Positions 1-64,000 of a stretch of 64,000 bases of DNA are shown one piece after another. Numbering within the stretch: position 1 is the first letter of the stretch; each line of letters starts with the position of its first letter. Source of the DNA: a virus; the IMG/VR virus record IMGVR_UViG_3300037467_001462, positions 26,755 to 90,754 of that record; one strand, given 5' to 3'. Position numbers and translations under genes: made by a program. The notes beneath the pieces were generated by a model. It was not told the origin of the DNA, made no database searches, and saw only the letters and a list, made by a program, of their open reading frames with translations.

Positions 1-116
1 GAGGGGGACGCGGCCTGACGCCGCCGCCAACCTCCGGTCACAGCTAGAACACCTAGGCCCCGCGCGATTGGGCCGTGAACCGTCGCGCGGGGCTTTCTCA
101 TGCCCAGGAGCCAGCC

Positions 117-512
117 ATGGACAACCACGCAACAACCACCCGCCAACTGTTCATCGGCGAACGCATCGCCCCCTTCGCCAACCACCGCTTCAAAGGCGAA
201 CTCGTCGGCCCCGACCTCGAACCCTTCCTCAAAACCCTCGGCATCGTCATCCGCAAACCCCGCGGCCACACCAAATTCCGCCGCGACCAGGACGGCATGG
301 TGTGGCACGAGATCGGCCGCATCCGCATCCACCCGCTCACCAACAACCGTATCGAGGTATGCCCCCGCGAGGGTTTGACCTCATATGAGATGGGCGCCAT
401 GCGTGGCGCAGCGTTCGAGGCATTCACCACGGAAACCATCACTTGGGGCTTCCGCACATTTGGGAAACAACACATCCCCGTCTACGAGAGCAGCATCTAC
501 CTGCCCAACTAG
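117..512 (+). CDS. Hypothetical protein, paralogue of 8084..8530
   Basis: AGGAG RBS before ATG 117; followed by a hairpin; gapless motif match to 8084..8530. Confidence 0.75.
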   Translation: MDNHATTTRQLFIGERIAPFANHRFKGELVGPDLEPFLKTLGIVIRKPRGHTKFRRDQDGMVWHEIGRIRIHPLTNNRIEVCPREGLTSYEMGAMRGAAFEAFTTETITWGFRTFGKQHIPVYESSIYLPN

Positions 513-519
513 ACAACAA

Positions 520-548
520 CGGCCCCCAGCTACCTCAGCTGGGGGCCG
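520..548. terminator. Hairpin between convergent genes (probable bidirectional terminator)
   Basis: CGGCCCCCAGC / GCTGGGGGCCG inverted repeat. Confidence 0.7.
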
Positions 549-558
549 CTTCTCCTGT

Positions 559-756
559 CTACTGCGTGTGTTCAGTCCATTGCTGGCCGTCGAACCAGCG
601 CATCGCGCCCTCCTTGTCCGGGTACCAGCCCGCTTGCGGCGTGTTCGGTTTGCTCGAAGCGCGGATCGCAGCCACCACGCCGGCGACGATCGCGCCGATG
701 ACGAGGAGCGCCACGACCAGCAGCACCAGAATGTGAAAGGGGGACAGGCCGCCCAT
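559..756 (-). CDS. Small membrane protein with DUF2510-like motif
   Basis: N-terminal TM helix, then AGWYPD...MRWFDGQQWTEH. Confidence 0.85.
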   Translation of the reverse strand: MGGLSPFHILVLLVVALLVIGAIVAGVVAAIRASSKPNTPQAGWYPDKEGAMRWFDGQQWTEHTQ

Positions 757-763
757 CGCTACC

Positions 764-1402
764 TCACTTCGCTTTCACTTTGACGCCGCCGGACAGCGAC
801 GAGTCATGGAATTCGAACTTGTCCGGGGTCGTGCCTGGCGGCACGTCGAAAGCCACCAGCTCGTCTGACTCGAATCCCGGATTCAGCTTGTGCCCGAAGA
901 CTTCGCCTTGCCCCTTGTACTCGTTGCCCTCGTCGTCGACCATAGTCTGGTCGCTGGCGTCGAACGTGCTTTCCTTCTTGCCGATGTTCGACACATGCAC
1001 GTGAACAACGACGAACTCGCCTTCCGCTGTGTCTCCGAAGATGCCAGGGCCTCCAACGTGTTTCGCGCCCTGTTCGACGTTGGTTACCTCGAACTCGAAC
1101 TGTCCGTCACGCACTGCGCTACCAGCCGCGGGAACGCCGACGCGCATCCCGTCAGCGATAAGCCACGCGAAGAAGCATCCAGCGACCACGATCAGGGGCC
1201 AACCCCAGCGCGGGATCTTCTTTCGGCCGAACATTGGGCGCGGCGGCGGGGGGCCGGGGGCGTATCCGTACGGACCTGGCGGCGGATAGTTCGGCGGCGG
1301 CCCGTACGCCGCTGGCGGCGCCTGCCACTGCCCAGTAGGTGGCGGGTATGGCTGTCCGCCGGCTGGGGGGAGTGGTTCGGGTTGCGTGTAGGGCGAGGTC
1401 AT
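764..1402 (-). CDS. Pro-rich membrane-anchored DUF4352 (Mpr-like) protein
   Basis: Pro-rich N-terminus, TM helix, VRDGQFEFEV...NPGFES..VAFDVP pattern; start taken at MTSPYTQ. Confidence 0.8.
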   Translation of the reverse strand: MTSPYTQPEPLPPAGGQPYPPPTGQWQAPPAAYGPPPNYPPPGPYGYAPGPPPPRPMFGRKKIPRWGWPLIVVAGCFFAWLIADGMRVGVPAAGSAVRDGQFEFEVTNVEQGAKHVGGPGIFGDTAEGEFVVVHVHVSNIGKKESTFDASDQTMVDDEGNEYKGQGEVFGHKLNPGFESDELVAFDVPPGTTPDKFEFHDSSLSGGVKVKAK

Positions 1403-1547
1403 TGGTGGTCCCGTTGTTGGGGATGGTGTCGGTTTGCGAATCGTTGTGTGCGCGTGGATCGTTAACTGCGAACGCTCGTGTTCGTGAATGTCGAGTATGG
1501 CAGAGTTCGCGCGGCTTGTTTCTGTACCGGCGGGTTTGCTTGTAGGC

Positions 1548-1563
1548 TCGCACGTATGTTCGA
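1548..1563 (+). promoter_or_regulatory. Putative LexA (SOS) box overlapping a leaderless start
   Basis: TCGCACGTATGTTCGA, one mismatch to TCGAAC-N4-GTTCGA; TAGGCT -10 at 1543-1548, 7 nt before ATG 1556. Confidence 0.6.
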
Positions 1564-1876
1564 GGAGTGGCCGGACCCGTTCAACCTGCGCCGCGTTCTG
1601 GACCCACCTGTGCCAGTTCTCGTCGACCTCGACACCATCTTCCCGACCGGCGCCGACATCGGCCGCCCATTTGGGCGTAATCAGATCGCGATGGGCATCA
1701 AAGCTGGCGGACTGGTGGTCACCGGGCAAACCCCTGGACGCTTGCATGCGTGGGCACGCGCTACAGACGGGACATGGTTGGGGCTGGTTGATTTCGTGCT
1801 CACAACAGGGAACCAGCAGGGACGTGAACCGGCGCGGCAATGGGTGCCGGCTCGCGCGTTGAGGGCTACGCGGTGA
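1556..1876 (+). CDS. Hypothetical protein, possibly SOS-regulated
   Basis: ORF MFEEWPDPF...; leaderless promoter geometry. Confidence 0.65.
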   Translation: MFEEWPDPFNLRRVLDPPVPVLVDLDTIFPTGADIGRPFGRNQIAMGIKAGGLVVTGQTPGRLHAWARATDGTWLGLVDFVLTTGNQQGREPARQWVPARALRATR

Positions 1877-2195
1877 CCGTGCCGAAAACGTGGGCCCTCA
1901 TCCGCTTGGTGCCGCGGCGGGCGGTGTCGAGGATGTGGGCGGCTTCGCGTCCGGTCAATCCGAGGCGCGTCGCTAGATCGAGCGGCACCTCGTCTTCGTC
2001 GCTGATCAGTTCCACCAGCAGCCGGTTACGGCTCTGCTCTGCGGCGTGAATTTCGGCGGATGCCTGTTTGAACGTTTCCGAGCGGGATGGGGCGCGGCCA
2101 CCACCAACCCTTTCGGACAGCTCCCCGGTCCCTAGTAGGCGAGCCTTGGCGCGCGCTATCCGCGACATCACCTCGCGTTCGCGGTCTGCGCTCAT
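1866..2195 (-). CDS. Hypothetical protein
   Basis: ATGA overlap with the stop of the upstream XRE-TPR gene. Confidence 0.65.
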   Translation of the reverse strand: MSADREREVMSRIARAKARLLGTGELSERVGGGRAPSRSETFKQASAEIHAAEQSRNRLLVELISDEDEVPLDLATRLGLTGREAAHILDTARRGTKRMRAHVFGTVTA

Positions 2196-3454
2196 ACCGT
2201 CACGATATCGCGCGCCGCCAGCTCGGCGTCCAGGTCCCGCACCGCGCGCGTGCTCGCCCACGGTGCAAGCTGGTGCCGGCCCTCAATGATTGCGCCTGCC
2301 AATCGGGGTGAACGGTTCTGTTCTGCCAGCTCTGCTGCCTCGCTGACGGCAGTAGCGGCTTCCTCGATCGAGTCGAGTTGGATCAAGGCGCGTTCCAGTT
2401 CGAGGAGGGTTACTGCCCGGTCGCGGACGTATTCGGGTTGCATCATGGCCAGCGCGTCGCGTGATGCCTGGGCGGCCTGTTCGGCGCGCCCGAGGATGGT
2501 GAGGCAGTTGCCGCGGTAGGACTCTTGGATGGCGCCGCCCATGAAGTAGGCGCGTGACTGCGATGGGTGTACTGGTTTGAGGCCCACCAGCGCGGCGTCG
2601 GCTTCGTCCAGCGATTGAAGGCACACCGTTTGTTGTCCGGCGATGGCGGCGGCCTCTGCGTTCCGGACAGCGACGTAGGCGCGTAGGTGCCTGTCCGATG
2701 ATTGGGCGGCCCATGAGCGGGCGGCTACCGCGTAATCTACTGCGACGCGGGGTCGTTTCTGCCAGGTGGCGAGTTGGGACAGATGGCACAGCATGTATGC
2801 GCCGAGGTCGGAATCCTCTGCCTCGTGCGCGAATTCGCGTGCCTGCCCGTAGAGGCGCCCGGCGGTCACGTAGTCGCGGACGTCCCACGCCAGAGAGCCG
2901 GCTAGCCCGGTCCATTCTGCGTATAGCGACAGCAGCATCGGCCGTATCGCTGGGGGCGCGTCTTTCAGCAGTGCTTCAGTGACCTGCTGTTGCGCGATCA
3001 CCATTCCTTGCGCGGCCGGCGAACCGAGGAGGTCGTCTAACCGCATCGCCTGGTGCAGGGTTGCCCGCATCAGGTTCACTGCCGCTATGTCTGGTCGTCC
3101 GGCACCGGACAGTAGCCAATTTGCGCGTTCGGTCGCATCGCCCAGGCTCAGGGTGGCTAAGGCGCCTGCGCTGGCCGCCGCGCCAGCTTTCAATAGCTCG
3201 CGCCGCTTCACGTCGTCGTCATCCTCCGGTTTCCGCAGGACAGTGAACCGGGCTGCCGCATCTGCGGGTGCTTTTGCGAGCATCCCCGCGTACAGCGATT
3301 GCGCGTGGGATCCGACCGGCCGTTGCCCTTTTTCCCAACCGCGGACCGAGCGCTCCGACGCTCCGAGCGTGGCGGCGAACTTGGCCTGATTCATCTGGTA
3401 CGCGTGCCGTAGCGCTACGCACTCGATGGCGGTCCATGTGGCGACGATATCCAT
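2192..3454 (-). CDS. XRE-family HTH regulator with TPR-like C-terminal region (actinomycete NsdA-like)
   Basis: N-terminal HTH (QAKFAATLGASERSVRGWEKG), DVKRRELL motif, Ala-rich helical repeats. Confidence 0.85.
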   Translation of the reverse strand: MDIVATWTAIECVALRHAYQMNQAKFAATLGASERSVRGWEKGQRPVGSHAQSLYAGMLAKAPADAAARFTVLRKPEDDDDVKRRELLKAGAAASAGALATLSLGDATERANWLLSGAGRPDIAAVNLMRATLHQAMRLDDLLGSPAAQGMVIAQQQVTEALLKDAPPAIRPMLLSLYAEWTGLAGSLAWDVRDYVTAGRLYGQAREFAHEAEDSDLGAYMLCHLSQLATWQKRPRVAVDYAVAARSWAAQSSDRHLRAYVAVRNAEAAAIAGQQTVCLQSLDEADAALVGLKPVHPSQSRAYFMGGAIQESYRGNCLTILGRAEQAAQASRDALAMMQPEYVRDRAVTLLELERALIQLDSIEEAATAVSEAAELAEQNRSPRLAGAIIEGRHQLAPWASTRAVRDLDAELAARDIVTV

Positions 3455-3620
3455 GTGCGCCCCCTGCGACGGAAGTGGTCTGGGTCAGATTAGCCGGTTT
3501 TTGTCCGGTCTTTGTCCGGAAATGCCCGCCGGACAACGGAAACGATCAGGTTATGCCCCGCCGCCGGGCGCCGTGCAGACCCCGGCGGCGGGAGCGATCA
3601 CACCAACTGAGGAGCTGACT

Positions 3621-3761
3621 GTGACCGCGCTAGTGATTGTGTGCGTGATTCTCGCAATTGTCATCTACGGCGCGATTGTGGCGTGGCCGCAACGGATTCC
3701 GAGCGACCGCACCGTCGCCGCGATCCGGCGTCGCATCGATGATGAGGACAAACGCCGATGA
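3621..3761 (+). CDS. Small membrane protein
   Basis: GAGGAG RBS, GTG start, hydrophobic helix, overlaps next ATG. Confidence 0.6.
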   Translation: MTALVIVCVILAIVIYGAIVAWPQRIPSDRTVAAIRRRIDDEDKRR

Positions 3762-4078
3762 AAATCTCGACGCCGATGAGTCGTTGGCAGCGTGTCGATT
3801 CCATCACCAAGCATGACGGGTGGACGGTCCGCTGGTACCTGAACGTCTCCGACCATGTGCGCATCACCGGCGCCACTACGCCTGGCGGGCGTGAAGCCGC
3901 CTTGCCCGACGGTGAACTCCCGCTGCCCACAGCCCGCAACTACATCCCCGGCGTCGTGTGCGACGTCGTCGAGGCGGAGAAGTACAAGGACTGCCCACGT
4001 ATGCAGGCGTTTCTTCGTAACCATCGGCAGGCGCGGGAGAGTTGGTTGGCGTATTGGGAGGCGCGGGGGATGAGCTGA
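3758..4078 (+). CDS. Hypothetical protein
   Basis: Coupled ORF (ATGA overlap). Confidence 0.6.
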   Translation: MKISTPMSRWQRVDSITKHDGWTVRWYLNVSDHVRITGATTPGGREAALPDGELPLPTARNYIPGVVCDVVEAEKYKDCPRMQAFLRNHRQARESWLAYWEARGMS

Positions 4079-4271
4079 GGCTTCCATGTCGCCTCGCCGG
4101 ACTGTGTTCGGCGAGGTTCGGGGAGGCTCGCCTCCCCGCACAAATGAATAGCCCCGGCGGGGCCGCCGCTCCACAAACGGTCGTCCCGCCGGGGTCTATT
4201 CGCAGACTGCCGGTCAAATCGTGACCGGTATCCACGGCGGCAGTCGCCGCCCCACCCCTAGGAGATCCGAA

Positions 4272-4499
4272 ATGCATTTCGCCCCCAATGCTGGCGAGTT
4301 GCGTACCACCGTCGCTTTCCGGAAGGCGACCGCATCAAATCCGAGCGGCAACTGTGTGGAGGTCGCCGAACTCGCTGACGGCACCGTCGCGATCCGCCAC
4401 TCCAGCAACCCGAGCGGGGCGGCGTTGATCTACACCCCCGGCGAGTGGGATGCGTTCGAGGCTGGCGTGAAGGCGGGGGAGTTCAGCCGCCAAGGGTGA
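4272..4499 (+). CDS. DUF397 family protein
   Basis: FRKATAS...GNCVEVA...VAIRHS...EWDAFEAGVKAGEF; AGGAG RBS. Confidence 0.9.
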   Translation: MHFAPNAGELRTTVAFRKATASNPSGNCVEVAELADGTVAIRHSSNPSGAALIYTPGEWDAFEAGVKAGEFSRQG

Positions 4500-4516
4500 C
4501 CGGCGCGAGCGGTTCA

Positions 4517-4556
4517 GGGGCCTCCGGAGCCTATTCCGGAGGCCCCACTTTTTTTT
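4517..4556 (+). terminator. Rho-independent terminator
   Basis: GGGGCCTCCGGA / TCCGGAGGCCCC stem followed by a T8 run. Confidence 0.9.
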
Positions 4557-4613
4557 GCGTGTCTCCCTCTTGGTCACCCAAGGGTGGTGTGAGCTGCTAG
4601 TGGTCAACGTGCG

Positions 4614-4647
4614 GTGTTGTGACTACACTAGTCGATAGCTACAACAC
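4614..4647. promoter_or_regulatory. Tandem operator-like sites upstream of xis
   Basis: GTGTTGTGACTACAC at 4614 and degenerate copy CGATAGCTACAACAC at 4633. Confidence 0.7.
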
Positions 4648-4659
4648 TCAGGAGATGCT

Positions 4660-4872
4660 GTGACCAGATCGGAGCAGCCCGCGTCGGTGGAGCCGCTGTG
4701 GGATATCAATGACCTCGCTACTTTCTTGAAGCTCCCGGTAGGGACGATTCGGACGTGGCGGAAACGCGGTTACGGGCCGCGTCCGGTGCGCGGTGCCGCG
4801 CTCGGCAACCATTTGCGGTGGCGACCGGAGACCGTCATGGCGTGGCTCGACACCGATGACGAGGCCGCCTAA
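4660..4872 (+). CDS. xis: Excisionase / recombination directionality factor (HTH_17-like)
   Basis: PLWDINDLATFLKLPVGTIRTWR...GP...HLRW; directly upstream of the integrase. Confidence 0.85.
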   Translation: MTRSEQPASVEPLWDINDLATFLKLPVGTIRTWRKRGYGPRPVRGAALGNHLRWRPETVMAWLDTDDEAA

Positions 4873-4874
4873 CC

Positions 4875-6185
4875 ATGTCGCACGTACAAGACCGATGGTT
4901 CAAAGAGGAACCCGACCCGGACAAGCCCGGTAAGACCAGGAAGGTCCGCACCAAAGCCTATGGGAAAGGGATGCGGTACAAGGTCCGCTGGACTCCGGAA
5001 GGCGAGTCGGAGAAGTCGAAGCTGTTCCCCGACAAGAAGAAGGGCGAAGCCGACGCCTACAAGACATTCATCGACAATGCGATGTTGGAGCGCGCCTACG
5101 TCGACCCGAACCTCGGCAAAACCCCGTTCAAGCAGGTCGCCTACGACTGGTTGAAGGGCACCTCAGCAGACCCGTCGTCACGTGACACGAAGAAGCGGCA
5201 GATGGACAAACACATCATCCCGCACTTCGAGAAGTCGTCGATCGCGCGTGCGGGGACGGTGCCGGCAGTGCGGGACTGGCTGGAGTGGGTGCAGCGGCGT
5301 GGTTTGGATCCTGTGTATGTGGCGCAGTTGTTCGAGCAGCTGTCGAGCATCCTGGGGATGGCGCATCGGGAGAAGTACATCTCGGAGAATCCGTGTAAGT
5401 CGGCGTCGATCACGAAGCCGCGGGCGCCGAAGAAGCGGATCGTGCCGTGGGCGAAGTCGAAGGTGGATGCAATCCATGACGCCCTGCCTGACCGGAACAA
5501 GATAATCATCCCGTTGGGGGCTGGGGTGGGTATGCGTCAGGGCGAGATTCTTGCGGTGGATGTGGCCGAGGATGTGGATCGCGCGGATCAGACGATCCAT
5601 GTGCAACGGCAGATCCGCAGGCTGGAGAACGGGGTGTTGGTTTTTTCGCTGCCGAAGCACGACCACACTCGGGTGGCTCCACTCTCGAATTGGGTGTTGA
5701 AGTCGATTGATGCCTATCAGGAGTTGTTTCCTCCTGTCCCGGTCACGCTTCCCTGGAAGTTTGCTGGCGGGCCTTTGGTGACGTTCAACGTGCTGATGAC
5801 GCGCGAGGACGGCAAGGTTTGGTATGGGGAGTTGTTCAACGCGACGGTGTGGAAGGGTGCGTTTCGGGAGTCGGGTGTTCCGCACCGGCGGCGGATCGAC
5901 GGTATGCATCAGCTCCGCCATTTCTATGCGTCGACTCAGTTGGCTAATTTGGTGTCGGTTCGGGAGCTTGCGGAGTACCTTGGGCACGCGGATGCTGCTC
6001 TGACGTTGAACACGTACGGGCATCTGATGCCTGATAGCCACTCCCGGTCTCGGGCGGCTGTGGATACGGTCTGGGGTGTGGTGTCTGATCCTGGGACGGC
6101 CTACGGACGGCCTGAGGGGTCGGAGGGGGTTGAGGGTGGTGACCTGGGCGAAGGTCATCGGATAGTGGATTTGGATGAAATGTAG
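4875..6185 (+). CDS. int: Tyrosine integrase
   Basis: GMRQGE (Arg), HQLRHFYAS (HxLRH), LGH...TLNTYGH (catalytic Tyr). Confidence 0.95.
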   Translation: MSHVQDRWFKEEPDPDKPGKTRKVRTKAYGKGMRYKVRWTPEGESEKSKLFPDKKKGEADAYKTFIDNAMLERAYVDPNLGKTPFKQVAYDWLKGTSADPSSRDTKKRQMDKHIIPHFEKSSIARAGTVPAVRDWLEWVQRRGLDPVYVAQLFEQLSSILGMAHREKYISENPCKSASITKPRAPKKRIVPWAKSKVDAIHDALPDRNKIIIPLGAGVGMRQGEILAVDVAEDVDRADQTIHVQRQIRRLENGVLVFSLPKHDHTRVAPLSNWVLKSIDAYQELFPPVPVTLPWKFAGGPLVTFNVLMTREDGKVWYGELFNATVWKGAFRESGVPHRRRIDGMHQLRHFYASTQLANLVSVRELAEYLGHADAALTLNTYGHLMPDSHSRSRAAVDTVWGVVSDPGTAYGRPEGSEGVEGGDLGEGHRIVDLDEM

Positions 6186-6411
6186 GTGGTTACCTGGGGG
6201 TTTGGGGTGGCGCGAATAGGTGTGGGGGCTTGCGACCGTTAGGGTGGTCGTCATGGCTGAGTTCATTTACCAGATGAACCACGGCCTAAAGCCCCTGGTG
6301 GCACAGCGCCACTCGAAACCCCTTCCTACATGCGGATTCTCGGTCACCATAGGGCAGCGTTAGACACCTACAGTCAGCGCGTGACGGCCTGTAGACGGCC
6401 TGACACGGCCC
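6095..6411. other. Putative attP: ettA-like core (6253-6278) flanked by GACGGCCT arm-type repeats
   Basis: ATGGCTGAGTTCATTTACCAGATGAA reads MAEFIYQM; GACGGCCT at 6095, 6106, 6383 and 6394 (11-bp spacing). Confidence 0.7.
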
Positions 6412-6663
6412 GAGCGTGAGCAACCTGCACCTCACCAACCGTCGCAGCGGCCCGCAATCCGCAACCCGCACACACAAATCGACGACCACCAATACCGGGG
6501 AGCGAACACAATGCCGCCCAAGCAAACCGACACCGAGACACCAGCCCGCCCGCCACAAGCCACGAGAACGACCCCGAATAGCCTCCCAGGCACCAACACC
6601 GCCAACCGCGCCGAAAAGCCGCCACAAGGCCAGCGAGACCAATTCAGGAAACCGCGCCCGACC

Positions 6664-7416
6664 CTATTCGCTGTCGAATAGCCGAGCCGTCACCCATTCC
6701 GCGGCCTTCTTCACCACCGGCACCAAACCCACCGCCGCCAGCGCCAGCCCCACAGGGATCCTGAAAACCTCAGTCACAGCCACGGAATGGTTCGCCAATA
6801 TCTGCGGACGCTCCACGATCGCCCACACCATCCAACCCGTCCACGCGATCCCCGCGACCCCGATCACACCGATACTCCACAACACTGTCCGCGCCTCCCA
6901 CCGCCAAATCCGAGCCTGCGCGATACCGCCAGCAGCGAACAGAAGGCAGGTTCCCACCGTGAACAGCAGAACAATCGACATGTACACAAGCGACGCCGGA
7001 TCATGCATCGAGAAATCATCGTCCGCGGCAACCGAACCCAGACGACCCACCCGCGACGCTACGACCATCCCTACCAGGCAGGCGCCGGAGAACCACGACC
7101 ATGCCCGCGAAAACCACGTCCAGCGTGCGGGAATCAGGCGCCGCCGGCTCGGATCCACGAACAGCATCCGAATCCACATCAAACCGATCAGCCAGGCAGT
7201 GACCACCGTCAGGCAAGTGTGGGCGACGTCGGACACGTTGTCCCCGAGGATCCCCCGTAACGCTGGGTCGACGTGTCGTTCCCCAATGCTGTTCATCGAC
7301 AGAGCAAACGAAACAGCCAAGACGGCGAGGGCGATGGTGTAGTGACGGGTCTTCCTGTCCCAGATCGACAGCCGAGCGGAAGCTACAAGTAGGAGGATGA
7401 CAACGACGGCGCCCAC
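6664..7416 (-). CDS. Multi-pass membrane protein
   Basis: About 7 hydrophobic segments; downstream of an XRE gene. Confidence 0.75.
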   Translation of the reverse strand: MGAVVVILLLVASARLSIWDRKTRHYTIALAVLAVSFALSMNSIGERHVDPALRGILGDNVSDVAHTCLTVVTAWLIGLMWIRMLFVDPSRRRLIPARWTWFSRAWSWFSGACLVGMVVASRVGRLGSVAADDDFSMHDPASLVYMSIVLLFTVGTCLLFAAGGIAQARIWRWEARTVLWSIGVIGVAGIAWTGWMVWAIVERPQILANHSVAVTEVFRIPVGLALAAVGLVPVVKKAAEWVTARLFDSE

Positions 7417-7504
7417 ATCCCCACGTTATGCCCCGAATCCGACACGAAACACAAAGTTCGCCGAAACGATCCCTATCGGTCTGATGTTTCCTAGGGTAAC
7501 GAGA

Positions 7505-7807
7505 TCAGGTAAATCCCAGCGAATCTCGGATCTCGTCCTCCGGGGTGCGGTCCCAGCCAGTCCAACGCTCCTCAGCGTTCTTCTGCAACTGCCAGCCCGG
7601 CGTGCCGATAGCGCGACCGAGCCGAGCGAGCGTTTCCGGCGTCAGGCGTGTCTCACCGCTTTCCAGCCGCTTATAGCTGGACCTGGTCATACCCAGTGCG
7701 ATCCACACATCTTCCTGCCTCAACCCGGCCGCGACTCGGCACTCGGCGATCACCCTGCCGAGCACCTGATCGAGGTCGTCGGTCCGTATGGCCCGCCGCC
7801 GCTCCAC
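7505..7807 (-). CDS. XRE-family HTH regulator
   Basis: GLRQEDV..ALGMTRSSYKRLESGETRLT; exact start uncertain. Confidence 0.8.
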   Translation of the reverse strand: MERRRAIRTDDLDQVLGRVIAECRVAAGLRQEDVWIALGMTRSSYKRLESGETRLTPETLARLGRAIGTPGWQLQKNAEERWTGWDRTPEDEIRDSLGFT

Positions 7808-8083
7808 CGCACCACCCTAACCGGTCTGCGTCGGAACTCGCCGCCAATACCCGCCCTGCCAACGTCGCAAACATCACGATTGTGATTCATGGCAAATTTG
7901 TGGCGACAAGCTATTGTAAGGTCCAGAATCTGGGCTGTAGAGTACGTGACAGCCTCAGTTTAGAGGAAGAGTTTACGGCTTAATCACGAGCAGCCAACGT
8001 CCCACTGTCGGGGAGGGTGAGGCGAGACGTGAACGCCCCACACACCATCCACGTCAATGAGCCTTTGCTCGGAGGGCCACCCA

Positions 8084-8530
8084 ATGAAGCGCGACCTCTA
8101 CCGCCAATACCAATGCGCACGCATCGACGACACCGAACTCGCCGACCTCGCCAAACTCGGCATCAGCACGCGCCCACCGAGCGGCACCCTCTGCTACTGG
8201 CCGGACGAAAACCGCCAGCTCTGGAAAGAGATCGGCCACGTCATCGTGTGGGACGAAGCCGAACGCCGCATCGAAATCCTCCCCTACGAGGGTGTCGACG
8301 ACGAAGACCGCGCCGCACTCGCCGGCGCCGGATGGGAAGCCTGGTTCAACGGCCCCGAGATCGACGACCAGTGGGAGTACCGGGCCGCGACCGCGGGCGG
8401 CACCTACTGGGCTACCACCATCAACACCAAGGTTGGTGCGGATGATCCGTTCGCGATGATCATCCGTGCTGCGGAGAACTTCCGTGAGCGTCAGGATCGG
8501 TTGCTGGATCAAGGATTCGACGCAGCCTGA
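8084..8530 (+). CDS. Hypothetical protein, paralogue of 117..512
   Basis: GGAGG RBS before ATG 8084; ends -AA; followed by a terminator. Confidence 0.75.
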   Translation: MKRDLYRQYQCARIDDTELADLAKLGISTRPPSGTLCYWPDENRQLWKEIGHVIVWDEAERRIEILPYEGVDDEDRAALAGAGWEAWFNGPEIDDQWEYRAATAGGTYWATTINTKVGADDPFAMIIRAAENFRERQDRLLDQGFDAA

Positions 8531-8541
8531 CGACGTGCTTA

Positions 8542-8585
8542 AGGCGTCGACCGAGCCCCTGCGGCTTTGGTCGACGCCTCTTTTT
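8542..8585 (+). terminator. Rho-independent terminator (likely bidirectional)
   Basis: AGGCGTCGACC / GGTCGACGCCT stem plus T run. Confidence 0.85.
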
Positions 8586-8606
8586 GTGTTCTAGGGCATC
8601 GAGGCT

Positions 8607-9035
8607 TTATGGCTTGACTGATTGTCGTTTGCCTTGCGCGCGCACGGTTGTCGTGCCTGGCGTCTGCTCAGGCGCGGCGGATGGTTGGTTCGATGCTTCC
8701 GATAGCCGGCGGCCGATTTCGGCGACGAGGACTTCGTTGGGGAGGTCCTTGGCTTCGGGAGTGGGTGCCGTGGTGGTGATGCCGAGTTCTTCCATGGTGG
8801 CGAATTCGGCGCGGTCGAAGGCTTCGGCGATGGGGCGCCCGAAGTGGAGGGCGACCTTGCGGGCGACGTGGGGGTCGGGTCCGCCGACTCCGCGTTCCCA
8901 GTAGCCGGGGGTTGACCTGGCTACACCGACTGCTTCGGCGAGCTGCGACTTGTTCGTCTCCGTGGCTTTCATGAGGGAGTCCACGTAGTACCACCAGCGG
9001 GTGGGGGTGTTCTGGTCTTCGGGTTCGGTCGTCAT
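8607..9035 (-). CDS. Probable immunity repressor (XRE HTH)
   Basis: KSQLAEAVGVARSTPGYWERG HTH; divergent from the early rightward operon. Confidence 0.75.
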   Translation of the reverse strand: MTTEPEDQNTPTRWWYYVDSLMKATETNKSQLAEAVGVARSTPGYWERGVGGPDPHVARKVALHFGRPIAEAFDRAEFATMEELGITTTAPTPEAKDLPNEVLVAEIGRRLSEASNQPSAAPEQTPGTTTVRAQGKRQSVKP

Positions 9036-9126
9036 GGGGACAGTCCTGTGTCTCTGGATCGGCCGCGCCTACCGGGTGGTAGGGCTTCTAGAGATTGAGG
9101 ATATATACAGGCTTCACTATTGGGAA

Positions 9127-9274
9127 TAGTTGCCACAACACTCTAGGCGCCTTCCCGGTTGCGGGAGTCTCATTCTCGCTGCTCAATGACCTTCGCCTCT
9201 TGCGAAACGTGTTCCCTGTAACAGGGCTTGCGCGGATGTAGTGTCAGTACTACACTGTGTTGATGTCACAACAC
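9127..9274. promoter_or_regulatory. Divergent switch region with three operator-like sites
   Basis: TAGTTGCCACAACAC 9127, GTGTCAGTACTACAC 9241, TTGATGTCACAACAC 9260. Confidence 0.7.
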
Positions 9275-9361
9275 GTGGAGTGAACCAACAAAACGGCCCG
9301 CCCCCAGTGGCATGAGGACGGGCCAAGGGACACCCCACGCAAGCGAAAGGAAAAACGCAGC

Positions 9362-9583
9362 ATGTCCAACACGGATCATACGACACCCTGCCAACAGCCA
9401 CCCCGCCTCAACAAACGGGTCCACATCGACACGGGCGCCCTCCTCCGAGCCATCGACTGGAACCAGGACGTCATCGACGACCAAGAGGCGCACCTCGCCT
9501 ACAAGGACGCCGTCATCGCCCGCAAAGACGCCGAGATCGCCGCCCTCAAAGCCGAACTCGCAGCCCTCAAGGCGGAGAAGTGA
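9362..9583 (+). CDS. Small coiled-coil hypothetical protein
   Basis: First ORF of the rightward operon; heptad-like C-terminus. Confidence 0.65.
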   Translation: MSNTDHTTPCQQPPRLNKRVHIDTGALLRAIDWNQDVIDDQEAHLAYKDAVIARKDAEIAALKAELAALKAEK

Positions 9584-9686
9584 ACACCCGCCGCGCCATC
9601 CGGCACTTCTTCGACGGCCTCGCCTGGGCCATCGCCCTGGGCGCCACCTTCGGATTCATCCTCTACCTGCAAGCAGGCGGCCACTG

Positions 9687-10535
9687 ATGAACGCTCCCCA
9701 CCCGGAACTCTCCGAACCCCGCCTCACCGTCTACCCAGACATACTCCAGGGCTCAGACGAATGGCTCGCCCAGCGCCGCGGAATCGTCACCGCCTCAGTC
9801 GTCGGCAACCTCATCACCGTCCGAAAGCTGTCCGCGATCGACTACCCATGCACCGCATGCGGCTCGACAGCGAACGAACCCTGCCGCAGCAAGGTGAGGG
9901 CCGACACCGCGATCAAGACCCTCCACACGGAACGCGCCGAACTGGCACGCCGCAACCCCGCGAACACCGTGTTCGAAACCGCCAACAACGACACATCCCG
10001 CAGCCTCACAGCACTCCTCGTCGCCGAACGCATCACCGGATGGACCGATCCGACCTACATCAGCGACGACATGCTCAGGGGCTTCGCCGACGAGCCGATA
10101 GCGCGCCACATCTACAGCGAGCACTACGGCCCCGTTCACGAAGCAGGATTCATGGTCCGCGAGTACCAGGGCATCCGAATCGGTTACTCCCCGGACGGAC
10201 TGGTCGCAGACGACGGGTTGATCGAGATCAAATCTCGGCGACCGAAGATTCACCTCACGCATGTCCTGTCCGGACAGGTACCAGCCGAAAACATGGCGCA
10301 ATGCCAAACCGGGCTCCTGGTATCCGGCCGCAAATGGCTCGACTACGTCAGCTACAGCGGCGGCATGCACCTGTGGATCAAGCGGGTGTACCCCGATCAG
10401 CGGTGGTTCGACGCGATCACCGCCGCGGTCGAAGCCTTCGAGGCGAACGCCCGCGAAATGCAACTCCACTACTTCGAGTCTGTCGCCGACTTCCCGATGA
10501 CAGACCGCATCATCGAGCAGGAAATGGTGATCTAA
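9687..10535 (+). CDS. YqaJ / lambda-exonuclease family protein with inserted zinc-finger-like segment
   Basis: QGSDEWLAQRRGIVTAS, YSPDGLV, LIEIK, QCQTGL; CxxC..C..H insert. Confidence 0.9.
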   Translation: MNAPHPELSEPRLTVYPDILQGSDEWLAQRRGIVTASVVGNLITVRKLSAIDYPCTACGSTANEPCRSKVRADTAIKTLHTERAELARRNPANTVFETANNDTSRSLTALLVAERITGWTDPTYISDDMLRGFADEPIARHIYSEHYGPVHEAGFMVREYQGIRIGYSPDGLVADDGLIEIKSRRPKIHLTHVLSGQVPAENMAQCQTGLLVSGRKWLDYVSYSGGMHLWIKRVYPDQRWFDAITAAVEAFEANAREMQLHYFESVADFPMTDRIIEQEMVI

Positions 10536-10537
10536 AA

Positions 10538-11200
10538 ATGGATCTCACCGAGACAATCGCACCGAAGTCCGACCAGCTCAACGCCGAAGACCTGTTGAGC
10601 GGCCCACGCACCGTGCAGATCGAGAAAGTCAGCAAGGGATCTGCCGAGCAGCCCGTGAACATCCACCTCGTAGAGTTCCCCGGCCGCCCGTTCCGCCCCT
10701 CAAAAACCGTGCGCCGCATCCTCGTCGCGGCATGGGGACCGGACGCCGCGACCTACGTTGGCCGGCGAATGCTCATCTTCAACGACCCCACCGTGAAATG
10801 GGGCGGCCAAGAAGTCGGCGGCATCCGCATCAAGGCACTGTCCCACATCGACAAGCGACTCACCCTCGCCCTCACCGTGACTCGCGGGCAGCGCAAACCG
10901 TACATCGTCGAGCCCCTGCCCGCCGGCCCACCCGCGATCACCGATGCGCAGGTCGACGAGATCGCGGCACGCATCGAAAAGGCCGCCGACCGCGCAGCAC
11001 TCGACTCGATCGTTGCCGAACTCAAGACGTTCGATCTCGGCCAGCACCGGGGCCGCTTGATGCAGCTGTGGAAGGGACGGGTCAACGCCCTCAGCAACGA
11101 GGAGTCGGCGCCGCCCGAGGACGACGTCCAGGACGCCCCCAGCTCGTACTACGAGGATGAGCCGTCGGCCGACGAAGGCATGTTCCCTGATCCTTCCTGA
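10538..11200 (+). CDS. Putative recombination partner of YqaJ (possible annealing protein)
   Basis: PKSDQLNAEDL...VKWGGQEVGGIRI motif; position; acidic tail. Confidence 0.6.
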   Translation: MDLTETIAPKSDQLNAEDLLSGPRTVQIEKVSKGSAEQPVNIHLVEFPGRPFRPSKTVRRILVAAWGPDAATYVGRRMLIFNDPTVKWGGQEVGGIRIKALSHIDKRLTLALTVTRGQRKPYIVEPLPAGPPAITDAQVDEIAARIEKAADRAALDSIVAELKTFDLGQHRGRLMQLWKGRVNALSNEESAPPEDDVQDAPSSYYEDEPSADEGMFPDPS

Positions 11201-11270
11201 CCATCTGATTGCCTGGCCCGCACCAAATGTGGTGCGGGCTAGGGCGACCACTCCCAGAACCGGAGCAATC

Positions 11271-11963
11271 ATGTCCAGCTGGACCGACATGCCCCTCACG
11301 GCGGTTGACACGGAGACGACTGGCGTCGATGTGTTTGCGGCCAAAGTTGTGACCGCGTGCGTGGTGGACATCAACGGATCCTCAGTCGACGCGCGCAATT
11401 GGTTGGCGGATCCCGGAATCGAGATCCCCGCCGGCGCAACGGAAGTGCATGGCGTCACCACCGAGCACGCCCGCGCACATGGCCGCCCACACGCAGAGGT
11501 CGTCGCCGAAGTGGTCGAGGCGATGTATACGGCGTGGGACGCAGACCGTGCCGTCGTCATCTACAACGCTGCGTTCGATGCCTCCCTCCTCGCAGCGAAC
11601 TACCCCGGCTTCGAAGTGCGCGGACTCATCATCGACCCGATGGTGATCGACCGAGAATTCGACACCTTCCGGCCCGGCAAACGCACATTGAGCGCCGTCT
11701 GCGAGCACTACGGAGTGCGCCTCGATGGCGCCCACAGCGCAGACGGCGACGCACTCGCAGCCGCACGACTCGCGTGGAAACTGCCACGACGATACCCAGT
11801 CCTCGAACTGACCGACGCTGCCGGACTCATGCAGGCCCAAGCCGAATGGCACAAGAACCGGCAACTCGACTTCATCGACTACCTCAGCCGCAACCGCAGG
11901 CCATTTCACGACGTCTCGATCGAATGGCCCATCCGCTACCCGAAAGCCCAAGCAGCAGCATGA
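11271..11963 (+). CDS. DnaQ-like DEDDh 3'-5' exonuclease
   Basis: VDTETTG, YNAAFD, AHSADGD. Confidence 0.92.
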   Translation: MSSWTDMPLTAVDTETTGVDVFAAKVVTACVVDINGSSVDARNWLADPGIEIPAGATEVHGVTTEHARAHGRPHAEVVAEVVEAMYTAWDADRAVVIYNAAFDASLLAANYPGFEVRGLIIDPMVIDREFDTFRPGKRTLSAVCEHYGVRLDGAHSADGDALAAARLAWKLPRRYPVLELTDAAGLMQAQAEWHKNRQLDFIDYLSRNRRPFHDVSIEWPIRYPKAQAAA

Positions 11964-12364
11964 AACTCGCCGACTACATCGACGCCACCCCCGCAGCCGC
12001 CAAACTGCGCGACATCCAGGCTGCCGGCGTCGCGCTCACCCGCCTCGCAACCATCATCCCCATCCCACTCAACACCCTCCACCTGCTCGTGCGGCGTCGA
12101 CAAAAACTCATCCGCCCCGAACATGCAGCGATCATCGACCGCCTCGACATCAACGAGCTGCGCGACATGTTCACCGTCCGGGTCGACGACGAGATCCTGA
12201 CCGGCATCACCCTCGGGCTACCTGTGACCATCCCGTACGGGCAGAAAGCGCACTACGCGCGCGAACTCCACGCCCGCGGCTGGGCATTCACCCGCATCTG
12301 CCGCACCCTCCGCATGTCCGGCGCCACCGTCCACAAAGCACTCGACGCGGAGGTGGCAGCCTGA
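11960..12364 (+). CDS. Hypothetical protein, possible HTH
   Basis: ATGA-coupled; C-terminal HTH-like segment. Confidence 0.65.
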   Translation: MKLADYIDATPAAAKLRDIQAAGVALTRLATIIPIPLNTLHLLVRRRQKLIRPEHAAIIDRLDINELRDMFTVRVDDEILTGITLGLPVTIPYGQKAHYARELHARGWAFTRICRTLRMSGATVHKALDAEVAA

Positions 12365-13188
12365 TGGTGCAAACCAGAAGCACAGCACCGAAATACGGCC
12401 GCTACAGACGTGACAAAGTGCGGGAACTGCGTGTAGCCAAAGGCATCCCGCCGACCGTGCCCGTCGAGAAGACCAGCACCCACGTCCAGTGGCTGTCATC
12501 AATCGGTTTCAACGACTACGCCATCGCAGCCGCGGCAGGGATCGCCCAAACAACTGTGTGGGAGATCCGCAACAGAATCTACGAGACCACCCAGATGGAT
12601 ATTGCCGCCCGGATCATGTCGGTCGGTCACACTCCAGTGCCCGCGCAGGCCCGCTCCCGTGTGCCCGCGTTCGGTGTGCATCGACGGATCCGCGCCCTGT
12701 GCGCAATCGGCTGGGGATACACCGAGGTCGGTCGCCGACTGTCCGTCTCGCATCAGCGGGTCGCCCAGATCGGTGCTTCCGGTCAGATCGACTACGAGAC
12801 ATGGCGTGCCATCGCAGACATCTACGACGAGCTGTCTGGAGAACCAGGCCCCAGCGCGATCGTACGGAGCCGCGCAGTCAAGAAGGGATGGGCGCCGCCG
12901 CTCGCATGGGAAGGCGTCGACATCGACCACCCCGACGCTCGCCCCAACCTCGGCGACGACACAACCGCGTCCGACATCGACGAAGTACTCCTCCTCCGAA
13001 TCCTGCGTGGCGACTACGACGGTGACATCCCGACACCCGAACGCAAAGCCGTCATCGACCACGCCATCGAACACGGGTGGACGAAATACCGCGTCGCGCA
13101 GGTACTCAACCTGAAACCCGCCACAGCCGATCAGGCGCTCATCCGCCGGCGCCGAGAACTCCGTAAGACCAGGGAGGTCGCCGCATGA
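12364..13188 (+). CDS. Multi-HTH DNA-binding protein (paralogue of next gene)
   Basis: Repeated HTH-like segments; YDELSG.PGPS and PPLAWEG.DIDHP motifs. Confidence 0.75.
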   Translation: MVQTRSTAPKYGRYRRDKVRELRVAKGIPPTVPVEKTSTHVQWLSSIGFNDYAIAAAAGIAQTTVWEIRNRIYETTQMDIAARIMSVGHTPVPAQARSRVPAFGVHRRIRALCAIGWGYTEVGRRLSVSHQRVAQIGASGQIDYETWRAIADIYDELSGEPGPSAIVRSRAVKKGWAPPLAWEGVDIDHPDARPNLGDDTTASDIDEVLLLRILRGDYDGDIPTPERKAVIDHAIEHGWTKYRVAQVLNLKPATADQALIRRRRELRKTREVAA

Positions 13189-13922
13189 GCAGAACAGCGC
13201 GCGCTTCGAAGCTCTACCGAATCCGGCAAGAACGCGGCGAACCCGCCACCATGCCCATCCACCTTGTTCGCCAACGCATCGACCAACTGCACAACCTTGG
13301 GCTCACCACCCAAATGATCGCCCACGCAGCAAGTCTCGACCTCACCACTATCCGCAACATCGAAGACCGCAACACCGATCACGTGCGCATCGAGATCGCC
13401 GCCAAAATCTGGAAAGTCGACCACCGCCCGAACCCCAACCAGAAGCTTGTCCCCGCCATTGGCGCCCGCCGCAGAGTCCGCGCACTCAACGCACTCGGCT
13501 GGCCCACAAGCGAACTCGCCGCACGACACGGCCTCAGCAAAGACTCCTTCAACCAATCACTGCGCTGCAAACACATCACCTACGCCAGCTGGGCCCGCGT
13601 CCGCGACCTCTACGACGAACTGTCCGGCACCCCAGGCCCCAGCGACACAAGCCGCAAACGCGCCCACGCCGACGGCCACGCACCACCACTCGCCTGGGAA
13701 GGACGTGACATAGACCACCCAGCAGCGCAACCGGACTGGAAAGCCGCCGGCATCAAACTCGCTGACCGGCCCGTGTGTGTGAACAACCACGAGTACACCC
13801 CGGAAAGCACTTACCTCGACACCCGCGGGCACAGGCAATGCCGCAGGTGTCGCCGCGCAGCCGAAGCGCGCAAAGCTGCCAAGCGCCGCACCGCCGAAGA
13901 ATCACCCGAAAAGGTTGCATAA
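13185..13922 (+). CDS. Multi-HTH DNA-binding protein with C-terminal zinc-finger-like motif
   Basis: Same motifs as the previous gene plus CVNNH...RQCRRC. Confidence 0.75.
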   Translation: MSRTARASKLYRIRQERGEPATMPIHLVRQRIDQLHNLGLTTQMIAHAASLDLTTIRNIEDRNTDHVRIEIAAKIWKVDHRPNPNQKLVPAIGARRRVRALNALGWPTSELAARHGLSKDSFNQSLRCKHITYASWARVRDLYDELSGTPGPSDTSRKRAHADGHAPPLAWEGRDIDHPAAQPDWKAAGIKLADRPVCVNNHEYTPESTYLDTRGHRQCRRCRRAAEARKAAKRRTAEESPEKVA

Positions 13923-14388
13923 ATGTGTAATCCATTGCGCCGCACCGCATTCCAGCTAGACAAACACGGTAAGATCGATACGAATAGGGAACCCGCGAAA
14001 CCGCGACCAACCCCCTAAACGCAGTACGGGGCGTCCACCTGACAAGAAGACGCCCCGACCGCAAAAGTGCGCGTACCACCGCGCACAACACCGAGGAAAG
14101 CAAGCCCGCACCTCGGTTCACATTCATTATGCCACCCGGAGGTGGTTCACGTCATGCCGCGCTCTAAAACAGCCGACTACCGGCCCTACGCGCTCGCCGT
14201 CCTTACGGCACTCCGCGACCTCGGCGGCCTAGAAGTACTCCATGCGGACACTCTCGTCGCGCAGCTGCGCATCAGCGGTGGCCTCACCGACACGGAGATC
14301 GCCGAAACGCTCGGCGTGCCAGTCGAAGACATCACCCACCCCGCCCGGCCGGCAACGGCCGCCTGAGCCGAGAGGAGACGCAGGACCC

Positions 14389-15297
14389 ATGCCGAAGGAC
14401 AACCGGCCCTTCATCACCGTCGCGGTCGACATGGACCGCAACCCGAAGTACGCGTCCCTCAACGACGCTCAAAAGTTCCTCATCATCCGGGCGTGGCTGC
14501 ACTGCGCTGAGTTCCTCACCGACGGGGTCGTGTCGATGCCTGTCTGGCGCAAACTTGGAACAGATCGGAACAGAAAAGCGATTCTTGCGACCGGCGCGTG
14601 TTCTGTAGATGCGGAACAAAACGCGGTGGTGTTCCACGACTACCTGGAGCATCAGCAAAGCCGCAGCGAAGTCCTTGAACGGAAAGAAAAGGCCAGGTCA
14701 GCCGGGCAGAAGGGCGGCCAGGCGAAGGCCGCTAACGCGAGGAAAGCTACCGGAAACACGGGTAGGTCCGGCCTAGCAACTGCTAGAGATTTTCCTAGCG
14801 GATCTGTACCAGAAACAGATATAGATAAAGAAAGAACTACTTACGTTGGCAGTGCATCTAACGTAAGTAGCGCGCGAGCGTCCGAAATGCCCGACGCCGA
14901 CGCCATCGCAGCCGCAGTCGAAACCCCCGGCCCCGTCGTGCCCATCGACGGCCGCCGACTCGTCCGCGCCCACATCTCGCTCGAACACCCGCCAGCCGTG
15001 CACACCGAGCTGTCCATCCAAGCCGCAGCCATGCTCAAAGCAGGCACCCCGCCCGAGACGATCGAAGCCGCACTCAAGTTGTGGCTCACCAAACCCCAGC
15101 TCGGACCGAAAACTCTGCCCTCCCTCGTCAGCGAAGTCATCCGCGGACGCAGCCAACAGCCGGCCACGGCTAGCCAGCCCAACGCGGGCGGCACGAACCT
15201 CCCGAAGAACGCGACCGGCGCCGAAATCGAACAAGCAGCCGACGCCGCCCTAGAGCGCGTCCTGCGATCCCTGCGCGACAACCAAGCCACCGCCTAA
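14389..15297 (+). CDS. Putative replication initiator
   Basis: MDRNPK...AWLHC...TDG N-terminus, ARSAGQKGGQA, upstream of helicase genes. Confidence 0.7.
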   Translation: MPKDNRPFITVAVDMDRNPKYASLNDAQKFLIIRAWLHCAEFLTDGVVSMPVWRKLGTDRNRKAILATGACSVDAEQNAVVFHDYLEHQQSRSEVLERKEKARSAGQKGGQAKAANARKATGNTGRSGLATARDFPSGSVPETDIDKERTTYVGSASNVSSARASEMPDADAIAAAVETPGPVVPIDGRRLVRAHISLEHPPAVHTELSIQAAAMLKAGTPPETIEAALKLWLTKPQLGPKTLPSLVSEVIRGRSQQPATASQPNAGGTNLPKNATGAEIEQAADAALERVLRSLRDNQATA

Positions 15298-15314
15298 CCA
15301 GGAGCAGCCCACAC

Positions 15315-15788
15315 ATGCTCGACCTCGCCACCGCCACCAGCATCGCCGGACGCGTCCTCAAAGAAGCCCGCTACCTCGACAACCGGATCCTCATCGACGA
15401 CGACTCCATCGCCGCCTGGGGCCGCTGCTTCAACGGCCAAAAAGTGTTCCCCACCGAAGCGCTCGACGCCGTCCACACCCACTACCGGCAACCCAACGCG
15501 TTCCCCATCAAACCCGGCGACATCATCGCCCACTGCGAGACCCAACCCGTCTGGTCCTCAGTCGAACACGTACAGCACTTCCTCGACGACTGCCCCCGCT
15601 ACCCCTACTCGACCGCAATCGAGGACTACGCGGGCGTCAGGCCCCCCGAAAGCGACATCCCCGACACGGTGCCGCACGACCAACGCCGCCAATACCGGGC
15701 AGACGAACTCGCCGAATGGATCAACACCTACCGCGACGAACTCGTCACCGCCATCCTCAACCGCAAGCACAAGTCGGTGTACGCATGA
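15315..15788 (+). CDS. Putative helicase loader / hypothetical protein
   Basis: LDNR...AAW...ALDAV..HY....IKPGDI pattern; lies between initiator and DnaB. Confidence 0.55.
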   Translation: MLDLATATSIAGRVLKEARYLDNRILIDDDSIAAWGRCFNGQKVFPTEALDAVHTHYRQPNAFPIKPGDIIAHCETQPVWSSVEHVQHFLDDCPRYPYSTAIEDYAGVRPPESDIPDTVPHDQRRQYRADELAEWINTYRDELVTAILNRKHKSVYA

Positions 15789-17125
15789 ACCACGACCACG
15801 AAGACGACGCCCCCGAAATCCGGTACGACGAAACCGCCGAAACCGCACTCCTCGGCATCGTCATGGGCGCCCCCGACCGCACCCGCGAAACCTTCCTGTC
15901 CATCTGGCCCGAAGCCTGGTACGGCACCAAAACCCGCACCCTCGCCACCATCCTCACCGCCATGCTCAAAACCGGCGACCACATCGACCCCAACACCGTC
16001 GTCGTCGCAGCTCAAAACCAAGGCCACGCAACCAAACTCGACAACGGCGCATTCATCCTCACCTGCTGGCAGAAAGCAGGCGCCCCCGAATCCGCGCCCA
16101 TCCTCGCAGAACGCATCCGCAACCTCGCCACCTGCCGTGACCTCCACAACGCGGCAGACCGCGTCATGCAACGCGTCCAAAGCTCCTGGACCACAGGCGC
16201 TGACCCCGCCGACACCACCGAACACCTCACCTGGCTCAAACGTGAACTCGAAGCCATCGAAAACCGCAACACCGACCCCGAACATGACCAAGTCGTCCAA
16301 AAATTCGACCAAGCAGTCGAAGACTTCTGGGAATGGCAAAACGCGCCCGCCGAAAGCCTCGACGCCATCCCAACCCCCTGGCCCGAACTCGACGACCTCC
16401 TCGCCGGTGGACTCCACCGCGGACGCTCCTACCTGTTCGCCGGCCGACCTGGCGGTGGAAAGAGCTTGGCGCTGTCCAACTTCGCGGGCTACGCATCCGA
16501 ACGCGGCCACAAAGGACTCCTGTTCTCCGTCGAAATGGGCACCCGCGAAGTCACCGCACGCATCCTCGCCGCCGCAGCACACGCCGAATACGGGCAAATC
16601 ACCCGACGCCAAATGGACGACCGCAACCACGCCAAAGTCCTCGACAAATCCCAGCAAGTCGCCGGCATGCCCCTCTGGATCTGCGACCAAGCCTCACTCA
16701 CCGTCGACCGCATCCGCAACGAAGCACTCAAACTCAAACGCACCATCGGCCTCGACTACGTAGCCGTCGACTACGTCCAACTCCTCCGCGCCACCGACAG
16801 TAAACAACCACGCGAACGGCAAATCGCCGACATCTCCCGCAGCCTGAAAATGCTGTCCAAAGACCTCGACATCGCAGTCCTGTCCGCCTGCCAGCTCAAC
16901 CGCGGCGCCACCAAAGAAAAACGACCACCCACCATCGCCGAACTCCGCGAAAGCGGCAGTCTCGAACAGGACAGTGACGTCGTCGTCCTCCTCCACCACC
17001 CCGAACGCGAAGACGGATCCCCATCCGGCGAAGTCGAAATGATCGTCGGCAAAAACCGCACCGGAAAACTCTCGACCATCACCCTCGAATTCCGCGGCTA
17101 CCAAGCCCGACTCGGAAACCGATAG
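15785..17125 (+). CDS. dnaB: DnaB-like replicative helicase
   Basis: AGRPGGGKS, FSVEM, VDYVQL, CQLNR, LRESGSLEQDSD, KNRTG. Confidence 0.95.
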   Translation: MNHDHEDDAPEIRYDETAETALLGIVMGAPDRTRETFLSIWPEAWYGTKTRTLATILTAMLKTGDHIDPNTVVVAAQNQGHATKLDNGAFILTCWQKAGAPESAPILAERIRNLATCRDLHNAADRVMQRVQSSWTTGADPADTTEHLTWLKRELEAIENRNTDPEHDQVVQKFDQAVEDFWEWQNAPAESLDAIPTPWPELDDLLAGGLHRGRSYLFAGRPGGGKSLALSNFAGYASERGHKGLLFSVEMGTREVTARILAAAAHAEYGQITRRQMDDRNHAKVLDKSQQVAGMPLWICDQASLTVDRIRNEALKLKRTIGLDYVAVDYVQLLRATDSKQPRERQIADISRSLKMLSKDLDIAVLSACQLNRGATKEKRPPTIAELRESGSLEQDSDVVVLLHHPEREDGSPSGEVEMIVGKNRTGKLSTITLEFRGYQARLGNR

Positions 17126-20058
17126 AAAGCGAACGCCACCATGAACGACAGCATGAAAACGATCGGCGAACTCCTCGCGCACGACCACAACGTGAACCAC
17201 TGGGGACCTTGGCGAATCGACCCCACCGACTACAGCGTCTTCCACGACGCGCCGCCGATTCCGTACAGCATCCCCCTCGCAGAATGCGCCAACCCCGAGC
17301 GTGAACTGTTCTGGATCTACCTGATCGCCGGCAAGCGCTGGTCCCCGAACCTCCTGCCCGGACTCATCGCCTGCTTCCAAGACGTCCTCCACCCCGACGA
17401 CGCCGCGAGTTGGGAGCGCCCCACCCAATTCGCCGTCGACTTCGACATGGTCCGAAAGCGGATCGACGCATGGGTTATCGCAGAACATCCCGGCATCGGC
17501 GAATACCCGTACGACGCAGCCGAATAGAAGCCTGCCAGCTGAACGGGGCGGTCGACGCCGGGCCGCCCCACTGGACCAACCGAAAGCGACCATGACATGA
17601 AACTCATCCCCGCCGACAGCATCACCCCGAACGAACTCGCCGCTCTCCTCGACCTCGCCAAAACCTTCGAACCCGGCGAACTCCGCACCTTCCTCGAAGC
17701 CCTCGTCGCAGGCATCGCCAACAGCCACAACCAGGTCCTCGCGATCGGATACCCACATGAATAACATAAACGGACAGAGTGTCCGGATAGTCGGGACGCA
17801 GTTTCGGGCAACGGGTTTTGTTTCCGGTGGGGGAGCGGCTGGGCTGGAGCGGGCCGGATTGGCGGCTGTGCGCAACGGAGACGGCCGTTCGGGCGCGATC
17901 CGACCATGGGTAGCCGAACGGGTGTTCGAGCCCGCAAATCAGGGTCGGGTTTGCGTCGACCGATTGAATGTGTTCATGCGCTCCTTCCGATCCGCTGACG
18001 TCGTCCTCGTTGCGTCGTCGATTCACCTACAGCGATATGCGCATCAGTTGATAGTGCCTGCGTGTCGGGAGGTTTCAGCGTGAGTGAGTGGCGTGTGTTC
18101 CGTGAGAAGGGCTTCCGGTACTGGCTCGCCTGGTGCCTCGTCCGTGTCGCACATCGAGTGAAGGACACGACGTTCTATCAGGTGATCCGCCTGGAAGATG
18201 GTCGCGCGCTGATGGTGGACGCGAATGCGTGGGGTGACGGGTTGAGTCAGGGCCGCGGCATCTTCTGCTTGGAGCCTGACGACCCTGATGCCCTTCCTGC
18301 TTTCCGTGAATTCGATGACATCGAAGCGGCTGTCAACTGGTTCTGGGGAGAGGACGCGGCGTGAACACCGAGAAGGTGACCCGTTTCGAGGTGATCGACG
18401 AGAACGGCCGCCCGTACGTCCGTTATGGCGTGGCGGTCCGGCTGTTGGTGCAGGACGACGGGCAGACCTTGAAAGTGTTCGTGCGGAAGCAGGCTGACCC
18501 GATCCCTAAGTTCTCCGTGCTGGAGTGGTTCAACATCGCCGGCCGCGGGCTTATCGCGGCCGTGACTTGGGACAGCTCAATCCATCCGCGCGAACTGGTC
18601 GGCAATCAGGTTCGTATTGGCGAGAACGTGTATCACGTCACCGGGGTTGAAACGTCAGGGCAGCTTCCGCAGCAGGGCCGCGCACAGATTGGACTGCTAG
18701 TGCGCGAACAGGAGCAAGCAGCGTGAGCGAATGCCCGAAGTGCATCGAGGCGCTGGACCGTCGCGACCCATTGAACGCTGCGCTACGAGCCCGGTTGCGT
18801 GTTCTATGGGCCGCGATGCCGCATCCTATGTGGCCGATCCCCGACGACATGCCGCGCCAAACTTGCATCGACTGTCCCGCTTGCGGCGGTCACTACCTCG
18901 TCGACGAGGGCGCCGAATGGTGCTTCATGTGCACATGGGAACTCAGGCAGGTCGAGCAGCATTCCGGGCCGCCAGTCGAGACCGGGTTCAAGGTCGGCGA
19001 CATGGTTCGCTGGTGCTTCTCCGAGGGACGGATCCGCTACATCGACCCCAGCGGGTTTGTCGAAATCCTTTCCGGCGGTTGGACAATCCGCATCCCACAC
19101 GACGAACTCGACGAGGTGTATCCAGTGCAGGAATGGCAGCCAGGGCCGTTCTTCGACGAACCAGGAGACAACGAATGAACAGCGAGCCGCTGGACGGCTG
19201 CTGGTGCGGTCGACCGCCCCACGATGACCTGCTCGACGGGTGTGTGGGAGACAGGTTCCTGCACGCCATGTTCGGGCCGCCCACGGTCGAGTCGATGATC
19301 CTCGCCGCTATCACCATGTACGGGGATCTGCTCGCGATGGCGGTCGTGGGCGACGCAACACGATTGGTGCCGTTCGGGGAGACACCAGAGTCCATCCTGA
19401 ATGCCGTTCGACCGGACACCGAACCCGATATCGAAACCGACAAGGCGATGCTGCGGCTCGCCGGCATGGACGTCACGGACGCCGATATCGAGTCACTGCG
19501 CGACCGGTATTGGCCTAACCGATCGGAGTGGGCCGCATGAGCATCCGCCGCATGGTGTCCGAACTCCCGACCCTGCGACTCCCACCCGGCATCACCCGCT
19601 ACCGGATCAACCTGAAACGCGACGACGGGACATGGGAGCACGGCGAATGGATTACCGGCCCGCCACCTCAACCCGCTACCGGTTTGCGCGGCAATCTACT
19701 CGAATACGACATGCGGACACTCACACCGCCGAAGCTGACGATCCTCGGCGACACGACCCGCACATGGAACACCGACATCTACAACCCTGAGGAGAACCAG
19801 TGACCGAGACCCTGACGAGTCTGCCGATCCACGCTATCCCGCTCGTATTCCACACCGTGCCACTCGAACTGCTCGCGATCTGGACTTACGGGCAGTGAGC
19901 GAGCAACAGTACCCGTACGGTATCGGTTCCCCAATCGCGTTCGTCGACCCAGCGACCGGGAAACTCGTGCACGTCGGCTACTTGAAAGAGTGGCGGGCCA
20001 TCAACAACGAATACACGTTGACGACCGTCGCCAGCCGCGAAGAACTAGGAATTGCTGA

Positions 20059-20337
20059 ATGACCGCGAAATCCGACACCGACTACAACAAGCGCCTTGGC
20101 AACTACACCCTCTACCGGCTCTGGGCGGCCGACGAACTGCTGTACGTCGGTTTGACGATCACGCCGCGGACACGATTCGCGCAGTACAACCGGATGGTCG
20201 GGTGGTGGACTGAGGTCACCCACATAACTGTCGAGCATTTGGAATCGGTCAGCCGCATTGAGGCGCACGCTCGCGAGGCTGCCACGATCCAGGCGGAAAA
20301 CCCTCGATACAATCGCGCCCACAATAAGGTCGCTTAA
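20059..20337 (+). CDS. GIY-YIG endonuclease domain protein
   Basis: TLYRLW...LLYVGLT..PRTRF...E...I..ENPRYN. Confidence 0.8.
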   Translation: MTAKSDTDYNKRLGNYTLYRLWAADELLYVGLTITPRTRFAQYNRMVGWWTEVTHITVEHLESVSRIEAHAREAATIQAENPRYNRAHNKVA

Positions 20338-23300
20338 CTTTCGGTCGTGTGTGCACGGGCCGACGTGAACCTGAACGTTTATTCGGGTTTGCGTCGGCTG
20401 AAATAATCAGTATGTGCGAGAACCAGTAGTCGTCCCCCGCAAGCTCCAACAGTTGACTGTCAGCGACCTGACCGTGAACGAAACCGGATTCGTGTGCGCG
20501 GAAGCACTGCTCGCTAACCGATTCACGGGCGAACTGTACATCGAAGAGTCAGCAATAGTCGGCGACGCTGATGATCTCAGCAGCGGGTCCGTCGCTGTGA
20601 CGAAATACCCTCAAGGTTACGTCGTTGCATTCCCGAAAAGCTTCCGAGTCCCACTTGGCGTCACCGGCACCTCCAATTGGCTGCCCGTCATCGACTTCAG
20701 GATCCCCGATGAGTGACGAACCCGAATACAACCTCGTGATGCCCTTCGTCACCTGCGCATCCAAAGGCGGACCACACGACGACACCGCGTACGTCGCCGG
20801 CTGGGAAATGGGTGCCCTCGACATCATTTTGGGTCTCGCGGTCGGTATCGCATCCGAAATCAACCGCACCCTTCGCGTCGAAAACCAGGCACAAGCTGAC
20901 CTGCTCGCCATGAAACACGGATACCACGCCGTATTCGAGGCCATCAACGACGAATGGGTCCACGCACGGTTCATGGAACAAGGCGCCCCAATTGACTGAC
21001 CAAGAGACCACCTATCGTGCCCGCGTGCGTCGAGGGTATCGGGAAACCTGCCGAGAATGCGGGCACGGACACCGGTATTGGGGCGTCTACATCATCGGTC
21101 GCAACGACACCTACACGTGGCTGGCGGCGCAGGGGCACTCTCACATGTGGGCCTCGACAATGAAACTCGCCTACGAACTACTCGACGAGGTACGCGACCT
21201 TGACTGACCGCGACATCGTCGACGAAATCGACGCGCTCGTAGACGCGCAACTCCAGCAAACCCGCTCCGGCTACGACCACAACATCAACCAGGACGACTG
21301 CCCGCACCCCTGGTGCGCCGAGAAGTGGCATGGGCTCGCCATCACCAAACGTATGCAGCAAATGCGTTCCCGGTGGAGTCGGGCGGTCCACTACTACGAA
21401 GACGAGCAGCGCGTCCCCGAGGAAGTCGCCGCGGAACTCGACGCCTACCGGTATGACGAAGACGACTCTGAAATCATCTGCCCCGGATCGACATTTGTGG
21501 GCGAGTTCGAGCCGCCAGAACCACGCAACCAGTGGGGCGAAAGCTATCCAGAGTGGACCGTCAGAGTGGGCGAGGGGTACGTCCGCCGTTCTGCAACCTG
21601 GGACGACGGCGGTTCGCACCTGCCCGTCGAAGTGCAGTTCCCTCGGCCACTCATCGTCAACCCGACGATCACCCTCTTCCGCGCGGAGGAGTCGGGCTGG
21701 CAGGAACTCGGCACGATCGAATCCAGCTCGTTCAGCTTCACAGCGGATGAGTTCGAGCGTGCTGGTGGGATAAGCATCCCTGCGTGGGATTCGAGCGATC
21801 CGGCGAGCAGAGGACTGACTATCGCCCTCCGCATCGATGACGAGGCCGCACGGATCTTCGCGGGCGAATCCGACCGCCTCGGCTATGACGACGGCCGAAC
21901 ACTCACCGCACCAGGGGAACAAGCCGCATGACTGACCGTGTGCGCGATGAGATCGACGAACTCGTGGACTGGCAACTCCGCCACCTCCACGAATACTCCC
22001 GTGACGGTTTCTGCCAATACTGCTCACACCAACGCTTGTTGAACGTGCGCGGATTCTGCCGGGACTGCATGAACGCACTCGACGCCGAATGGGACACCAG
22101 CGAAGAACTCAGCATCCCGGACGACGGCACCTGGTTCGAGGCACCCAGCCTGAACGGGCCATGGATGAAGGCGAAAGACCTCAACGACACCGGAGAAGCA
22201 GCATGACCGATCCACGGCAGGTGCGTCCACGATGGTGGCGACTCGACCCGCGCTCCAAGGTCGAGGTCATGATGGGGCGAGCCGAAGACCCCAACGAATG
22301 GAACCCAGACGCGCCTGTCCGGGTCGAACTCCGCAACTGCTTCAGCATCCGCGAATTCCGACGAAACCGTATCGGCTGGACACCCGAGTTTCTGTACGGG
22401 CCGTGGCACACACACGACCTTGTTCGCTACCGGTGCGCAGACGGATCGGAACTCTGTGCCATGACACGGGTCATCTACGACGACCCACTATTCGAAATTC
22501 ACGCCTACGAGCCGCCTCCGCTCGGCGTCTGGCACGAGATCGAACCACCCGAGGAGATAGCCGCATGACTGGTTTCTGGACCGACGACTACTGGGGACCG
22601 CACACACCCGGACCCGACTGCCCATGTGAGCCAAAGCTTGTCGAGTACGACGTCCCTGGCCTCCCTCCCGATCATGGTCTGTACACGCAAACCGTCGTAC
22701 TCGGGCTGCGACACCGCGGAGTCACCGAAGAAACCGCCCGCTACGAGAACCCGAACGTACCGGAGAACCAAGCATGAACCTGTTCCTGAAACTCGCCGAC
22801 AGAAACGGTGACCCGTTCTACGTCCGCGCAGACAGCATCGACGGAGTAGGACCAGGGCTCGGCCTACACGCTGGCATGACTGCCCTACTCATCCACGGCA
22901 TCAACATCTACTGTGCCGAACCCGTCGCCGCCGTAATCGACGCCATCACCGACAGCCTCACCGGCGACATCATCGAAGTTGAGCAGCCCCGCCCGAACGA
23001 GCCGATGAACGAACTCCTCCACGACACCCTCACCGCCTGGGGTGAAACGATCTCCGCGCAAATCCGGGACTGCACGCCCGAAGCGAAACTCGTTCTAGCC
23101 GTGCACGACAACGCGCCACGCTCCAGTGAGGACGGCCACCCTTATCTGCTGCCCGTCGCTGACGTCGTCCTGCTGCGGAACCTGCTGAACGCAGCCACCG
23201 AACGCGGAGAACTCCCCGAATGACCGACCCGCAGCCGTACGACAACGGCGGAAACATCCCTAAAGGGGGGCGCGTCGTCTCCACCTTCGACGAGTGGACC

Positions 23301-23978
23301 GAATGGGTCGCAAGCCTGGAACAGTGGCGAGACCGACGCCCCCCGATCGCGTACGCGACAGGTGAACTAGCGGACGCGATCCGGAAGCGCTTCGGAGTCG
23401 ACGACAACGCGCCCGTCCGCATCGGTGAACAGTTCAACATGACCCGCATGGGACTCGTCGCGTGGATCGACTGCAACCACACTGACCTCCCGAACCATCG
23501 AGACGCCACCTTCGATGTGCCACGCCGCAACGGCTACGACTGGGGCGCGATCCGCACATGGCTGGAGGGCGGCGAATGACCACACCACTGCCGATGCTCA
23601 CCGCAGAACAGGTCCGGGAATACCTCGCCGGCAGAACCGGATACGCGCCGATCCTTGCTGACCTGCTCCGCCGCCTCTGGCTCGCCGAATCGACCTGCAT
23701 CGACCTCTCAGACCGCGTCGAACACCTGGAACGAATCGCGGGAATCGAGCCATGACCGCCTGGTCTGTGCATTTCTGCCCGCTCGACCCCGATTGCTGCA
23801 TAGCTGGTACACCGTGGCGTCTCACCCTCAACACGCCCTGGGGTGATCTGCTCGTCGCGTTCCGGTGGGGCGACCGCTTCCAACTCTGGCTGCCCTGGAA
23901 AACCCGAGGACTCTTGGGCGGGCGGTCGAACTACTCGCGCTGGTTCACGCCAATCGCATGGCACCCGAGGAGAAACGC

Positions 23979-24323
23979 ATGAACACCGATTGCCCGTTCT
24001 GTGGCCGCATCCAGTGCGGCGAATACGAGCACCTGTACTGGGACCTGCACGGCGATGTCGTCCGCTTCGAACCGCTGAACCCTGTCACGCCGGGACACAT
24101 GCTGTTCGTGCCCGTGCAGCACGCCGAACACCCCGACTGGTCCGCTGTGAGTCGCGCGATGGGTTGGGCCGCGCAATACGGGTGCGCCGACGACTTCAAC
24201 CTCATCACCTCATCGGGTGCGGCTGCCACGCAGACAGTCCCGCACATTCACATCCACTATGTGCCTCGACGCGAAGGCGACGGACTGCACCTGCCGTGGA
24301 CCGGACAGAAGAAGGCCGCGTGA
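23979..24323 (+). CDS. HIT family nucleotide hydrolase
   Basis: CPFC, PVTPGHMLFVP, QTVPHIHIHYVPR. Confidence 0.93.
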   Translation: MNTDCPFCGRIQCGEYEHLYWDLHGDVVRFEPLNPVTPGHMLFVPVQHAEHPDWSAVSRAMGWAAQYGCADDFNLITSSGAAATQTVPHIHIHYVPRREGDGLHLPWTGQKKAA

Positions 24324-24504
24324 TGTTCCACCTCCACACCGACGCTTGCCCGATCCCGCTGCCACTGCACCACGGACGCATGTGGCCGATGTACATCAGC
24401 CCGTTCGCGCCCCGACTGCTCGACCCGAATGTTCAGGAAACCCCTGATGTTCGGTGGGCAACGGAACACGGCAATAACCCGAACACGGAGAACACGAACC
24501 CCGC

Positions 24505-25038
24505 ATGTTGAGCGTCATCATCGCCCTAGTCGTCGCAGGCATCATCGTCCTCATAGCCGCCATCGCAGCCATCTTCGAAGGCCAAGACTTCGGGTTCTTC
24601 TCCGGGCTCGGAGTGTTCGCCGGCGGCACCATCTTCGCAGGAATGATCGGTTTCTGCTGCGGCATGCTGACCGTCGGCATCGGCAACCTCGCCCTCGACC
24701 ACAACGACCACTACAGGACCGTCAACCTCATCGCGTTGCGAGACGGCACCGGACAAACGGGCGAATACTTCCTCGGCACAGGCACAACCGACACCACCGG
24801 CAAATACGTCTTCTACTTCGCCGACAGTGACGGCGCGCGACACCTTGTGAACATCGACTCCGCTGACGTCCGCCTGTACGAGGACAGTCCGAAACCGTAC
24901 GCGATCCAGTACATGGGCTGCGACCTCTCCGCCAAGTGGGTAGGTGCCTGCATCACTGGAGAGCCCAGGTTCGTCGAAATTCATGTCCCCACCGGCTCCA
25001 TCCGCAACCAAGTCGACCTCAACCTCAACGCGAAGTGA
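24505..25038 (+). CDS. Membrane protein
   Basis: Two N-terminal hydrophobic helices. Confidence 0.7.
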   Translation: MLSVIIALVVAGIIVLIAAIAAIFEGQDFGFFSGLGVFAGGTIFAGMIGFCCGMLTVGIGNLALDHNDHYRTVNLIALRDGTGQTGEYFLGTGTTDTTGKYVFYFADSDGARHLVNIDSADVRLYEDSPKPYAIQYMGCDLSAKWVGACITGEPRFVEIHVPTGSIRNQVDLNLNAK

Positions 25039-26644
25039 GCGCCACCATGAATCCTCCTGTCTCATTCCAGCCGTTCGACGGCGGCTGCCAATTCGTCGAC
25101 AAGTTCGGCCGCGTCTACACCGCAACCGGATTCACGATCGAGGCGGGCGACCGCATCGGCGTCGAATCGTCCTACGACGGCCTGTGGTTCACCCTCGACC
25201 GCGACGATCAGCGAAACCGCTACCCACTCCGCGACGAGGGCGGCTGGCACTGCACCGATCTCACCGCGATCCGCGTGTGGAACAACCCGCGCCTGCCCGA
25301 GGAGGCCGTGTGAGCAAGCATCATCGCCTAGTAGCTGAACTGGTCCGGCAACTCGACGACATCGTCAACCTCCGCCGCAACAGCCCCAACGAACTCTTCA
25401 TCGACGCCACAGATGGCGGCGCCACGGTTCTTGACCTCGACGCCATCGCGAAAGCCGTGGAAATGCCTAGTAAGAAGAAGCTGCGGAAGCGGTACCGGAA
25501 ACTCGAAGACCGGTACGAAAACCTGTACAGCAAATTCCAGGACGCAGGCGCGCGGGCGTGGGAAGCGGACCAGGCACGCGACAAAGCCGAACGATGCGCG
25601 TCCATGCTCGAAAACGTGTTGACCCGCTGCACCTCAGCCTGGGAACGGCAAGAGGCACTGTTCGAAAAGGAACTCGAACAAGCCGAAACCGATGTGCGGA
25701 CACTCCTCAACGACATCGGGGAACCCGCCTTCTACGACGGCACACACGAAGCAGGCCGCGTGCGAGCCATGCGCGACCGATACGGATACCCGCGCGACGC
25801 AACACCCGACGACCCGCCGAGACCGGCCGAAGACTCCGCTACGCCGCTCGAATTCAGATCCATATTCGCCGACACCGTAAACCGGCCGATCGACCGGGAC
25901 ATCATCGAACGCGACGGGCGGCGACCCGAAGGCAAATTCGGCAACCCGATGTGGGTCGCAGACGAGGAAGTCGAAGCCGAACGCGAAGCCGTCGAAGCAT
26001 ACTCGCGTGCTCACAACCACGACATGCACCCGTTCTGCCGCGAAACCATCGCCCCAGACGGGACACGACGCGGCGAATGCATGAAAGACGCAGCATGAGC
26101 GCCCTATCCGACTTCCAAGAATCGGTACATCGGTCCGTCGTAGCCGAAGCGAAAGCCCAAGTAGCCAGGCTGAAAGAGGCCATCCCGAAGGCAGACGAAG
26201 CGTTCCAGCGCCTCCCGCTCGCCAGCACCACCCGCGAATGCCCGAAATGCTTGTTCGGGATGCTCACCTACCGGTACCGGGCGTGCACCCACCTCGGCGA
26301 CGACTGGTGGACAGTCCGCGAGGACCCGTACCTCGCGTCCCGCATGTTGATCGTCCGCAACTGTCCGCAATGCGGCGCCGACTGCTTCGAACGACCAGCA
26401 GACAGCATCAATGACTACGAGAGCAATGCAGCGTGAGTAGCGGCCAGCTGCCGCGGGATCCGTTCTTCTTCCCGCACATGAAACACCGCGCCCGGAAACG
26501 ACGACCCACCATCGACGAGGGCGCGTTCATGCGCATGCTCGACATGTTCCCGGACGTGCAGGAAGCATTGGGGGAGTTCGTGAAGCAGATCGCCGCCATG
26601 GAACCAACCTGGCGGGCCTTCGCTGAGGAAGTGAAGAAGGCCGC

Positions 26645-27067
26645 GTGAGACGTCTCCTGATCACGGGCAGCCGCGATTGGGTCGACCGCGGAAAAATGCG
26701 TGCCGCACTCCGGGACGCTTGGCGGGAACTCGGACACGACACCATCCTCGTGCACGGTGCAGCACCAGGCGCCGACACGATGGCCGCCGAAATCTGGACC
26801 AGGGGAGGGCTATCGGTCGAAGCGCACCCCGCCGACTGGGACCGCCCCTGCGACACCAGCTGCTACCACCGGCCACGCGAAAAGAACGGCCGCTCCTACT
26901 GTCCACTCGCCGGCCATTACCGCAACCAACACATGGTTGACCTCGGCGCCGACCTACTGTTGGCGTTCCCGATGCCTGGTTCGCGCGGCACCTGGGACTG
27001 CCTGCGCCGCGCGAAGGTAGCCGAGATACCCAGACGGATCGTCTACTCCCCGGGCTCCGAGAAGTAG
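26645..27067 (+). CDS. SLOG / DUF2493 (YspA-like) protein
   Basis: LLITGSRDW, LVHGAAPGAD, AG..RN..MV, LAFP...SRGT. Confidence 0.88.
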   Translation: MRRLLITGSRDWVDRGKMRAALRDAWRELGHDTILVHGAAPGADTMAAEIWTRGGLSVEAHPADWDRPCDTSCYHRPREKNGRSYCPLAGHYRNQHMVDLGADLLLAFPMPGSRGTWDCLRRAKVAEIPRRIVYSPGSEK

Positions 27068-27462
27068 ACGTCGAACCCGATAATCCGTGTCTTTCCTACA
27101 TGCAGGGCGTAACGCCATTCACGCTCGAAATGCGTGGGCACCTCAACTGCCGAAATGGTGTTGCCGACACGAGCGTTCGGGAAGGCGAGAGTGTGGCCGA
27201 CACCGATCGTATTGCCGTTCGTGTCCACGATCGACACCTCCAGGTCCACTCGTTCGCCCAGGTCATCGTTCCCCGGCGTGATAAACAGCAGCACAGGTAC
27301 AGTCACGGGATTGTCGGGCGCCTCCGAGGCCACGTAGTAGAGCGGTGAGCCGCCAACGACGTCGACCTTGTTCCCGCCTTGACCGGCCGAAAACTTCTCA
27401 GCGAACAGCACGCCTGTGATGATCATGCGCATGAACTCCCAACTTGGAGGGTGAAGCATCAA
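27043..27462 (-). CDS. Hypothetical beta-rich protein (start uncertain)
   Basis: Antisense to the flanking operon; protein-like composition (GNKVDVVGG). Confidence 0.55.
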   Translation of the reverse strand: MMLHPPSWEFMRMIITGVLFAEKFSAGQGGNKVDVVGGSPLYYVASEAPDNPVTVPVLLFITPGNDDLGERVDLEVSIVDTNGNTIGVGHTLAFPNARVGNTISAVEVPTHFEREWRYALHVGKTRIIGFDVYFSEPGE

Positions 27463-27737
27463 CGGTTGACGCCGTCACCGTACGTGGAAGTACCGACACG
27501 TCGGACCAGCAATCACACGCCATGCAGACGTGGCGCGTCCCTGCCCTCAGCGAACCACCACGGATCCTGCTTCGCCACCGCATCCACCCGCGCGAAACAC
27601 GCCGGGCACATGGTGTGACCCGCCTTCGCGTCCACCTCAACCTGCTTGCAGATGTCACATAACCGGGGCTTCGCATCACTCACCACCGGATCCTAACCAG
27701 TCCGACCGACACCGCCAGTTCGACCAGGCAAACGAGA

Positions 27738-27770
27738 AAGCCGCCGCAGGCGGATTGTCTGCGGCGGCTT
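27738..27770. terminator. Strong hairpin, possible terminator
   Basis: AAGCCGCCGCAGG / TCTGCGGCGGCTT. Confidence 0.6.
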
Positions 27771-28127
27771 CGCTGGTAAACCTTGTGCTGGGTTTCTACC
27801 GGTTGATCCGAACCGTGCATGAGGATGGCTGGCTGTAGTTGGCGCTACGACCAGCCCTACGCCCCCGCCTGTGAGAGCAGATCAGGAGCCTCAAACACGT
27901 TCCAGACGAGGATAAACGATCCCTGACATGGGCTGCAACATCACAGTCGCGACTGCTACCCTCAACCAGGTCAAGCTGAAGCAACCCGCGAAGCTGATGC
28001 CCAAAGCTGAGCCCCGGACCCGCGCAGACGGTCCGGGGCTCGGTCGTTTATTCGTGTGCCGATGTCACACCCCCCTCCTAACGTTGACAGCAAGCCCGGC
28101 AACCGGGGAACAACAACGAGGAAAGAG

Positions 28128-28331
28128 CATGACAACCTATACACCAGTGAAAGCATCAGACCTGCCCAAGTACAAGGGGCGAACACTCCGCGAATTCGGC
28201 CTCATGGACGTCTGCGGGTACGTCGAAGGCGTCGGAATCGTCGCCACCGCCGGCACGGGATTCGCCCGCCGCGACTACATCTGGCATCCCGACCAGATCA
28301 TCGAAGTCGAAGACCTCCAAGACGCCCAGTA
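28128..28331 (+). CDS. Small hypothetical protein
   Basis: GAGG RBS before MTTYTPVKAS; followed by a terminator. Confidence 0.6.
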
Positions 28332-28350
28332 GCGACCCGGTGTAAACACG

Positions 28351-28389
28351 AAGAGAGCCCCGGACACGTCCATTGTCCGGGGCTCTCTT
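28351..28389. terminator. Bidirectional terminator between convergent units
   Basis: AAGAGAGCCCCGGACA / TGTCCGGGGCTCTCTT 16-bp stem. Confidence 0.85.
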
Positions 28390-28399
28390 GTCTCGCAGG

Positions 28400-31300
28400 C
28401 TATGCGGCGTTGTGCCGGGCAGCGGGGTTGCTGTCTGCGGGCGGTAATTCTCCGGCCACACTGAGGTACTGGCGTGCGCGCTCGACCGCTTCCGCCTTAT
28501 ACCAGGACGGATGCTGCATCACATACCGCGCCTCGAAAAGAGTCACTGCCCGCTCCTGTCCTTCACGTGCTGTGCGGCCGCGATCAAAGCGGCAGCGAAC
28601 GCGAGAGCGTGTTCCGGCGAGTCGATCGGGTTCTTCACCGACGTCCATGTAATCCGGCCGTCCTGTTGCTGCACATACACCTCAGCGAACTTGCCGATCT
28701 CAGGAACCAGCCAACTCGACTGCTCCAAAGCGCCGACCTCCATCTCCGGCAGCTTCACCACCGCGAAACCAGCATTGAGGACGCGTTCGGCGGCTTCACA
28801 CGCTGCGGCGCGACGATCCGGAAATCCCGCGACGGCCTGCCATGCGCCGTTGTCGCCATCCTCCAACGGCTCCCACACCTCGGGGTCGATGATCGCGGCC
28901 AACTGCTGACTATCCATCTCTCTTGTCCTGTTCCTGTTGATGTTTCGGTTTCCTGCGGTAATCCTTGCCCGACCGGACCGGTGACGCTGCCGACGACGAA
29001 CGCAACCCCTGCCGGCGACGCCACGCAGACAAGTCCGGACGCTCAGGCTCAGTCATTCTCGGGCCGGTAGACGATCGGCCACGTGTGTTCCACTCCGGAC
29101 CGCCAGCTAGCAGAACCCTCAGGAACGCACGTCCGGTATGGGGAATACAGGCTGTTCACACGCACAGCGATGATCCGGCCATCCGGAGAACGGCGCACAG
29201 TCCCGACCGGATCACCTGTCAGAACATCGTTGATGCCATCGATCACCTCGCGGATGGTGCTCTCCGGGAGCCCGGTGCGGTCGACAGTCGCGCGGATCTG
29301 CTTCTCATCGAGCGTGATAGGCACCGAGGCGGTTTGAGGTGCGTCAAGGAAATCTTGGTCGGTCATCTTTTATCCATCGCTAGAAAGTATTGGGGAAGGG
29401 GCGGGTTGGTTGCGGGGGAGCGTCGTTGATCCCGCCACGTCGTTGTGGAGCAACCAACCCAGTCAGGGGGATGGGCGATGACTGCATTCAGCTCTGGATC
29501 AGTCGTTCTCCTGCTCAGTCCAACCCATCGCGATCCGGCCGCCTTCTTCGCGGGCGTCGGACAGTTCGGAAGCGATCATCGACCGCAGGATCCGCAAGGA
29601 CAGCGCGGTTTCGCGTTCGTTGTTGCCATTGGGTTCGGTGGCCTCGGCTCGGGTTGCGTTAGCGAATGCGGCCAAGGCTGATTCGATGCTGTCGGGGATC
29701 GTGGCGATCATCGGGGGCTCCTGTCTCGTCCTGTTGTGTAATAGCATAGACGAAATGTAGTGACAACACAACAGTGTAGCGACAAGAAAACACCCAACCT
29801 CAAACCGCGGCAGAACCCAGGTACTCCAACTCCCACGTCGGATGAAACGGCACCGAACGCTTATCGCCATCCAAACGGATACGCAGATACGGGCCCCTGG
29901 TCCCGGTGATCGTTCCCAGCTGCGGCACCTTCTCACCCGTATACCGAACCCGCCCACCACGCTTCGCCGGCACCCCGTAACTGTCACGCACCCACTGCAT
30001 ACTCACCGGTCGGCCTCGATGACCTCACGGACACTGACTCCGTTGCTCCGGAGTGTGGGCGCCACCTTCCGTGCAATCTCCATTGCGGTGTCGAAGTCGT
30101 GCCGGAACTCAGCCAGCCACTCCGCGGTGCGCTCAGACGAGGTCGACTCCCAATCCGCCTCGCCCGCAGCGTTGTAGCAGCGCTTGAAACGACGGACAGC
30201 CCACTTGTCGTGGCCCGCGTACTCCACGAGCACCGTGTATTCGAAAGCGTGATCGTGGTCGATCGGCAGACACGACACCGAATGCGTTGTGGCGTACTCG
30301 AAAGTCATCAGGCGCGTCATCGCGGGATCTCCTCGGGCTCCCACAGCACGGTCGCTGGCAGTGAGATCCGCTCAGGCAGCAACCGAGCATGATGACCGGG
30401 CGACCACCAAGCACCGTCAAACCGCTCGATCACACCGCGGGACAAGCCGTCAGGGGCCTCCCAGCGGACGACCGTGTACTCCGGGAGCGATTCAAGCTCT
30501 GCGATGGTCTCGATGCGGCGGGGCGGTGGACGCCAGCCCTCCATGTGGTCGAGAACATCAGCTGCTTCGGCGAGGCAATCCGCTGGCCAATGATGTTCGG
30601 ACTTACGGGCGGAAGCCGATGCGCCGTGCCACCGATCCTGTAGTGACTCCCCGTCGGGGATGGCGTTCTCGGAGAGCCGCATTGCCTGCCGGTAGGTGGT
30701 GATCTTGTCCAGGAGTTCGGCGTCGCGGAGGATGCGTTCGGCAACGACGAGGGTGTCCAGGCCGTCCGGCACCGGAGGCGTGCTCCAGACGTGCCGCATG
30801 AGAGCGTGCCGCAATCCGGCGAGCTGGTCGCGGGGTTCGTTACTGGGCATCGGAATCGGTCTCCTCGGGTTTCGGTGTGGTCTTGTCGCCGGATTCGTAC
30901 GGCACTGTCCAACCCAGACGCTGAGCGAGCTGTCGACGTGCTTCGGCGCCGCCCTGCCACCGGTAGTAGTCGTGGTCGGCGTTGGCGTTGCGGCATGCGT
31001 TCACGTACTCGACACGCTGATTGATGAATTCGGCGATCGTTGCCTCCAGTCGGGCGGCCTTCTCGGCGGCATCCAGCAGGGCCGGAAGATGGTTCCGCAT
31101 CCAGGCAATCGCCTCGGCAGTCTCAGTGTTGATGAAGTCAGCAACAACACCGCCGGCGCCCGCTTCGGACGGCCACTTGTCAACAGACATCACGCAATAC
31201 CCGCCGATCAAGTCGTTCAGGTACGGGAACCATGGCGCCGAGACCAGCGCGGCCTCCAGGCGGTGGCCTTCGGCGATATCAGCGGCAGACAACGGATCAG

Positions 31301-32626
31301 GCATCGCGCACCTCCCGCAGCTCGGCGATGATCACGTGCATGTCCTCGTCTTTCGCGAACCGCTCACGCTGCATCTCGGCGGACAGCTTGTCCGTGGCGA
31401 GGTTGCGGGCCGGCAGGATGCCGAACGGGCCGTCGGCGTTCTTCTCGCGAGCCATCGCGATATAGCCCAGCGGGGGTGTCGGTGAGGTGGCCGCGAACCG
31501 TGTCCCGTCCCCGTCGGCGACGATCGGCAACAACTCCCAACCACCCTCAGCCGCGAACTCCTCACGCTCCACACGCCACTCCTCGCCAGCAGGGAACACC
31601 TTGGCAGGCTCCTCCCACTCCGGCCCCTCGGCGCTCACGGCGAAGTAGCGCTTCACGGTGATGTAGGCGTCTGGTTCGGTGGGCGGTTGGTTAGCCTCGC
31701 GTGCGAACGTGATAGCGGCACCGAGAAGATTTCCGGCCGCCGAATTAGCCTTCGCCAGGGCCGATTCCAGTTCGGCGATGCGGGCGCGGGCCTCGGACAA
31801 TTGGATCTCCGACGATCCCCAACGCTTGGCGTTGTTGCTGGCCTGCCGCAGCATGAATTCCGCTTCACCCTGCCAGCGGCGGCGAGAGCGCAGCAGGTGA
31901 CGGATCAGCGACAGGGCGCGGAGATGCCGGGCGCGCTTATCTAGGAGTTCGCGGGCCATATGCTCAGCCGCCCATTCGGCCGGATCGAAGAAGTCTAGAG
32001 CGCCACCCTCCTCGACGATCCTGCGGAGTTCGTCGTCGGTGAGCGGTTCGGGTGTCTGCTCAGTGTTCATGCTGCTACCTCGGCGGGTTTCCAGTAGTCG
32101 GAGAGGGCGGCGCGTTCGACGATGGTGAACGCCCACGTGTGACCGGTAGGGCTGCGGTACATGAGGTGATCACCACTGTCGGCGATCAGGCGGTAATCAT
32201 CGCCAGCCATGACGATCCGGACGCCTTCCAACAGTTCGACCGCTTCCGCATAGTCGTCGCACACGTACACCTCCGGTTCGAGGACGCTGCTGGTTTTCAG
32301 GACCGTGTAACTCATGCGGCGTTGTCCTTCTTCAGGTGGTAGTGGGCGGCCTGCCAGGTGAGGCCGGCCGCGCGGGCTGCTTCGGCTTTGTTCCCGGTTT
32401 CGGCGTATACGCGGCGCAACACGTCGATGCGTTGTTGGCGTTGGGTGGCGGCGATGGAGGTGTTGACACCTTGGGTGACTCGTTTGTGGGAGCGGCCCCA
32501 AATGATCTTCCAAACGGTTTGTTCTGAAACCCCGTAGCGTGCCGCGAGTTTCGGCACCGAGGTGTGTGGGGGCTGGGTGTGGGCTTTGAGGATGGCGCGG
32601 ACTTGACGGTCGGTGAGACGCGGCAT
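28400..32626 (-). other. Leftward block of about 11 small hypothetical ORFs
   Basis: Coupled minus-strand ORFs (e.g. 28543..28917, 29049..29366, 29800..30006, 30317..30850, 30840..31304). Confidence 0.75.
32312..32626 (-). CDS. HTH DNA-binding protein
   Basis: RLTDRQVRAI...LAARYGVSEQTVWKI, second HTH NKAEAARAAGLT. Confidence 0.75.
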   Translation of the reverse strand: MPRLTDRQVRAILKAHTQPPHTSVPKLAARYGVSEQTVWKIIWGRSHKRVTQGVNTSIAATQRQQRIDVLRRVYAETGNKAEAARAAGLTWQAAHYHLKKDNAA

Positions 32627-35600
32627 GTTGCTCGCTTCCTACAGGGGTGGGGGTTTTGGTGTGTTGTATCGAATCATATGTGTTGTGCGATCACTACACA
32701 ATCAGCAACCTGCTAGAAAATTTTGGGACGAATCTGCTGAACCCCTTGTGTAAGCCAGGTGACACAACGTAGTGTTGTCACTACACAACCGGGTGGCACC
32801 GGGACAAGCGAAAGGCAACCCCATGAACCCCAACATCGAATGGATCCCCGTGGTCCACGGCGTGTGCGGCGGCCAAGGATGCCGGCACTGCGTCAACGGC
32901 GAAATCACTGTTCGCATCAACCACGAGGAGCACACGCGATGAGGACCAGCTACGACACCGCCGAAATCATCACCCTCCTCGGGCTCCCCGACTACGACGA
33001 CCGCCTCGTCGGCCGAATCGTCAAAACCGACCAGCGGTTCATTGACACCTGCTGCGACCGCTGCACACAGGCCGCCGCCGTCAACGTCGACTACACGACC
33101 AGCGACGAAGAAGGCTACGTCGCCACCGACGCCGCCTACTGCACCCAGCACGCGGGCGAAGAAATCCGGATGCTCATCGACTTCGAACAGCCCGCCTCCC
33201 CGGACCACGACATCGAGGTGACCGTCAACTATTGGGCGATCCGGTACGGGGAGTTCAAGCGGGTGACCGAGAAGGCTGCCGCGTGATCACCCGCCACGAC
33301 GACGGGCGGCGCGCCACCTACTACGGTGACGCGCCCCTGGTCGACCACGCCGGATACACGGTCGAGGTCGGGCACGAAGACGACTCCGAGTTGATGACGT
33401 TGCGAGTCGGTTTGGACGCCAACGCCATTCACGCCATCCGGGCAGACCTTCCCCCCGCCGCTGTCGCCGAACTCCGCGACCGCTGCGACGCATTCCTCAA
33501 CGAACACCAGGAGCAGAAGTGAGATACGCCGAGGCGATGACTCGCCTGATCAACGAGCAGTACGCGGACTACGTGGAGCTGCGCCAACGGTACAACCTGG
33601 ATCAGACCCCAGTGTCGGAGTACACGGCCGACAGCACCAACATCACCATCTCCCGCATTGTCGGCGACATGGTCGACAAAGCCACCGAAGGCGCAATCGA
33701 TTTCGGCACCTTCGACAACTGCCGCGAGTACGGGCTGACTTTCACGCTCGGTCTGTGGACGTTTTGCGTGTACGAGCACCGCAACTCCGACGAGATCTGC
33801 ATCGAAGGCTGCCTCACTGCCGAAATGAAGAGCTACGGGCCGTACGGGGGAATCTCCAAGTACGACACCCTGACCTGCGACGGCCCCGAGGAGTACAAGG
33901 CGGTCGCCGACAAGCTGACTTCGATGCTCCGTCTCGTTTCCGACGGCGGCGAGCACAGTCGGGCAGATCTTCGGGCCGTATCGGAGGTGCCGGCATGACC
34001 GCGCACATGTATGGGACTGGCCCGTTCGACCACTACGGCAAAAGCGTTCCGATCCGACACGACGAGCAGCCCAACAACTTCCGATGGACCGAACCCATGA
34101 CCCGCTACTTCGTGTACAGGGATCCGTCAGGGGAGTGGAGCGTGTCCCAACTGATCGACGCAGACAACTGGAAACACCTCGTCACCCGACCCACCTGGGA
34201 GCAGGCGAAGAATCATGCGTTCGCGCTCGCCCGCATCGACCACGACTACCGGCCGTTGCCTGCGCGAATGGTGGTCGTCCGATGAAGGCGCCGAAGTGTG
34301 GTGATCTGCGGGTCTGGTACATCGTCGAGCCGCCGCGGAAAGCGATCCGGATCAACGTCCGCAACATGGCTGAAGCGCTCGCAGTCCTCGCCACAGTGGA
34401 AGCTGTCACCGCTTACGAGACCGTTCACCAGATTCGGCGGGAAGCCGAGTTCAAGGCTGGTGTGCACCGCTACGAACTCACCCCCAATGGCGGTATATGG
34501 GAAGACGTCGAGGAATGGGAACTCGGAGTCACCCAAGACGTCCTCGACGCCGAAGCCGCATAGACCTTCCGCCCAATTCGACCGGCAACCACCCGACCCG
34601 TAGTGCCGGATCGACGGTGTGGGAAGGAGGCGCGGCGGCCCGAAACGCCCACAGAGACTTTCGGGCCGCCAGCGCCTACCAAATCTCAAACCCAAGGAAC
34701 ATCAATGAACCCCGGAGCTACCGAGGCCGACATCATCCTGGCTGTGATCAACGGCCTGAACGACCAGAAGAACGTGACAGTAGACCGACTGCTGAGTCAA
34801 GGCGACGAGTACGGGCGCCTGCTTCTCGAACTGCGCGAGCGAATCACTGCCTACGCCGCCGAATGCGACAGCCGCAACGTAGCTTCCGACCTTCTCCACA
34901 TTCTCAACACCCTCGGCCGGATTGCCCCGGCTGAATCCTACTGACAGACAGGCAGACACCCATGGAATACAACATCCCGCTCATGCGCCGCGTATACGAG
35001 CACATCACCCGCCACGACTTCGACCAATCCCACTGGACCAGCTGCGTCGCCGGATGGACCGTCCGCCTGTCCCGAAGCGACTGGACACTCCTCACCACCA
35101 CCAACCCGCTCACCAACGGCTTCCAAGCACTCAACCTGTGCACTGGGGCCATCGCCTTCACCGAGGACATCGCCGGCCACCTGTTGGGGATGGAGCCCGT
35201 GCAGATCGCTGGAATCGCGTCCGCCACCAATCCGATGGCCATCAACTGGTTGGAAGACATTCTCGTCGAACACGACATGCGCGAATTCGAGCGCATCGCA
35301 GCAGGATTCGACACCGAGGACTACCCGATCGGCGAGGTACAAGGATGAACGCCGACGACATCCGGACACTCGTGGTCGACCGCCTCAACTTCCTCGTCGA
35401 CCGCCCGCTCGCCGAAGACCTCGCCAACCTGCTCGCCAACCCTGACTTCGTGGGCGGCAACCTGCTGCTCGAACGAGTCGAGTATAAGCAGGACCCGGAC
35501 GATTGGCCGAGGCGTTACCGCGTGGTTCGCCGCTACGCGACCGAGTGGCAGAGCGACGCGGACGCCGATTGGTCACTGACGGAGGTATCGGAATGAGCGC

Positions 35601-35893
35601 CGACTTCGTCTACGGGTACGCGACCGCGGGCTATGAGCGTGTGGAGGACTTCGCCGAACGCCTCGACTACGCGAAACCGGGGGAGAAGGACAAAGCCCTC
35701 CACGACTATCTGGGCGCCCTGCACGCTATCGCCGCCGCTCGTACCCGTGTCGAGGAAGACCAGGCCCGCAGGCGTGCCGAGAAGCAGGCTGCGATGGAAG
35801 CTGTTGTGGCTGCGGTTGAAGCGGCGGATTTGCGGATCGGGAAACCGTTGCCGCCTCGGACCTTCACGACGGCAGCCTGAACGATCTAACCCT

Positions 35894-35940
35894 GTAGCGG
35901 CCGGGAATCCAAACAGTTTTTGGACATTCCCGGCCGCTGC
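35894..35940. terminator. Long hairpin after ORF 35593..35880
   Basis: GTAGCGGCCGGGAAT / ATTCCCGGCCGCTGC. Confidence 0.65.
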
Positions 35941-36111
35941 TCTGTACGTAGTGTAAGAACTACACTACGATGATCAGCACCCACTACAGAAGGTGACGGA
36001 CATGCTTCACATTCGCCCCTGGATCGCATGGCAAGCACTCGCCTGGATCATCGCCATCCCACTCCTCCTCATCGGTGTTATCGCCGCCACTGTCATCGCG
36101 GTGGTCAAAGC

Positions 36112-36426
36112 GTGAAACGACAGGATCCCTGGGCTGAAGCAGTCTGCCGGCGACCGGAATACGACGAATGGATGCATGAGCATCGTGCGTCGATGTGGGA
36201 CTGGTATGTCGCTGAAGAACTCCAGGTGCAGAAAGAGGCGCGGTTGCGGAAAGCGCGGCGGTTGTGCATGGAGTGCCCGTTGAAGGCGAAATGCCTCGAC
36301 CTGCACACCGAACTCGTTCAAGCGAATCGCATGTTCTCCGACCGCGACAACCGTGTCCCTGGTGTGTGGGGTGGCCGGATCTTCGCTGACAGCGACAACA
36401 ACAACGACACGGCAATCGCCGCCTGA
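36112..36426 (+). CDS. whiB: WhiB family transcription factor
   Basis: W..AVC...ARRLCMECPLKAKC...GVWGG (four Cys plus beta-turn motif). Confidence 0.85.
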   Translation: MKRQDPWAEAVCRRPEYDEWMHEHRASMWDWYVAEELQVQKEARLRKARRLCMECPLKAKCLDLHTELVQANRMFSDRDNRVPGVWGGRIFADSDNNNDTAIAA

Positions 36427-38420
36427 GGAGCAGCATGAGCATCGACAACCGGTACGAAACAAGTTGGGCGCGAGCGATTCTCGCGGGTTTGCAGTCTCAG
36501 CCGCACATTTACGGCGGCACCGTCCCCGAAGCTGTCGTAGCCAAACGGCGGGCACGTAACAAGCAGGCCCGCGCCTCCCGGAAAGCCAACCGCAAATGAG
36601 CGGGCACGTATGGCGGCTGGTTGTCGACTCGTGGCCGACCGAGAACGGGAAGTCGTTCGCCTCCCAAGGATTCGACTACTGGGCCGACATCCTCGACCGC
36701 CTGGAAGAGAAGAAACCTCTTCCCGAGTGGTTGCCCGATGACCTGGAGTCGTGGCTTGGCGATGGTAGCGCCTATCCAGTGATCGACAAGGGCTACGCCA
36801 TCATCGACAGCGATCCGCCGGACTATGCCAACGGATATCCGGGGTTCTCCGCGCATTTGATGAGCGTCCCGTCCGCACCTACACGCCGTTATTTCTCGCA
36901 GTCCTCACTGACTGGTCGGTTGGAGGATCTGCGGGCTTGGGGCTGTGTAGCGCACCTCGAATGCGCCCCGATCGGCGACTGGGAGACCATCGAATGACCG
37001 CCCCGAATCCTCCCGCGCCCGTGTACCTCAACCGGGCTGAGCAGTTGATCCGCCAGCTTCCCGCCGGCACCCGATTCGTGAACGCCGACATCCATTCGAA
37101 GATGCGTGCCGCGGGCTGGCCGGAACTGTCTGAGCCGCGCCAGTTCGGGCCGATGCTGTTGCGGCTCAAAGCCGCTGGACTCATCGAAAAAGTTGGTGTC
37201 CAAGCAACTTCGGCTCGCTCACATGGCGGCGTCGCATCCGTCTGGCGCCGCACCACAACCGCAATGGAGACAGCAGCATGAACGAAACGACCGTGACGCG
37301 AGCTGATGCCGAACTGGCCGCGAACGTCCTCTACCACCTCAACGACGCGCTCGCCTACGTGAACACCGAGTGGTGGTCGCCGAACGAGTTGCGCGACATC
37401 ACCAAACGCGTACCCGACGCCAAGGGCAAAGAACAGATCGCGACCGCCATCAAGGTCGTGCAGGCAATGAACGCCCGCCACGGATACGACGACACCTGCG
37501 GCTACGCGCCCGTCACGGTCCGCCAATACGCCGAAAGCCTCACCGAGAGCGGAGATGCAACCGATGCCTGAACCTCTTGGCCTGATCGTCCTGTTGCGAA
37601 ATGGTCCCGACTACACCCTCGCCTCCCGCTACATCCACAACGACGAGACCGCGCTCAACGAATCCATTACTCGCGTACGGAAACTCATGGCCGACAACCC
37701 CGACACGTTCAGGGCAGACACCGAAATCGCGGTCGGTGAAGTCACCATCCGGGACAGCAAATGATCACCCGCGCACGCAACAAACTCATCGACACCGCAG
37801 TGAGCGCCGTGTTCCTGCCCATCGACATCGCCGCAATGATCGCCCTCACCGGCATCCAACACATCATCAACCGCACCGTATGGGCAGAAGAGGGCGAGCG
37901 ATGAGCGTGCAAGCCTTCGAGCGGGTCGAGTCGATCGAACACCTCGCTTTCCGTCCGTCCTGCCAAGGGTGTTGTCACAAGTCGGATCCGCCGCCCGCAC
38001 AGTTCTGGTTCGACATCCACGGATGCGTCGGCAAGTTCGCGTGCGCCGCGTGTGTCGAGTCAGACCGCGCCTGGATCCAGATGGTAGGCGGGCTGCACTG
38101 CCGTCACTGTCGGCGCGACTTCGCGACGTTCGATGCAGCCGCGAAGGTGGTCCCGCTGTGACCGCGCCTGCCGTAACACCCGCCAACATCGAACACGTCG
38201 GCGACGACCACGTCTGCGGGACCTCGTTCCACGTCGGCGAGCGTCGCGCACACTACTGGGTCGATCACCACGGCTGCGAAGCGGCGTACTGCTGCAACCG
38301 ATGCGTCCAGCACATGCGCGAATACTTCGCCACCGAACGCGTGAACGCCCCCTCCTTGCGGTGCACGAAGTGCGGCCGATCGCACTCAACCTTCGCCGCC
38401 GCCTACCAACTGAGGCCACT

Positions 38421-38810
38421 GTGACGAACCGCAACAAGGCTGCCGGAGACCGCTTCGAACGCGAACAGCGGGACTTCTACCGGGCCAACGGATTCCCCGG
38501 AGCGGAGAAAACGCGAGCGGGGTACGAGCGTGATGGCGGGGACGTGCACCTGGACCCTGTCGTTGGCATGACACCCGGCGTCATCTCCCAATGCAAAAGG
38601 GTTGCCTCCCCGCGGTGGACGGAATGGGTGGCTGGCCTCAAAGAGCAGATCGCCAATTCCCACGCCGAAGTCGGATTTCTCGTGTGGAAGCGCCCCAAGA
38701 TCGGTGACCCCGGAGAACAACTCGCCGTCATGCCCGTCCGCGACCTCCTCCACCTGCTGCGGCGCGCGGGCTACGGCACACCACTCGACGAACAGGACAA
38801 AGCCGCATGA
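38421..38810 (+). CDS. Putative Holliday-junction resolvase (Hjc-like PD-(D/E)xK)
   Basis: NKAAGDRFERE...GF...GD...QCK. Confidence 0.7.
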   Translation: MTNRNKAAGDRFEREQRDFYRANGFPGAEKTRAGYERDGGDVHLDPVVGMTPGVISQCKRVASPRWTEWVAGLKEQIANSHAEVGFLVWKRPKIGDPGEQLAVMPVRDLLHLLRRAGYGTPLDEQDKAA

Positions 38811-41800
38811 ACACCGACCGTGAACCCCTCGAACCACCACCCGCCGGCGTCACGGTTTCCGAGAACCAGTACCAGATCACCTACCGGGACAACGACACCG
38901 GGGAAGAGTTCACCGTCTTGTCTCCGCGCGATCTGTGGCTGGAGAAGGTCAATGGGCTTCATAAGGCGGGATTCGATGTGGTCGTTCAGCAGCGCCAGGT
39001 GACGACCACGGCCTGGAAAGTGAAAGCCGTTCGCGTCGCGGGGGAGCAGGCCGCATGAACGCCGATGATCTTCAGCGGGTGCGGGACTACTACGACAACA
39101 ACAGCACCGCTGACGAGATCGCGAACGCTGAACTCGTGTACATCGACCCGCGCGACCCCGAGTACACGGAGTACGCGCGCACCCACAACGCGGTCGCTGG
39201 CGCGCTCATCGACTACTGCGCGACTCTCGACTACCAGCGGCCGAACTTCTCCGAACGCTGCGCTGTCGCTGACCGGGTGTGGCAGGAACTCCACCCCGGC
39301 AGCAAGTACGGCACCACCGACTGGCGAGCAGAAGGAATCCTGAAGTGAGCGCCAACGACGATTTGGATATTCTCGCTCCGATTACGGCGTATCAGCGTCG
39401 TCTCTATGACGCGATCATTTTCGCTCACGGGAAGGGCCGTGCTCGCGGGAATCGTGTCATTCGCGCATTGTGGCTGTCTCGTCGTCGCCTGCAAGCTGAG
39501 AATGCGGGTTTGCGTGCCCGGTTACGATTGGTTGAAGCGCTCGCAACTGACGCGCAAATCGGGGCGAAGTCTCCGAAAGCGGGAGTGCGGGCGGACTGGA
39601 TCAATCACGTCCTCAACGACACCAAAACGCCTGAAGGTTTCGAAGCGTGGCAGAACACGCGAAAGGCAGACGCGCATGATGCTGCTGTCCCGCCCTCGGC
39701 GTGAGCTAGTCGGCTGGAGAGACGGCACTGAAGTAGCAGAACGAGAAGGACACGCACCGCAAATGACGATCGACCGATTCACCGCATGGGCAATGTGCCC
39801 CGAATGCGAGTCGGTCGATTGCCATTGGCTGCGACTGCCCGAGATTTGCGACACCAGCAGCCCTATCGACAGGGCGCTCGACCAATTGCAGCACATGGCG
39901 TGGTTCAACGGCGGCAAACGAATGCCTGCCTCGATGCAGTCCGGTTACGAAGTGATCCGCACATGCCGGAACTGCGAAAACGAATGGGGAATGAAATGAC
40001 TCCGACTCCTGCTCAGCGCACGATGCGCGAAAAGCTCGAACGCCTCCGCCAGGTCATGCCCGAAGACGAAATCTTCATCCTCGACATGTATGGCCGCCCC
40101 TTACTGTCCCCGAAAGCAGCCCGCCGGCTCGAAGCGATGGACCTCGAAGACATGCAAGCCCGGTGGGACGCAGCACGACCAGAAGCCGAACGCGCCGCGG
40201 CGTGGATGCTCGAACAACTCGGAAAGAAGGCCGCCTGATGAGCCAAAGCCCCAGCGCAGACCTGTATTACGGCTACGACCTCGGCGAAATGTACGACGAG
40301 CACTTCGAGTCGACCGCGCCGCAGTGGTGGCAGGACGCAGAGGAGAGCGACGACTACTTAGCTTGGGAGTCTGCGTTGGCGGACCGTCTGGGCGAGTCGG
40401 CGGATACATATCCGATCCAGTTGTCTACCTACGGCTATTCCGAGGGCGACAAGGTGTGGGCGTTGCAGGTGAAGGCATCTGTTCAATCCGTCGGCGACTG
40501 GCGCTCGATCGAAGTGGATCCGCTCGTCGTGGCCCCGGAGTGGAATGACCAGCTGGCCCAGTTTATCGAACTGCTCGAACTCAACGTGTCAGGCAATCCC
40601 GCCTGGCACCTCAACTGCTCGTACGGGTGACCTGATGGGTAGCGGTCTTCGTGTGCGGTCCTCAGATCCGAGCTGGGACACTTTCGCCAGTTCGCAGCGA
40701 TTCCTTTTCGATTGGTATGCCCGCTACACGTGCTGGGTTTACAACACCATGTCCAGTAGGTTCGGCAACGGCGAACGATTCTGGATTACAGGCGGCTGAA
40801 AACTGGTTTGTCTAGGCGGCTTGCGTCGGTCGATATTCTGTGTATAGACCGGAGCAAGGAGCCAGCAAATTGGGTCACATCGACATTGCCCGGCAAGTCG
40901 CGCACGAATGCAGACTGCCGGGCAAATACGTACCCACCCATCGGGTAAACGAAGCGATACTGCACGCGCTCATAGCTGTGCATGACGTAATTGGCGCGCA
41001 AGCAGGAATGCCGATCCCGCCGATGCCGCCTCTGCCGATCACGCCCGAAGAATCCGCGGACATCCGCATAGCGATCCGCGACCTGACAGGAGAACGCGAT
41101 GAACCGGACTGCGATTAAAGCCGCCCTCGCAGCAGTCGCTGTCGCCGCCTACCTGGTCGTGGTGCCCCAGTTTCTTGCGCGTCTGGCGTACTCGGCGGAC
41201 GACATCAACGATGTCTGGTAAACGGCCCGCGTTGCTGCAAATCACGTGCGTCTCCCACCAATGCCTCCTCTGGGGCGACGCCAAAGCAGGCGAAGGCCGG
41301 CACCTCGCAGACCCCGATATCGAAGCGTTGGCGGCCGTGCACAAGTACATGCACCGCACCACACCCACCACTGTTGCCGACCTGTTCGGCGAATCTGGAG
41401 AACAAACCGATGTGGAATAAGATCCGCACCCTCCCCGCCACCCTCTGGGACGCCACCTCCTGGTATCGACGCGGAATCCTCGCGCTCTGGTTCGGGCTCG
41501 CCATCTTCGGGTTCGCTACCGGTGACACCTTCATGGGCGTACTGGCCGCGGTGTTCGGTCTGATGGACTGCTTGTGGGTGCTCGAAGGCAAGGCGCGCGA
41601 GGACCGAAAGAAGGCCCCGGTCATCACCTACAACGTCGACACACTCAGCCCCAACGCTCAGGACTTCACCGCCGCTATGGCCGCACAGCGGGAAGCCCAG
41701 CGCCAGGCGATGTCCTTCCGCCGTGATTGACGACTACGACCCCGCATCCGATCCGAACGAGGCAGGAACACATCACTTCGTGACCGACGACGGAATGCGT

Positions 41801-43515
41801 TGCATTCACTGCGCGGGCTACCCGTTCGATTTACAGCATTGGTGCACAGGGTGATTGACGACTTCGACGACATGGCCGACTGGTTGGACGGGGAAACATG
41901 CACCGGTTGCCGACTGCACTGGATGGACTGCGAATGCTGAACCCTGTTCGCGCCTACCGGGCATACCGCTGGCGGAAACGAGTCGAATGGTTCCACGACG
42001 CCGCCGAGAAGGCACGGGCATGGCGTGACAGCCCGTGGAACATGAAGCAGCACTTCAAACGCAACCCGACTGAACTGATCCGCAAGGAACTCACGGGGCA
42101 CATCCTCATCGGCGAGTCCAGCTATGCCTACGGTGGGGATATTCGGGGGCCGAGTGTGCGTGATGGTGACACGATCTTCCTCCGTCTCAGCGAAGGCGTG
42201 CACTGGATGCCGCCCGACGACTTGACACCCGCCGAGATGCGTGCGTTCTTCGAAACCTCGTTCCCCGCAACGCTTCACCCCAACGAGTGCGTGTTAGACC
42301 GCACCACCCGATGCGTTCGCGACGACCACCACCACGGAGACCAGTAATGTACCGCCACTACTTCGTCATCGACGAGGCCGCACGCGACCCCAAACCGTCC
42401 GTCTACCACTACAAGCGGCGCTTCCTGACCCTCCGGCGCGACGAGAACAGCGACCGCAAACTCTTCGCAGGACACCTCGAAACCATCCTGCGGAAACCCG
42501 TCCCCGAGTTCTCCGCTCGCTTCCACGTCGGCACCGCAGGATCCGAAACCCCATGGGACGGACACCTCACCATCCTCGGGTCAGGCTTCTACTGGGGCAT
42601 CGAGAACGGCGGCAAACTCGCGCACCGCCTCACCCGCTGCAAAGAACACAAGTGGGAAGGCCGCGACCTCAAGCTCTCCATCCACGACAGCAAACTTTGG
42701 CTGAAAGTATGGGTTCACCCCGACAGTTGGACCCGCGGCCACTTCGCTCGCTGGCGTGACCGGTCATTCAAACTCAACCCGCTCGACATCCTCTACGGGG
42801 AACAACGCTACTGGTACGAGGACGAAGCCCAAGCCGTGATCGGCGTCCGAATGCCAGAAGACACCTACCCGGTCAAAGCCACCTTGCAGCGGCAGAAATT
42901 CGGACGCCCGAAAAGCAATCGGCGCATCGAATCCTGGACCATCGACGTAGACGCCCCGAAAGGCATCCCATACCGGGCCGACCACTCCGGAGGCTGGAAA
43001 GGCGACCGCGTCTACGGGTTCGGCGTGGACCTCCCGCACCGCCGCGACGACTGGGTGACCGACGCGCAGGCCGCGATCGAAGCATGGGTTTTGAAGCAGC
43101 GCGCCGACAGCGGATTCCGCCGCCCTGACCCCGTGGAGACCAGCGCATGAGTGACGACATCGAACTGGCCGGAATCGACGGCAGCGGACGAGCGAACGGC
43201 GGACGCATCGAACCGCCTGTGGACGGCTACAAAGCCCTCCCGAACATCGACAACAGCTACGTCATCCCGAAATCCGTGTGGGAAGAACTCGGCGGCTGGC
43301 AGTCGGTCAAAAGCCTGTACCTGGGCGAGTGGAAAACCGACGGGCCCGACGGAGATCCGCACTGGGAGACCGAAGCGCCAGGAACCTGGGAACTGCCAGA
43401 CGGAGACGACGACAGTGACCGCGGCTGACGACTCGAACGCGGCCTACACCGCAGGGCAATGGCTGCAACAGGAATTCGCGGCCGTCTGCCAACTCAACTC
43501 TAACCAGGAGGACAC

Positions 43516-44181
43516 ATGAGCGAGGCAACCGCGGAACTGCTCGCCGGCGCCCATGCCGCGTTCTCCGATGCCGTGCACGACCTGATCGGGAAACGCCCCG
43601 ACACCATCGACCGCGACGACCACACCCAAACCATCGTGCGGGACAGCCTCTACAACGAGCTGCACGAAGCGAAACACGGTGAACAGGTCGGGCAAGGGAG
43701 TCGTCGGCCCGCGCCAGGATCACGCCCGCCTGGATGGACCGACGCGCTCTCCCTCGTCGTCCGCATCGACCAACGAGTCACCGTCTGGTGGCCTGCTCTA
43801 CCGGTCGATGAGCACGGATACGGCGCTACCGTTAGCCGCTTGTATGCGCTTGTCGACCACGCTTGGCGGCCCCAAGACATTCCCGACATTCGGCAGATGA
43901 CAAGGGAAGTCACTGCCTGGGTCGAACGCGCCCGCATCCTGTTGCCCACCGAGGAGATCCACACGTACGAGCTGCGGGCTGCTTGCCCAGCGTGTGGGGA
44001 AACCGTCATGTACAGCGACGACGGGGCAGGGGAGCAGGTGCGGCGGTACGTGTTGCAAACCACCATCCACTCGGCGCGGTGTTTGGCGTGTGAGACCCGC
44101 TGGGATGCGGACTACTTCGTCACCTTGGCTCAGCAGTTGGGTGGCCTACCCGATGGCGTGCTCGAATGGGTAGTGGTGTAA
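43516..44181 (+). CDS. Actinophage zinc-ribbon protein (possible regulator)
   Basis: SLYNEL...GSRPP.W.DA; CPACG...CLAC. Confidence 0.65.
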   Translation: MSEATAELLAGAHAAFSDAVHDLIGKRPDTIDRDDHTQTIVRDSLYNELHEAKHGEQVGQGSRRPAPGSRPPGWTDALSLVVRIDQRVTVWWPALPVDEHGYGATVSRLYALVDHAWRPQDIPDIRQMTREVTAWVERARILLPTEEIHTYELRAACPACGETVMYSDDGAGEQVRRYVLQTTIHSARCLACETRWDADYFVTLAQQLGGLPDGVLEWVVV

Positions 44182-46568
44182 CAACACTGTCGGGTAGTAT
44201 AGATGACATGCATGGAGCGTTGGACCGGTATTGCGGGAGACTCGTTCCGCTGCCGATCTGGTGCGCCTGGCGAATGCGGCTGGTAGAACGAATCTGCCTG
44301 TCCGGACGATCACAACAGTGCAATCGCCCCGCGACGGAAAGCGCAGCCTGACATGTTCCTCCTCGCCTTCACTCTCGGCGCCGCAACCGGCGGCACAGCC
44401 GTCTACTGCCTCACCGCTGTCCGCAAACCACAGTCTCCGCCGCAACCGCCAGCGCCGCCACAAATCGACTTCTACGGGCACCCCATCGACCTGGGAGAAG
44501 AACTCGCGCAACGACTCCCGCACATCGACGGACACCTGTGGGAACGCGGCATCAAATTCAACGACGTCGGCGAACCCGTGCTTTTCCTGAACCTGCTCGA
44601 CGCGCGAGCCTTGCCGGCCACAGTGGTTGCGGGAAGTTCGGTGAACCTGCGTTGGCGGTCGATCGACGCATCGCAGAGCCCACATGCACGGTTCCCGTGG
44701 GCCGCCGACTACGCCCAGTTCGGTGCCGAGTACACGGCGGATTGGGCCCGGAAAGAGATCGTGGTACCGCTACTGCACTGGGCACAAGCGCAGGTCGACA
44801 AGCACGGGGGAGGGGACGTTGAACGCTATGGGATACAGAGTTGACCTGCGCGACTGGTGGTGGAACTTCCACCAACGCGGCATCTTCATCCATTGTCACC
44901 ACACGTTCTGGCCTTGCATCGTTGAAAACCTGACGCACGGCCTGTACGCGCACCGACTCATGTTGCGACGACGTACCGGGTGGCGGTGGATCTGCTCGAC
45001 CGTGCCGTACTCGTCCCCGATCTGCCGTTGGCACGACGACCGCGTCAACCGCAACATCGCACGCCACGAGCACGGGAACCGGGCACGTCGAATCCGAAAG
45101 ATGGGATGGGGGAGATGAAGCCGAGCCCGAAGCTGAAAGCGCTTCTACAGCAAGCATTCGCCGCAGGAGAACAGGCCCAGATCGACGCCTACTGGGAAGG
45201 CAACTGGACCGACTTCGATGAGTGGTACGACGAAATCGAGTGGAGCGAATGGTGAAGCACCGCAGTTGGAGCGAGATCAGCAAAGAAGACTACGAGGTTC
45301 CGTGCGATGACTGCGGCGCACTCGTCTTCAGCAAGATAGACGGCAAGTTCACCAACCACACCGTCAAAGACGTTTGCGACTGGGGCAACTGCACCGTCCT
45401 TAACTGCGCCAACTGCGGCGCATACGTCAACCGAGGCGGCTTCAGCCCCGCAGGCTATCCAGACTGCCCCTGCTACGGGCACAAGGTGCCGAAACTCAGG
45501 TGGCCGTGGACATCCGAACGAATCGTGGACGCCTACTGCTCGTATCACATGTGGGCGTTCGGACTGCGACTCTCCGACGCATGGTGGCGGCACCTACTCA
45601 AACCAGTCCCGTACGTGCTGTTCGGAAACTACACGGGCGCCCAATACCGGCACGCACGCCTCTACAACCCCGAATACTTCGAACGCAAACGAGGTGCCGA
45701 CCAGTGAGCGAACTGCGGATCATCCTGCCAGCAATCAGCCACGACTACGTGTCCTCTGCATTGCGCACCCTCACCCGCGCCATCGCTGAACGGACAGGCG
45801 AAGAACTCTGCGGCGGCCTCGGTGGCGACGACGGATACGGGATCGATTACGAGACCGACGTATTCGAGATGCATCGCTTCTGGTGGGGCGACTGCGAATG
45901 CGGATGGCGGCAGAAAGAAACCGCGTGGCTCGACGGCCACGACCACGCCGACACCTGCTATCAAACCGAACTCGAACGCCGCGGAGCATTCGACGATCAC
46001 CGCAGTGGGCCTTTCGACTACGAGACCGTGGCGAAAGAATGGGGCCTGCCCGAAGTCGGGTGCGCTATCCACTGCACCTGCGACCGCGACCCCCGATACG
46101 CGGCATGGATGACCGCCCACCCACACCCAAAAACATGCCCCGAAGTGCGTCCGAACTTCCGGTACAAGCCGACCGGGGCAGAAGTCGAATGGTACAAGTG
46201 GATCGGTCGCAGCATGGAAATCGAAGGCGACATCCCCGCCGACTTCCTCGCCACCTGCCTTGCCTCGCTGGAGGGCGCCGCGTGAGTCGAGAGTGGTCGC
46301 CGCACATCCTGGAAGCGGCCGAAGCCATGTACAGGCGGCTCCGAATCGTCGACAAAACCCGCTACCCGAAGTGGTCGAAGATCAGCATCGACGCCATGGA
46401 CCACTACTGCGTCGCCGCCGAAAACGCCGTCCGCGCATTCCATGAATCCGCGGTCGCGACAATCGAAGTGGACGACTGATGGCTGAGCCCATCCGACCAT
46501 CCACGGCTGCTGCGGATGCTGACGTAGTGCGTAGACAACAATGATGTGAGAACACTACACTCGGCGGT

Positions 46569-47663
46569 ATGCACATCGATCAGATGATCGATCCCGGCCT
46601 CCTCGCCGACATGATCGAACAGGGCTACATCCGCGAACAACGGCATCCGAGCTACCCGTACCGGATCCTCAACTACACCGAACACGCGCAATTCGACCGC
46701 GAATGGAACGAAGCCACCCTCCAATGCCGCGGACTCGTCATCGACGAGGACGGCAACGTGATCGCGCGTCCGTTCCGGAAATTCTTCAACGACACCGAAC
46801 ACCTCGGCGAGCACCTGCCCGCCCTCGACCTCGCCGCGCCCGTTGAAGTCACCGACAAAATGGACGGCAGCCTCGGCATCCTCGTGCCCACAACCTGGGG
46901 CCCGATCATCGCTACACGCGGAAGCTTCCAGTCAGAACAGGCCATCTGGGCGACGAACTTCTACAACCAGACATGGCCGTTCTTCCATCCGCGGCCTGGA
47001 CTCACGTACCTGATGGAGATCATCTACAGCGCGAATCGGATCGTCGTCGACTACGGATTCAGCGACCTCGTTCTCCTGGGCGCGATCGACATCGAAACCG
47101 GAAACCACATCCCCGCCCGAGACCTCGACTGGCCCGGCCGCAAGGTCGAACAGTTCGACTACCGGACCCTCGCCGAAGCGCTGGCAGCTCCACCGCGCAC
47201 CAACGCCGAAGGGTTCGTCGTCCGCTATCTCGACGGATCTGGGCAGATGGTGAAAATCAAACTGGCCGAGTACATCCGCCTCCACAAGCTTGTCACCGGG
47301 TTGAGCGAGCGCGCTGTCTGGGAACACATGTCGACCGACGGCCGATTCGAAGACCTCGTCGCCAACCTGCCCGACGAATTCCACCGCTGGGTCACCGACG
47401 TCTGGGACAACCTGTGGACCGAATTCGACGGCATCTCCGGTGAAGCCACCTACCGCTACATGCGGATCCTCGCTTCACTAGCCGGCACCGAACGAGACGA
47501 CCGCAAGACTTTCGCCCGTCACGCGGTCGCCCACGGCGACTTCGCGCCGCTCCTTTTTCTGCTCTACGACGGCAACGAAGCCAAATACGACGCCGCCATC
47601 TTCAAACGCATCCGCCCCGAAGGCGACACCCGCATGTGGACCAACCAGGAGAACGCCGCATGA
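46569..47663 (+). CDS. RNA ligase (T4 Rnl1-like)
   Basis: CRGLV, RPFRKFFN, TDKMDGSLG (motif I), ATRGSF, EGFVV, KIK..EY; TACACT -10 7 nt before ATG. Confidence 0.92.
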   Translation: MHIDQMIDPGLLADMIEQGYIREQRHPSYPYRILNYTEHAQFDREWNEATLQCRGLVIDEDGNVIARPFRKFFNDTEHLGEHLPALDLAAPVEVTDKMDGSLGILVPTTWGPIIATRGSFQSEQAIWATNFYNQTWPFFHPRPGLTYLMEIIYSANRIVVDYGFSDLVLLGAIDIETGNHIPARDLDWPGRKVEQFDYRTLAEALAAPPRTNAEGFVVRYLDGSGQMVKIKLAEYIRLHKLVTGLSERAVWEHMSTDGRFEDLVANLPDEFHRWVTDVWDNLWTEFDGISGEATYRYMRILASLAGTERDDRKTFARHAVAHGDFAPLLFLLYDGNEAKYDAAIFKRIRPEGDTRMWTNQENAA

Positions 47664-48610
47664 GCATCGAAGCCGTGGACGTCATCGCCTCACCTCGCCG
47701 TCCGAAAGTCGTTGTGCCGAGAGGTCTGCCCGGATCCGGCAAGTCATCGCTCTACGCCGAGCTGAAGGCCGCGAACCCGCTCCTCGCCCGCGTATCCCGC
47801 GACGACGCGCGCAAAGCCCTCTTCGGCGAAACCGGACGCCTCGACAACGACCGCGAACACATCATCACCAAAGCCGAACACGCACAAGCCAAAACACTCC
47901 TCGCCGCCGGATACAGCGTGTTCGTGGACGCCATGAACCTGCGCGCCCGCTGGGTCCGCAACTGGGCCGACCTAGCCGCACTCGCCGGCGCCGACTTCGA
48001 AATCATCGACCTCGACACCCCCGTAGACGAATGCGTCGCCCGCGACAAGGCCCGCGGCGAAGCAGGCGGACGATCCGTGGGGGAGCAGGCTATCCGGGAA
48101 CTGGCGGCACGGTTCCCACGCAAGACATGGCCGAAGGTGCAAGCGTCACCGGATCTCTTCTTCTACCCGGAGCCATATGTGCCCAATGAGTCGCTGCACC
48201 CAGCATGGATCTGCGACATCGACGGCACCGTAAGCCGCATGACCGATCGTGACCCGTACGACTTCACCCGCGTGAACGAGGACGAGCCGATCGAACACAC
48301 GGTGACTGTCCTGCGGAAACTGGCGAGCAGCGCCGTCATCATCATGTTGTCGGGACGCGACGACGACTGCCGCGATATCACAGAGGAATGGTTGCGCGTC
48401 AACAAGATTCCGTGCGATGGCCTGTACATGCGGGCTGCGGGGGATAAGCGACCCGACTACCTCGTGAAGTCGGATTTGTTCAATGAGCATCTCCGTAACC
48501 GCTTCCGGATCCTCGGTGTCTTCGATGACCGCCTCTCGGTGTGCCGCATGTGGGACCGCATGGGCCTGCCGTTGATGCGACTCGGCAAACCCGACCACGA
48601 CGACTTCTGA
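47660..48610 (+). CDS. Polynucleotide kinase / 3'-phosphatase (Pnk-like)
   Basis: GLPGSGKS P-loop, SRDD; HAD DIDGT, SGR, FDDR. Confidence 0.92.
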   Translation: MSIEAVDVIASPRRPKVVVPRGLPGSGKSSLYAELKAANPLLARVSRDDARKALFGETGRLDNDREHIITKAEHAQAKTLLAAGYSVFVDAMNLRARWVRNWADLAALAGADFEIIDLDTPVDECVARDKARGEAGGRSVGEQAIRELAARFPRKTWPKVQASPDLFFYPEPYVPNESLHPAWICDIDGTVSRMTDRDPYDFTRVNEDEPIEHTVTVLRKLASSAVIIMLSGRDDDCRDITEEWLRVNKIPCDGLYMRAAGDKRPDYLVKSDLFNEHLRNRFRILGVFDDRLSVCRMWDRMGLPLMRLGKPDHDDF

Positions 48611-48681
48611 TGGCCGAGTCCGCCATATACGCATCCACTGCCCCAACCCCACCACGACGAAACGACACGGAGCGTGACCGA

Positions 48682-49296
48682 ATGACCGCAGACCTATTCG
48701 CAGACGTCCGCCGATTCAACCTCGCCGCAGACGTCCGCCTACGCGGCGTGCCCGGTTGGGTGCCGGCAGATGAAGTCGAGCTGGCGTTGCGTCTGATCGA
48801 CGAAGAACTGGGGGAGCTGGGTTCAGCGATCGACAGCCGGGACCTCGTCGAAACCGCGGACGCTATCGCTGATTCCCTCGTGGTGCTAGCGGGTATGGCG
48901 TTGCGGCTCGGTGTCGCTCGCACGTTCCTGCCGAGTTTCCTGCACAACCCTCCCGGACACGCCACCTGGGCGTTGTTTGATGCGGCGGACGGTGGCGGCT
49001 GGATGGACCAGCTGGACGAGTTGAACGCGCGCCTTCATGCCGCAGTCCACGACGAGGACCTGATCGAGGTGGACAACGTCCTCCACCTGACCATGTTCGT
49101 GCTGTCGGATCTCGCGCTGCAACTGCGGATCCCGCTCGCGGCAGTCTTTCAAGAAGTCAACGCGTCGAACATGAGCAAGCTGGTCGACGGCAAGGTGATG
49201 CGCAGAGGCGATGGCAAAATCCTGAAAGGCCCCAACTTCCGGCGCCCGAACCTCGCTGGAGTGCTCGCCGCGCACGGATGGGCGGAGGCAGCCTGA
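48682..49296 (+). CDS. MazG-like / PRA-PH NTP pyrophosphohydrolase
   Basis: EELGEL...ETADAIAD, EVNASNMSK, RGDGKILKGPNF; start could be 48610. Confidence 0.85.
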   Translation: MTADLFADVRRFNLAADVRLRGVPGWVPADEVELALRLIDEELGELGSAIDSRDLVETADAIADSLVVLAGMALRLGVARTFLPSFLHNPPGHATWALFDAADGGGWMDQLDELNARLHAAVHDEDLIEVDNVLHLTMFVLSDLALQLRIPLAAVFQEVNASNMSKLVDGKVMRRGDGKILKGPNFRRPNLAGVLAAHGWAEAA

Positions 49297-50138
49297 TGGC
49301 GAAGCTGACCAAGCAGGAAGAGAAGCGTCACGCCGAATCGCTCGCCCTGGTCGACCTCGGCCGGGATCTGACCGAGGAAGAGAAGGAATTCGTTCTCGAA
49401 CACTTCCAAGAGGCATCGACAGCGGCGAACAGCACACACGGCGCGTTCTTCACCCCCGCAGGTTTGGCACGCGACATGTCCATCGAGATCCCCGACCAGG
49501 CTGCACGAATCATCGACCTGTGCGCCGGCATCGGACGACTGTCATTCGCGTGCCGGAACCTGTTCGGGCATCGCTGGGATGGTGACCCGTTGCGTGAGTT
49601 CGTTTGTGTGGAGCGGGATCAGGAGTATGCGCGGATCGGTCGCAAGATCATGCCCGAAGCGACCTGGATCGTTGGGGATGTGCTCGACATCCCGAACATG
49701 GGGTTGGGTCGCTTCGATGTGGCGATCAGCAACCCGCCTTACGGTGCGATCAAACGCGGCATGAACGCGCCCGGATACGGGGGCCGCAAGTTCGAATACC
49801 ACGTTATCGCAGTAGCTTCCGCGGTCGCGGACTACGGGGTGTTCATCATCCCGCAGATGTCCGCGCCCTTCGCTTACAGCGGCAAACCCTGCTATGAGTA
49901 CACAGGCGGCGACCGCGAGTACGCGAAGTTCACCGATGCCACCGGGATCGTGCTCGAAGCCAACTGCGGCATCGACACCAGCTATTACCGCGATGAGTGG
50001 CACGGCGTTTCTCCGGTCTGCGAAATCGTCACCGCGGACTTCACTGAACTGCGCGCCAACGCTGAGCCCGTTTCTGTCGCAGCAATTTCGGTCCCGGCGG
50101 TTGAGGATGGCCTCTTCGATCTAGGGGAGGCGGCATGA
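49296..50138 (+). CDS. Amino-methyltransferase (probable N6-adenine DNA MTase)
   Basis: GAFFTP, IDLCAGIG, SNPPY. Confidence 0.85.
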   Translation: MAKLTKQEEKRHAESLALVDLGRDLTEEEKEFVLEHFQEASTAANSTHGAFFTPAGLARDMSIEIPDQAARIIDLCAGIGRLSFACRNLFGHRWDGDPLREFVCVERDQEYARIGRKIMPEATWIVGDVLDIPNMGLGRFDVAISNPPYGAIKRGMNAPGYGGRKFEYHVIAVASAVADYGVFIIPQMSAPFAYSGKPCYEYTGGDREYAKFTDATGIVLEANCGIDTSYYRDEWHGVSPVCEIVTADFTELRANAEPVSVAAISVPAVEDGLFDLGEAA

Positions 50139-50425
50139 AGACCGCTTCGAGTCCGACGATGGGTTACTGCCCTGGCTGCGGGAAACTCGCCTACAAGTCG
50201 CGGAAACTGGCGCGCCTGATTGTGCGGCGCAGGTTTCCGGGGGAGCAGATCCAAGCCTATCGGTGCCCGCATATCGAAGGCGGGTGGCACGCGGGACACA
50301 CAGCGCCGGAGGTTGCGTCGGGGGAGATACCGAAAGACGTCTTCTACGGCCCGAACGGCGTGGGGGAAGTCAGGCGCAGGGCAGGGACACGCAAGTACAC
50401 GAGACGACGGGACGACGCAGCATGA
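50135..50425 (+). CDS. Small zinc-finger-like hypothetical protein
   Basis: CPGCGK..Y.S...A...AYRCP...GWH. Confidence 0.7.
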   Translation: MKTASSPTMGYCPGCGKLAYKSRKLARLIVRRRFPGEQIQAYRCPHIEGGWHAGHTAPEVASGEIPKDVFYGPNGVGEVRRRAGTRKYTRRRDDAA

Positions 50426-50508
50426 CCAGTATCGGCGACCGCATGAAGGCTTATGAGGCGGTCTACAACCACACCTTGACCCCGAACTCGCCTGACGGGC
50501 GGGCCTGA
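50422..50508 (+). pseudogene. N-terminal remnant of Thg1-like tRNA(His) guanylyltransferase
   Basis: MTSIGDRMKAYE...LTPNSPDGRA*; continuation GRAFHTYRG at 51482-51508. Confidence 0.65.
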
Positions 50509-50510
50509 AG

Positions 50511-51548
50511 GTGCTCAAAGGCGCTGCACTCGTTAACGCAAAACGGCAAGCCATCGCCCACTTCGAGCAAGGTCTCCGCGTCTCTGAAGTCGCGAAAGCG
50601 ACCGGCATCCAGTCAAAGACCCTCTATTCATGGCATCGGATGTGGCGACAGAACGGAACGGACCGTCTGATGGCGCGACCTGAAACCCACGAGACCACAC
50701 CGCTGACGCTTCAGGAGCGCGAAGTATTGGACGGCCTGATGCTTGGAGACGGGTGTCTCAGCCTGGGGAAGAACAGCCGCAATCCGTGTTTGCGTATCAC
50801 CCGCACCGCTACGGACCTGGACTACATCCATTGGACGGCGGACGTTTTCCGAGCCCGATTGACTGACGCTTCCGTGCGAGTTCGGACCATCTTCGACAGC
50901 AGAACTCGTAAGCACTATGAGCAGGCGAAGTTCAGGACTCGGTGTGATTCAGCGTTGCGGGCTCCACATCTTCGCTGGTATCCGGACGGAACAAAAGTCG
51001 TGCCTGACGATCTGCGACTTTCTGCTGTTGCCGTTGCGGTCTGGTTCGCGGATGACGGGTCAGTGTGCGCGGCATCGCGCCGGAGCCCCGAGATCAAGTT
51101 TGCTACTCACGGATTTCAGGGGAGCGACGTTCAGCGCCTGGCCGACCTCCTTTCGGATCGGTACGAGGAGCGATTCCCGGTGTATGCAGCCGGAAAGCCG
51201 GGACAATTTATGATCCGAGCTGGTGGATCGGCAGCGAAAGCACTCCTTCGGGACATCGATCCCGTCTTCCCTCCGCTCGCCAGAAAGGCTGACCGCTGGC
51301 GAGACTCGGAACTTCTCACTGACCGGGTCGCACCTCCGCCGTGCCCGCGCTGCGCGTCCAACCGTGTTTATCGTTGGGCACGCATTAAGGGTGTGCAGCA
51401 ATTCAAATGTCAGGCGTGCAGTCGAGTGTTCCGCGAAAGCTACGAGCGAGTCGGGCGGATTCCCCAGCTGGATCCAGACCAGGCCGCGCGTTCCACACGT
51501 ATCGCGGGGCACCTCGCCGGCGGGCAGGAATCGGAGGCGGCTGCCTGA
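50511..51548 (+). CDS. Free-standing LAGLIDADG homing endonuclease with N-terminal HTH and C-terminal zinc ribbon
   Basis: VLDGLMLGDGCL and AVAVWFADDGSV; WYPDGTKVVP; CPRC...CQAC. Confidence 0.9.
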   Translation: MLKGAALVNAKRQAIAHFEQGLRVSEVAKATGIQSKTLYSWHRMWRQNGTDRLMARPETHETTPLTLQEREVLDGLMLGDGCLSLGKNSRNPCLRITRTATDLDYIHWTADVFRARLTDASVRVRTIFDSRTRKHYEQAKFRTRCDSALRAPHLRWYPDGTKVVPDDLRLSAVAVAVWFADDGSVCAASRRSPEIKFATHGFQGSDVQRLADLLSDRYEERFPVYAAGKPGQFMIRAGGSAAKALLRDIDPVFPPLARKADRWRDSELLTDRVAPPPCPRCASNRVYRWARIKGVQQFKCQACSRVFRESYERVGRIPQLDPDQAARSTRIAGHLAGGQESEAAA

Positions 51549-51809
51549 TTTGTGGCGGTAACTCGCCATCACCAATCGAATTCCGCCCGATTTCCGGTGA
51601 TTTTCGTCACAAATGGCAATTTAATTCGCGAAAATGCCAGGAAATCGGTAGGGGTGTGCTACATTTTCGGCGGAGCATTATGCTCGAATCAAGTTTTCGC
51701 GGATGCCGCTCCTAGGATTGCGGTTTCCAGCTGTGCGCCAACTGTGAAGTTTCCCGCCGCCCTCACGGGTGGGCCGCCCTTCGCAAGTAGCGCAACAAAT
51801 GAAGAAAGT

Positions 51810-51877
51810 TCCCCGGTAGCTCAACGGCATGAGCGCCGAGACGTCGGAGGTTCCGCGTTCGAATCGCGGTCGGGGAG
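51810..51877 (+). ncRNA. tRNA-like RNA (Asn-like body) with truncated anticodon arm
   Basis: Acceptor TCCCCGG/TCGGGGA, D arm GCTC/GAGC, T arm CCGCG-TTCGAAT-CGCGG; anticodon arm only CCGA-GACG-TCGG. Confidence 0.75.
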
Positions 51878-51904
51878 CAAAGCATCGGTTTAGCGGCCGA
51901 TGCT

Positions 51905-52111
51905 GGTGGTGACAGAGTGTGGGGTCTTCCGGGAACGCGGGCCCTAATGTGCACAACGGGAATGTGTTGGGACCCAACGGCAAGTGCTGAGGGCTCACCT
52001 GAAGGCTTAGCGGCCTGAGGCTTCCAGTCTTAGCGGACAAGTGTTGTGGCGCCGGGAACTTACATGACTAAGTGTTCGTCCCCCGGTCGAACGGCTAGTA
52101 ACCGTCCCACC
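51905..52111 (+). ncRNA. Candidate structured ncRNA
   Basis: Closing GGTGG/CCACC with several internal hairpins; no convincing ORF. Confidence 0.4.
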
Positions 52112-52193
52112 AACTAAACGTTGCCGCAGCCTGTAGGTTGCGGAAGCGGCCCTGGTAGTCATCCGGACGGTTGACGAGCCAGGGCCGCGGCAT

Positions 52194-52264
52194 ATGGGTG
52201 TAGCTCAGTGGTAGAGCGGCGGTCTCCAAAACCGCGCGCGGGAGTTCGATTCTTCCCACCTGTG
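52194..52264 (+). tRNA. tRNA-Trp(CCA)
   Basis: ATGGGTG/CACCTGT, GCTC/GAGC, GCGGT-CTCCAAA-ACCGC, GGGAG-TTCGATT-CTTCC; CCA not encoded. Confidence 0.92.
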
Positions 52265-52308
52265 CAATCGTTCGGCCCGCCCTGGCGCGTGGGAGTGGGC
52301 CGGATTTC

Positions 52309-52387
52309 CCGGTTGAGCACATGGTGTGCACGGAGGCTGTAACCCTCCCGCCTTCGGGCACAGGTGGTTCGATTCCATCCGGCCGGA
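52309..52387 (+). tRNA. tRNA-Tyr(GTA), atypical
   Basis: GGAGG-CTGTAAC-CCTCC, long variable arm, GGTGG-TTCGATT-CCATC, A73; short D loop, C1-G72. Confidence 0.75.
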
Positions 52388-52405
52388 CGTAGCCACGGTG
52401 CACCA

Positions 52406-52460
52406 GCATCTAGCGAGAGTGGCATGGGTTTCCCGGTTCAAGTCCGGGCCGCTAGATGCA
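52406..52460 (+). ncRNA. Minihelix-like tRNA mimic (closing stem plus T arm only)
   Basis: GCATCTAGCG/CGCTAGATGC stem enclosing CCCGG-TTCAAGT-CCGGG. Confidence 0.55.
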
Positions 52461-52462
52461 TT

Positions 52463-52546
52463 GGAAGGTTCCGGCCTGTGGAGGCCAGCCGGTCTTGAAA
52501 ACCGGAGGGGCGGTAACACGCTGGGGTTCGACTCCTCAACTTTCCG
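52463..52546 (+). tRNA. tRNA-Ser(TGA), 8/4-compatible fold
   Basis: GGAAGGTT/AACTTTCC, GGCCT-GTGG-AGGCC D arm, CCGGT-CTTGAAA-ACCGG, long variable arm, G73. Confidence 0.85.
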
Positions 52547-52551
52547 CGTCG

Positions 52552-52634
52552 GGAAGGCAAACCAGGCGGGGCCTGGGACTCGTTGCTAGCGAGATCGAGC
52601 CGCTGCGCTTGGGGATCGTGTCCTCTACCTTCCG
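52552..52634 (+). tRNA. tRNA-Ser(GCT), divergent 8/4-type
   Basis: GGAAGGCA/TACCTTCC, CCAGG/CCTGG D stem, CTCG-TTGCTAG-CGAG, GGGG-ATCGTGT-CCTC, G73. Confidence 0.65.
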
Positions 52635-53370
52635 CATACCACCCGTCGCCTCTGGTGGCGGGCTTAAACGGCGGTAACAGTAGAGGGTCCTCCCGTTTCG
52701 GCGCGACAGCCCTTGCGGCGCATGGTGTAGCTGCGGCAGCCATGCGCCACCGCGGATTTCTTTGCCAACTATTCGGAATTTCCGAACGGTTGCCGCGCCG
52801 ACCTGCGGTTTTCTTTTTGCGCAGTAAATGGCGGTGGGTATGGCGATGATGGTTCACCGCAACTGTTCTGCCGGCTGTTGCCCTCCACCTAATCGCGGAA
52901 GCGTTCGGCAGCGGGAGAAGCGTGAAAGCGGCGGCTGGGCCGACGAGTACGAGCCCACCGTGGACGAGGAACTGACCGACTACTGCCCGCACGATCTTCG
53001 TGTGTGCCCGTTCGATGTGAGCCTGTGCTGTACCGCAGCGAGATCGGAGTCCTGATGTCCGACTACTACTCGCCTGGTTACGCACCGCCGGTTCCTGGTG
53101 CGGACTGGTTCATCAACGGACGTCGTTACCGCGAGGTTGTCCGCTGCGATTTCAGCGATACCGCTAGTGAAGCTCTCCTGGAATTCGTTGAGGAGTCCTG
53201 ATGGATATCGAAGACGAGTTCTCCGAGACCATTCGGGAGTTCAGCGAGCTGTGCGACTTTCTGCTTACGGGCATCCCTAACATGAGTTCTGCGATTGACG
53301 AGATCCTTCGTCCGCTCTACCTCGAAACCGCTGCCGCCTATGCGGCATACCGCGTGGGGGAGTAGGGCTC

Positions 53371-53604
53371 ATGGTTGACCCGAATCCCGGTATGGGCGCA
53401 TCTAGGAAGCTGAACGAGTGGTGGATCACTGGTGAAGGTTCCGACTGGAAAGCCAGTCCAACGCCGTACAGAACGCTGAGAAGTCGTTTGCTTCAGCATA
53501 TGTCGATTGAAAAGGCGTCCGGGTTGGCCGCTGAATACTTTCACGCCGCCCTGGGGTACTGGCCCGGATCGAAACAGCATCACCGCGAACACGGCGGCAA
53601 GTGA
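53371..53604 (+). CDS. Hypothetical phage protein
   Basis: ORF with W...G...H...GYWPG; coupled to the next gene. Confidence 0.6.
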   Translation: MVDPNPGMGASRKLNEWWITGEGSDWKASPTPYRTLRSRLLQHMSIEKASGLAAEYFHAALGYWPGSKQHHREHGGK

Positions 53605-53933
53605 GCGCTCTCACCGATGAAGACTGGCGGCCGATCCGCCGAACCCGAACCAACACGAGGATGAACAGCGTGAGCCAGGAAATTCCCGACGCCTGCGACA
53701 TCGAGATCATCGAGCGCACAACTGATACCGACCGCGATGGCGCGCACGGCATCGTTGTACCGAACGAGATCCGCATCAACGGCAAGCGCGTCCTGACGCC
53801 TCAGGCTCATCCGCCGATCATCCACGAGATCACCACCGAGGGGCACCAGCCTGTGATGGTGACCATCACCTTGTTCGCGCGCACCGTGAGCGTCAGCCAC
53901 GAGACCGCGACTGAAACACACTTAACCACGTAA
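53601..53933 (+). CDS. Hypothetical protein
   Basis: Coupled ORF; VVPNEIRING motif. Confidence 0.6.
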   Translation: MSALTDEDWRPIRRTRTNTRMNSVSQEIPDACDIEIIERTTDTDRDGAHGIVVPNEIRINGKRVLTPQAHPPIIHEITTEGHQPVMVTITLFARTVSVSHETATETHLTT

Positions 53934-54143
53934 GCGTGGTGCGACCTCCCTGTTGAGGTAACGCAATTGGGTAGTGGCGGTGCTGCCCAGAGAACACCTA
54001 CCGCATAGCTGAAATGGCGAAAGCCCCAGTGTGCTTGTGCCGCATTCCCTGACGGGTAGAGGCGACGCAGAGGCGAGTACCGCTTGCCGAAGCAGAGGCG
54101 AGTTACTACCGCTTGGGTATCACTGGGGCGTTCTGCCGTCATT
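53934..54143 (+). ncRNA. Candidate structured ncRNA with internal repeats
   Basis: Nested stems 54013-19/54137-43 and 54023-31/54121-29; three AGAGGCGA copies. Confidence 0.45.
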
Positions 54144-54365
54144 CTATCAGATTTCCGTCACCACTCTCGTACCCCATTCACGCATCCGGGGTCGCCGCTT
54201 CAAAGCTGGCCGCAGAGTTTCCAGGTGGCGGGGGCCGTCGAGCATGCGCGATCCCTCCTCTCCGCGCGCCACGGCCCGGCCCGCTGATCCGTTGGTCGCT
54301 ACCTGGGAGATCAGCGGGCCCCAAACCCCTTTAGTTTCACCCGCTAGGCCAGGAGCCACCCCAAC

Positions 54366-55349
54366 ATGTCCAAACGCCTGCCCGTCGTGGCTCTCGCCGC
54401 AGCAACCGGTGTCATCTTCCTCGGCCCCCTCGGCCTCCCCGCAGCCGCGCACGCTGACGGCCCCGACTGCCGACCGTACGTGATCGCTGTTGGCGGCTCG
54501 CAGGAACGGTACATGCAGCAGCAGGGCAACACCACGATCATCGACGGCTATCTTGCTAAGAAGGCCGCTGATGGGAACCGTGTCGCGGAAGCGGATTACA
54601 AGTCGAGCATCTGGCCTGTCGGACCGTACACCAAAGACGAGTCCATCCAGGATGGGGACGCTGTTGTCGCGCGCATGATCGCCGACTACCGCGCCGAATG
54701 CCCCACCGGTGAAGTGACCGTCATCGGACACTCTGAGGGCGCGCAGGTCGCATCCGACTCCGCCCCGCTAGCGGATCATGTCGTCACCTATGGCGACCCG
54801 TACAGCGTCGACGGCATCTACTCGCAGATCCCCGGCATCTACCCAGGCGCCTCCAACTCGGGCACTCGCCCGCCGGCACCGAACGAGCGCCGCTTGTGCC
54901 ACCAGTACGACTGGACATGCAGCGCCCCGGCACCCTGGTCCGATCCGCTGGCATTCGGTCTCGCCGTGCAGGGCTACCTGTCCGGTTGGCACTACTACGA
55001 CGTGGACGAGGCAAACGACGTGCCTGAAGGCACTGAGGTCACTGTGCCTGAACCGTCACCGAACCCGAACATCCCGCAGTCGAGCCCGACTGGGATCCCG
55101 GAATGGCCGCAACCGTTGCCGTCGCTTCCGGAGTGGACTCCCGGACCGCTGCCGTCGATCCAGGATCTGGATCCTGCGTTGATGGCTGTTCAGGATGCTG
55201 TCACCCCGGACCCGTACACGCCGACACCGCTGTCCGCTTACATCCCGGATGAGGTGGAATCGGTTGTGCCGCAGGCTGTCCGCGACTATGTCCCGCCGCC
55301 GCTGCCGACCCTGCCGTCGCTGAACGACCTCGGGATCCGCCTGCCGTGA
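54366..55349 (+). CDS. Secreted cutinase / PE-PPE-like serine hydrolase
   Basis: Signal peptide ending AHA, GHSEG nucleophile elbow, YGDP, D..C, Pro-rich tail. Confidence 0.85.
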   Translation: MSKRLPVVALAAATGVIFLGPLGLPAAAHADGPDCRPYVIAVGGSQERYMQQQGNTTIIDGYLAKKAADGNRVAEADYKSSIWPVGPYTKDESIQDGDAVVARMIADYRAECPTGEVTVIGHSEGAQVASDSAPLADHVVTYGDPYSVDGIYSQIPGIYPGASNSGTRPPAPNERRLCHQYDWTCSAPAPWSDPLAFGLAVQGYLSGWHYYDVDEANDVPEGTEVTVPEPSPNPNIPQSSPTGIPEWPQPLPSLPEWTPGPLPSIQDLDPALMAVQDAVTPDPYTPTPLSAYIPDEVESVVPQAVRDYVPPPLPTLPSLNDLGIRLP

Positions 55350-55523
55350 CGATTGAAAACGAATTCGATCGGGCGCGGGCGGCTCAGCTGCGTGTAATGC
55401 GCGCCCAGGCACGCGCCCGCGAAGCGCAGGAACAGTTGGTCGGTGCACGCGAGGCTGCCGCGCTCAATTTGGCTGCCGCGCAACAGTACCTGGCTGAAAC
55501 CTACCGCGATTTGGGCGGCGACA

Positions 55524-55772
55524 ATGCCTGAGATCACCGTCTACTCGCAGCCGAACTGTATGCCGTGCCGCGCCACCGTCCGCAAACTGAACGCTCTCGG
55601 CGCCGAATACACGAAGGTCGACGTCAGCCAGGACGACACCGCCCTCAACTACATCCTCGACCTCGGCTACCAGCAAACACCGGTAGTCGTAGCGGGGGAT
55701 GAGCACTGGTCAGGCTATTCGCCGGACCGCATCGAGCAGGCAGTGCGCCGAATCAACGAGGAACAACAGTGA
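55524..55772 (+). CDS. nrdH: NrdH-like glutaredoxin
   Basis: ITVYSQPNCMPC...GYQQTPVV...HWSGYSPDRI. Confidence 0.92.
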   Translation: MPEITVYSQPNCMPCRATVRKLNALGAEYTKVDVSQDDTALNYILDLGYQQTPVVVAGDEHWSGYSPDRIEQAVRRINEEQQ

Positions 55773-55996
55773 AATCCCCCGCGCCGAGTGTCGGCCGAAT
55801 CGTGCATTACCAGAGCGAAGACGGCCCAATGGCAGCGATTATCACGGCGGTCGGAGATGACGGCGTCGTTGCATTGTCGACGTTCTACCCCGGCAAACTT
55901 CCTGGCTACCTCGCTGACCGCGAGGGCAATGCGACCGTGATCCCGTACGCGGAAAAGCCGACACCGGGCCACTGGAACTGGCCTCCGCGAGTCTGA
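55769..55996 (+). CDS. Hypothetical phage protein
   Basis: PSVGRIVHY...AAIIT...W.WPPRV motif. Confidence 0.75.
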   Translation: MKSPAPSVGRIVHYQSEDGPMAAIITAVGDDGVVALSTFYPGKLPGYLADREGNATVIPYAEKPTPGHWNWPPRV

Positions 55997-56265
55997 TGCC
56001 ACGGACGCCTGAACAGCAAGCCGCGGACAACGCGCTCACCGCTGCCATCGAATCCGTGTGGGCCGCATACGACGACGACCCCGACCGCGGTGTCCTCATG
56101 GACTACATGGTTGTCGCCGCCCGTGCCGGATTCGGCGAAGACGGTGACCGCTGGACCTCAGTGGGCGCTTTCACCCGCGAGGACAGCGTCCCCATCCACG
56201 TGCAAATCGGGCTTCTCGAATACCGGTTGGCCAGACTGCGCGACATCTTGAACGAACCCGACTAA
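55996..56265 (+). CDS. Hypothetical protein
   Basis: Coupled ORF. Confidence 0.65.
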   Translation: MPRTPEQQAADNALTAAIESVWAAYDDDPDRGVLMDYMVVAARAGFGEDGDRWTSVGAFTREDSVPIHVQIGLLEYRLARLRDILNEPD

Positions 56266-56691
56266 CCAGTCCGGGCCGGATAGGAGAACACATGAAATTC
56301 CGGCTCAAACTGTGGCTGTTCGAGATCGAAATCGACACCCCCGCACCCGAACAGGTCTCCACCATCGACCTCGTCTCCGCGGTCATCTCCACCCTCGCCC
56401 AGCAACCGCAAACGATCATGCTGATGCACGACGAATGCGAAACGGACGAAGAGTCATAGTGGCCGACCGTTTCTGCACGGCAGAGACAGCGTGGATCGTC
56501 CTGCTCGCGGGCGTGACCGCCTGGGAACTCCTAGCCCCGACCGGACACCTGCTGTCCGAGGGCGTCGACCGCGCTATCGAACGCCACCCTGTCATCACCC
56601 GCGCCGCAATCGCCGTGACCGCACTCCACCTCATGAACCTTCTTCCCAGCCAGGTAGATCCGTTCCACCATCTCCCGAGAGTGCTCAAAAT

Positions 56692-57564
56692 TTGATCAAG
56701 AACCCTGTGTTCGGCCGTCTCCCGCACGACCCGCGTCCCCCGCGCCTCCGCCTCACCGCAGACCATTTGCGCGGCTACACAGCACCACCCACCGCCGACT
56801 GGCTCTCCGGAGTCAAAACCTGGCCCATGTCGCTGAACGACCAGATCGGCTGCTGCACCGCATCCGGTGCCGGCCACGTCGCGCAGCAGATCAATTGGTA
56901 CGGCCAGCATCAGGACGCCCCGGTCGCCGACAAAGACGTTCTCGCGTTCTACGAGGCCGTCAGCGGGTACCAGCCCGGCAAGCCCTCCACCGATGTCGGC
57001 GCCACCCTCCAGGACGCGTTGAAGCGCTGGCACCAGGTGGGCATCGGCGGCAACAAGATCGCCGCCTACGCGCAGATCGACGCCACCGACCACGACACCA
57101 TCCGCGCCTGCATCTCGTTGTTCGGCGCCGTATACGCGGGTATGAACTTCCCGTCGAGCGCCATGGACCAGTTCAACCGCGGCCAAGAATGGACCGTGGT
57201 GAAACGCGCCACCATGGAAGGTGGGCACTGCATCAACCTCGGCGCCTACGACGACGGCTTCACCTGCGTCACATGGGGCAGAACTCAGAAGATGAGTGCC
57301 GATTTCGCCCTGCGGTTCGTCGATGAGTGCTGGATCCCCTTGGACCTGGATTGGCTCTCCGCGCAGGGTATTTCACCCGCCACGATCGACGCCGCCACAT
57401 TGAACGCCGACTATCAGGCGCTCACCGGACAGGCCGGTCCCTTCCCCGTCATCACCCCGGCGCCGGCGCCCGTACCGACCCCTGCCCCGACCCCGGTCCC
57501 TGTCGACGCCGATAAGACTCTCGCCGCGGCGTTCGCGACATGGAAGACCGCTAAGGGCCTCTAA
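56692..57564 (+). CDS. Papain-like (C1) cysteine peptidase-like protein
   Basis: DQIGCCT, GGHCI, VTWG; TTGA overlap start. Confidence 0.7.
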   Translation: MIKNPVFGRLPHDPRPPRLRLTADHLRGYTAPPTADWLSGVKTWPMSLNDQIGCCTASGAGHVAQQINWYGQHQDAPVADKDVLAFYEAVSGYQPGKPSTDVGATLQDALKRWHQVGIGGNKIAAYAQIDATDHDTIRACISLFGAVYAGMNFPSSAMDQFNRGQEWTVVKRATMEGGHCINLGAYDDGFTCVTWGRTQKMSADFALRFVDECWIPLDLDWLSAQGISPATIDAATLNADYQALTGQAGPFPVITPAPAPVPTPAPTPVPVDADKTLAAAFATWKTAKGL

Positions 57565-57684
57565 CTTCACCCCACCGGAAGGGGCGACACACGTTGTCGC
57601 CTCTTCGCCCGGCCGTCCAGGTGGCGGCCGTTCCCCCTACAGCACGGACAGGCCAGGAGCCGTCGTGTCTATGGAGGTCGCCAA

Positions 57685-58194
57685 ATGGCACGTAAACGCA
57701 CCATCCCCATCGAAACCCTCGTCACCACCCAACAGAAACGCAACTACGCCCTCGAACTCCGCCTAGCGGGCAAGTCGCAGCGCGAGATCTGCGAAGAAAC
57801 CGGGTGGGACAAATCCAGCGTCTCCCGCTACATCAGCGCCGCTATCGCAGACATCACCCGCGAAAACGCCGAAGAGTACCTGGAAATGGAGCTATCGCGG
57901 CTCGACGCCATGCTCGCCGCGATCTGGCCCGACATCATTTCCGGTGAAAAGGGCGCCGAATGGAAAATCGACCGCGCCCTCGCCATCATGGAACAACGCG
58001 CCAAGCTGACCGGCACCTACAAGGCCGCAGAGCTGAAGGCTATCGCTGAAGCCAAGGGCGGCGCGAACGTCGAAACCGCGTCGATGATCGTCGACCTGTT
58101 CTCCGCAATCACCAACGCAGTCGGAACCGACGTAAGCAACCCAGACGACAACGACGAAGGCGACGAGCCCCCGGACTCGGACGGCGACCAGTGA
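57685..58194 (+). CDS. terS: Terminase small subunit (HTH)
   Basis: ALELRLAGKS..EI, ELSRLDAML, RAKLTG; overlaps the terL start. Confidence 0.85.
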   Translation: MARKRTIPIETLVTTQQKRNYALELRLAGKSQREICEETGWDKSSVSRYISAAIADITRENAEEYLEMELSRLDAMLAAIWPDIISGEKGAEWKIDRALAIMEQRAKLTGTYKAAELKAIAEAKGGANVETASMIVDLFSAITNAVGTDVSNPDDNDEGDEPPDSDGDQ

Positions 58195-60479
58195 TCAACC
58201 TGGATGCGCTGCCCATGTCCCGCAAGCAGCTCGCATCCATGGTGTCCTACACCCACTACCGCACCACAATCTGGTCCGGCGCAGTCCGCTCCGGCAAAAC
58301 CATTTCCTCCATCGCAGCGTTCTTCCACGCCGTCGCAGTCGCCCCCACCACCGGCCAGATCGTGATCGTCGGCCGCACCCTGCAAACCATCGAACGCAAC
58401 ATCCTCGACGCGATGCAGGACGTCACCATTTTCGGGCCGCTCGCGCACGAGGTGCACCACACTCGCGGATCCAACACAGCAGTGATCCTCGGACGCACCG
58501 TGTGGTTGATCGGTGCCAGCGACGTCCGCGCAGAATCCAAAATCCGCGGCCTCACAGCCTGTCTCGCGATGGTCGACGAAGCCACGCTGCTACCGGAGAA
58601 CTTCTGGTCACAGCTCGGCGCCCGCCTGTCGGTGCCTGGCGCGAAACTGCTGGCAACAACCAACCCCGACAACCCATCGCACTACCTCAAGGTCAATTTC
58701 ATTGACCGGGCGCATGAGCGTGGGATGCGGTTGAAGGCATGGAACTTCACCCTCGACGACAACCCCGGTCTCGATGACGCCTACATCGCGTCGTTGAAAG
58801 CCGAAAACCAGGGCCTGTTCTATTTGCGCAACATCCTCGGCCAATGGGTCGCAGCAGACGGCGCAGTCTACGACTGCTTCGACCCCGCCAAACATGTTGT
58901 GAAGTGGACGGAACTGCCAGACATGCAGTTCTATTTGGGGATCGGCGTCGACCACGGCACCACAAACCCGACCGCCGCCACCCTCCTCGGCCTGGGCACA
59001 GACAACATCCTCTACGCGGTCGACGAATGGCGATACGCGCCGTCCAACAAGGAAGCCCGCAAAACCAACGTCCAACTGTCCGAAGGACTCCGGACATGGA
59101 TGGCCGGCCCGCACCACCCCTCCGAGGACCCCGATAACCCGCCGCGGTTGAAGTGCTACACGTTCGTTGACCCCGCCGCCGCCGACTACCGCGTCCAGTT
59201 GAAACAAGACGGACTCACCACGTACCCGGCGCAAAACAACGTCCTGTACGGAATCCGCACCGTCTCAGCGCTACTCAGCACCGGCCAGTTGAAGATTTCG
59301 GATCGCTGCCCGGAGTTGTTGAAAGAACTCCCCGGCTATGTGTGGGACACCAAGGCGACGGACGAGGGCAAAGACCAGCCGATCAAGCTGAACGATCACT
59401 CGTGCTTCGTTGCTGGGACGTTGGTGGAAACGATCGACGGCCCACAGCCTATCGAAACGATCCGGCCTGGCACTCTGGCGTTGACTCGTGCTGGCTATAA
59501 GCCAGTTATAGAGAGTGGTTGCACAGGAGTGGAGCCGGTATTTTCCGTCACACTTTCTGACGGAAGCTCGTTGGTGGGCACCGGAAATCACCCGGTCTGG
59601 GTGCAGGGCAAGGGATTCACGCGAATCGACGGCTTGCGTTACGCTGATAAACTTGATACGTGCAAAAGCGCGTCGAAGTTGCAGTATTCAAAGGCATCAA
59701 ATTCCGTCGCTACCCAGACTCGAAACATCGTTCCGACCAGGTCTATTACACACCGGGGATCGGCGACAAGCAGAACGGTTGGAAGCGGCTCCACGAAGAA
59801 ATCTGGATGGACTCCCACGGGGTCACCGAGATTCCCGAAGGCCACCACATCCACCACGTGGACCACGATCCTTCCAACAATGACCCGTCGAATCTGGAAT
59901 GCATTCCAGCAGGCGAACATCTGGCCCATCACGGCGAAGACTTCCGGAATGATCCAGAGCGAGTCGCGCGGCAGCGCGAACACATGGCAACAATCCGGCC
60001 ACTCACCGTGGAATGGCATCGCAGCGAAGAAGGCCGCGCCTGGCATCGCGAACATGCCCGCAAAATCTGGGACGACTGGCAGCCGAAGCAAGCCGCCTGC
60101 GACCACTGCGGGACCGAGTTCGAATCACCACTTCCTGGCCGATTCTGCTCGAACAACTGCAAGTCCTCGTGGCGACGAGCGGCTGGGCTCGACAACGTTG
60201 AACGCGCCTGCGTCATCTGTGGAGAGTCGTTCACGATCAACAAATACGCTCGGGGGCAAACCTGCTCCCGTAAGTGTCGTGGCCGTCTCCAGTCGCGCAA
60301 TTGCGCAGCCCGTGTACAACCTGACAGTGGCCGAGCAGCCTGAGTACTACGCCAATGGCGTCCTCGTTCACAACTGCGACTCACTCCGCTACTCGATCGC
60401 ATCGACCGAGCGCAAGTGGCGCAAATACGTGAAACTCGCCAGCGCTTCAAAGCTGGACTCGATGCCGGATGCGGCGTAA
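58191..60479 (+). CDS. terL: Terminase large subunit precursor with intein (762 aa; 438 aa after splicing)
   Basis: GAVRSGKT, MVDEA, TTNP, GVDHG, DP, DHS|CDSLRY. Confidence 0.95.
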   Translation: MINLDALPMSRKQLASMVSYTHYRTTIWSGAVRSGKTISSIAAFFHAVAVAPTTGQIVIVGRTLQTIERNILDAMQDVTIFGPLAHEVHHTRGSNTAVILGRTVWLIGASDVRAESKIRGLTACLAMVDEATLLPENFWSQLGARLSVPGAKLLATTNPDNPSHYLKVNFIDRAHERGMRLKAWNFTLDDNPGLDDAYIASLKAENQGLFYLRNILGQWVAADGAVYDCFDPAKHVVKWTELPDMQFYLGIGVDHGTTNPTAATLLGLGTDNILYAVDEWRYAPSNKEARKTNVQLSEGLRTWMAGPHHPSEDPDNPPRLKCYTFVDPAAADYRVQLKQDGLTTYPAQNNVLYGIRTVSALLSTGQLKISDRCPELLKELPGYVWDTKATDEGKDQPIKLNDHSCFVAGTLVETIDGPQPIETIRPGTLALTRAGYKPVIESGCTGVEPVFSVTLSDGSSLVGTGNHPVWVQGKGFTRIDGLRYADKLDTCKSASKLQYSKASNSVATQTRNIVPTRSITHRGSATSRTVGSGSTKKSGWTPTGSPRFPKATTSTTWTTILPTMTRRIWNAFQQANIWPITAKTSGMIQSESRGSANTWQQSGHSPWNGIAAKKAAPGIANMPAKSGTTGSRSKPPATTAGPSSNHHFLADSARTTASPRGDERLGSTTLNAPASSVESRSRSTNTLGGKPAPVSVVAVSSRAIAQPVYNLTVAEQPEYYANGVLVHNCDSLRYSIASTERKWRKYVKLASASKLDSMPDAA
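59403..60374 (+). mobile_element. Class 1 intein, 324 aa
   Basis: Block A CFVAGTLV, block B GTGNHPVW, block F VYNLTV, block G VHN followed by Cys+1. Confidence 0.93.
59660..60343 (+). CDS. HNH homing endonuclease nested out of frame inside the intein
   Basis: RLHEEIW...IPEGHHIHHVDHDPSNNDPSNLECI...HLAHH, plus two CxxC...CSxxC zinc fingers. Confidence 0.88.
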   Translation: MQKRVEVAVFKGIKFRRYPDSKHRSDQVYYTPGIGDKQNGWKRLHEEIWMDSHGVTEIPEGHHIHHVDHDPSNNDPSNLECIPAGEHLAHHGEDFRNDPERVARQREHMATIRPLTVEWHRSEEGRAWHREHARKIWDDWQPKQAACDHCGTEFESPLPGRFCSNNCKSSWRRAAGLDNVERACVICGESFTINKYARGQTCSRKCRGRLQSRNCAARVQPDSGRAA

Positions 60480-60549
60480 AAACCGCATCCGACCTCAGGG
60501 TTTGCGCCTCCGAATACGATTGTTCTAACAGTTGATCTAGGAGACGGAA

Positions 60550-60804
60550 TTGTCGCTCGCGGATGACGTGCACGCTGCACAGCAAGAAACCCGCAAACCG
60601 AACCCGTGCAAAACCGGGCTGTTCTTCCAAAGCGTGGACGAACGGGACCGGACCGCCGCGAGAGCATTCCTCGAAGACGGCGGCGCGGTATCCGACCTGT
60701 GGCGCATGTGCGTGAAGAACGGGTGCGAAGCGGCAGAAACACAGTTCCGGAAACACTGCCGGGGAATGTGCTCCTGCGCGCGCGGTTTGGAGAGTGTCGC
60801 TTGA
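60550..60804 (+). CDS. Small Cys-rich hypothetical protein
   Basis: AGGAG RBS; HCRGMCSC end; coupled to the phosphoesterase. Confidence 0.7.
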   Translation: MSLADDVHAAQQETRKPNPCKTGLFFQSVDERDRTAARAFLEDGGAVSDLWRMCVKNGCEAAETQFRKHCRGMCSCARGLESVA

Positions 60805-62000
60805 GCCTCGCAGACGAGATCGAGAACGCGCCAGCCCCGAACGAGCCCGCGAACAAGGGATCGATCGACGTAACCCGTGACGGCGCGGTGGTCAACAACG
60901 TCGTTGTCGACGGGCCGATCAACGAGGACTGGACCCGCGTCTTCGAACTGTTCCGACTCGACGCCAACGAATTCGAAGTCGTTGACGACACCGTCCGCAT
61001 GTCCACCTGGCAGCAGTCCCGCCGCACTGAAGAGGGCGACCGCGACACTGTCCAACTGTATTCCTACAGTGCACGTTTCCGGCGCAAGCCGAAAGAATGG
61101 CTGCCCGAAGCGGAGATAGAAGAACGCCGCGCGCAGGTCCGCAACTGGGTTCTGCCCGCCATGCCCGCCCCGTCAGTTGACCGCCCGTCTGTCGCCGCAG
61201 TGATCAACCTCGCGGACGTCCAGGGCGGCAAATCAGAGGGCGGGGGAGTGGCCGCCACTCAGCAGCGATTGCTGGATGGTCTCGCGAACGTGCAGACGTG
61301 GCTGAATCGTCAACGCCTACACCACAACATCGACGAAGTCGTCCTAGTCAACAACGGCGACCCCATGGAAGGCTGCGACGGCTCCTACGCCTCCCAGCTG
61401 TTCACCGTCGAGTTGAACACCCGCGGACAAATGAACTTCGTCCTCGACATGTGGGAGCTATACGCGCGAGAACTGTTCCCCCAGTTCACCAAAGCCCAAT
61501 TCGTGTCCGTCCTCTGCAACCACGGACAGCTCGGACGGCAGAACGGACGCGACAACAAAACCTCCGACAGCGACAACGCCGGCGGGTTCCTCGCCGAAAC
61601 CTTGCGCAGGATCCTCGCCGCCCGCCCCGAGTTCGACCACGTGCAGTGGACGATCCCGCACGACGAGATGAACGTGTATACGACTGTCGCTGGGGTTCCG
61701 ATGGCGTTCAATCATGGCCACAAGATCAGCGGGCATGACGCGTCCGGCTTCGAGAAGTGGCTCAACGGCCAAGTCAGAGGCGACCTAGACGCGCATCGCG
61801 CTCGCATCTGGCAGACCGCCCACCGCCACCACTTCGCCGCCTGGGACATGGGGTCCTGCACAGTGTTCCAGGCTCCAAGTCTGGACGGCGGCTCCAAGTG
61901 GCTGCGTGACATGACGGGACGCTACTCCCGCTCCGGGATCCTGACTTACCTCGTGGGTGACCATTCCCCGCTCGGCTGGTCGGATCTCGCCTTCCTGTAA
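60801..62000 (+). CDS. Calcineurin-like metallophosphoesterase
   Basis: ADVQ.GK, NGDPMEG, CNHG, HGH, AHRH. Confidence 0.85.
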   Translation: MSLADEIENAPAPNEPANKGSIDVTRDGAVVNNVVVDGPINEDWTRVFELFRLDANEFEVVDDTVRMSTWQQSRRTEEGDRDTVQLYSYSARFRRKPKEWLPEAEIEERRAQVRNWVLPAMPAPSVDRPSVAAVINLADVQGGKSEGGGVAATQQRLLDGLANVQTWLNRQRLHHNIDEVVLVNNGDPMEGCDGSYASQLFTVELNTRGQMNFVLDMWELYARELFPQFTKAQFVSVLCNHGQLGRQNGRDNKTSDSDNAGGFLAETLRRILAARPEFDHVQWTIPHDEMNVYTTVAGVPMAFNHGHKISGHDASGFEKWLNGQVRGDLDAHRARIWQTAHRHHFAAWDMGSCTVFQAPSLDGGSKWLRDMTGRYSRSGILTYLVGDHSPLGWSDLAFL

Positions 62001-62064
62001 CTGACTTTCCAACTTCACAGCGCCGCAACGGTTTCGCGCGCTCTCTCTTCTTGGAGGCTGTCGC

Positions 62065-63696
62065 ATGCCGATGCCCGAGTTCTCTGGCGCCTGGCCACCT
62101 AAGCCGTGGGACGAGGCAGCAAAACAGTGGGATACGTATACCGCCTGGTGGAGCAGCGATATCGAAGCGCTCGAAGGCATCTACAGCGACCCGACCTATA
62201 TCCCGCCGCGCCCATCTCAGCTCTCCCATGGCCTACGTGGGCGACTTGCCCGCTTCTGGTTTGGGCGCCCGATGCTGCAAGACCAGAAACGCTTGCATGT
62301 GCCCGCACCCGCAGATGTCGCCACCGCGTCCGCTGACCTCCTGTTCGGGCAGCCGCCATCGTGGCTGTTCTCCGAAGGTGACGCCACAGACGTGGAGGGC
62401 GCGCAAGAACGCCTGAACGACATCATGGATGACGCGGACACGGTTGCTGTGTTCCTGGAGGGCGCTGAAACCGGTGCGGCGTTGTGCGGAACCTACTACC
62501 GCTTGGTGTGGGACAAGTCGTTCTGCGACAAGGTCATGATCTCGGTGGTACCCCCGGACGCTGCTATCCCTGTGTGGCGGTACGGCAAGCTGGCTGAAGT
62601 TACTTTCTGGACGATCGTCGCTGAGGACAAGCGCGGAGTATGGCGGCACCTGGAACATCATTCGCCCGGTGCGATCGAACACCGCCTGTATCTCGGCGAT
62701 AAGGGCTTGATCGGCCGCGAAATGGACCTCACCGACCTGCCGGTGATGAAGTGGGCCGCCGACATTGTGGATGAGAACTCCACCGTGAAAACCGGCCTCG
62801 ACCGCTTGACGGCTGCATACGTCCCGAACGTGAAACCGGCACGCAGGTGGCGGAATGATCCACTGTTGGCGCCGTTAGGTCGCTCCGATTTTGAGGGTGT
62901 CGAGCACCTGTTCGACGCCTTGGATGAGGCTTGGTCATCGTGGATGCGGGACATTGATCTTGCGAAGGCTCGCTTGTTCGTGTCGCAGGAAGCGTTGGAG
63001 GACAACGGCCCTGGTAAGGGTTCGACGTGGGATCCGGAACAGCAGATTTTCACGCCTGTCCCTGGAGCTGGCTTGTTGCCCGAGGACGGCCCTAACCAGT
63101 TGGTGCAGGCGCAGCAGTTCGCGATCCGCGTTGAGGAGCATGAGCGGACATGCGACAAACTGTTGAAGCAGATCCTTCGCGCGTGCGGGTATTCGTCTGC
63201 CGACTTCGACGACGCCGATTCAGCTGCGATCACGGCGACGGAAGTGTCTGCGCGTCAAGGCAAGTCGAACTCGACGCGAAGCCGGAAGATTCTGTATCAC
63301 CAGAGTGCGCTACAGCCCTTGGCTCGCACCGCGGTTCTCCTGGATGGCATCGTCTGGGAGCGAGGCGATTTCGGGTTGAAGAAGGACCCGGAAATGAAGT
63401 TCCCGGTCCGTTCGGACCAGGACCCCGTCCAGTTGTCGACGACTATCAGCAATCTGAGGGCTGCTCGCGCGGCTTCGACGGAAACGCTGGTGCGCATGTA
63501 CAACCCGAACTGGTCCAACGACGAGATCGATGAGGAAGTCCGCAAGATCATGGACGAGGACCGAATGCAGGTTCCGGACCATCTTCCGGGCGAGTTCGGC
63601 GGCACCAACAGCCAGGACCTGAACGAGGATCCTGCTGCCGCGCAGAACGATCCGACCGCTACCGATAGCGCTGATGGGGTGCAGGAGGCTGCCTGA
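62065..63696 (+). CDS. Portal protein (SPP1/A118-like)
   Basis: LHVPAPADVA..SADLLF, LGRSDF, FAIRVEEH, TATEV; follows terL. Confidence 0.9.
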   Translation: MPMPEFSGAWPPKPWDEAAKQWDTYTAWWSSDIEALEGIYSDPTYIPPRPSQLSHGLRGRLARFWFGRPMLQDQKRLHVPAPADVATASADLLFGQPPSWLFSEGDATDVEGAQERLNDIMDDADTVAVFLEGAETGAALCGTYYRLVWDKSFCDKVMISVVPPDAAIPVWRYGKLAEVTFWTIVAEDKRGVWRHLEHHSPGAIEHRLYLGDKGLIGREMDLTDLPVMKWAADIVDENSTVKTGLDRLTAAYVPNVKPARRWRNDPLLAPLGRSDFEGVEHLFDALDEAWSSWMRDIDLAKARLFVSQEALEDNGPGKGSTWDPEQQIFTPVPGAGLLPEDGPNQLVQAQQFAIRVEEHERTCDKLLKQILRACGYSSADFDDADSAAITATEVSARQGKSNSTRSRKILYHQSALQPLARTAVLLDGIVWERGDFGLKKDPEMKFPVRSDQDPVQLSTTISNLRAARAASTETLVRMYNPNWSNDEIDEEVRKIMDEDRMQVPDHLPGEFGGTNSQDLNEDPAAAQNDPTATDSADGVQEAA

Positions 63697-64000
63697 TGCC
63701 TCTGACCCCGTCGTTCGGCGACAAGCTGATCGGCCCAATTCAACACTTGTATGGCGAGGCTGAGCTGAAGGTTTTCCGCTGGTTGGCGGGCATCGCGTTC
63801 GGTGATCGGGTCGCAGCTGGCCTTGTGTGGCTGACTCGCATGCTGCTGAAACTTCCGAAGCTGCGGGCCGGCCTGGTGAAGATCTCCCGCGATCTCGATG
63901 CGGAGTCGCAGAAGCGTGTTGAGGTGGCATTGCGTTCCGCGTGGGCTACCGGTCGTGCTGCCGCACACGCGGATTCGCCTACGAACATGCCGCCCGACGC
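63696..64000 (+). CDS. Minor capsid / head morphogenesis protein, N-terminal part (truncated by window)
   Basis: TGATG overlap with the portal stop; MPLTPSFGD...LYGEAE; position. Confidence 0.6.
   Translation, partial: MPLTPSFGDKLIGPIQHLYGEAELKVFRWLAGIAFGDRVAAGLVWLTRMLLKLPKLRAGLVKISRDLDAESQKRVEVALRSAWATGRAAAHADSPTNMPPD

Follow-up and report, generated by a model that had tools for sequence, protein, structure and literature searches.

The terminase large subunit gene (terL) of a soil phage carries an insertion that is best explained as a composite selfish element of two overlapping genes, namely a mini-intein and a homing HNH endonuclease nested within it, and we regard this explanation as very probable. 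The gene lies in a 64,000-nucleotide stretch of a metagenome-assembled IMG/VR virus record (hereafter, the window), and features are listed in Table 1. The window holds one member of a large family, and the general design has been published (a 2015 report and 2025–26 preprints). Taken by itself, the window brings confirmation, not novelty.

Anatomy of the terL insertion

The terL ORF matches Terminase_6N in Pfam (E 3.5e-10), and TerL residues 1–405 share 48–54% identity with the TerL of Streptomyces, Gordonia, and Rhodococcus phages. At the DNA level, no relatives were found among deposited phages, blastn of the region having returned two short patches only. TerL is interrupted by a class-1 intein of 324 aa (59403–60374), which begins with Cys at 59403 and ends with Asn at 60374, followed by the +1 Cys at 60375. 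The TerL of Streptomyces phage Vondra is an intein-less homologue and reads uninterrupted (..KVDDHSCDALRY..) at the insertion site. Aligning the junctions, i.e., ..KVDDHS/CDALRY.. in Vondra with ..NDHS/intein/CDSLRY.. in the window, shows that excision of the 324 aa restores the conserved DHSCDxLRY motif of TerL. The original prediction, made from the letters of the window, had placed an intein with complete splicing blocks at DHS/CDSLRY, and these junctions proved exact.

All class-1 intein residues are present in the window (C1, T60..H63, H323-N324, and the +1 Cys). Among 50 homologous inteins, C1, T60, H63, and N324 are invariant, and the C-terminal consensus is VYNLxVExxHEYFANGxLVHN. Foldseek matched the predicted HINT fold to the inteins gp41-1, MchDnaB-1, and Ssp DnaB, with E values between 2e-6 and 1e-4, and also to Mtu RecA (E up to 1e-3). 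Matches to the Pfam intein families fell short of the gathering score (Hint_2, 27.4 bits vs 28.4; Intein_splicing, 23.4 vs 35.8; PT-HINT, 21.7 vs 27.7) because the 200-aa linker interrupts the domain. By its residues, modeled HINT fold, and motif restoration, we thus read the element as a class-1 intein, which would be expected to splice. The linker itself (residues about 89–288) consists of Ser and Thr for 31% (counted over residues 90–288), has AF2 pLDDT values of 39–49 with no secondary structure and no fold predicted, and shows an atypical GC content by codon position (0.47/0.66/0.64). The central segment had been described as Ser/Thr-rich and devoid of a domain, which holds; its length, put at ~230 aa, comes to about 200 aa.

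In another reading frame, the same DNA encodes a protein matching HNH_3 (PF13392; E 3.2e-11, 43.1 bits vs a cutoff of 24.8), with no Pfam match to PF01844 and none to PF02945 at E up to 0.1. The core histidines and asparagines listed in Table 1 are invariant across 50 non-redundant nested copies, and all 8 zinc-ribbon cysteines are invariant or nearly so in the 50 nested homologues. Full-length homologues are 36–52% identical to the window HNH. The AF2 model has a pLDDT of 94.4, and its zinc ribbons have YacG-like and FCS-like structural matches. Foldseek found no match to the whole model in the PDB at E 0.001 or better, and the top match in a wide VIA-align search was I-HmuI (Z 7.0, next match 5.0; Foldseek E 0.57). 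The clean HNH with two zinc-finger repeats that had been proposed for this frame is therefore confirmed, and the profile comparison of both frames gave HNH_3 above cutoff and Hint-type matches below threshold only.

Table 1 Features of the terL region in window coordinates.
Feature	Position	Strand	Description	Basis
terL precursor ORF	58191..60479	+	762 aa with intein; predicted spliced TerL 438 aa	ORF list
N-extein	58191..59402	+	404 aa, end ..IKLNDHS	Alignment with Vondra TerL and 49 other junctions
Intein N-terminal HINT half	59403..59666	+	Residues 1-88: Cys1, block B T60..H63	AF2 pLDDT 85-98
-10-like hexamer TAAACT	59648..59653	+	6 nt upstream of HNH GTG; candidate promoter, putative leaderless HNH mRNA	Inferred
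TGA stop in HNH frame	59654..59656	+	One codon upstream of GTG	Sequence
Nested HNH endonuclease gene	59660..60343	+	227 aa, GTG start, TGA stop (60341-43)	Frame +2 relative to terL
Intein-frame linker	59667..60266	+	No stops, rich in Ser/Thr, predicted disordered; residues about 89-288	
HNH catalytic core	59786..59920	+	HNH_3 match, aa 43-87; H65, H66, N73, N74, N78, H87	Pfam
Two CxxC...CxxxC zinc ribbons	60098..60277	+	C147, C150, C163, C167; C184, C187, C202, C206	
Intein C-terminal HINT half	60267..60374	+	Residues 289-324, end ..GVLVHN	AF2 pLDDT 70-97
C-extein	60375..60479	+	34 aa, begins CDSLRY, plus stop codon	ORF list, junction alignments

Distribution and mobility of the family

IMG/VR contains at least 575 HNH relatives, and the layout was scored in the best 80 loci. 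The nested layout, with an identical relative frame, occurs in 68 of these 80, in 4 of 5 MAG loci (a sample from a single-protein scan, which under-samples the prophage distribution), as well as in three cultured phages (Tetrasphaera phage TJE1, Highwayman, phiCDHM19). Nested copies span GC contents of 0.30–0.70 and exteins of both Terminase_6N and Terminase_3 type, the HNH/intein family is present across many bacterial phyla, and unrelated families of TerL carry inteins at this one site. The architecture had been suspected to be rare rather than new: the general design was indeed already in print, but with this many relatives it is not rare.

The family displays three HNH layouts: free-standing just 3' of terL, inside an unbroken intein at the neighboring DH/CD site, and between the halves of a split intein. 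Split inteins occur in relatives L053, L067, L080, L088, and L091; the intein frame of the window is continuous (ORF list). The three layouts appear interleaved, with weak support, on a quick HNH tree (SH-aLRT) that has many open forks, and no claim made here hangs on single branches.

Five contigs (the L017 group) carry a 100.0% identical 960-nt intein in flanking terL sequences that are 80–81% identical, with downstream DNA at about 60%, in mosaic combinations. Likewise, the inteins of loci L037 and L042 are 99.4% identical while their flanks are 90% identical. Since identical inteins reside in diverged exteins, this indicates recent mobility of the intein in the L017 group, and it is probably the HNH that spreads the intein.

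Every HNH homologue examined lies within terL or directly adjoins terS, terL, or the portal gene, as might be expected if the HNH were a terminase-associated nuclease retained for packaging or another phage function, in the manner of HK97 gp74-type HNH proteins, and not (only) for homing; a functional link between HNH proteins and terminase has also been discussed (PMC4422536, PMC3592412). We nevertheless consider this explanation improbable. The window HNH is of the HNH_3 type with I-HmuI as its nearest structure, not of the small PF01844 packaging type, and close TerL relatives such as that of Vondra work without intein or HNH. The distribution of the element is moreover sporadic, and both the identical inteins in diverged exteins and the use of one site in unrelated TerL families argue against a packaging role.

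Selection and predicted expression of the two frames

The two frames evolve differently. Purifying selection acts on the HNH frame, with dN/dS of 0.07–0.15 in close homologue pairs, while the linker evolves neutrally in the intein frame (dN/dS 1.0–1.9; 1.0–1.4 in close pairs), although these values are biased because each overlapping frame affects the estimate for the other. Substitutions at HNH codon positions 1/2/3 (14/8/34, 21/11/61, and 36/28/85) are dominated by position 3. Among relatives of the window element with about 95–97% identity, 17 of the 24 listed differences fall at HNH position 3 and 0 at position 2, with no indel.

Both frames are open over 59660..60343 (ORF list), as originally noted, and we gauged this openness by permuting the synonymous codons of the HNH ORF. 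The TerL frame remained stop-free in 3% of trials for the window and in 10% for TJE1, and in only 1e-4 and 5e-5 of trials for AT-richer homologues. In addition, the frame equivalent to the intein holds 4–12 stops in four free-standing homologues vs 0 in every nested copy. Judged by these comparisons, the joint openness of both frames is not a product of chance, and the element is real and kept by selection. The low dN/dS, the invariant catalytic and zinc residues, the model confidence, and a conserved start codon with host-appropriate signals (see below) lead us to read the HNH frame as a real gene. The selection pattern and the structural models thus support a protein-coding HNH frame next to an intein frame that is only held stop-free. 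This is the dual-coding reading first advanced for the window, and the dN/dS values by frame, the AF2 models, and the start signals all favor it, with the HNH predicted to be made as a separate protein.

Homing endonucleases often decay once fixed, and the HNH frame could by analogy be a dead relic, i.e., the remnant of an endonuclease in a vertically inherited mini-intein with a junk linker. The closest HNH homologue is 52% identical, a distance at which selection on the single copy is not measurable from deposited sequences alone. Yet catalytic and zinc residues are all intact in the window, the differences from its about 95–97% identical relatives fall mostly at HNH third positions, and dN/dS is 0.07–0.15 family-wide, all of which makes a relic very unlikely.

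The HNH start occupies one conserved position per copy, and the signals ahead of it differ with GC content. Shine-Dalgarno-like motifs precede the start in 21 of 32 low/mid-GC copies, while 11 of 18 high-GC nested homologues carry a TANNNT hexamer at precisely -12, against a per-position background of 0.0023. Within the intein, this hexamer is spelled with rare AGA, AAA, and ATA codons, AGA accounting for 5/5 Arg vs a 2% usage. The hexamer also occurs at the same position, in intergenic DNA, upstream of 4/5 high-GC free-standing homologues. A Shine-Dalgarno site is missing ahead of the HNH start of the window. Scanning 59300–60600 for the sigma-70 consensus, with the -35 element required, returned no promoter and no terminator. 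The placement of TANNNT 6 nt upstream of the start suggests that high-GC copies, window included, produce a leaderless HNH transcript whose promoter lies inside the intein-coding DNA. The start signal may accordingly be a -10 promoter in rare intein codons at high GC (actinobacterial type) and a Shine-Dalgarno site at low GC. The -10 and -35-like letters double as a conserved intein-frame motif, RIDxLRYxD[KRI][LI], and their conservation may in part be protein-level and reflect descent within one clade.

An alternative route to the HNH is programmed frameshifting by ribosomes that translate the terL/intein frame, which would give a TerL-N/IntN-HNH fusion and no free protein. The two ORFs do overlap on the same strand, and the window GTG lacks a Shine-Dalgarno site; however, the HNH-frame TGA one codon ahead of this GTG leaves no space for an extended fusion with upstream sequence, and in many homologues a stop lies ≤5 codons from the start. 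By eye, no slippery heptamer was seen in 59640–59670. The conserved start-codon position with Shine-Dalgarno or -10 signals, and the existence of the HNH as a separate gene in free-standing and split-intein relatives, further argue for separate initiation, and we give frameshifting slightly less credence still than a relic. Finally, although the window stems from a metagenome-assembled virus record, it is scarcely conceivable that two compensating indels shifted an in-frame HNH: sequencing error is excluded by the recurrence of layout and frame in independent loci and cultured phages (identical relative frame in >70 independent loci, in-frame HNH in no homologue), an independent Logan contig matches 58609–60700 with 0 differences, and the relatives with about 95–97% identity, which come from a different study, have 0 indels. 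The two outcomes named beforehand as fatal to the prediction, compensating frameshifts and an unconserved HNH frame, are thereby set aside.

Proposed mechanism and known systems

What was observed of the composite element (its anatomy, its pattern of selection, its conservation across phyla, and signs of recent transfer) can be joined into one model, in which intein splicing, translation of the HNH, promoter, and cleavage target are predicted. A class-1 mini-intein, its two HINT halves totaling about 125 aa, would sit in the DH/CDxLRY motif of the TerL nuclease domain, with about 200 aa of linker, devoid of structure of its own, between the halves. Post-translational self-excision would yield a TerL of 438 aa. 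In the +2 frame, the linker DNA would serve as a full HNH_3 plus double-zinc-ribbon endonuclease gene, translated separately from the GTG at 59660. For the high-GC window phage, the likeliest route to the HNH would be a leaderless transcript from TAAACT (59648–53), while low-GC relatives would use a Shine-Dalgarno site. In co-infected cells, the free HNH would then nick or cut terL alleles that lack the intein, and repair would copy intein and HNH into them (homing). Selection would accordingly act on this DNA in three layers: the HNH protein, freedom from stops in the intein frame, and the start signals of the HNH.

On this model, an essential phage gene tolerates a 200-residue meaningless segment only because the intein removes it, and selection can keep one frame just open while the other encodes a working enzyme. 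The annotations of TJE1, Highwayman, and phiCDHM19 give terL alone, the nested HNH being missing. As annotation pipelines miss the nested gene, phage homing endonucleases are likely under-counted. A broader proposal is that this DNA carries three superimposed codes (intein, HNH, and host-adapted HNH start signal) and that the family, its three layouts interleaved on the weakly supported tree, could provide a natural model for endonuclease gain and intein splitting. We advance this tentatively, rating it a little below an even chance. The series of free, nested, and split layouts, with its switch in start signal between host types, offers material to test a “splicing first, endonuclease later” model, and bears on the origin of split inteins.

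Among known systems, a terL intein with an out-of-frame HNH was described in brucellaphages in 2015 (PMC4422536). As in the window, brucellaphages Tb and Pr (Perisivirus; JN939331 ORF7/ORF8) combine a TerL intein with a same-strand HNH in another frame as two overlapping CDS. However, their intein lies in the N-terminal ATPase region rather than in the nuclease motif, and their HNH is of the PF01844 type, has its zinc ribbons on the N-terminal side of the HNH, and lies at an offset of +1 instead of +2. Similarity between the two HNH proteins is local, with 29% identity over 63 aa only.

Similar actinophage inteins, mentioned in the original prediction, are reported by Gosselin, Arsenault and Gogarten. 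In their non-canonical inteins from actinobacteriophages, reading frame 3 contains a homing endonuclease of the endonuclease VII-like type, and they propose that a free-standing endonuclease gene invaded the intein (bioRxiv 10.1101/2025.01.02.630785). These share with the window an intact splicing domain, an unstructured in-frame middle, and a nested endonuclease ORF in the same relative frame, but their endonuclease is of the IPR004211/T4 endo VII-like type, whereas that of the window combines HNH_3 with two zinc ribbons. By tblastn, no link between the window element and PhagesDB phages was found, and the same searches gave no homology to the phages named in that preprint. A homing endonuclease that is out of frame and overlaps the in-frame insertion is also known from a cyanobacterial dnaX intein (bioRxiv 10.64898/2026.09.14.751524), where the invaded gene is a cellular host gene. 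The out-of-frame HNH insertion of ShiLan overlaps in a similar way but has no splicing domain at all; its GTG start lacks a ribosome-binding site, and leaderless-type initiation has been discussed for it (PMC11855218).

With regard to the nuclease, the HK97 gp74 type is a small PF01844 HNH needed with terminase for cos cleavage, unlike the 227-aa HNH_3 protein of the window. I-HmuI, the nicking HNH homing endonuclease of the SPO1 group I intron (PDB 1U3E), is an HNH_3 protein as well. Its Z-score against our model is moderate and covers 112 residues (model residues 8–133; rmsd 8.2 Å, identity 15%), and it differs in being intron-encoded rather than intein-nested and in carrying a different C-terminal DNA-binding module. 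Lastly, in fractured genes the intein is split, and a free-standing gene for an endonuclease lies between its two halves (Dassa et al. 2009, PMC2677866). This layout recurs in relatives of the window element (L053, L067, L080, L088, and Vibrio phage 1.245.O) with the same HNH in the same frame relation. The endonucleases of Dassa et al. are GIY-YIG or Vsr-like, whereas the window has an HNH_3 endonuclease within a continuous intein frame.

Anatomy of the terL intein and the nested frame

The window, from the 90,754-bp record of a complete virus with direct terminal repeats, carries a terL intein and an overlapping out-of-frame HNH ORF, which confirms the original observation and supports its interpretation. 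Residues 1–405 of TerL share 48–54% identity with TerL of Streptomyces, Gordonia, and Rhodococcus phages, and the insertion displays intein hallmarks: Cys1, block B (T60..H63), a C-terminal His-Asn, and a +1 Cys. In Streptomyces phage Vondra, whose TerL has no intein, the corresponding stretch is ..KVDDHSCDALRY.., against ..KLNDHS|insert|CDSLRY.. in the window; since the motif is uninterrupted in Vondra, excision would restore it and yield a predicted 438-aa TerL, in line with the originally proposed interruption of DHS|CDSLRY. The nested product scores above the Pfam threshold for HNH_3 (E 3.2e-11) and ends in two CxxC...CxxxC zinc ribbons, i.e., the clean HNH with two zinc-finger repeats first described; in its frame, a TGA lies one codon before the GTG. 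Splicing, HNH translation, promoter, and cleavage site in the window are predictions from sequence.

Features of the terL locus in window coordinates
Feature	Position	Strand	Remarks
terL precursor ORF, 762 aa	58191–60479	+	Terminase_6N match
Intein insertion, 324 aa	Cys 59403 to Asn 60374	+	intein hallmarks
TANNNT hexamer TAAACT	59648–53	+	upstream of window HNH GTG
Nested HNH ORF, 227 aa	GTG 59660 to TGA 60341–43	+	frame offset by 2 from terL; HNH_3

An AlphaFold2 model of the HNH-frame protein, built with a 50-homologue alignment, reached a mean pLDDT of 94.4. Its best solved match was the HNH homing endonuclease I-HmuI (Z 7.0, 112 residues, rmsd 8.2 Å; runner-up Z 5.0), and Foldseek alone returned no significant match for this model. 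The intein-frame model falls into three parts: confident residues 1–88 (pLDDT block means 85–98) and 289–324 (70–97), which together match solved mini-inteins such as gp41-1, MchDnaB-1, Ssp DnaB, and Mtu RecA, and low-confidence residues 90–288 (pLDDT 39–49), which lack secondary structure and contain 31% Ser+Thr, as expected from the S/T-rich, domain-less middle noted originally. The HNH ORF occupies the gap between the HINT halves almost exactly, extending ~7 nt into the structured N half and roughly 50–75 nt into the C half, a stretch in which the model of the HNH tail has low confidence.

Frameshift errors, raised in the original prediction as what could have displaced the HNH from the intein frame, are excluded: the probable source run, a soil metagenome, yields a Logan contig that reproduces 58609–60700 with 0 differences, and ~95–97% identical relatives, known from RNA-library contigs of another study, cover 59410–60442 with 0 indels. 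The 24 listed differences between these relatives and the window in the HNH ORF include 17 at HNH third positions and 0 at second positions. The libraries (runs X2, X3, and X7) are root metagenomes, and their contigs, which do not prove transcription, keep this identity across terL (58100–60550), with third-position differences following the extein frame outside the overlap and the HNH frame inside.

Selection and conservation across relatives

Substitution patterns point to the HNH as the constrained frame. The catalytic His and Asn and the eight Cys are invariant among 50 non-redundant nested copies, and differences between related pairs are in excess at the third HNH codon position (14/8/34, 21/11/61, and 36/28/85 for positions 1/2/3). 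For close pairs, the per-frame dN/dS comparison originally suggested gave 0.07–0.15 for the HNH frame and 1.0–1.4 for the intein frame (Nei-Gojobori). GC by codon position in the overlap is gene-like when read in the HNH frame (0.64/0.47/0.66) but not when read in the TerL frame (0.47/0.66/0.64). Despite this signal, the intein frame is kept open: when synonymous codons of the HNH ORF were permuted and intein-frame stops scored, that frame stayed stop-free in 3% of trials for the window, 10% for Tetrasphaera phage TJE1, 1e-4 for Acinetobacter phage Highwayman, and 5e-5 for Clostridium phage phiCDHM19, and four free-standing homologues carry 4–12 stops in the equivalent frame. The idea that the splicing frame need only remain free of stops is thus borne out.

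Full-length homologues of the window HNH share 36–52% identity with it, and relatives number at least 575 stretches in IMG/VR, with layouts counted for the best 80 loci. The HNH lies entirely within a longer ORF in 68 of these 80 (730–960 aa on complete contigs), and the host frame is HNH+1 in 68/68, as in the window; together with the selection results, this consistency supports the proposed dual-coding DNA. The same layout and frame recur in TJE1, Highwayman, and phiCDHM19, and in four of five MAG contigs (Byssovorax, Prevotella, Burkholderiales, and Coprococcus). Canonical junctions at the homologous site in TerL are shared by all 50 non-redundant nested copies (consensus ..DH[x]|C[FL]xAGT ... 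EYFANGxLV[HS]N|C[x]DALRY), across a GC range of 0.30–0.70 and in exteins that include Terminase_6N as well as Terminase_3/3C types. Being large and spread over many bacterial phyla, the family is not rare.

Two insertion registers one codon apart occur, DHx|CDALRY (as in the window) and DH|CxDALRY, and in three copies of the junction table the +1 residue is Ser or Thr, not Cys. Over the nested HNH of TJE1, Highwayman, and phiCDHM19, terL is the sole deposited annotation. For phage phi CD119, terL is split into ter1, ter2, and a "hypothetical protein", probably reflecting the same element with old sequence errors.

Probable start signals of the HNH

Nested copies each have one HNH start codon, usually the sole candidate, at a conserved position (in the four copies inspected closely, 12–15 codons ahead of RYP, a motif of the HNH), often with a stop a few codons upstream. 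Most low- and mid-GC copies carry GGAG, GAGG, or AGGA 9–16 nt before the start, as in phiCDHM19 (AAAGGAG-N9-GTG); overall, Shine-Dalgarno-like motifs precede 21/32 low/mid-GC vs 5/18 high-GC copies. TANNNT sits at exactly −12 to −7 in 11/18 high-GC nested copies (background 0.0023 per position), although the same nucleotides code for a conserved intein motif and the copies carrying it are related by descent. It falls in the intein codons D-[K/R/I]-[L/I], via AGA, AAA, or ATA, with AGA used for all five Arg codons in the hexamer, against an AGA share of 2% among Arg codons of those ORFs. Of the five high-GC free-standing homologues, four have no Shine-Dalgarno site and show TACAAT, TATACT, or TACGAT with this same spacing; by ORF map, the hexamer lies 3′ of the terL stop in three of these four, the fourth being locus L085. 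Actinobacterial promoters typically have a TANNNT −10 element ~7 nt before the transcription start, and leaderless ATG/GTG mRNAs are frequent. The hexamer would fit a leaderless HNH transcript in high-GC copies; a scan for the sigma-70 consensus found nothing.

Mobility, alternative layouts, and known systems

Five IMG/VR loci (L017, L019, L020, L021, and L022; GC 0.67–0.69) have a common 960-nt intein/HNH cassette, 100.0% identical, in mosaic flanks: the 600 nt of terL before the intein are 80–81% identical, the 400 nt downstream ~60%, and all four combinations are present. This pattern signals what would be very recent transfer or recombination. Inteins also exceed their flanks in identity for L037/L042 (99.4% vs 90%) and L057/L078 (91.8% vs 77% and 67%); identical inteins in diverged flanks are the expected trace of presumed recent cassette homing or recombination.

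The 12 non-nested loci among the best 80 comprise four free HNH genes, four split inteins, and four other contexts. The free genes lie directly 3′ of an intein-less terL and resemble the window HNH (43–51% identity) to about the same degree as nested copies do. In split loci, a TerL-N + IntN ORF ends in a stop and is followed first by the HNH and next by an IntC + C-extein ORF, a layout shared by cultured Vibrio phage 1.245.O, whose IntC has its own GGAGG-N6-ATG. In this N4-like phage (NC_055736, ~2380–3374), the IntN stop is followed by an unannotated HNH ORF of the same family, which fills an annotation gap; the product listed as "hedgehog/hint domain protein" corresponds to IntC + C-extein, and the frame relation is that of the nested form. 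The three states are interleaved on a quick HNH tree with weak support.

Free-standing copies in cultured phages (BP10, PAE1, EauM-23, and CL2) adjoin terL or terS. Acinetobacter phages differ: BP10 has a free HNH upstream of terS and an intein-less terL, Highwayman an HNH nested in a terL intein. The annotated TerL of Exiguobacterium phage vB_EauM-23 (1071–3112) ends in ..KNNHSMAA and a stop, exactly at the intein site of other phages, with a free HNH of the same family 213 nt downstream and no annotated C-extein. At L086 (1496–3636), TerL ends in ..DHDHSINITVEYKSEY and a stop, and the HNH frame contains an MDTIRY-like C-extein motif ahead of the HNH start. At both loci, possible explanations are truncation or rearrangement of the terL 3′ end by the endonuclease gene and an unrecognised recoding or split. 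We propose that a free-standing endonuclease gene beside terL would target the terL 3′ end and repeatedly become associated with a mini-intein sitting in that target; split forms could arise from nested ones, or the reverse, as the linker frame gains or loses stops.

The general design, an out-of-frame endonuclease in an intein, is already published; the original suggestion that it "may be rare rather than new" therefore holds as to its not being new, but not as to rarity. Actinophage architectures of this kind are described by Gosselin et al. (bioRxiv 10.1101/2025.01.02.630785): inteins with antisense endonucleases, or with an enzyme resembling endonuclease VII "in reading frame 3" and an unstructured in-frame middle, for which free-standing endonuclease genes are proposed as invaders. 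Out-of-frame endonucleases are also known from a cyanobacterial dnaX intein (2026 preprint, bioRxiv 10.64898/2026.09.14.751524) and from ShiLan, where the HNH lacks splicing domains and leaderless initiation is discussed (PMC11855218); Dassa et al. 2009 (PMC2677866) reported a free endonuclease gene between split-intein halves. A brucellaphage terL intein likewise has an out-of-frame HNH (PMC4422536, 2015), but differs from the window in its ATPase-region site, PF01844 HNH, reversed domain order, and frame +1, with similarity between the two HNHs confined to a 63-aa local stretch. We found no description of HNH_3 with two zinc ribbons at the TerL DH|CD site in frame +2. Beyond the literature found are the proposed start-signal switch between Shine-Dalgarno and embedded −10, the free/nested/split series for one endonuclease family, and the mosaics around identical inteins.
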